DNA of 64,000 nt, from positions 654,720,001 to 654,784,000 of the forward strand of contig NC_067398.1 of NCBI RefSeq assembly GCF_016432865.1, in the 5' to 3' direction. Below, piece by piece: positions 1 through 64,000 of this stretch. The DNA is from Antechinus flavipes. Lineage: Eukaryota. Position 1 is the first letter of the stretch. Every line of letters starts with the position of its first letter. The notes under the pieces are model-generated. The model was not told the DNA's origin. It saw only the letters and a program-made list of their open reading frames with translations, and made no database searches. The position numbers and the translations under genes were made by a program.

Positions 1-3000
1 AAGGTGCCCAGGTAGGGGATAGGACCAGGGGGCACTTTCTGGAACGGATCAGAAGCTCAATCAATTCCCTTGGGCAATATTGTCCCAACCCTGGTTCCAC
101 CTGTTCCATCATGTCTCCCAGTCCTAGTCCCACCTCTCCCAGAACAGCTTCTCTTAGCCCTCTTCCCTAGGCCTGCCGCCTCCTCAAGTTCAATATAGTC
201 CATTACCAATGGAAGGACTCCTGGAGCGGTCTCCTCTTCAGGGGAGGATAAGGGGGCTTCTTCCTGGGAAAGAAATAGGGGTAAAGAAAGAATCCAAAAG
301 GTAGAACCCTAATCCCTACTTTCAACAGTTAAACCAGAGCCCCCAGGAGAAGAAAACCTTTATTTTGTGTAATGAAGGTTTAGCCACAAAGGCAAAAAAT
401 GTTGGGTACTGAACCAGCAGTTGGGTGCTTAGTGGAGAAATCAACAAATTTGAGGACAGATGAAAACTTCAAGGATCCCTTCTTTAAAAGGGCCAAATGA
501 GGCAAGGGAGAGAAACATGAGGAAGGGGAGCTTGTCCACGAAGGGATGCTAAAGTGGTCAAGGCTGAACTTCAGTTCTGGACACGGGGAAAGTATCGTTT
601 TCTACCTGCCTTTGCATCCCTTCTAGAATTCCCAGACCCTCATCACAGCTTCTAGCTTAAACGTTTTTATTTGTACCCAAAAATATTGCTTAAGTGCACT
701 GCTAACAATGTGTCTAACCACCCTGAGCTATGGCTCCAGACTCAAGTCTACATTTATTATTTATTTATTAAGCCCCTAATATGTGCCAGGCTGGTAACAA
801 AGTACCTGGTACCTTGGTGATACCTGGGACCATGATACTCATGGTTCTCTAGATATCTCCCTACCCCTTTCAGCTTGAAAAGTCCCACCTCAGGAACTCC
901 AGTAGTGTCCAAAGCCCTTCTGTACCTGGGAGAGAATCTCTCGGCTGTTAAGGTGATTGTTCTCATCAGAGAAAATATTGGAGAGTTTCCGGTATATGGA
1001 CAGAGGTTCCCTAGGGAACAGAGAAAGGGGGAACAAGGTCAAAAGTGAGATAGCATCTTTATGAAGTCTCTGCTGGTCGGTTTCTATGGCCACAGCCTCT
1101 CAGAAGGGATGTCCAGAGTAATCTTCTTTAGCTACAACCTGTTTACAAAATGGGGGGGGGGGCGCTTTTCTCTCTGAGTTGCTCATTGCACTTTTGCATG
1201 GCGGGGATTGCTAGGAAACTTCTCAAATCCTAAATCTTCCTCTTAGCAACCCAGTGTTCTTAGTTCTATCCTCCTCTGGTCCCCATTCCCTGTAACAGTT
1301 TTCCAGTGTCCCTGCCCAATCCCATCTATCCCATCCTCAGCCTAGAGTCTTGGATCACATTAGGAAGGAGAGAGATTGCCTGCTCTCTCTTGCTCACTTG
1401 CAGCCCTCCCTGGCCCAAGCCCTCACCGGCTCACAGCCGCCCAACTCCTCTTGAGTCTGTATATTGGGTTGGACTGCAGTGCTGAAAGGATAGCCCTGAG
1501 GGACGAAAAGTTTCTCAGCTTCCTACAGTGCTGGGTGAGAAAAATTAGGCCATGTTAGATCCTGTTAGTCTGTGCTGAAGACCCTTGGAGTCCCACCCAT
1601 GGCCCCCCGGAGGCTTTCCGGCTATTTTTGGCCCCACACCTGAGCAATGAAAATCCACTTCTCCAGGCGTTGGGCCCGATGGGGTGGGGACAGTCCTGGT
1701 CCTGCCAGCACAGAGCTCAGGACACAACTGGTTACTGCATTGAACTGGGCCACAGTGGCTCGGACAGAAGGGGCAGTCCCGAGGCCCCCTGCTTTGTCCC
1801 TGTGAGACCACACAGAGCCCAGGCACTCCCAAAGGCATACTCGAGAAAAAAGTTCCTGCAGGTTGGGGTAGAGGTGGGGAAAGATACAACAGCATAAGAC
1901 ACAACCTCCCTGCATTGTTGGTCTCCTCACCTCACCCCCAATCTCCCCTGGGACTCTAAGTCTGAGCAAGGGGGTAGTTCTGAGGTCCAAGCTTAGGGAT
2001 GAAGAAGGTAAACATTCGTGCCCTATGTAGCAGGTACAGATTAAGGAGGAGAGGGCCAGGGAGGTGTCCTTATTCTATCCAACGGGATCAGAGTTGGAGA
2101 CAGATGTTCATGTCCATCGGAGTAAGGGGGAACGTGTCCAGAGTGTGCCATCCTTCTGTCCCACAGGGTTGGGGGAAGGGACCAAGGTCAGGTGATCTCA
2201 GAAAAGACCTCAGGGGCCACCTAGTCCACATCATACTCTCTATAATATATTGGTCAAGTAGTTATCTAGCCTTTGAAGACCCCCAATGAGAGGGAACTCG
2301 CTTCCTCCTGAGGCAGCCCATTACAGTTCCAATTGTTAGGACAGCAAGTCAAATCTGCCTCTTTGCACATCCACCTATTGCTCCTAATACTTGCCCTCTG
2401 GAATCAAGTAGAACATTGCTTGTCCCTCTCTCTTATGGCAAATACTTCAATGATCATAGATCTTGATCCTTCTGAGGACCAGAAACTTCATACTAGAAGG
2501 GAACTCATTGGGCAGAGAGTCCTCCCCATAACTTTCTAGATAAGGAAACTGGAGCTTAGAGAGATTGTGGTTGCAGAGACCACCAAGCTGGAATATGAAA
2601 CCAGGACTTTAAATCTAGCACTTTTCTACTATATTCCAGAAGAAAGTAACACGTCCTCCCCATAATCTATTTTTCAGGCTAAATCTACCTAATTCTTTTA
2701 ACTGACCTTTATGGAACAACCTTCAGGTCCTTAGTGTGCCCTGCTTAAATAATAACTCTGGGCCAATTAGGTGATGCAGTGGATGGAGCTCTGGACCTAG
2801 AGTCAGGAGGACTTGAATTGAAATCCAGCTTCAGACACTAATTTAGCTATGTAACCTTAACCCTCCAAACAAAATGATTGCTAGAATCAAATCCAGATGT
2901 AGGACAACCAGAGTTCAAATCTTGCCCCTCTCTCTCTGCTTCTAAGTCCTTAATAAGTGGGCAAATCACTTACTTAATCTATCTTATGCTTTTTTTTCAT

Positions 3001-6000
3001 CTCTAAAATGAAGGTATTGGACTCTAAAGTCCTCCCTCCAGCTGTAACCCTATCATTTGTAATCCTGGTGGAAGCTACGTGGTGCAGTGGATAGACGACT
3101 GGGCCCAGAGTCAGGAAGACTTTACTAAATTGTATGACAGTAGGCAAGCCACTTAACTTCTCTCTGCCTCAGCTGTAAAACAGGGATAATATTGGTATCT
3201 GCCTTCCAGGGTTGTTGAGGAAATAAAATATTATATCTGTGAAGTACTAAGCGAATCTTAAAATGCTATATAAATGCTAGTATCATCTTATGATATTGTG
3301 ATGGACTCTTAAAGGACAACTTGGTGTTCCATTATACTCTTTATCCTACTCATTTTGGTTTTAAAATCTCTACTTTCCATAGTCTGAATACCACTCACTT
3401 TGCTATGAAAAACAGAAGAGTTAAGTAGTTTTGCCCCCCTTCAGAGAATCCATTATTTTCCCTCTCAAGTAACAGTTCTATCCTTTTTTTTTTTCTTTTC
3501 TTTTTCCCAGAGTAGTTAGGAAAAAAAATAAGCCATTCAAATGTATACTTTCCCCACCAGCTGTTGCTCATTCTGAGTTTGTACTCCAACACTATTAAGT
3601 GACTTTTATATTCACTTTCTGTTCCCTAGCCATCCTCCTACCTTTTCTGAAATTTTTCTAATATCTCAATTGGTCAAATAATTCCCTGTGCATCCATTCA
3701 CACTATAAACCTCCTCTTTTCCTTTTCAGTGGTTTTTCTTTGGGTCATCACAATTCCATTTCTCACTACTATTGGACTGGTTTCTCTGTCAATTTTTATT
3801 CCACAGGAGCCCATCTTTTTTTCTGAACCTTTTGACATTTGTTCTCCCCAAACCTAAGGTGCACGTTAGATCCCATCCTTAGTCTAAGCAGCAGAATCAA
3901 GAGGAGTTAGAGGCTACCCTCACCATGTCCATCAGGGTCAGTTGCTCAGCTACCTCATCCACACTGAAATCCAGTAGCTCTGGGCCCTTCTTTACATGCT
4001 CTTCTTCCTCTTCCAGGGGGTTTTCTGGGCCTGGAGACTCTAGGTAAGGGGAGTTAAAAAGAGGCAAGAATAGTCCTTCCCCTTTGGAGAGGTCTCCTAC
4101 AGCCTCTGGTCTCAGAGTTCTCCTACAGCCATGGGAAGACAGGGGGACTGGGGGGAGAACAGGGTAGGAGGAAGAAACCTTCCTTTAGCCACAATTGGCC
4201 TTCAAAGAAGTTCTGTCTCTAACACAAATGTGAGCCCCAAGAGACAAAGAGAAAGGGAGACATGGGGAAAAGGAGAGAGGGAAGGGATTAGAAGGGAGGA
4301 CTTGTCCCAAAATATGTGGGGAAAAGAGCCTACTGGACATGGAATCAGAAGAGCTCACATCCTAGCTCTACTACCTGGGAACTAGGTGGCTAAGTGGATG
4401 GAGCGCCAATCCCAGAGTCAGGAGGCCCTGAGCTCAGACGCTTCCGAGCTGTGTAAGGCTGGGCAACTCATTTAACCCCTGTTTGCCTCATCTATAAAAA
4501 TGAACTGGAGAAGAAAAAGGCGAACCTTTCTGGCAGCTTTCCTAAGAAAACCTCAAATGGGATCTCAGAGTCGCACATAACTGAAACAACTTTTTCTTCT
4601 TCTGTCTGTATAGTGCTTTAAGTGTAAAAAAAAATGAATATATATTTATTGCACTGAATCAGATCTGTAAAATGGAGCCACTGAACTGCATCATCATAAA
4701 GGCCCCTTCTAGCTCTGACCTTGGGATCCTATGATTTCAGCCTGGGTGGAAATATTTAATATTCAAATAATATTAGTAATAGTAATATAAAATTCCTTAA
4801 GTACTTTTAGCAAAGCCTTTTCCTCCCTATAACCCTGTGAGGTAAGGAGTAAGAGGCATTGTCCCCATTTTACAGATGAGAAAGCGGAGGCTCATGAGAG
4901 GTAAGGTGAGGAGTTGGGTCTCTTGTGGCCGCATGGAAATCCAGGTTATTTATATGGCCAGTTCTTTCTACTATGTTTACTCCACCCAAAGGCACTCCTG
5001 GGGAAAGGAAAAAAAGGTCTCCTCCCTCCCTGCCTGGGTCCCTCCCTGCCCGTGCAGGTTGGATTTCTGAGTTAGCTGGCAATGAAGGCCCTCTCTCCGA
5101 TGGCCTAGGATGGCCAGACCACAGGCAGAGAAGCTGGTGGGGATGGGGAGGAGGTACCATGGTGGGAGGGCTCTGGCAGCTCTGGGGCCTCCTCGGCCCC
5201 CTCTTCCTCCTCCTGGAGCTTCTTGGCCACCTCCTCGCTTTCCTCCTCTTGGAAGTGCTTCAGCAGCCTTTCAGCTTCTTGGCTTTCTGGCCCCCCGGGG
5301 GCAGCCCAACTCAGGAAGGCACAGACCCGGACCAGGCTGCAGTGGGCAGGTGGATCTCTGAAGTCTTGGGGGTGATCCAGCAGCCAGGAGCCCAGCACAG
5401 AGACCAAAGCCCTGCAGCCAAAGTCTAGCCTCAGACAGACCTCAGAGGCCCTTCTCATCTCCTAGCGAGGGACCCAGAACCCCGGACTTCTCAAACTTCA
5501 CCTCCAATCCCGTCATCGACCTCTCACCTTTCACCCCCCAAACCCCTAGCCCAGCCACGCATCCTGGATACCCCGGAGACTCATCCAAGGGCTCGGGGAA
5601 AATGGGCACCAACCTGGCCTCCTGCTCCTGGCTCAGATCCAAGGGGCCTTGGCCTGGCTCCTGCAATCCTTCCCTGGAACAGCCCCCAGGAAAGCGTCAG
5701 GGAAGGGGCGGCTAAGAGGGAGGCAGGCTTCCCTAACTGGAGGAGAATGTCTGGCTGGAAGGCTGATGCCGGAGGAGGACAGGGGCAAGCTTCAGGCTGT
5801 AATCCCTGGGGCTGGGGAAAGGGCGGTTACTGAAGCGGGGAGTGACCCGAGAGGAGTAGGAGGGAGGAAGGAGCGGAGACCAGAGAACCTGCCGGATGGA
5901 CCCTACGGAGAAGGGGGGTGAAAGGGAACCTCACTAACCCTTGGGGTCTTGGGGCCCGCGGCAACAAGAGACCCAGTACAAGGTCGGTGGGGACGAAGGC

Positions 6001-7176
6001 CCGGTGCGTGGCCAGGAAGGCGGGAACAAAGGCCGGGTCCTGTTCGTGATCCCCACGGACCAACTCTAGTACCAGCCGCTCCAGGGGCGCTGCGCGCAGC
6101 GCCCGAACTTTGCACGTGCGGTAGTGCACGAAGTCTTCAGAACGCCCAGGATCCGGAGCCTTGAGGAGGTAGCCGCAGTCAGCCCCTGGCAGTGAGCTCC
6201 CCAAAGCCCCTAGGATCCCGGTCCTGCCCCACCCAGCTCCTACTTCTTCCAGCCTCAAGCTTCTTACCCCTCTTCTGCCCCCAACCTCCCAGCCCCTGCC
6301 CGGTTCCTCACCTGTCCCCACCCCCTTCCCCCTGCGGGTTCCCCACCTGTCCCCACCCCCTTCCCTCTCCTGCCCCCACCCCCCCCTTCCCCCTGCCCGG
6401 TTCCTCACCTGCCCCCACCCCCTTCCCTCACCTGCCCCCACCCCCTTCCCTCACCTGCCCCCACCCCCTTCCCTCACCTGCCCCCACCCCCTTCCCTCTC
6501 CTGCCCCCACCCCCTTCCCTCACCTGCCCCCACCCCCTTTCCCCTGCCCGGTTCCTCACCTGCCCCCACCTCCTTCCCTCACCTGCCCCCACCTCCTTTC
6601 CCCTGCCCGGTCCCTCACCTGCCCCCACCTCCTTTCCCCTGCCCGGTCCCTCACCTGTCCCCACCCCCTTCCCTCTCCTGCCCCCCCCCCCCCTTCCCCC
6701 TGCGGGTTCCCCACCTGCCCCCACCCCCTTCCCTCACCTGCCCCCACCCCCTTCCCCCTGCCGGGTTCCTCACCTGTCCCCCCTTCCCCCTGCCCGGTTC
6801 CTCACCTGCCCCCACCCCCTTCCCTCACCTGCCCCCACCCCCTTCCCCCTGCCGGGTTCTGCACCTGGCCGGACCCCCTACTCCCAGCTGGGTTCCTCAC
6901 CTGGCCCCGCCCCCTTCCTCGGCCCCGACTCGGGCCAGGCCGCTGGCTGCGTTGCCTCCGCAGGGTGACATTGTACACGGCTCCGTCCACCTCCTCTTCG
7001 CCCCATTCTTGGAGTGGCGCCTGTGGGGACCCGGAGGCAGATTTGGGGTCTGGAGGTGACTTGGCCAAGAAGCCCGAGGACAGACGTGGCTCCCTCCCCG
7101 ACCCGCTGGATCTCCTCCTGCCAGCCCCCCTTGTCCTCGTTACCAGGGCGAGTTCCTTCCCCGAGGGCCGCTCCAT
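1..7176 (-). CDS. RGL3: RGL3, Ral guanine nucleotide dissociation stimulator-like 3 (REM + CDC25/RasGEF domains); 11 coding exons seen, 3' part lies beyond window position 1
   Basis: Exons (minus): 7144-7176 ([11 protein letters not shown]), 6901-7020 ([26 protein letters not shown]..), 5939-6159 (..[23 protein letters not shown].., AAG acceptor), 5614-5673, 5158-5411 ([21 protein letters not shown]), 3924-4039 ([18 protein letters not shown]), 1640-1855 ([19 protein letters not shown]), 1427-1530 ([30 protein letters not shown]), 926-1010 ([21 protein letters not shown]), 207-263, <1-38 ([13 protein letters not shown]). All junctions are GT-AG with matching phases. Peptides match recalled human RGL3. 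Confidence 0.95.
2760..3290 (+). mobile_element. Cluster of MIR/CORE-SINE fragments in RGL3 intron 6
   Basis: Repeated gcagtggat..gagtcaggaagac heads and ctcatctgtaaaatg-like cores. Confidence 0.7.
4378..4592 (+). mobile_element. MAR1-type marsupial CORE-SINE (tRNA-derived head, CORE, RTE-like tail)
   Basis: Head ctaggtggctaagtggatggagc..gagtcaggagg, core ctgggcaactcatttaacccctgtttgcctc, tail ctggagaagaaaaaggcgaacc..aagaaaacctcaaatgggatc..cataactgaaacaac. Family assignment is from recalled consensus. Confidence 0.75.
6290..6925 (-). repeat. GC-skewed minisatellite (VNTR) in RGL3 intron 2, mixed ~23-bp and ~36-bp units
   Basis: Repeated plus-strand units cctcacctgcccccacccccttc, with and without ccctgcccggtt. 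The array extends into the last ~24 nt of exon 2. Confidence 0.92.
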
Positions 7177-7199
7177 GACTCGGACACCTGCAGCTGGCC

Positions 7200-7520
7200 C
7201 GGCTCCGACTCCGGCTCCGACCGCGGCGGGACTGAGACGGAAGAGTGGACCGAGCAGCTTGGAAGCGGAGCGCTCTGGCTCGGGCAGCTGCAGCTGCGGG
7301 GCTCCTGCTCCGGTCGAGGGCGGGGTTGGGAGAGGGGTCTGCGAGGGGGGACGACGGGGGAGGGGCAGAGGCGGGGGCTGGGGGGAGCTTTGGGGCGAGG
7401 GCCTGCCGCGCGCCAGGATGGGGGTCACTGAGGCTCAGGCGCTTAAAACTGCGGGCGGGGGGGCGGGGTCGGGTGCGCCCCGCTGACTGCCTCGGGTAGG
7501 TGGGTGCTGGGCGGGCTATT
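7200..7520 (-). promoter_or_regulatory. RGL3 CpG-island promoter / 5' UTR region
   Basis: CpG-dense sequence directly upstream of the ATG at 7176, with GC boxes (ggggcggggtc near 7460, tgggcgggc near 7508). Confidence 0.6.
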
Positions 7521-7821
7521 TCCACAACAGCCAGGATGGGGACACGGGACAGGAGGCCGGTCAGGAGGCGGAGAGTCCCAGCCACTGCCCACCTGGCCCG
7601 GGCCAAACCGGGAAGTACTTTCCAAACTTCCAGGAGCCTTTTTGTGGGGGGTGGGGGGATGGGAGGAAAGGTGCCCTTCAAATCCACACACCTGGAAAGC
7701 ACCCCTCTCCCCAACCCCCACCAGGACCTGAAACCTAACCTAATCTTTCTGTCCTGGCCAAGGTCTCCGTGCGGGCAGTCCTGGCCAATTTCGGTTTCTC
7801 TAAATCTCTAGTTATCTGTCT

Positions 7822-7975
7822 CTACTTAGCTGTGTGACTGTGGGCAAGTCACAATCTCTGAGCCTGCTTCCTCATCTGTAAAATGGGCATAACAATACTC
7901 TACAAGGCTGTTGTGAGGAACAAATGGGATAATATGAAAAATTCTTGTTAAATCTTACAATCCTTTACAAAAGTC
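7822..7975 (+). mobile_element. MIR SINE between RGL3 and ODAD3
   Basis: acttagctgtgtgactgtgggcaagtcac..cctcatctgtaaaatgggcataacaatac..gttgtgagg. Confidence 0.75.
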
Positions 7976-8093
7976 AGCTTAGCACCGTGTGCTTCTGCAT
8001 CCCTCCCTCTTTCCTTTAGGACCAGAGTGACCCTTTCTCCCAGGGGCCCCTGGTAGGCAGACACAGGAACACAGCTCAGGCTCCTTTGTAACT

Positions 8094-8099
8094 TTTATT
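8094..8099 (-). terminator. Polyadenylation signal AATAAA of ODAD3/CCDC151
   Basis: Plus-strand tttatt about 450 nt past the stop codon. Confidence 0.65.
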
Positions 8100-8550
8100 G
8101 CCTGATTTAAAAAATGACCACTGGGAGGCGGGCAGTGAACCCTGAGTGTAATACAGGGCCTTTGAGACCTTCCCAGTCCTAGGAGATTTATGATTGATGG
8201 TGGGAACAGTCAGGAACTCGGTCCCACCTCCCTAAGCCGGGCCAGCAAAGCCCTGAGCCTGCCTCCCGAGGGACAGGGACATTGCTACTCTCCCAGGCCT
8301 TAGGGGTGGGAAAAGGCTGCAAACCGTTCGTGCCCAGCTCTGCAGGCTAAGACTTATTCCTAGGTAGGAGGGAAGCCAGATCATCTAACTAGGTCGTGAA
8401 GAAGGGGAGAGGACCCAGGTCCACCATTTGGGCCTTCCAGAAAGAACCTGGGGCTGGGCAGGGCCATGAGGTGCTTTAACTGGCCCAGATTGGGGTTTGT
8501 GACTGCCCCCCTGGAGGGGCGCTAGCAGCCAGGCCAGGAGGATGTGGCAC

Positions 8551-13549
<4,999 letters not shown>

Positions 13550-13969
13550 GCTTAAGCCTTTGCAAAAGAGTCCTTCTTAGCCTCTGGATAAAGGGTAGGA
13601 TGGAGCCTACCCTAAGGGGAGGGGGCAGAAATTAGCCTATGAGAAAGGATTCTCCTGGGTTGAGGGAGCAGGTTGTGGCCAAGCCCGTAGTATTTAGAAA
13701 ATGGGGAGCGTATCCTGGGCAGTCAGAGAAGAAACGAAGGTGAGAGAAGGGGAAATAAAGGTTGAAGTTCCGGGTAGAATAGAGGATTTCTGAAGGCTTA
13801 TTCCCAGGGTTCAGGGAAGGGCTGTCCCTGGACAAGAGGAAACTATGGAAAAAGCTAGCGCCTGGACATTCCTGGAAGGAGCTCTGCTGGCGCCTGAGGC
13901 TCAGATTCGAGGGTCCTTGGGACTCCCACCCAGACTAAGTCCAGATGGAGCCTCTCAGCATCTGTCTCT

Positions 13970-14020
13970 GTTGCTAGGAAACCATCTCCCCCTTCTCCCG
14001 CCAGCCGCTACCATGGAAAC
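13970..14020. promoter_or_regulatory. Two RFX X-box-like motifs upstream of the ciliary gene ODAD3
   Basis: GTTGCTAGGAAAC at 13970-13982 and GCTACCATGGAAAC at 14007-14020. RFX factors are established regulators of cilia genes. Confidence 0.7.
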
Positions 14021-14269
14021 CGGCCGCGTCCCACGCGATCGTTCCCATTGGCTGATGCTGCTCCACGGGGACGGGAAGTGGGATCAGCCTTAAGACTGGG
14101 CGGGGCATGCTGGGAAAGAAGGAAGGAGGGAGGAAAGGGTGGCGGGGCCCGACTGTCAAATGATCTCGGATTTCCAGTCTTTGGAGATTGAGCCAGAACT
14201 ATCAGTGACGCCAGGGGAAGAGGATAGAGGGATTTTTCATTCATTTCTGCCTTTTCAGCATTAAATAGC

Positions 14270-14520
14270 TCCGCTATCAAGATGGCGCCTACCAGCCGCC
14301 ATTAAGCGCGAGACCCCTCCCCCTCTCCCCAGTCTCTTACTGTCCTACCCAAGATGGCTGCTAGAGCTTGAGATTCATTTCCGCCACTCTCAACATGGCT
14401 GCCAGAGTGCTCGCTGCCGCCCCTCTTCCGGGCATCCGGGATTGGGCAGCAAGCCGGAACTTCTGGTGTTCCTTACTTCCGTTTCCTGTTCCTGGCTGGC
14501 GCCTGATCGGGCGTGTGCTG
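14270..14520 (+). promoter_or_regulatory. PRKCSH housekeeping-type promoter and probable non-coding first exon
   Basis: Three YY1-like motifs (caagatggcg 14278, caagatggctgc 14350, caacatggctgc 14391), ETS cores (ccggaa, acttccgtttcc 14452-14487), a donor ctg|gtgagc at 14520/14521, and an acceptor taag| at 14945 just before the ATG exon. Confidence 0.6.
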
Positions 14521-14974
14521 GTGAGCAGGGGCGGAGGAAAGTGACTTTTGGCTCCGGCCCCGCGTAGGTCCACCGGCTGGATGGGTGGGTGGGAGGCTGA
14601 TGAGGGCCTGCATTTGTGGTAAGGGGTCTACATTGGCTGAGAGGTTGGGACTCCCATTGGCTGAGAGGGAGTGATGTGGGACTCCCATTGACTGGGAGGA
14701 GGGCGACGGACTTTCCGTGACTGGGGGGGGGGGGGAGGTGATGGGGTCTTCCATTGGCTGAGGGGGGGAGGAGCTCCCGCTGGGCCCCATTGCCTAGGAG
14801 GCGGATAAGTTCCTGCAATTAGCTTGAGATCATTGATTGTCTGCTTTGTAATTGATTGTCTGCAATTGTAGTTGGAAAGGTAAGAACAGGCATTCCTTTC
14901 CGTGGGCCCTCACCTTCCCCCTTGTGTTTTTCCTCTTGCCCTAAGAGTTGCTGCTGCTTCCTGTGCCCGGTACA

Positions 14975-17900
14975 ATGTTTCTGCCTCCTTTGCTGCTGCT
15001 ACTAAGCACTGCCACAGCTGCTGTTGAAGTCAAAAGGCCTCGGGGTGTCTCCCTTACTAGTGAGTCCCTTGCAAGAGGCCGGTTAGGAGGAGCTACCCTG
15101 GACCCTCCAGTCTCCTAAAGTCAGTGGAACTGGGGGCTGGAGTGGGAACGAAACCTGGCTTTCGGTTGGCCGTTGTCTAAATTTCCCATTCTTGGGTTGG
15201 GGGCTGGGGAAGAATAATATGCTTGAGGAAGCAACCTCTGTTTTCGTATTTGTGGTCTGTATCTAATGTTATGCATTAGTCCAGGGGAGACTGTTGGAGG
15301 CCGTTTGTAGTCAATTGAACTTTATTGAGTCCACTGATCTGATGTGGGTGGGAAGCTAAAAGTATTTTTTTTTTTTTTTTTACTCTCTTCAGATCATCAT
15401 TTCTATGACAAAACTAAGCCTTTCACTTGCCTGGATGGGTCCTCCACTATCCCTTTTGATCAAGTAAATGATGACTACTGTGATTGTCAAGATGGCTCAG
15501 ATGAACCAGGTGGGAATGAGGGACCCATAGGAGGAGGGGCAAAAAGAGTGTTCCCTGAGTGCGCCCAACTATCTCTTCAGGTGGAAGGGAAATGGCTATA
15601 TATCAGCAGAGAGAGGAGCTCTCCTTAATCTTACTTTTTTTTGTTTCTCTCTTGATTATCTATGTGTGGTCCAGGCTGTCCACATGACTGGGACTCTATC
15701 TCTCTTTTTGTCCCTCTGTCTGTTTCTCCATCTGCATATATGATGTATTTTTATTTCTCTGTGCCCATCCATTTATCTCAACATCTTCATTTTTCCCTTT
15801 TGTATGTATTGATCTGTCCATTTGCCATCTATTTATCTCTGCATCTTTACAGATATGCCTATCTTTGTGAATCTTTCTATTTGAATCCATCCATCTGCCT
15901 CAGTATGTCTGATCATTCATGTGTTTGTCCAACTGTTTTCCTGTTCCTATTTTTCTGTATGTTTGTGAAGATCTGACCACCTTTTTATTTTTGTGTTCAC
16001 CTGTTCATTGCAGTCAGTCCATCTGTGTGCATCTTGTTTCTTAATCTGCATCTGCCTATCTGGATCTAGCCATGTGTATCTCTGTCAGTTTGTCCACCCA
16101 TCTTTCTGTTTCTTTGGAACTGCCCATGTCCATCTTTCCATAGGTCTTCATTTTTCTCTGTAGATCCTTGTGGCTATGTCTGACATTTATCTGTGTGTCT
16201 TTCTGGGTTTGTCAGTTTTGGTCTCTTTTTCAATTCAACAAGGATTTATTAAGTGTCTTCTACGTGAGCCAAGCTGAAGATATTACAGATACAAAGAAGG
16301 CAAAAACAAAAAAAAAAAAATTCTCTGTCCTCAAGACAAAACAAAAAATACTGTGAACAGGCAAGATATATGCAAGGTATATTGGAAATAATCTCAGATG
16401 GAAGATACTAAATCTTGTTAAGATTTCTTGTTAAAGGAATGAAGGAGGTAGAGATGAGGATGAAGAGAATTCCAGGTACAGGAGACAACCAGTGAAAATG
16501 CCTGGAAATTGGGAAGTAGAGAGGTAGGAAGGAAACCATTGAACCTGGATTGCTGAGAATGAGTCTGGTCAGTGTAAGAAGATTGGAATAGAGCCAAGTT
16601 ATAAAAGGTGTTAAAAGTCAAATAAAAGGATTTTATTGTTGATCTCCATTCTTGCCTCTCCATCCCTTTGTTTTAGCTATGTCTGTATTTCTTTCTCTTC
16701 TGTGTCTATATTTGCAACTCAGTGTGTCCCCCCATGTGTTTTTCTTTGTACCTGTTTCCCTTTGTTTTTCCATCTTTTGGCCTGTGCCTCAGCACATTGC
16801 TTCATTTTCCATCTTGGATCATCTTATTTCAGTGAGATGTAGTAATAACTTCTCCCTTTCTCCATGACTATCAGGGACTGCTGCCTGCCCAGAAGGACGC
16901 TTCCACTGTACCAATGCTGGCTATAAGCCCCATTATATTCCCTCCAGTCGTGTCAATGATGGCATCTGTGGTAGGATTCCTTTTAAAGCTGGGCTAGGGA
17001 GGGGGCAGGGTGAGGGCAGGCATCCAGGGACCAGGTCAGCCTCACTGGCACTCTGCTCCCCTCCCTCAGATTGCTGCGATGCCACAGATGAGTATAACAG
17101 CGGCATCGTCTGTGAGAACACATGCAGGTATGTGGCTGCAGGAATAGCTCCCTTGTCCCTTATAGGTGCAGGCCCCCAATCCCAGCCTTGAGAGTGTACT
17201 TGGGTTCTCAGGCACACACACCCAGAAATAAACCAGAACTGGCATGCTCTCCATTCTCTCCCCATGATTGGGGTTTCTTAAAGCCTGGCTGGAACCCACC
17301 CGCCGTGCAGAGCCATTGGAAAGCTCTCTCTGCTTCCTCCCCATCTACTTTGGCTGTCCACTTAGGGAAATGGGCCGGAAGGAGAAGGAGACTCTGGAAC
17401 AGATGGCAGAAGTTGCCCGTGAAGGCTTCCGGCTCAAGAAGATCTTGATTGAAGAAGGGAAGAGGGGCCAGGAGGAGAAGCGGGTGAGGCAGCGCAGTGT
17501 TCCTAGCCTGCTCCTGGGGACTGCCCCATGTGGAAAAAGGCCAGGGCTTAAAGTTGACTCCTGAGTCCCAGGGCTACTCCTTCCTTTCTGTGTGCTTGTG
17601 GGTAAATCCTTTGGTATCTCTGCGCATCATTCCTCACCTATGAAGTGAAAGAGTTGGAAGAAATATTTCCAAGGCCTATTTCAGCTGATTCTGGTGGTCC
17701 CTGATTGCATCAGGAGCCTAAAATTAGAGGGGAAGGGATTAAGGATTCTCTCTCTGTTGAAAACTATAGGGTCTCCTGTTTGTGTGATTTCTAAGAAGGT
17801 CCTGTTCTCCCTCTTGGACCTCTCTCCCCTTTACTTGGCCCCAAGATTTGTTCCAGAGCAAAGCAAATAGAATTATGGCTGAAACAAAAGAAAAGGTTCC

Positions 17901-20900
17901 TCAATTCCTCTCTTGCCTTTGTTGAATGAATTGAAATCCCTTTGCTCAGTTGAATGTCTATCCCTTTGCCCCATTCATTTGGTAACTCTGCCCTCCATCT
18001 GATTCTTTACTAAAGACGTAACAGACTTCTTTTCTCCTTGGATCCAATGATTGCCCTGCCAATGTGGGGTGTGGACATGCGAACAGGGACATCTTTCGTG
18101 TAACAGGGTTGGTTTTTTGACCTTTGCCCTGCTGACCTGGGGTAGCTGCTAGGGAGTTCCAGTTCTGGAGCTGGAGAGAATGAGATTACTAGGGGCCAGA
18201 GAACTTAGATAATTATCAGCTTGTAATAGAATTTACTTGAAGCCAAATGGCTGGGTCTGATTTTTCTGTTCTCTTCTGTGGTAGAATGAAGGGATTGCCT
18301 CAAAGGATGCCTAAAGTCCATTTTAAGTCTGCATTTAGGATTGCATGGGGGTTTTCTCAGCTGCATCTGCAAGCTGTTTGAATGAGAGGGAGCCAGTCAT
18401 GGGGACTTTGTCCCTGGCCAGCATGGCTTCACTGCAATATTTTCTCTCTCATACAACCAGAGCAAGCTTCTTGGTTTACAAGAGTCGAAGAAGGCCCTTG
18501 AGGAGCAAGTAGCAATGCTGAGAGCAGTGAAGGAGGAGGCTGAGAAGCCTGAGAAGGAATTCAAGGAACGGCACCAGAAGCTGTGGGAAGGTAACCATTC
18601 CTAACATCATCCCCTGTTCCCTCCCTCCCAGCATGAAACAAGATAGCGTTTATTCTGGGAATTGTTAGCCACATTAAGGACTGAGAATGGGAGTGGAGCT
18701 GGGGGAGTCAGGGAAGGAGTAGGATCATGGGCAGAAGGTGAACCTGGAGGGATGGAATTGGTTAGAAAACAACTTTCCAGGCAGAGACAAAGAGGACCAG
18801 GGTCTAGGGGGAAGAGAGATGGGAAGAGGAGTGCCCCCTTACCTCTCCATTCCTCTTGGCTTTGGGAACAGCCCCAGTGCCCTGCCAGAGTAATAGAGTA
18901 ATGAAGCCAGTTGTTTGTGAACAGAGCAGCAGGCAGCAGCCAGGGCTGCCCGGGACCAGGAACAGGCTGCCAGTGCTTTCCAGGAGCTGGATGACAACAC
19001 CGATGGAGTGTGAGTGCTGTGGGCTATGGCGGGTGCTGCTTCCTGGAGCCTCCTTCCTGCGGCAAACTCCCAGCTCTTGCACAGGAAGAGCAATTTGCAG
19101 GTTCACCCTCAGATCACTGTCTCCCCCTGACTTAGGGAGGTGGGACTTCTAGCCTGAAGTTCCTCAGGTAAACAGGCCTGAGATTGGAGATGCCTTGGCT
19201 CAGAGTTTCTTAAACTTTTTCCATACTCTTGACATCTTTTCTCTCAAGAAATTCTTACATGATCCCAGGTATGTAAGAAATAGTAATTAAACAGTAGTAC
19301 GTTCAGACATTTAGTGATAACCATAATTTGGTGATCCCTCTACATTCAGATATGAGATCCCATGGGGAGGGGGGTGTCATAAGCCACTGTTTAAGAAGCT
19401 CAGCCTTAGCCTTGAAGTTGACTGTCCTCCCACATAGTGAATGTTAATGCCAAACTATTGGCTGAAGACCAGAAAGAAAGGTAGTTTTGGTATGGGCTTG
19501 AGAAGTAGCATATTCTCTATACTCTATTCTCCCTGGATCAAAAATAATAACAGGACCAGAGATTTCGAATTGGAAAGAGACGTTAGAGGTCACAGTCCAG
19601 TTTGGTCATTTTACAGATGAGGGAATCTTTGAGGCCCAGTGAGGTTAATTGATTTGCCCAGGGTCTATAGCTGTCTAAAGCAGGATTTGAACTAAGGTGC
19701 CCTGGGATTGAGGAAGAAATGATAAGTTCTAATTCTGGGTAGAGGGTCTTGGCTTGGGGAGGTGGCTTATCGGCCTTTGCCAGCTGGCTCTGCACCCCTC
19801 CCCCTCAACACACTAAGTGCCACCAGGATCCCACTTCCTTGTCTTCTTTCTCTAGGATTTCAGTGGCTGAACTCCAGACTCATCCCGAACTGGACCCAGA
19901 TGGTGACGGGGCTTTGTCAGAGGCCGAAGCCCAGGTAATGGGATCCTCATCCCACTAGCTAGTCCTCCAGCAGGTGCACCTCGCCCTCAGCCAGGGCAAG
20001 CAAGGGCCCAGAGAGGCTGGGAGAGCAAAGTTTGAGACTTTGCCCCATCTGTGGCCCAGAGGCCTGTGTGTCTTGGAGCAGTGGCACCCCTGGCTTCCTG
20101 ACTCCGTGTTGTCTTCCCTTAAAGACCTGAGGATTGGGGGTGGGGGTGGTGGAGGCTGAGATGCATGTCTCCCCTCCCTCTTATGGCTGGGCCTAAGGGA
20201 GCAGTGCAAAACTTGGTAATGATGGGGCTCAGGTGGGAGCCCTGTGTTCGGGACGTGACACACACTTTCCCAGCTGGTGGTGGGCAGTGGAGGGAGCCTT
20301 CTCCTTCCCTCAGTGAAGCCACAGGGCGAGGGAGCTCCCCCAGGTAGGCACTGCCAGCAGGCGGCAGTGCCAGTTCAGGGAGGAAGTCCTCGTTCTGTGG
20401 TGGGGGTGGGGGGCTTCAGCTTCACTTCCCTAAGCCTAGACCTCTTGTCTTCCCATTGCCTGGCTCCCTGGCATAGATGAGAGTCCCCAAAGGGTTCTGG
20501 AAGGCAATGAGGGAGGGTGCCCTCTTCACTCCAGGCCCCTGCTGTCAGGGAAGTTCCAATTCTAGATGGTCCTAACTGTGGGACCTTGATTGAGTAATGG
20601 GCCCTCTCAGCCCGTTTTCTCTTCAGTAAAATGGGGGTGACAGCACTTGAGGGCGGCTTGTGAGGAAAGCCTGTGCAGCCTCAGCACCTAGAAGGCCTTG
20701 CTCTTGTTCTCTGCCCCAGGCTCTGCTGGGAGAGGCCTTGCAGGTGGATGCCATCAGCTTTCAAGAAGGCCTGTGGGCGGCCATCAAGGATAAGTACAGG
20801 CAGGAGGTTAGTAGCCTGGGCCAGACGGCCAAAGGGTCCAGGAGGTGTGGGGGCGGGGTGTAGGATGGACTCCAGCCAGCAGAGGGAGACAGCAGCATGT

Positions 20901-23900
20901 GTGGCCAGGCTGAGCCAGACCCCAAGGGACTCTGTGACCTCACAAAGGATCCGCCAGCCCCGGGAGGCAGGAAAGGAGGCAGAGCGGGGCTAAGATTTCG
21001 TTCCCTGGAGCCCATCCATCCCAACCAGCTGGGCCCGACAGCAGCAGATGCTGCCATTCCTGCTTAACAAGGCAGCTGCCACCCTTCTTCCTCCCCACTC
21101 ACTGCCCTAGCTTGTGGTCACAGTGGCAGTCCCTGCCTGCCCCTCCCCCAGGTGGGCCCTCATCTGGCAAGAGCCACACTCCCTCCCCTCTCTGGTGATT
21201 CAGCAACCTCCCCCTCCCCCTGATTCCTCAGGGTCTTTCCTTGGCTTAGGGACTTTCTTAATCAAAAAAGCAAGGAAATGAGGGCAGGATCTGGGCCTAA
21301 GGGCACACAAATCACCAGGTGTGTGTCTTGGGATAGAAAAGGAGGGAGGGATCAGTGGTCTCCAGACCTGGCAGTGGGAAAGAGAAGGCATTGCCTCTGT
21401 CCTCCATGCATTTCGACTTGATGCTTGCTAGTCCCTGCCCACTGTGCCACCTCTGGCTGAGGCCCCGGCAGAGGAGATACTAGAGGTCCCAGAAGAGCCT
21501 TCCCCAGTAGAGGATGAAGATGAAAGTCCTGGATTGGATGAAGAAACAGAGGAGGATGAAGAGGATGAAGAAGAGGAGAGCCCTGAAGAGGATAAGGTGG
21601 GGCTAAGTGGAAGCAAGCCTGGTTTCTGAGGATCTTAGGGGGAAGGGAGGTGGAGGCAGGCTCTGGCTGGCTTCCTGGAAGCCCATTAAGAAATGGCAGT
21701 CACTGAAGCTGCTCAGGCTGACTACAGCTGGATACAGGGGAAAGGCAGGAATGTCTCTTCTCCAGGGCCCAGGGGAATGGCTTAAAAGGGATGCTGCTTC
21801 CTGGTGCTAGGAGGAATCTCTTGGTTGGCTCTGCCTGCTCTCTCCCTCTGCCCAGCCCAGCCTGGATCAGCCTTTGTTTGGGCTCAGGGTCTGGGCACTA
21901 GCAGCCCCTGCAGTGGATGCAAAGGCTCTCTGGGGAGAAAGATATGAGGTCAGGCAGAGCCCATGTGGCAAGACCAGGGGCGCCTGGGCAGGGAGCCAGG
22001 GACTTGGGTTCACCTTGTCTGTCACCTCCCCCAGGAGCCCTTGCCCCCACAGTCAGTCAAGGTGGATGAGGAGGTGAAGGACAAGATGCCCCCGTATGAT
22101 GAGAGAACCCAGGCCTACATTGACGGTATGTGGGGAGGGCTTCAGGGAAGGGGAACATTTGGAGCAGACTCAGCTTGGGGTACTTTGCCAATCAGAGATT
22201 ACATCCAGTGGCCTTTGGCTAATGCGTGGCTCATGGTCTACCCCCTCTTCCTGAGGGGGCCTTGTCTAGCATCTCGGGGATTTCCTGTGGACTCCACTTA
22301 GTGTTTGTCTAGAAAATACTGACCATTCCTCTGCATACAAATCTTGTGTCCATACCAGGAATGGGCTCTCCTCCCAGGAAGCTATGTTCTACTTCCATTC
22401 CCACTGGAAAAGTTAACTCACATTGCAGGTGTTGGTGCCTGCTCCGGGTCTAGGGAGTGGATGTGATAGGCAGGCCTGGAGGAGCTCAAAAGAGGGGGGG
22501 AATTGCTGGGAGTTTCCTGGGGAATGGGACTAAAGGAGTACCATTAGAGGATTTGGCAGAAAGGGACGGTGTTGTCAGAGGCCAAGAAACAGAAAAGCTG
22601 TGCTCGAGCAGCAGGAATGAGTCTCAAGCCAGAGGGTGAAGACGTTTTTGAGAAAGGGGTAATAAAATAAAAGGTGTTCTTGGAAAGATGAAAATCCTGG
22701 TGTTAGGAGATATCTGAGCCGAGAACTTTAAAACAGGATTTCAGGGAGGTAAGAAGGATCTTAGCAGCCACCATGTCCTGTCCTACCCATTTTACAGATG
22801 GCAAGAAGGTTCATAGAGGAAGTAGCTTATACAGAGAATTCGTGACAAAGGTTCCACTAGAAACAAGGCTTCGGGCCCTTGGTCCAAAACTCTGCACTAG
22901 AAAACATGAGGTGATGAGTGCCCGAGAGTACCTGACAAGTGGGAGTGAAGAAAGGCACCTCTGAATGATTGCCTGGGTCTTGATTTGGCTGGCACATATA
23001 TGAGCTGACATGACTAGGATTGTTGCCACCCTTTCCGAATATGGCTGGGTGGTAACTTTGATCCTTCTGGGGAGAGTGGGAAATGAGGAAGGGGCTTTCT
23101 TGGAAGGTTCTGGTTTCATGTATAAGCTGAGGGAGGTGGAGAAGGGGAAGAGTCAGTAGGGGACTGGCAAAGGAGTACCATGGAGAGCATCATCTAGCTG
23201 TTAGGTAGTACTGCACCATGGACTCTGGAACCAAGACCATGCACATCCACCCTCGGGGTGAGAAATACATTTTCCTTATGTAGAGTCCCAGGTGAAATCG
23301 ATCCAGGAACTCAGAAGGCAGGAATGGTTATTTGTCTGTCCAGGGCCTCCTACCAGGCTGGAGGCAGCCAGGCCTTGCCTTGGGGCCCTTGCTGGTTCAC
23401 ACTCCCCTGTTACCTGTAGCTAAGATGTTGAGATCTTATTTTCTCAAAGTGCTGGCATTGCTCCCAGGCCCCCAACGGTGCCTACGGCTTTCAGAAGGGG
23501 ACCGCCAGCACCACACTCAGGGTGTGAGGGCCCCCCCATCGGACTTGGGTGTTGCTTAGCCCCTGATTCTAGCTTTCTCTGCTACTGAGTAGCTCTGTGA
23601 CCTGAGACAACTCAGTGCCCTTATGATGAGGATGTTGTTCTAGCCGACTTGGAGTCCCCTAGAGAGACACAGGAGGCAAAGTGCATAGTATAGGATGGGG
23701 GGGGGGGGTTCCTAGTTGCTGCCCTTCTGCCTGCCCTGCACCTGCTGCCTGCTCTGTCTCCCCAGGCTTTGAGCCGGAAGCTGCCCGTGAGTCATGGCCC
23801 GAGATAGGAGAGCCTACAATGGGTTGGGGGCAGTGAGTGCAGGTGGTGCTGGTGCAGATACACGAGATGATTCGGGGCCAGGCCAGTCTCCAAGACTCAG

Positions 23901-26900
23901 GGAAGGATGGGAGGCCCCTCTTCCCGTCTCCCACAGCAGGTTATCCCCAGGCCTCCACTATCTGCGTTGAGAACACTGCTTCTGCCTGCACCGATGTCAG
24001 GGCAGTTCTGTGATGTGCCCAGCACAGCCTAGGGGCGGAACTAGGGACAGCCCAAGGGGGTTGGGCCTGACCCTGAATGTATTGGGGAGCCCCTTAGGGG
24101 TGGGACTTTGGTGTCCCTTGTTCCCCTTCGCTGCTTCCCCAAGGGCCCCGGGGTTGTTTGTGAGTCTTTACCAGGCACTCTGGCTCTATTGGTGGGTGAG
24201 GGAGGAGCCAGCAGAGCCCCCCAGGGAGCCTGCAGTGAGCAAGGCAGAGAATTTTCTAGGCCTCCTGCTGAGAAGCCAGGATTGGCTGAAGCCCAGGTCC
24301 TAAACTGCCCTGGGCAGTGGCATGGGCCCACCCGACTTGGGGCTCCTCACCCAGGCTGATTTCCATCTATGCTCTGAGTGCCAGCTGGAGCTGGGGCATT
24401 TGAGGGGGTGCGTCTGAGCATCCTTGCTGCCTCTGCTGCAGAGGCCTAAACTGACACTCCCTGGGGGGAGGGGGAGGGTTTTGCCAAGCTTGCCCTACTC
24501 TCCTGGAGCTTAGAAGAAAGACCTTCAGGCGGAGCATTTCTGACAGCTCAGATGGTAGTGGAGGCTGTGGTGCCCAGGGCCCTGGGAAGGAGCCGGCTTT
24601 TAGTTGAGCCGCCTCTGAGCAGCGTCACTCGAGGGTTCCCAAGGGGGGAGCTTGTGGGCGTGTGCGAGTGAGCATAGAGGTCTGTGTGTGTGCAGGTGTC
24701 CTGTGATGTGTGCGTAGGGCGGTGAGTGGAACCTGCCGTCCACAATGTCCTTGGGTGGCTCCAGGACCCCATCATTCTTGCATGTGGTCCCTTAGATGGG
24801 AGTGGCTTCCCATTGAATAAATGTGTAGTTGGAGGTCCTGAGAGTGTGAGGAAGATGATTCTTGGGAAGGGAAGAGGAAGGGCATTCATGATGGGGGGGA
24901 GAAACTCAGAGATAGGGGCCTAGCAGGAGAGGCACAACTTTGACACAGTTCTCTCCTCCCTGGAGCTCTGAGTGTTGAGGCCTTTTGCCTGAGATGGGGC
25001 CCTGTCCTGCTGGAGGGAGCCTGGGGCCCGGGGAGAGGACAACTTTATCAGGATTGGGGTGGGAAGTGCTGACTTTTCTGTACTGAATGACTGTATTATG
25101 ACCCCTGGGAGTTAGGCAAGAAACCTCCCAGTCTGATGGCCCTGGGTGGTTCTGCCTTATTACTTGGTGTCAGTACCTTGGGGGACCCAGAAGACAACTG
25201 CAGTGTTGGGGAAGGGATCCCCAGTGATGGGGAGTGAGCAAGTCCTGTTCTGAGGCTCCAATTGCTTTGAGCCTCTGTCCTGTATTTCAGTGCTCCTTTG
25301 CACTGCTGTGTTGGGATAGAAGAAAGCCTTGGGTTTTGAGTTCTGGGACCCATGTTCAGGTCCCAGTTCTGCAACCAGGCCTAAAATATGGAGTGTGGAC
25401 ACCAAAGGGCCACATCTGGCTGGCTGCCTCCTGTTGTATAACCCCCCGAGCTAACAATAGGGTAGAAAAGTAAAAAATTTTCTCAGCTTGCTGATTTGTT
25501 CACAGATGCGCTTTAAGGGCTTTCCAGGCCTATGATTGCCTCCCCTGAGATACTGAGGGGGGCGGGAGGGGTGAGAGGGGAGATAATCTGACATACCCCC
25601 ATCCCATTATATGGGTGTTTTGTGCCTTCCAGCGGCCCAGGAAGCTCGGGACCATTTTGAAGAAGCAGAAAAGTCATTGACAGAGATGGAAGAGTCCATC
25701 AGGTAGCTCTCTGGCCAGGGCTCGGAAGGGAGGTGGGTCCTACTCAAGCATTGGAGGTGGGGGGGGGGGGGGGGGGGGGGAGGAACTCCTTAGAAATGCC
25801 TTGAGTGAAGCCTTAAGCCTGCCCTTCTAATGCTCCTCCCCCAAACCTCTTTAGAAGATTGAGCTTGCCTCCCTAGATCCTTCCTGTTCCCAGGCCTGAG
25901 ACAGAAAAGGAACAGACTCCTTTGCTGCCAGCACTAGCATTAAGTACCCTGCGGTGGGCAGAACCTGGGACTTTGCACCAGGGGAAAGGAGACAGTGACT
26001 GTTAGGACTTGAGGTGCAGATACATGCAGTCGTGGTACAGATGATATCCAGGAGTGATCACTGATCTCTAGTCCTAGAGGGGCAGTGATCACTTGGGCCT
26101 TTTGATCCCCTCCATATCTTCATTTGGAAGGCGTGGACAAAGGAGGGCCTCTTCTATTATCCCTAGGCTTGACAAGTAGCTTGGTGTCTTTGTCCTGGAA
26201 CTTTGCCCTTCTGGTATCCATTCTTTCCTCTTCCTTTCCATGGGGCATTCCACCCTTTCACCAAACTAGCCTCTGGGAAGCACAGTGAGTGGGAAACAGC
26301 AGTCCCCTGTTATAGAAGGGGAAATTTGGTCTTATCCTTCAGGAAGAGGAGGGAGGGTTTCCTAGCTTCACTGGCTCAGGACCTTTGTGGAGCAGTGATC
26401 AGGCCCCAAGAGCTGGGGAGGGGAGGGAGCAGAGACACCCAGATAGGCTCCATAGGATGCTGGGGAGGAGCTTAAAGGCTGCTCTCTGGTGCATTGAGAC
26501 AAGGCATTAACGAAGGCCCTCGGCTTAGCTGAGTTGCTCTGGGAGGGGGGTGAAGGTGAGGAGAACCCAAGCCCTGTCACCACCTTCTGTAGGGCCCCAG
26601 GGTTCCAATAATTGAGGGTAGCCTTGGTTACAAGGAGCTACAGAGATGACTTCGGTAAGAAGTCCTGTCCCTGATGATAGGAAAAAAATGGTGGCTCCCT
26701 GGGGCTTCCTGAGTCACAACTGGGGCTGGGGGGAGGGCAAGACAGTGGCTAGATTAGAACCCAGGCCATTGGGGAGGATCAGGGGACCCAGAGGCCCAAG
26801 TCCTGTGTAACTCTAGATTTTAGGATTTGCAGGGCTCTGAAAACAGCAGAAAAGAACTTTGGGCCCTTGGAATGTGAGAGCTGGGAAGGAAGGAGTTTTT

Positions 26901-28321
26901 TACCGGACTAGGAAATAGACTTGGCCAGGATCCTGTGAGGTGCAGCGGGGCCAGGATCTAAACCCTGGCTCTGACACGAACCTGGCCTCTTCCCTCTGGG
27001 TCTCGCTGATGATCCTTAGGCCTCAGGAAGGCTCCCTGACCCAAGGTGGGGAGACGATTAGGCACCCGCCGACCCATCCTGCCTACTCTCCCACTGTAGG
27101 AACCTAGAACAAGAGATGGCATTGGACTTGGGTCCCAGCGGGGAGTTTTCTTACCTGTTTGGACAGTGCTATGAGCTGTCCACCAATGAGTAAGTACCTG
27201 GGACTGGCAGCTTTGTACTGCGTTGAAAAAGGAGGGGGGTCCAGGAGGAGGGACTCGAGGGGTCTCACAGGGCCCATGAGGGCGGGGAGGGCAACAGAAG
27301 CCTGGGGCCCAGCCTCATGGGAGGGGTCAGAATGACCCTGAACGTAGATTTTGAATGTAGGCCCTCCCTGGCTTTGGTAGGGAAGAGGGAGGGAGAGCAG
27401 GGGACAGACAGGGCCTTCCCTTTCCTGCTGACACACCATTCTGGCTATTTATATCTCGTCTCAGATCCTGGGGTTGGGAGTAAAACCCCAAGGGGGGAAC
27501 GTGCCTGTGTGCGTGAGCACCCAGATCCTGGGGGTGGCGTTTGGGGAAACAACCTCCAGGAGGTGAGCTCTACTCCCCAAGAGGGGTTGAAAGTGAGGAT
27601 GTCTACAGATACCAACCCCTTTTCCCACATACCTCAGGAAGAAGGGGATGGGCCTAGGGCTTACTCTGTGGAGCTGGCTCTCCCATGAAGAATAGGATGG
27701 CCACTGGGATACCACAGGCGACTCAGCCTTGTATTTGGCAGGCCCTCATACCCCTCATCCCGGGTCACTTATGCCCCTTTCTACCTGTGCAGGTATATTT
27801 ATAGACTGTGTCCCTTCAACCGAGTCACCCAGAAACCTAACCATGGTGGTTCTGAGACCAACTTGGGGTGAGTGTCCTCCCTTTTTCAGCCTCCCCTTCT
27901 CTTACCCCTGTACCCCTGAATCTCAGCCTGCCTTCTCTCCCTGTAGCACATGGGGGTCCTGGGATGCATCAGAGGAGGAGAAATTCCGAATCATGCATTA
28001 TGAGCATGGGACAGGTTGCTGGCAAGGCCCCAACCGCTCTACCAAGGTGAGGACCACCTGGGGGTTGGGCTGGGGAGTTGGGGGGGGAAAGTGTGGGGTT
28101 GGATGGTGAAGGAGCTGGAGTTGCAGTGGACGCACATATGTCCCAACCCCACTGACATCCCTTGTCTCTCTCAGGTGAAGCTGGTATGTGGGAAGGAAAC
28201 TGTAATCACAAGTGCCACAGAGCCAAGCCGATGCGAATATCTGATGGAGCTGGTGACCCCAGCGGCCTGCCAGGAGCCGCCTCCAGAGACTCCTGGGGAT
28301 CCTGACCATGATGAGCTCTAA
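14975..28321 (+). CDS. PRKCSH: PRKCSH, glucosidase II beta subunit (signal peptide, LDLa-like repeats, EF-hands, acidic tract, MRH domain, C-terminal HDEL); 16 coding exons, 530 aa
   Basis: Exons (plus): 14975-15059 ([28 protein letters not shown]), 15393-15509 ([21 protein letters not shown]), 16875-16970, 17070-17127, 17366-17483, 18461-18590, 18925-19009, 19856-19934, 20720-20806, 21432-21596 (acidic), 22035-22125 ([14 protein letters not shown]), 25633-25702, 27100-27189, 27793-27867, 27947-28046 ([15 protein letters not shown]), 28175-28321 (..PDHDEL TAA). The sum is 1593 nt and all junctions are GT-AG. Confidence 0.97.
16215..16640 (-). mobile_element. L2 LINE 3' fragment in a PRKCSH intron
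   Basis: ttcaacaaggatttattaagtgtcttctacgtg..gatacaaag, typical of a reverse L2 3' end. Confidence 0.55.
19201..19403. mobile_element. Non-autonomous hAT-like DNA transposon (MITE) in PRKCSH intron 8
   Basis: TIRs cagagtttcttaaac and gtttaagaagctcag, with flanks ccttggct/ccttagcc (6/8, degenerate 8-bp TSD). Confidence 0.65.
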
Positions 28322-28583
28322 GCCTCCTAGGTATGGCCATGGGGGCAGGACCCTTCCCTTCTCACTCTCCCTCCTCCCCCGCATTGGAGCCAGTCTGCTC
28401 ATCATTCCTACCCATGCCATCCTGGAAGGAGACTAAATTCCTCTGTTCACACTAACCCCTGGGCCGAGAGCTTCATCTTCCCCCAAGCCTTGTCTTTTCT
28501 GGCCCAGCTTGGGATACCTGCCTCCAGGGCTTGGGGTGTGGGACCAGTCTCTAGTAATCACCTTTTCCCATTCTTTCTTGCAG

Positions 28584-29040
28584 AATCTCAGGGGAAAAGT
28601 GGATACCTCCAGCACTTGCACACACATTTCCCTCCTAATGTGCCCCAGGCTATGTGCTCTTGTCCACCATGGCTCCTTGGGGTCCAGTGCAAAGGGCTCT
28701 GGCCCTGAATCTCCCTCCTTAGAAGGTTCATTGTCTTGATGAAGAGAGTCTCTGTGTGTGCATCCCCTTAAAGGCCACGAGGCTGCTTTGGATCAGAGAG
28801 TCCTGCCCCATTCCCTCTGGTCCAGCTGCTTAAGTGACTGGGACACTTCGCCTACCAGATCCCCCTTCCAGATCGGCAGCTCCACCCATTGATGGGTGAC
28901 TTGATACCCTCTCACCCTGGCCTTGCTCCCGGCCTAGGCGGTACTGCTGGCCATGTAGCCAAATGAGCAAGACCTGTGTGGGTGGGAGAGTCTAACCTTA
29001 CTGTGACCTTGACACAATAAACTCAGATCCTTCCCCACAG
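28584..29040 (+). other. PRKCSH: PRKCSH non-coding terminal exon (3' UTR) with AATAAA at 29016-29021
   Basis: Donor ctag|gtatgg at 28330/28331, 9 nt after the stop; acceptor ttctttcttgcag| at 28583; aataaa at 29016. Confidence 0.65.
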
Positions 29041-29714
29041 CTGGAAGTTGACTCCTTATTCTCACTGCTGGAGAACGAGGGGCTGGGGCAGAGAGGGGAG
29101 AGGGGTCCTGGGCCCCCCCATTGCAGACAGAAGTTGCCCTGCTAGGCAGCAGTGAATTGTGGCCTAAATTCAGATCCTGCCTTAGACTTGGCAAATCACT
29201 TTTAGGCTTTCTTAGTCCTGATTTCCTCCTCTGTAAAATGGGGATAGTAGTAACAGGACCTTTATAATATGCTTTGTTGCAACCTTGCTATAGAAATGCT
29301 GGCTGTTATTTCAATCCCCTCAACCGTCTTCCCCCAGAGTCTCACTGCCATCCGCCCACCACTGAGAATGGCGTCCCCTCACACCCCGGGCAGGAGAGAG
29401 TGCAAATATTCTATCCCCCATTCCAGGTTTGAAGAAATGCAGTGTGTCTTGTTCACAAACAGCCTGAGTGTCTGAGGTGGGATTGGGACTTTGATCCCCT
29501 TCTAATGAAGCGCATTAACCTCAAAATGTAGAAAAAGGCAAGTTCTTAAATGTGCGCACGCACACACACACACACAACATATATGCTCAATCTCATGCAT
29601 ACAAATGGAAGCAGACTGATAGCTTGCTCTCACGTAGATTCAAGTACTAATACTGCCATGTTCAATCTTTTCACATGCGTGCATTTACACACAGACACAC
29701 ACACAAATACCCCA

Positions 29715-32700
29715 AACCCATAAGATTCTGAACTTTTATTTTCTGGCATGAAAAGTACAAATAATCCAACGATTCCATGTAAAAGTCTGTTACAGCGTCA
29801 GGCCTGTAATCCCATAATAAATAGTCTAAACTCAACGCAAAGTGTTTTTTTTTTCTTTTTACAGTTTTTTTTTGATCCTCCAACATTTACTCTGTCATGA
29901 TTTGAAACCATCCGAATAAATAACAGGATGAAGTGAGGAGGAGTGGGCAGAGCCCCCTCCTGCCTGCCAGCCCCCTCCAAGGATGTGGAAGACCGGGGGC
30001 CCCCTCCCCTCCCCTCTGGGGAGCCCCAGCCATTCTGGGGGAAGGAGGGGGTCTGGTCATGGGAGCCTGGCTGAGTTTAGTTTAGTTTTAGAAAAAAATA
30101 TCCCAAGCTGTGTGGGTGGGGAAGGGATGGGGAGAGCCAGGCTGGGGGGAGGGGGCTCTGCCTGGGGAGTGGGAGTTTGGGGGAGGGGGGAGCGGGGAGG
30201 GGGCACCTCTCTCTCCTGCTCAGCAGAGCCCGGCCCTCAGGGCCCCCACTGTTCCCCCCCCCCAAGCCCCCAGCCCGCCCTTATTGCTCCGAGAAGCCTC
30301 AGGACACGCTGCACACACGTGTGCACATACGTGCTCACACGTGTCAAGGGCAGAGGGGGAAAGGCCCCAAGAAACAGGGGGAGAGAGGAGGGAAGAGCAA
30401 AGGGCCAAGGGGGGGTACTCCTGGGGCTGGGGCTGGGCCTGGGGGGGGTAGGGGGGGCCTCTCCTATCCCTCCTTCCCTCAGGGTCCACCCTGTTCTGGG
30501 TCTGGGGAGAAGGAGGGTGGGGTTAGAAAATTCACAAGAATAAATAGATCCGTGTAGATAAACAACAAGCTTAAGTCTTCACCAGCTAATAGAATGAGGA
30601 CTGAAAAAAGTACCCAACAAGACAAGAGCAAAATCATAGAGCACATCGAAAAACCCCACCGAACAACCGCCCGGATCCTGCCGCCCGCCCGCCGCCCGCC
30701 CGGGCCGGCCTGGGCACTGGGCCCCGCCAGCCGCTCTCTCCAGTGACTCAGAATAATTCTCGTCCAACAACACTTTTGTTCCCTTGGATAAATAAATTAG
30801 GCATAAACCACTTCTCAGCAAATTAAAAAAATCTGTCCTTTAACTTGCGGATAGGATGAAGGAACAGAAATATACACAAATGTCCTCACGCGGCCGGAAT
30901 AATAATAAATAGTTAAGTTAACAATAAGTTAAAACTACAAGAAGCTAAATTCTGCAAAAAGGTGTAGTAAGAGTTATTGGTGCCAGTTTCTCTCTCTCAT
31001 TTTTATAGGTTTTTTGTTTGTTGTTGTTCACTTTTTTTTTTGTTTTTTTTTTTTTTGTTTTATTGTTTTTTGTTGTTTTTTTTTTGTTGTTTTTTTTTCT
31101 CGCAGCAGAAGCTCCACAGACACCTACGAACACGGGGGGAGCACAGGACGGAGGGAGCGCAGGGAGGGGGTCCAGGCCCCAAACTAACGCCTAACGGGAA
31201 ACAAGGAAGAAGCTGACTTGGGTGAATGGTGTCTCACTGAACTGAGGCTGAGCTGGGCTGCCCCAGCTGGGGAGAGCGGAGCCCGCGGACCAAGGGGGCC
31301 AGGGCCAGGCCACGGTCTTCGCTTTTATTGAAACGAAAAAACAGAAACTATAAATGCACATTCCAGACGGGATGGAAGGGGGGAGGGGAGAAGGTGGGAT
31401 GGAGGGGATCGGGGAATGGGGATCGCTGAGGGGTGGGATGGGCCAGGGTCAGGGCCTGGGCCTGGGGGCTGCCTCAGTTCCCCTGAACCAAGGAGAGGTT
31501 TGGGAGGGACCTAGGTGAGAGTGTGTCAGGGGGTAGAAGAGGTCAGGTGTGTCTACTTCCCTCTTTGTATTGTTCCCAGAAGGTGGGTTTGGATGGGAGG
31601 GTGGGGCCGGCTCAGGCCCCCACAGCACCAGGGCCAGGGCTTGTCCACTAGGGGATGGGGAGGGGTGTTGGCTGCCCGAGGTCTGGGGGACAGTCTCACC
31701 GCCTGCCTCCCAGAGAGAGAGGCAGGTCTCCTGTGGCCCAGCCCCACAATGCGGGGAATAGGGATGGAAGAGTGGTGTCTGGGAGACCAGGACTGTGTAG
31801 CTGAGGGGAGTGGCCGGCACTGACCCTATGCCTTTGGGACCACAGGGTTTGGGGGATGAGCTCCCTCCCATCCTGACTCCCACTGGTTAGGGGAGGGACA
31901 ACGTTCTTCCCAAACAGTATGGTCGCTGCTCCCACAGCCCTGACCCTGACTAGGGCTGAGATCCGGCTCTGCGCCCCTCTTGGCACTGGCCCCGGCCCCA
32001 CTAGTTCTAGGGAAAGAGGGGTAGTGGCAGAGGAAGAACAAGGAGCCCCTGACCCCCCCACGCCCCGCTCTCTCGGGCTCCCCAGAACGAGCCCCAGCAC
32101 CGGGTCCCGGCCGGAAGTTACCGGGGCCTGGCTTGGGCCCCCGAACCAGGAGGAGCTGGGAGGCCGCCCAGCTCTGCGCTCCGACCTAAGGCCGGGGGAG
32201 CCCCACGCTGACACAAGGGGAGGAGGAGATGGCTGGGGCTGGGGAGCGTGGACCTTTGGCCCCTCGGGGCTAAGCCCAGGGAGGCTGAGTGTCCCTCTGG
32301 TCCCTGGTCTGGCCCCAAGGTTAGTTCTGAGCTAGTATGTTAAGTCCTTCCATTATGGGGCTCCCTTGAAGGGAACCTTGAGGCAGTTTCTAGAAAGGGA
32401 GGTGACCAGAGAGGGAGTGTCTGTGTGGTCATGTGTGTGTCTGCGTGTATGTGTGGTGGAGGTGTCTCTGACAGTGTGTGTGTGTGTGAGAGATCCTGTG
32501 TGACTGATGGCCCCTCCAGTGTGTGTGATATAATTGTGATCCTGTGTGTGTGCGTGCGTGTGTGTGTGTGTCCTGTATGACACTCCCAGGGTGCCCTTGG
32601 AGAGCCCCTCCCCTCCCCCTCCAGGCCCCAACCTCAGCCCCATCAGCCTCACCTGCCANNNNNNNNNNNNNNNNNNNNNNNNNNNNNNNNNNNNNNNNNN

Positions 32701-33838
32701 NNNNNNNNNNNNNNNNNNNNNNNNNNNNNNNNNNNNNNNNNNNNNNNNNNNNNNNNNNNNNNNNNNNNNNNNNNNNNNNNNNNNNNNNNCTTTTTTTCCA
32801 TTGTGTTTCTGTTTTCAGCTTCTCCCCCCCACCCTCCTCCCACCATCTCCTGGGGCCAGGCCCCCTTCTCAAGGTCTCTTTTTTTGGGGATTTTTAAACC
32901 TGTTCCTTTGCCTCCCTCACCCCTCCTGGTCCTGGGGCCTGGAAGGGCAGGGGTCCCAGGCAGAATCTGCCCAGGATGATGGGGGGCCCTGAACCCCCAC
33001 TTCCTCTGACTCCCCAGCCTCGGCTAAACCACCAGGTTTTTGCGTCTTCGGTTTTTGTTTTGCCAAAATAAAAGAGAAAAAAAAACTTTCAGAATGACTG
33101 AAACCCAAGAGCTCAGTGCTCGGGAAGATCGAGAGAGAGTGAGCGAGTGAGCCAGTATCTGGGGGGAGGGCAAGAAAAAAGGGGGGGTTCAGGAGGGGCC
33201 CATCCCCACCCCCAGCCCCTCTCTAAGGCCAGCACCTTCCCCGCTCCAAACCTAATCCCGCTCCCTAGTCCCCGGGAGGTTATGGGGCAGAGAGGGGAGG
33301 GGGCCATTCTTTCCACCTTCCGGTTTCCGGGCCGGAGAGGGAGGTTCTGGCGCCCCCCAGCCCCCGCCCCGCCCCTAGCAGCAGTGGCTGCAGCGTGTCC
33401 TCCTGTCTGTCAGTCGACATCTGTCACGCTGCAAGGGAGGGGGGGAGGGGAGCAGAGGAGCAGGGGGGCCAGGTGGGGGAGCGGGGGAGGGGGGAAGGGG
33501 AGGGATGTTCCCGTAGGAACACACTGGTGGGGCCAGGGCTAACACTGGTGGGTCCAAGGGCTGCTGCTGGGGTGGGTTAAGGGTCGGGAAGGGGGAGTCG
33601 GGAGGGCGACCTAAGTTTGGGTGGCTGCTTCCTTCTCCGTGGGGGTGGGGGCGGGGTCTGTTCAGACGTCCGCCCGTCCATCTGTGAGTCTGGCCAGTCG
33701 CCCCCGCCCCCCACCTCCCCAGCCTGGCCCGGCTCCGATTCTCGGCCCTGCCCCCCCACTCGCACCCCGGCCTGTCTGCCGCCCCGGCCCGTCCCGCCCC
33801 GCCCAGCCCGCCTGGCCCACCGGCCCACCCACCGGCGC
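29715..33838 (-). other. ELAVL3: ELAVL3 long 3' UTR (~4.1 kb) with proximal (31324-31329) and distal (29735-29740) AATAAA signals
   Basis: Plus-strand tttatt at both sites. The distal site is followed on the sense strand by a GU-rich element (tgtgtgtgtctgtgtgt). U-rich and AUUUA blocks lie at 30520-30960 and 33060-33090. Confidence 0.7.
32659..32789. other. Assembly gap (131 N) within the ELAVL3 3' UTR
   Basis: Run of N. Confidence 1.
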
Positions 33839-49810
<15,972 letters not shown>

Positions 49811-50339
49811 TCTTCTGGGTCCGGCGGGCGCGGTTTTGGTTAGAGGCGGCTCTGGGGGGCCCGAATTCGGGCGTCCGTCAGCCCAGAGGCCCCGGCACCA
49901 TGCGAGGCCCGCGGCCTGAGCTTCACCGCTCGTTAACTCCGGAGGCGGCCGCTCCCTCGAAGAGGGAAACTGGGGGATTATCGGGAGGACCGAGGATAGC
50001 AGCGGCAGCAGCGATCCAGGAGGCCCAACCCTGATGGGGAGGCGGCGGCCGCGGAGGAGGGAGAGGCGAGAGCGTGAAGATGGAGTTGGGGGGGCGGCGG
50101 CGTCGGGGGGGGCGGGGGAGCTGGTGACGCCCCCGGCTCTGCCCAGCTAGCTCTGGGATGCTAGGGGCGGGGGGGCCCAGGGGAGGGGGAGCTGCGGTTC
50201 CCAAAATAAATAGCGATGCTCCTCCCTAGCCGCAGCTGTAGCCGCCGCCCAGCCCCGGCCCCGGCCCCGGCCCTGCTTGTCCCCGCTCCCCGCCCGCCCG
50301 CCCGCCCCGGCCCCAGCCCCGGCCCGCGCTGTGAGCTGC

Positions 50340-50415
50340 GCGCTGTGTGTCGCGGCGCCGCCGCCCCCGGCCCTTTATACCACCAGCTGCCGCCGCCGGA
50401 GCAGCTCATTGGCTG
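50340..50415 (-). promoter_or_regulatory. ELAVL3 core promoter: TATA box and CCAAT box within a CpG island
   Basis: Minus-strand TATAAA at 50374-50379 and CCAAT at 50408-50412. The inferred TSS is about 50345-50350. Confidence 0.7.
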
Positions 50416-52346
50416 TTCTGTGCAAGGGTTCCCCCCGCCTCCTCACCCCGCTACCCTGCTCCCCCTCCCGGCCCCCAGTCGGCTCGGCAGGTGGAGGCAG
50501 AGACGCGCCGTCCAGGCCCCCCGCAGTCCCGCTACTCCCCAAGCCTGACTTCAAGCCTCTCTCTTGAATTTTAGTCTCTCTCCTCCCTGATACTGCCCTA
50601 TTCATTCCTTTCCCCTTATCCTCATCGACTCTTTGTAACCCGACAATTGTCCCCTTTGCTCTTTTCACCCTACGACGAGGTCAACGAGGGCAGTCCTGCA
50701 AGATTCAGCTAGAAAGTACTCTTGGGAATTCTGGAACCCTGTCTCTTCATATATGGGGTGGAAGAATGAATGCTGACTGAGTCTGGGGACGGGTATGAAA
50801 CAAAGACCATTCCCTCGCAAGGGCACAATGATCGCAAGGAGCAGTGACCAAGTCCAGAGAAAGGGGAAATGCTCTTCTGTGACACGTTTAGGAAAGACTA
50901 ACCAGTCTGCTATGTTTGGCTCTATATTCTTTTGCTTTTCTGCGTCTCTGCTCCAGTCTTCAATTCTATAAATATTTATTAGCATCATATATAAATAACT
51001 AGGGGAGGGGGATAAAAAATCTGTGCCCTGAAGGAGCTTACATTCTAATTCCTCTGTCTCCGCTTCTGTGTCCAGGCTCTTTTAGAAGTATTGGTAGACC
51101 GTGATGGAGGAGTCTGAGAAAGTCAAATTATTCTTGGTACAAAACAGTGCGTAGAAAAAACCATATCTTTCTCGGGACAAAAGGATAGAGACCCACCTGA
51201 TATTTTTACAATGTTACCTTCTTTCAAATTCCGCATTCTATGTTGTTAAAGAGAAATCAGGAGTGACAGCCTAAGAAAGAGGACGTAGGCATCTGGATCC
51301 CGTCGAAAGAGGGAAAACTAGACGTGTTCATCAGCTCTGGAGCCTACATCTTGACCCCCGAAGTTCCCTGGCAAGGTGGGGCAGGTTGTGATTTGTGCTG
51401 TAGCGTACCCCGTCGGTCAGTGAGGCTAGAAAAGAAGGCTAGGAAGCAGTACTGAGCGATTCCGAAGGAAAAGTCCCCAGTAGCTCAAACTTAGCGCAAA
51501 AGATCGCTTGGAGATCCTCTAGACTGAAGAAAGGGCGGAGTGACAGAACCTGGCTTGGGCGGGGAAGGGAGTGGGGCACAGAACAACCTCTTCAGCCACT
51601 TACAGTGAGTCTCAGGGGCAACCCTAGGCCTCTGGATGGGGGGTGGGAAGAGAGGGGGAAAATCAACGCTTAGCCAATCATAACTCGAGGCCCAGAAAGC
51701 CTAAGAACCACGTGGATTCCCCCCCTCCCCACAAACTTAGGGTGGGCGGATCCTACATAAAAATGAACAGAGGTTCCCGGTTTCTAATTGGCAGGGTAAA
51801 GTACCGTCATACTCTCAGGCCCAGGGGAACCCAAGGCCACTCCTAACGGAGCCCGAGCTGAGCTTTTCGTGCATGTATACGTCCTCAAATATCTAGATAG
51901 ATAACTGTATGAGTTCACGCATGTCCAGACGTACGGCCACACGCTCACGGAAAGACGCACACATGTTTAGACACATACACATGACCAACATACATGCTTG
52001 CGCCGCAGATCACATACATAAGCACGTGTTCATATCCGTGTACCAACATGTGCAGAATGCACACGTTCAGACAAACTTCCGGCTGAGATTAGTGACGGGC
52101 TAAGACGCCACCCTCCCCCTTCCCATATAGCCTCAGGCCTTTGGAACCCAAACAATAGGAACCCGTCCCGCTCTAAGGAAAGGAAACGTAGCAGCTGCCT
52201 CCATCCCTCTCCGTCTCTCCGTCCCGCCCCCGGAGCCTTTGTTTCGAGTCCCCAGTCTCTGAATTTTTGTCTGTCTCTCTCTAACCCACCCCAATTTGAC
52301 TGAGATGAAAGGTTCCTTTCTCGGAGGTGACCATCCCATTTTGAGC

Positions 52347-52367
52347 TTCAGCACCATAGACAGCGCG
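52347..52367 (+). promoter_or_regulatory. RE1/NRSE (REST-binding) element about 2 kb upstream of ELAVL3
   Basis: TTCAGCACCATAGACAGCGCG versus consensus TTCAGCACCACGGACAGCGCC. Both half-sites are present with the canonical 2-nt spacer and one core mismatch. Confidence 0.8.
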
Positions 52368-52669
52368 GCACGACGGCTCCATCTGGATTCCAGCAGCAGT
52401 GAAGAAAGTCCTTCTCAAGTTCCCCCACCCACCCCACCCGCGCCTGTACTGTAACCTCTGAGTCGGAGGTCGAAACAAGAGTCTAAAAAGCAGAGGGACA
52501 AGGTCTATCATGTCCTATTCGTGCCCTTTGGTTTAAATGTCACAGATCAGCTTCACTCAGAGCTCCACACTATGGTTGTCAGATCCACCGAAAGAATCGA
52601 AAATCACCCCGTTAGGGAAAGTCACGAAGAAACAAATTGTAGGCAGATGTTCACGTCGAAGGACCTAGA

Positions 52670-53720
52670 GCTAGCCAATCATGAATTGGACAACAGGGGG
52701 CGCAGTTGGGAGGATTTATACAAAGGCCAATCGCCTTGACTTGTAAGAAAAGCAATTAGAAGGCTACGTAGGAATACCTCGACGGCCAGACTTCGTGAGC
52801 TCTGAACTGTGGGGTGAAAGAATACCCATCTGGAACAAGTGCTCAGATTGTCGGGCCAATGGGGGAGGGAGGACTAGCTGAAAATGCACCTGCCCTCCGC
52901 TCCTGGAACTACTGAATGCATTGTTCTCCCCAAGCTGCCAGGGACTGGGGGGAGGGGACGCTATGGGCTTTGCTGCCCCCCCTTTTTCCCCCAGCGCTGA
53001 TTCTCTCGGTGGTTTGTTCAGATCCACCCACCCACAGCCAGTAAAATCTCCACGCCAGCCTCGCTGTAGAAAAAGGAAACCAATGGAATGTTTTCTAACA
53101 GCGTCGGCAGAGCCCGGGAGCCAAACGCAGGCTCGCCTATTGGTCTGAATAGAATATAGAAAGCACGTTTCCCCTCACACCAGCGGGTCTATCCTCCGTG
53201 GGCGGGGAATAACTGACAGTCCACCAGGGTCCAGGGAGAGAAGGTGATGCGCGCGGTGGAACGGGAGGATACGGCGCTAACCACCAGCAGCTTCTAGAAA
53301 GCATGCGGTCCAAGCGGGGTTCCCATGGTAACTGCGACTTGCCAGCTGCGGCCGCCCGGGTGGGGAGGGGGCGCTGTCTGAGGCTGCCGCTCGGATTCTA
53401 AACTACGAGAATACTCTCCACTCTCACCTAAAACCACCGGCTCCAAGCCGCCCCTCCCCAAACCTGGAAAGTAAGTTCGAGGCGAAGGGCCAAAATGGGA
53501 AGGAAAAGCAGAACTCCGCCTCCCGTTCGGCGCGGGAGCCTCTGGCTGGCCGAGTACCAGGTTCGATTGTAGCCAATCATGGTCACGGGAGCCCCAGGGC
53601 GGGAGGCGAGGGCGTGAGGGGCGAGGCATATGCCTGGGCTCCCGGCAGCGCAGCCGTTCACGTGTTCCGCTCTCCCGAAGAACTCAGTCGCCACCTCCTG
53701 GCGAAAGGAAACCGTGAAAC
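52670..53720. promoter_or_regulatory. Orphan promoter-like cluster (7 CCAAT boxes, X-box, E-box, CpG-rich)
   Basis: CCAAT/ATTGG at 52675, 52685, 52727, 52856, 53080, 53139 and 53573; GTTCCCATGGTAAC at 53319-53332; CACGTG at 53659-53664. Confidence 0.55.
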
Positions 53721-54789
53721 TTGGCTCCAGTCGGTGTCAGGGGCTTAATTGTCAAAAAGGAATTGAAACGTAGGGGTTCCAACTTGTCTAGCACTCGATG
53801 TAATCCCCAACGAAGACTGCTTGCTCTCCCCGGGAAGTCTCATTGCAGGCAGAGTGGGAGGTGGGGAGCAAAGCCCTGAATCTGGGACCGTAACTGGCTT
53901 TGCCCCTAACCCCTTTGGGGCCCAGGACACAAGCGAAGGTACTTAGATCTCTTCATCTGCAAGGAGAACATGGTACCACTTGCCCTCCCTACTGGGAATC
54001 CGTTAAGTGCTGGGCCAACAGCCACCCTTGGTAAACCCTGTCCAACCAAGCCCAATTCTTAGAAGGGTAGTCCTTTAGCCCCACACCCAGGGAAAGGCTT
54101 GATGGTGATTGACACTGAGTTTTAGCTGCAGGATCTTGGGGAAAGCAGTGGCTTCCCCCTCTTTCATTAAGGCTGCCTGACTATTCATGAAAGGCTACGT
54201 GTCCTGAAGAACTGACCCATCAACCACCAGGAACAATGGGATGAGTTGAAGGGGGGCAGCTGAGGAGGGGCAGAATCCTGAGCTCCAAAGTCTGAGAGGC
54301 CACAACCTGACCCAAAGCCAAAGGAGCCCTGCAACATGTGCCAAACAGCTCTCTTAGCCTAAGACATCTTCTTATAGTTTCTACCAGATTGAAGGAGCGT
54401 GCTTTCCTGGCCCCACAACATGAGAGGGGAACACCTATCAGGCCCTAAAGCACACCCCAGCACCTTTCCAACCTTCCCTTAGGAAGGCAAGCACTCCTCT
54501 TCCCTCCCTCCCACCAAGCGACCAGGGTTTCCTCCTATTTCCAGACAAAGGCTAACCCTCAGCTCTGAAGGCAAACGGGAGAGCAGGGGTCTGAGGCAGG
54601 AGCTTGGGGGGGGGGGGGGAATTGAGGAGGGAGCAGCAGACTATGGACAAATGGGGAAAGCACTCAGGGCATTCCTTTTTCTTTTCAGGGCCCAAAGGAT
54701 GGTAGTGTAAAGCTGGGCCTAGTCTTCCCAAGTGTTCTAGAGCATACAGAGGTAGGGTGGGAAGAGGGATTTTTTTGGTGTCTTTTTTT

Positions 54790-54795
54790 TTTAAT
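54790..54795 (-). terminator. Probable ZNF653 polyadenylation signal (ATTAAA variant)
   Basis: Plus-strand tttaat about 370 nt past the stop. It is the nearest PAS-like hexamer I found. Confidence 0.4.
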
Positions 54796-55163
54796 CACTT
54801 TTGCTCACTTAACACTGTTCCAGGTGTCCAGCCCTCTTGCCCAGTGACTTAGCTGAAAGATCTCAGCTTTAAGGGGATGGACCCATGCCCCATGACATCC
54901 AAGCAGATCCTTACAATACCTGCTATATCAATCAGCAGAACCCTGATCCAAGAGCAAAGGGCCACTCTTGGAGGCCATCTCTTTGCTTCACGGCTTGCCC
55001 TGGTGCCCTCAGTGTCCACCTATACTGCCTGCAGCCCCATTCTGGGGCTACCTCTCTTTAGCCTCCCAGAATAGCCTTTGTGAAGTGGGGTCGGGTTTAG
55101 GGAGAAGGGCCCAGGTCAGTGGGGACAAATAAATAGGAATGTCCTTTGGCCGGGCAGCCAGGA

Positions 55164-58100
55164 TCACGTGGGTCTGTGGTCGGGGTGGCTCTTGAGCTTG
55201 TGAAACTTGACGCTGTCCATCTTCTCAAAGCGCTTACCACAGCGCTCACAGGTGAAGTTGTACTGCACCTCAGCCGTGTGCTTCTTCATGTGCCAATTCA
55301 AGGATGCTCTCTGGCGACACTGGTAACCACAGATCTCACACCTGGGGACAAGCAGGGACAGAGGTGAGGCTGTCAAGGGTCTCAGCCACAGCCTGAGGAG
55401 GAGACTCACTCCCTCAATCTCCCTGAGTCTGAGCAAGGAGAAGGCAGCAGGGAGGACTGACTCCAGTGGGGAGAAGGCCCAACCTTCCCTGGGGCCAAGA
55501 ACCCTGGAGGGATACTTTGGGCTGAGGAGAGAAAGCCATCACTCACTGCAAAGGGGTTTCTCCTGTATGTGTCCTTCGATGAACCTCGAGGTGATTTTTT
55601 CGCTTGAAGGACTTCCCACAGGTTTCACATGTAAATTCTCGGACACCTGGAAATACAACCCAAAGCCCCAGGGATTGAAGGTTAAAAATTCATTCTTAAG
55701 GTATATTCACCCATTCATGACAACTCAAAAGGGTCCCTGAGGAAAAAGCTTTATTCCCCCTACCAGCCTGGAAATCTGATGGAATGGTTAAAAAAATCCT
55801 TGTTTGTTGTGCTGGACCGAATATTATTGTAGACAAGATTACCCTAGATGAGGGAAAGCACTCTGAGATTAGAGGGACTCAAAGTGGATTGAGCCCAGGT
55901 GTGCCCACTATATCTCCAACTTCTTTATCCCAACCAAATCTAATTCCACAATTCCATGGGCCCAACCTGAATGGATGATCATGTGCCTTCGAAGGTGATT
56001 GGATAAGTAGAACTTCTTGCCACAACCTGGGTGAGGACACACTTTCGTTTTCCCCTTCCGGTGGACAAGGTTCACATGATTCTGCAGTAGAAAAATCCAC
56101 AAATGACGAGTGGGATGGGGATAGAAACAGACAGTGTGCAAACTGTGGCCAAATGATTCCAAAGGAACTTCTGTCCTTGTCCTTAAGATATTCCCAAGAG
56201 AGTGGGTGACCCATAGGGGAGAGAAGAGAGAACACAAGAGACTTCAAACAGGGCCCCAGCAGGCCCTGGAGATACAAAGGCAGATACAAAGTCCTTAGCT
56301 CACGGATTTCTTAGAGCAGCCCTAGTGAGGGGCTGAGGACACATCTGCAGAGTTAAAGGATAATGTTCTCCCCAAGATTTCCTCTCCCCTTTCTAGAACA
56401 TCTGATAAATGTCAAAACTATCCCAGATCTTTCACTCTTATACTTCAATGGCCTGAAAGGATAGGTCTGACCACATCACTCCTCTGCTAAAAAATCTTCA
56501 GGGACTCGTCACTTTTAAGATAAAATGCAAACATCTCCCCTTAATAATAACAGCTCCCATGTATAGAGCAGCATTCCATCTAGCTTCAAATCCCTTGTCT
56601 AATGCCCTTCCCAACATCACCCCTGGAGGAGGGGCTGTCATCAGCCTCATCAGACACACGGGGGTCCCTGACCAGAATCTCTCAGCTGATCAGCACCGTC
56701 TTGTCTCAAACTCCACCCACAGGATAACACCTCCCAGCCTACAGGATCAGCTTCATTGCCCAGGCTTCTCAAGGTGACTTCCCTTTCCCCTGAGTTCTAG
56801 CTATCCATTTCCTGAATCCCTGTCTTTGTGCTGGATGTTGCACCTGTAGAGAAACCCTCCTCCTATTTCCCTAGTTGATGGAGCTCTCTTAAGGTAGGCT
56901 GTCCTGACCCAGAGGCACCAGCCCAAAAGACATCTCCCCCAGCCTGTCTCCCCAGGGCTCGGCACAACAAGTGCTTGATGTGTGCTTGTTAATTAAACAA
57001 AAGGCAAAGGAAGTGGAGAGGCCTGGCGTACCTGGAAGCTGCTCAGGGCTACATAGACCTGACTACAGCCTTCATAGGGGCAATGAAACATCTCCAGCAG
57101 GCCATCAGCATCTGTGGCACGGCCCCGCCTGCTGCGCCGCCTCCTGAGGGCAGGGATTGGGGGGAGGGGGGGGGAAGGAAGAGGGGGAAAGAAGCAGAAA
57201 ACATGTCAGGCCAAGCTCCAGCCTTCAACCAGAGGATACCACTGCTCTCCTCTTTGCCTCTTTTCTGACTTTTGCTTAGGCTCGAGGCTGAGGAGCCCTG
57301 AATGTTGCTGTCCTTGGCACAAGCAGGCCCCAGGAGACCCCCTACTACCCATTCCTCCCCAGGTATTCCCAGAGATCCAGCCTGACTCTGTCCCTCCTGG
57401 CAATTAGCTCCCTGACAGAGGCACGTGTATGTGTGTGCACACGGGCCTAGATTCAGAGTATGTGTGCGTGAGTGTGTGCGCACATGGGCATGGGTTGGGG
57501 CCCTGTTCTCCCCCAGGCTCTGCTGGCTAGAGAAGCGTCCGAGTCTGTCCCCGCAGTCTCAGCCCTTAGGTCTTGAGAGCCAGTGTCCCTCACTGTGTCA
57601 TGTCCAAGCATCACTTCTGACAACAGAGCCAACAGCCCATTGCCATGCTGTGCCCACCCCACCCAGGGTGGCCCAGGAGGAGCCCGGGCTGCCCCCCACT
57701 GCCCTCCCCCTTTTTGCATGGCCACACGCTTATGGGTGATGCACACACTCACTTCTCAGGCTCCTTGGGAATCTCATAAATGATGGCTGACATGTCATTG
57801 CTGTCTAACTCCTCAGGCTCGGGCTCCATGTTCTCAGCCACTGTCTCTAACTCCTCCAGTTCTGGGGAAGACAACTCCTCTTTCTCTTCCTTCTTGAGGA
57901 CATAGAGTTCTTCCTTCTCTGGGAACAGGGAAAGTTACACATTAGTACTAGGTCCAGGCTGAGAGGGTCTCTCCTCTTGGGGAGCCCCCAAATGTGGCTG
58001 TGGGTGGGCCCTACCAGGGTTAAGAACTCAAGGATTGGGCCTCAGCCAAGCCAGGCTGCAGCAGGGCCCTGCCTCTGGGCCTGCAGAGAAGGCTCACTAG

Positions 58101-61100
58101 TGACCTGGACAGCGGGGCTGCCCGGAGCCTGCAGAGAAAGCTCATTGGCCACCCAGCTTACCTGCAACCAAATGCCAACCTCCTCCTCCTCCTCCTTCCT
58201 CCCACTCTTCCCCACCCAGGACAATTTCCATCTCAATAGGGTCAAGGAGCAGCATCTCTTTGCCTCTGTTCCCACCCCAGTGGCCCAAGGCCCCTCTTTC
58301 CCACCTATCTGTCCTACACTCTCATGATTCAGAGCTAGCAGGGAATTGGGAGATCATTAAGTCCAACACTTTGGTTTTGACAGATGAGCCCCAGAAGCAA
58401 CTTGACTTGCCTAAGGTCCGTCTCACAGGCAGTGTGACTGGCAGAGGAGGGATTCAAACCCAGGGCCTCTGACACTCCAAATCCAGGGCTGTTTCCACTA
58501 CACCAGGCTGCCTTGTCTTCACTGGCATGTGTGGACATGGGTGCTGTGCAGCAGTCAAGGGCAGGCTGCCCACCTTCTGCTCCTCGGGGGTGCGGCCCTC
58601 CCTGGTCCCTGATCCCTCCCCCAGGGGCCCAGGACAGGGTTCTGCCTGGGGTCAACTGGCTGACCTGAGGGAGGCCCAGGAAGGGTGGGGAGAGGAACTG
58701 AGAGGAGGGAAAAGAGAGACCTTTTTTGGTTTCTATACACGCCATGCTCTCCGCGGGGCCGCAGGGGTCAGGCAGACGGCCTTCGGGCTCAGTCTGGGTG
58801 TAGGCGGCCACGCCCTCAATCACAGCACAGGGCACCTCTTCTCCACTGCCGCCACCACTGGCCACATTCAAGTGAATGCCCTCTGCTGCCAGAGCATCAT
58901 AGCCAGGGCCCGCGATAATGATCACCTGAGAGCCTGGCACCATCCCTGGCACAGGACAGCTGGCCACCATCTCGCCCAAAGCTTCCTGGGGCACACTGTC
59001 AAACAAGGCACTGTGGCCTGTGCCCACCTGGACCGGCACAGGCACACACACCACAGTCTCCATGCTCTCGGGACCACTGGTGGTTGGGCTATGGCACAGG
59101 GGTGTGCCCTGCTCCGCTGTCAAGTTGTCCATGTGGTGTTCAAAGGGAATGTGGATGCCGTCCTGTGTGATGAGCCCACTGCTGCTGCCCTCAGGGGCTG
59201 GGGGAGGTGGCGCAGCTGGCACCGGGGAGGCTCGCACAGTCTGAGCCCGTCCATCAGAATCTGAGTCAGATTGAGACTCTGAGGAGTCTGAACTTCCAGC
59301 CCCCAAGCCATTGCCCACTGTGGAAATAAAGAAAAAACAGGGACATCACGACCCTTACGAAGCAGACCTGACCCAGCAAACATACTCCTGGTCGTTCTCC
59401 CTGCAAGGATCTCAAGCACACATAAGAATCTGAGTCGTGCAGTAACTCTAACAGCTAGTATTCATAGAGGACCTACTACGTGCCAGACACTCTAACTGCT
59501 TTAATGTTAGCATTTAATTCTCACCACAGTCCTTTGAGGTAGGTGTTTATTATCCCCATTTTATGGATGGTTTGAACTCATGCCTTCCTGACTCCAGGCC
59601 CAGTGTCTCCTAAGCATCCCCTTAACAAATGCTATACTTATTCCTGTTTGAGTGATCACTCCTTACCATAAAAACTTATCTGTCCCTTATCACACACCAC
59701 TCAAAACTACTTTCTGACCCATATATGTGAATTTTTTCTCAAAAGACACAAGAGGGACTGAATTCTCTCCTTTCCCCTCTCTTCGGCCTTTAGAGAACCT
59801 AACACAGGGCTAGCAGGCACCAAATCCATGCTATCTGGGGAGAGGAGATGCCAATTAAGGAGTAGGCAACTTCATTCAGAGAGAGAGATGAAAAGAGAAA
59901 TAAGCTGTGAGCTCACTTCGACAGCGTGCCTTCTGAGGGGGAGACTAACGCCGCCTCAGGATAAGGAGTGAAAAGAGGTGTGTCCCAGGGCCCTGGGCTA
60001 AGGCATCCCTACCTCTGTCACTCTCGTTCTCCGAATCACTGAGCGGCTTCAGAGGTGAGTGGAGGTCCTGGAAGTACCGGTGTCCTGCCTCACACTGCCA
60101 CACTGCTGTGGTATAAAGCCCAAAGGTGGGGTCCAGCTCTGCCAGGTGAGGCTCATAGGGACAGCGGTTCTTGTGATCCTCATACCAGATCACCATGTTC
60201 TTTAGACAGTTCACATTACGCCTCCTTCCTAGGAAAGGAGAAAGGCAAATGGAACAATGCTTGCAAGAGGCAAGTCTACAAGCCCTTTCTCTACTGTGAA
60301 GATTTGGGGAACAGAAATATTCAAGCACAGAGATCATCGCCCACCTCCTCCCAAGAGGAAATGGATCTTGCCCAGGGAGACAAGTCCCAATTGGCCACCA
60401 CTATTCATGTCAGCACCACCCTCCTTCTAGTCACTGGGAGAGGCCTTATCTGTAAGAACACAAAGTAGGAAGGTAGATAGGAAAGGCTGGCTGTGGTCCC
60501 CCAAGAATCTGGGTCCTCTTATGTTGGCAGGGGACTGGACAGTAAACTCTCTCTTGCCAACACCTGGCAGGCATGTTGCTCAGTCAAACTACTTGAGGAC
60601 AGTAGGATTCCACTAGCATAGGAATGAGGGGAAAAAAAGGGAGGACTTTCCCAAAAGGGTATACCTGCAACACTGTGGTCAGCTTGAACCCCCAGAGCTA
60701 ATCTATTCTCAAAGAAGGCTCTGGGATATCAGGGCTTATTAATAAAAGCAGAAGTTCACATTTTTCTCTTTGGGTCAGTGAATTGATCCTTAAAGCCCCA
60801 AACCTCCCCATAGTGCAGTTATCATACAGCTGCTAGAAAGCATGTCAAGGCCTGAGAGATAGTGTCCTGCAATAGGTGCACCCTTATAAAGGGTCAGAGA
60901 AGGGAGAGAGGAAAAGGTGGCTACCAAAATTTCAATTCCTTCAGGAGTCAAAGACTGTTCTCCAAACAAATAACACTCCTTCCAGTTAAATGAGTCATAC
61001 CTTTCAATGGTCACAGCTGAAATTCCCAAAATCTTTCAGTCACTTGGACCCACAATCCCCCTGCCTTTCTAGCAATTAGGGCACAACTACTGTCTAGCCC

Positions 61101-63747
61101 ATGGAAAAAGAACAGAGCCACTGAGGAGGGTCAGAGGAGAGAACAGGGTAAATCTAGCTCTGAATGGAGCCACCAGCAGAGTTCCTTGCTCCCTCCATTC
61201 TCCTGAGCCTACCTGAAAGATTGTACACTGCTGAAAGATAGAGGAAATAAAGGTTCACTCCTCTAACTCATTAGCATTACTGCTCCTCCATTCCCTGGAC
61301 AAATCACAAGTCTTAGGCCCCATTACCCACTTACTCTTCTTCCGCTTTGGCTTTTTGGGGACTTGCTCCCAAGGCTTCCTGTAACAGAGAGAAGCAGCAG
61401 CGAGTGAGAGGGCCGAGCTAGGATCTTTGAAGGTCTTCTCATTGGACAGCAGAAGGGCTATCTGGTGGTGGAAGGGCCCACGGTATATGGATAAGGGGAT
61501 AACATGAAGAGGCCCTCAAAATCAGAGAAAAGATAACCTTGAAATCAGGGAGGCCAGACTGGGAGGAAGGCTCCAGGGGAAGAACAGGGAAGAGTGTGCA
61601 TGGTGGGAACAAGGCCTAAGGAAGTTTGAACCCGCTCCTCCTCCGTGGTAACCATCCCGTCTCTCCTTCCTTCTGCTGCAAAACACTTAAACCATAATAA
61701 GAATAATTCTTTTGTGGGGAAGTGCTTTGCCCACAACAATCTGTGTGCGAGAGCACAGTCTCTTCACTCTCATTTTCTTTGTGGAAACTGGGGCTCAAGA
61801 AGGTTACAGAACTTTCCCAGAATCACAACTAGTGCAGGATTTAAATAGGGATCTCCTGACCTCAAGTTCATCTCTCTCTCCATTACATGTCACCATCTCA
61901 CTTGCAATGTACACCCAATATCTTCTTCTCAGGAGCTGCCTCCTCTACCCCCTAACCCTTCACTAATATCTCCAACTAGCTTTTCCGAGACTCAGTTTTT
62001 AATTTATAAAATGGGGACAATAAAATTTACACTACCTCACAGGGTATGCGGTGAGGAGTCTTTGTCATAAAAATGTCCAGTCAAGCAAAACACATCAACC
62101 TATTGGCCAATATCTAAAAATATTTTATACATTCCTAAACATATGCTTCATTCTGTACTTACTGCCCACGACCACATTTCAGACAGGCTTTTCTACTAAG
62201 TTCTTTGAAGTCGTAACAGTTACTACATTGGTCAGAATGGCTGATAAATAATTATAGAAAATTCCCATGGCATTTAATCAACCTTCGTCCTTCTATATTT
62301 CCCAGTATCATTCAATCAATCAACCAACACTTATTAAGCACCTATTAAGTCAGGAGTACAAGATACAGAAACAAAAGTTAATCCCTGCCTTTAAATAATT
62401 TACATTCCCTGGGCCATCCCTTCTTTCTTGTAGAATTACCCTTCTTTAGTGCCTCCGACACTGCTCTCTCCCAGTTCTCTTCCCACGCCTCTGTTTCCCT
62501 GTAGGATTTACTGGTGTTCCACCCCCAGATACTGGGGTTCCATTATGACAATAATAGCTGACATTTGTACATAATTCAGTGTTTGAAAAGTGCTTTACAC
62601 ACATTACCTCCCGCTGTAAAATCTCAGAGGCCCTCAAAAGTCACCTACTCAATTCAGTAAGCCTTCATTAAACACCTACTATGTGCCAGGTACTGTTCTG
62701 AGTGCTGAACTAATTTAGCTCATACCTAAATAGGTTATTTCCTGAAAAGTGTTCATCCAGCCTCTGTTTGAAGGCTTCCAATGACAGGGAACTCTAGCAC
62801 CTTCTGAGACCATTCTCCTTTTAGATGGCTCTTAGTGTTGGCAAGATTTTCCTTATGTTGGCCAGCCTCTCTAATTTATATGCATTTACTCTAGCTTCGC
62901 TCCCCGGAGTCAAACAGGACAAGTCTAGTTCTCTTCCAACATTCATTCCTCCTGAGGCAATCTTATTCTCCAAGCAGAGGGCTCCCGAAGCCCCACGTCC
63001 CGTTCCAACCTTTCCCCAAGCGTCCCCTAAATGTCTCACCCTCACCCCCAAACACACCGGCGGCTGTCACAGGGGCGTGCCCAGCACGCCAGGAGTGCTC
63101 CGGGAGAAGCCTCCCCTGCACCGCTCCTGTGTGCACGCTGCCTGCCCATCAGGCGAGGGCTCCTCTGGGGCACGGGCCCTTTTCTGCCCTTCTCTGCGTC
63201 CCCCGTGCTCCGCCCAGTGCCTGGCACGTAGTAGGCGCTTCGTGAGTCCTAGCTGCCTCGCCTTCCTCTCCGAGGCTGTGGCCGCTCCCGGGCCCCCGGC
63301 CAGCTCGACACCGAGCTCCTGCACAAGTCTCCCGGAACCCCGCGGGGTCTGGGCCCCCTCCTTCCCCGTCTCCCTCCCGCGTGCGCCCCGGCGGTGCGCT
63401 GCCGGCTGGTCCGGGGGGGAGGGGGCCGGGCCTCACCCGTGGCGTCCGCTGCGCTGNNNNNNNNNNNNNNNNNNNNNNNNNNNNNNNNNNNNNNNNNNNN
63501 NNNNNNNNNNNNNNNNNNNNNNNNNNNNNNNNNNNNNNNNNNNNNNNNNNNNNNNNNNNNNNNNNNNNNNNNNNNNNNNNNNNNNNNNNNNNNNNNGCCG
63601 CACCCGGTCAGACTCGGTGAGGCGCGGCCTGCCCCGGGCCTTACGGCCCGCCGCGCCCTCCTCGGCCGCCGCCTCCCCGCTGCCCTCGCCCTCGGCCCCA
63701 GTCTCCGTCTCGGCCTCGGCCTCGGGCTCCGGCGTCCGCTCCGCCAT
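55164..63747 (-). CDS. ZNF653: ZNF653 (Zip67), AT-hook plus C-terminal C2H2 zinc-finger transcription factor; 9 coding exons, about 612 aa; exon 1 contains an N gap
   Basis: Exons (minus): 63437-63747 ([25 protein letters not shown] [gap] QRSGRHG), 61335-61378 ([14 protein letters not shown]), 60013-60228 ([16 protein letters not shown]), 58721-59317, 57753-57918 ([14 protein letters not shown]), 57032-57143 ([19 protein letters not shown]), 55967-56081 ([19 protein letters not shown]), 55547-55646 ([19 protein letters not shown]), 55164-55341 ([18 protein letters not shown]). Phases are consistent. Confidence 0.95.
56430..57000 (+). mobile_element. L2 LINE fragment in ZNF653 intron 6
   Basis: gtctgaccacatcactcctctgctaaaaaatcttcagggactc..ggcacaacaagtgcttgatgtgtgcttgttaattaa, an L2 3' end pattern. 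Confidence 0.55.
62710..62960 (-). mobile_element. CR1/L3 LINE 3' fragment in ZNF653 intron 1
   Basis: ttgaaggcttccaatgacagggaactc..gatggctcttagtgttggcaagattttccttatgttg..caggacaagtctagttctcttcc. Confidence 0.5.
63457..63596. other. Assembly gap (140 N) within ZNF653 coding exon 1
   Basis: Run of N. Confidence 1.
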
Positions 63748-64000
63748 CCCCCCCCCTCCCTGGTTACAGCCTCTCCCGTTGTTAGGAACCCGACCGGAAG
63801 TGGCGACGATCATCCGCGCCCGCCGGGAAAAATTTAACCCGGCGCTCGCGAAAAAGAGCCCCCGACGCATTGAGTGCGTCTGCGCGAGCCCTGCCCCCTT
63901 CCTGGCCAGAGCGTGGACCCAATCGTCCGGAAGAAGGGAAGGTTAGAAAGGGGAGATTGGCGTGAGTGAACGAAATGCCCAAGGTCGTCCGGAGCCACTG
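63748..64000 (-). promoter_or_regulatory. ZNF653 CpG-island promoter / 5' UTR
   Basis: CpG-rich sequence upstream of the ATG at 63747, with the ETS/GABP-type motif accggaagtg at about 63793-63802. Confidence 0.6.

What the first reader, a model, noticed from the sequence alone, without database searches (positions are those of the whole stretch)
6290..6925. Minisatellite built from a splice donor: about 14 decoy CAG|GTGAGG sites behind RGL3 exon 2
Seen: on the sense strand the unit reads GAAGGGGGTGGGGGCAG|GTGAGG(AACCGGGCAGGGG). This is a near copy of the real exon-2 end, GGAAGGGGGCGGGGCCAG|GTGAGGAACC at 6901/6900. I count 14 extra CAGGTGAGG copies by eye, plus mutated copies (GAGAGG, GTGGGG). 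Inference: the VNTR arose by tandem amplification of the exon-intron junction. The spliceosome must then choose one donor from about 15 equally strong ones, and copy-number variation could tune RGL3 splicing. Established: U1 binds such 5' sites, and G-runs recruit hnRNP F/H and form RNA G-quadruplexes.
Basis: partly seen in the sequence, partly recalled or inferred. Interest (0 to 1): 0.75.

Follow-up and report, generated by a model that had tools for sequence, protein, structure and literature searches.

The report
Splice-donor minisatellite in marsupial RGL3
A G-rich tandem repeat that starts inside RGL3 exon 2 copies its splice-donor signal 14 more times into the next intron, but this layout is already known from human genes such as F7, IFI6, CBS and ABCA7, where the extra donors are mostly silent, so it is a new example and not a new mechanism.

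Summary
On the minus strand, RGL3 intron 2 (6900-6160, 741 nt) is 82% minisatellite, about 21 units of 23 or 36 nt. CAGGTGAGG occurs 15 times: the exon-2 donor at 6901|6900 plus 14 copies. There are also 3 GAGAGG, 2 GTGGGG and 1 GTGCAG variants.

The real junction matches the unit consensus at 21 of 23 positions, so the first monomer spans the exon-intron boundary. Origin by tandem amplification of the junction is well supported.

Five differing eutherian RGL3 models all end exon 2 in Q, 10-11 residues after RRQRSQR; here it is 13. This fits the first donor as the ancestral one.

Only the +36 site (weakened) and the +72 site (perfect) keep the reading frame. Every other decoy meets the TGA at 6804-6802 or shifts the frame.

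This architecture is already published for F7 IVS7, IFI6, CBS, LMNB2, PDGF and ABCA7. In those genes the most upstream donor wins, or only the first two or three are used. The scan has also noted it before on other DNA of this same genome (TMEM199, GARIN5A, CHRD, AIRE, JAZF1 and others).

Donor usage and copy-number variation could not be tested.

Verdict: a real feature, a new member of a known kind, of low to moderate interest.

The parts
7144..7176 (-). RGL3 exon 1, coding part (ATG 7176-7174; [11 protein letters not shown]), donor GT at 7143-7142
   Evidence: Sequence. It matches the N-terminus of eutherian RGL3 models (M.R..GKELAL|APLQ).
6901..7020 (-). RGL3 exon 2 (120 nt, 40 aa, phase 0 at both ends; ends GRGRGRGQ)
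   Evidence: Acceptor CCCCACAG|G at 7021|7020 and donor CAG|GTGAGG at 6901|6900. BLASTP to the armadillo RGL3 fragment P0009 gives 77% identity over 30 aa. Eutherian models end this exon in Q.
6901..6927 (-). Exonic part of the first repeat monomer (last ~17-27 nt of exon 2, homologous to the unit)
   Evidence: Positions -17..+6 of the real junction match the unit consensus at 21 of 23. The last 27 nt match at 21 of 27. The junction 20-mer lies within 2 mismatches of the unit 20-mer, against 0 matches in shuffles.
6276..6900 (-). Intronic minisatellite: 21 units of 23 or ~36 nt, each starting with a donor-like hexamer. It has 14 perfect CAG|GTGAGG decoys, with G of GT at 6828, 6805, 6773, 6737, 6654, 6618, 6582, 6559, 6523, 6477, 6454, 6431, 6408 and 6311
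   Evidence: The sense strand is 63% G. Exact 70-nt blocks are shared between distant parts (6847 and 6450), which shows block duplication.
6859..6867 (-). Weakened nearest copy, CAG|GTGCAG (+36 nt, in frame)
   Evidence: Predicted duplex with the U1 5' end is -7.3 kcal/mol, against -11.6 for CAGGTGAGG.
6823..6831 (-). First perfect decoy (+72 nt). It is the only perfect decoy that keeps the reading frame and would add 24 residues
   Evidence: Frame bookkeeping; read-through translation.
6802..6804 (-). First in-frame stop (TGA, inside the GTGAGG of the third unit). It sits upstream of all later decoys
   Evidence: The ORF 6802..7428 ends here. One search finds the first stop at codon 72 for every donor downstream of 6805.
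6160..6275 (-). Non-repetitive 3' end of intron 2, with a candidate branch site CTGAC (A at 6179), a short pyrimidine tract and an AAG|G acceptor
   Evidence: Read directly. The branch site is inferred from the consensus only.
5939..6159 (-). RGL3 exon 3 (221 nt; [24 protein letters not shown]..., start of RasGEF_N)
   Evidence: Pfam RasGEF_N, E = 3e-07. Identity of 75-82% to eutherian RGL3 fragments. Donor AAGG|GTTAGT at 5939|5938.

Best explanation
This is a minisatellite whose first monomer spans the RGL3 exon 2 / intron 2 boundary, in a dasyurid marsupial genome. A G-rich junction (...GGNGGN.CAG|GTGAGG), already present in the common ancestor with eutherians, was duplicated in tandem. It then grew by slippage or unequal exchange into about 21 units that fill 82% of the intron. 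Each unit therefore carries a copy of the donor. By analogy with the studied human cases, the spliceosome most likely uses the most upstream donor (6901|6900) almost exclusively. The array is then removed as ordinary intron. Occasional use of a downstream copy gives either a 24-residue in-frame insertion (+72 site) or a transcript with a premature stop that nonsense-mediated decay would remove. Shown here: the anatomy, the homology of the exon end to the unit, the identity of the sites, the frame consequences, and the position of the ancestral exon end. Inferred: which donors are used, and that the array is largely neutral.
For: Array anatomy and counts. Non-chance: 20 matches against 0 in shuffles. 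The real junction is 21/23 identical to the unit junction and lies in register with the array. The edge units are the most diverged (78% and 92%) and inner units reach 100%; distant blocks share 70-nt exact runs. This pattern is typical of a minisatellite that grows by internal exchange. Five differing spliced eutherian RGL3 models end exon 2 in Q, 10-11 residues after RRQRSQR, and start exon 3 with A. The window has 13 residues to the first Q, then APDPG.... The +72 extension has no counterpart in P0009. Only the +0, +36 and +72 sites keep the frame. Precedents: in F7 IVS7 the identical pseudo-sites are functional but silent and the most upstream site is chosen. IFI6 and CBS use only the first two extra sites. 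LMNB2 and PDGF use only the authentic site (PMC1557585).
Against: There is no transcript evidence at all for this locus. No listed run was on record as RNA. No marsupial RGL3 protein turned up in either protein library. The +72 decoy is perfect, in frame and close, like the proximal sites that are used in IFI6 and CBS, so exclusive use of the first site is not assured. Predicted RNA structure gives no reason to prefer the real site: mean unpaired probability is 0.34, against 0.32-0.86 for the decoys. 'Largely neutral' is a default assumption, not a result.
Confidence: 0.7

Rival explanations
1. The array is a functional, length-dependent regulator of RGL3 output. More units would mean more U1 and hnRNP F/H binding or more G-quadruplex. 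That would divert splicing to unproductive decoys followed by decay, or change exon 2 or exon 3 inclusion. Copy-number alleles would then tune RGL3 dosage.
For: In ABCA7, a 25-bp VNTR that starts at the exon 18 donor shows length-correlated skipping of the next exon and lower expression. It also has a minor isoform that retains one unit (PMC5954066). In F7, exon skipping rises as the first functional site lies further from the exon. Here 12 of 14 perfect decoys would give premature stops. The exon 3 acceptor looks weak: AAG|G with a short pyrimidine tract.
Against: There are no expression, junction or polymorphism data here. In ABCA7 the use of the repeated donor itself did not depend on length. 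In F7 the identical decoys do not compete at all. At 608 nt the array is small beside the kilobase ABCA7 alleles that show effects.
Confidence: 0.15
2. The relevant property is not the donor copies but the extreme G-richness of the non-template strand just downstream of the promoter. The array would act as an R-loop or G-quadruplex forming element, or as a cluster of U1 sites that suppresses premature termination. It would affect transcription, not splice choice.
For: GC skew on the sense strand is +0.67 to +0.83 across the array, which lies 270-900 nt downstream of the ATG inside a 67-75% GC region. There are 10 canonical G4 motifs and 65 G-runs. Folding with G4 terms lowers the predicted energy from -398 to -725 kcal/mol. 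That G-skewed promoter-proximal DNA forms R-loops, and that U1 sites suppress premature polyadenylation, is established general knowledge, not tested here.
Against: The evidence is purely compositional. Any G-rich minisatellite would score the same. A second G-rich array without donors lies at 35174-35444, so such arrays arise here regardless of context.
Confidence: 0.08
3. The array, or its length, is an assembly artefact: a mis-expanded or collapsed repeat.
For: G-rich minisatellites are hard to assemble. I could not lay reads on it.
Against: The units are not identical. They carry an ordered pattern of variants and higher-order blocks, as real minisatellites do. The nearest run of N is 26 kb away. 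Runs from two other coded organisms hold 45-76% of the sampled words of 5000-8000, although that does not show the array itself.
Confidence: 0.04
4. The functional exon-2 donor in this species is a downstream copy (for example +72 at 6829|6828), so exon 2 is longer than modelled.
For: The +72 site has the same 9-mer and keeps the frame.
Against: Eutherian models place the exon end 10-11 residues after RRQRSQR. The first site gives 13 and the +72 site would give 37. The extension has no homologous counterpart. Precedents favour the most upstream site.
Confidence: 0.03

Closest known systems
Human F7 intron 7 37-bp VNTR (Borensztajn et al. 2006, PMC1557585)
   Same: The first monomer spans the exon-intron boundary, so the authentic donor is followed by identical copies in the intron. 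In F7 the copies are competent but silent because the most upstream site is selected.
   Different: F7 has 5-9 units of 37 bp, only 4 exonic nt in the monomer, and a weak donor (UGG|gugggu). Here there are about 21 units of two lengths (23 and 36 nt), at least 17 exonic nt, and a strong donor (CAG|GTGAGG). Usage is untested here.
Human IFI6 (6-16) intron 2 minisatellite (Turri et al. 1995, as cited in PMC1557585)
   Same: There are many reiterated donors: 25 pseudo-sites behind the authentic one.
   Different: In IFI6 the two most proximal extra sites are used constitutively. Here the nearest copy is crippled (GTGCAG), and only the +72 site could give an in-frame product.
Human CBS intron 13 31-bp VNTR (Yang et al. 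2000 and Lievers et al. 2001, as cited in PMC1557585)
   Same: The VNTR lies at an exon/intron border. [quoted passage not shown] The weakened second donor here (6864) is comparable.
   Different: CBS copy number is known to be polymorphic and is linked to enzyme activity. Nothing comparable is known here.
Human LMNB2 repeated element (de Stanchina et al. 1997, as cited in PMC1557585)
   Same: [quoted passage not shown] Only the authentic donor is used.
   Different: LMNB2 has 100-bp units in 10-15 copies. The units here are much shorter and G-rich.
Human ABCA7 intron 18 25-bp VNTR (De Roeck et al. 2018, PMC5954066)
   Same: The array starts at the GT of the exon donor, and the reference allele is of similar size (592 bp, about 24 units). 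A minor isoform retains one unit and shifts the frame.
   Different: ABCA7 alleles reach 10 kb. Their length correlates with skipping of the next exon and with disease risk. No such data exist for this locus.
Jeffreys-type hypervariable minisatellite core GGAGGTGGGCAGGARG (listed in PMC9069542)
   Same: It is G-rich and shares the GGTGGG...CAGG elements. CAGG followed by TG is donor-like.
   Different: The match is only loose: no unit lies within 2 edits of the 16-mer, and 7 lie within 3 edits. This locus is not a member by sequence.

Membership tests
Minisatellite whose first monomer spans an exon-intron boundary (F7 / IFI6 / CBS / LMNB2 / ABCA7 type) | Tandem array of 10-100-bp units lying in an intron directly after an exon | tested here: met
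   TRF periods of 23 and 36 nt over 6293-6918. There are 21 parsed units occupying 608 of 741 intron nt.
Minisatellite whose first monomer spans an exon-intron boundary (F7 / IFI6 / CBS / LMNB2 / ABCA7 type) | The first monomer includes the end of the exon and the start of the intron | tested here: met
   The real junction at -17..+6 is 21/23 identical to the unit consensus and in register with the array. The junction 20-mer is within 2 mismatches, against 0 expected.
Minisatellite whose first monomer spans an exon-intron boundary (F7 / IFI6 / CBS / LMNB2 / ABCA7 type) | The authentic donor sequence is reiterated identically in the intron | tested here: met
   There are 14 exact copies of CAGGTGAGG, with the same predicted U1 duplex energy of -11.6 kcal/mol.
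Minisatellite whose first monomer spans an exon-intron boundary (F7 / IFI6 / CBS / LMNB2 / ABCA7 type) | Only the most upstream donor is used, or the first two or three | not testable with these tools
No run was on record as RNA. No marsupial transcript-derived protein was found.
Minisatellite whose first monomer spans an exon-intron boundary (F7 / IFI6 / CBS / LMNB2 / ABCA7 type) | Copy number varies between individuals (VNTR) | not testable with these tools
RGL3 (Ral guanine nucleotide dissociation stimulator-like 3) gene | N-terminal exons match RGL3 orthologues, and RasGEF_N and RasGEF domains follow on the same strand | tested here: met
   RasGEF_N E = 3e-07 and RasGEF E = 2.5e-10. Exon 3 is 75-82% identical to RGL3 fragments, including one that NCBI names RGL3. 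Exon 2 is 77% identical to it. The C-terminal RA domain lies outside the window and was not tested.
Jeffreys hypervariable minisatellite core family | Units contain the 16-nt core GGAGGTGGGCAGGARG | tested here: not met
   There are 0 matches within 2 edits and 7 within 3 edits in the array. The resemblance is loose only.

The most novel reading that the evidence does not exclude
Donor-spanning minisatellites may be unusually common in this dasyurid genome. Earlier scan notes list at least seven more (TMEM199, GARIN5A, CHRD, AIRE, JAZF1, SYT8 and another) in about 620 windows. If so, a lineage-specific instability or recombination process may preferentially seed arrays at G-rich CAG|GTGAGG junctions. 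That would create a genome-wide set of length-variable introns able to divert transcripts into unproductive splicing. RGL3 would be one of the larger examples, with a single in-frame alternative site at +72.
Probability: 0.1. Interest if true: 0.6.

Novelty: new member of a known kind. Interest (0 to 1): 0.22.

Why it matters
As a single locus it matters little. It adds a marsupial example, with a strong donor and an unusually large number of perfect copies, to a small class of natural test cases. Those cases have been used to argue that the most upstream of several identical 5' splice sites is selected. It offers a clean natural test: 14 identical sites, one of them in frame and the rest gated by a stop. 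If the scan's repeated sightings in this genome hold up, the more interesting question is genomic. Why do exon-intron junctions seed minisatellites so often in dasyurids, and does their length variation affect gene dosage?

Tried and rejected
- **Reads.** No query built from 4853-4896 was sent to any search tool afterwards. The whole-window TRF scan and the background count in the script read the window as subject only.
- **Word search with the exon 1-2 read-through ORF.** It found nothing.
- **Searches with exon 3.** The word search and the full representative search gave only eutherian-like proteins, at most 82% identical, and no marsupial RGL3. Annotated marsupial junctions and isoforms could therefore not be read.
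- **Jeffreys core.** Tested, and only loosely similar.
- **RNA structure as the reason for choosing the first donor.** Not supported.
- **Local alignment of the exon end against the unit.** Scored against mononucleotide shuffles it is not significant on its own (116 of 1000 shuffles reach the score), because everything here is G-rich. The register-specific junction match carries the argument.
- **Other features.** No Rfam family lies in 5000-8000. The 258-aa proline-rich ORF on the + strand across the array has no Pfam match and is a by-product of the C-rich repeat.
- **Literature.** No paper on an RGL3 repeat was found. Turri et al. 1995 is not held in the library.
- **Donor scoring.** MaxEntScan is not installed. 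Sites were compared by identity and by predicted duplex with the U1 5' end instead.

Full report
**1. Observation**

- Exact CAGGTGAGG occurs 15 times. One is at the end of exon 2 (cleavage 6901|6900) and 14 are in the intron.
- There are also three CAGGAGAGG, two CAGGTGGGG and one CAGGTGCAG.
- Tandem Repeats Finder reports one array at 6293-6918, with periods of 23 and 36 nt and their multiples.
- Parsing at the donor-like hexamers gives 21 units. Each is either 23 nt or about 36 nt; the long form is the short form with a 13-nt insert after GTGAGG.
- A 20-mer across the unit junction finds 19 array sites and the real exon junction at two mismatches or fewer, plus one unrelated site. No match appeared in 100 shuffles.
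- It is one of only two large tandem arrays in the 64-kb window.

**2. Gene context**

The minus strand carries the 5' part of RGL3.
- Exon 1 starts with ATG at 7176 and encodes [11 protein letters not shown]. Exon 2 is 7020-6901 (120 nt, phase 0). Exon 3 is 6159-5939.
- Exon 3 begins a RasGEF_N domain, and a downstream exon matches RasGEF.
- Searches with exon 3 by reference returned RGL3 fragments and models at 67-82% identity. One is named RGL3 by NCBI (armadillo, P0009).
- I searched exon by exon, by reference. The frame bookkeeping read exon 2 (plus extension) and then exon 3 inside the script only.
- Two returned representatives (P0026, P0027) look primate-like and could be human. I read only their N-termini in the list and did nothing further with them. 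The argument does not need them.

**3. Which donor is the ancestral one**

- Five differing spliced eutherian models (P0009, P0011, P0022, P0025, P0027) end exon 2 in Q, 10-11 residues after the conserved RRQRSQR. Exon 3 then starts with A.
- In the window the first donor gives 13 residues, ending GRGRGRGQ, followed by APDPG... The +36 and +72 sites would give 25 and 37 residues.
- BLASTP of exon 2 plus the 72-nt extension against P0009 aligns only the first 30 residues.
- So 6901|6900 is positionally orthologous to the eutherian donor, and a G-rich junction existed before the array.

**4. Origin**

- The real junction from -17 to +6 differs from the unit consensus at 2 of 23 positions and is in register with the array. 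The first monomer therefore spans the boundary.
- The two units next to the exon are the most diverged (78% and 92% identity to the long consensus). Inner units are up to 100% identical, and distant blocks share exact runs of 70 nt.
- This pattern fits growth by internal slippage or unequal exchange with degenerating edges.
- A composition-only test of the exon end is weak. The register-specific match is what counts.
- Tandem amplification of the exon-intron junction is thus well supported by sequence.

**5. Consequences of using each site**

- All 14 decoys share the 9-mer of the real site, and the long units match it to +10. Their predicted duplex with the U1 5' end is the same, -11.6 kcal/mol. 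The +36 copy is weakened (GTGCAG, -7.3).
- Only +0, +36 and +72 keep the frame.
- The TGA at 6804-6802 lies inside the GTGAGG of the third unit. It stops the exon-2 frame for every later site, and the +95 site shifts the frame.
- So 12 of the 14 perfect decoys would give substrates for nonsense-mediated decay. One (6829|6828) would add 24 residues.
- The last decoy still leaves a 152-nt intron, so none is excluded by size.
- Predicted structure does not single out the real site.

**6. What is known**

This layout is published.
- Borensztajn et al. (PMC1557585) describe several genes with minisatellites whose first monomer spans an exon-intron boundary.
- In F7 intron 7, four to eight identical pseudo-sites are functional but silent, and the most upstream site is selected.
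- In IFI6, with 25 pseudo-sites, the authentic site plus the two nearest are used. CBS likewise uses two extra sites.
[quoted passage not shown] PDGF behaves the same way.
- De Roeck et al. (PMC5954066) describe the ABCA7 intron 18 VNTR. It starts at the exon 18 GT. A minor isoform retains one unit, independent of length. Skipping of the next exon rises with length.
- The RGL3 array meets the three structural criteria of this class. The two behavioural ones (which donors are used, copy-number polymorphism) could not be tested.

**7. Mechanism, with odds**

- Most likely (about 0.7): the first donor is used almost exclusively. The array is spliced out as intron. Rare use of later copies is either the +72 in-frame isoform or is removed by decay. 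The array itself is a largely neutral by-product of an unstable G-rich junction.
- Rivals: a length-dependent regulator of RGL3 output as in ABCA7 (0.15); an R-loop, G-quadruplex or U1-cluster element acting on transcription, suggested by the sense-strand GC skew of +0.67 to +0.83 near the promoter and 10 G4 motifs (0.08); an assembly artefact (0.04); a downstream copy being the true donor (0.03).

**8. What could not be done**

I worked beside those places and sent no query made from them to any search tool afterwards.
- The look-up of sequencing runs listed no run on record as RNA.
- No marsupial RGL3 protein was present in either protein library.
- There is therefore no direct evidence on donor usage, on polymorphism, or on presence of the array in relatives.

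**9. Earlier notes of the scan**

- These are unchecked AI notes, used as leads only. They report the same architecture at other genes of this same genome, a dasyurid said to be the yellow-footed antechinus: TMEM199, GARIN5A, CHRD, AIRE, JAZF1, SYT8 and another. Each was judged a new example of the F7-type class.
- I reached the F7 and ABCA7 literature independently, and it agrees.
- The recurrence raises the only notable open question: are such arrays over-represented in this lineage?

**10. Verdict**

- It is a new member of a known kind, of low to moderate interest.

Noticed in passing
window 35174-35444 (+): A second G-rich minisatellite with units of 19 and 37 nt (GGGGCGGGGGGGCGCGCAC / ...CTGCACA), about 7-12 copies. 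It has no donor-like GT motif, which shows that G-rich arrays arise in this region regardless of splice sites.
   Followed up: partly
window 7021-7143 (-): RGL3 intron 1 (123 nt) is open in the reading frame of exons 1 and 2: the ORF 6802..7428 reads straight through it. Retention of intron 1 would therefore give an in-frame insertion and no stop.
   Followed up: no
window 6192-6968 (+): A 258-aa proline-rich ORF on the opposite strand spans the whole array. It has no Pfam match and is most simply a by-product of a C-rich repeat that lacks stop codons.
   Followed up: yes
window 6160-6200 (-): The exon 3 acceptor looks weak: AAG|G with a short, interrupted pyrimidine tract. A candidate branch site CTGAC lies 19 nt upstream.
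   Followed up: no
same genome, other windows (earlier scan notes s1-180297, s1-196633, s1-211345, s1-200974, s1-189056, s1-196651, s1-204790): At least seven further minisatellites that reiterate an exon's splice donor have been noted in about 620 windows of this genome. Whether this is more than in other mammals has not been tested.
   Followed up: no
They were left alone afterwards.
   Followed up: no
window 32659-32789 and 63457-63596: Two runs of N (assembly gaps or masked stretches). They were left as they are.
   Followed up: no
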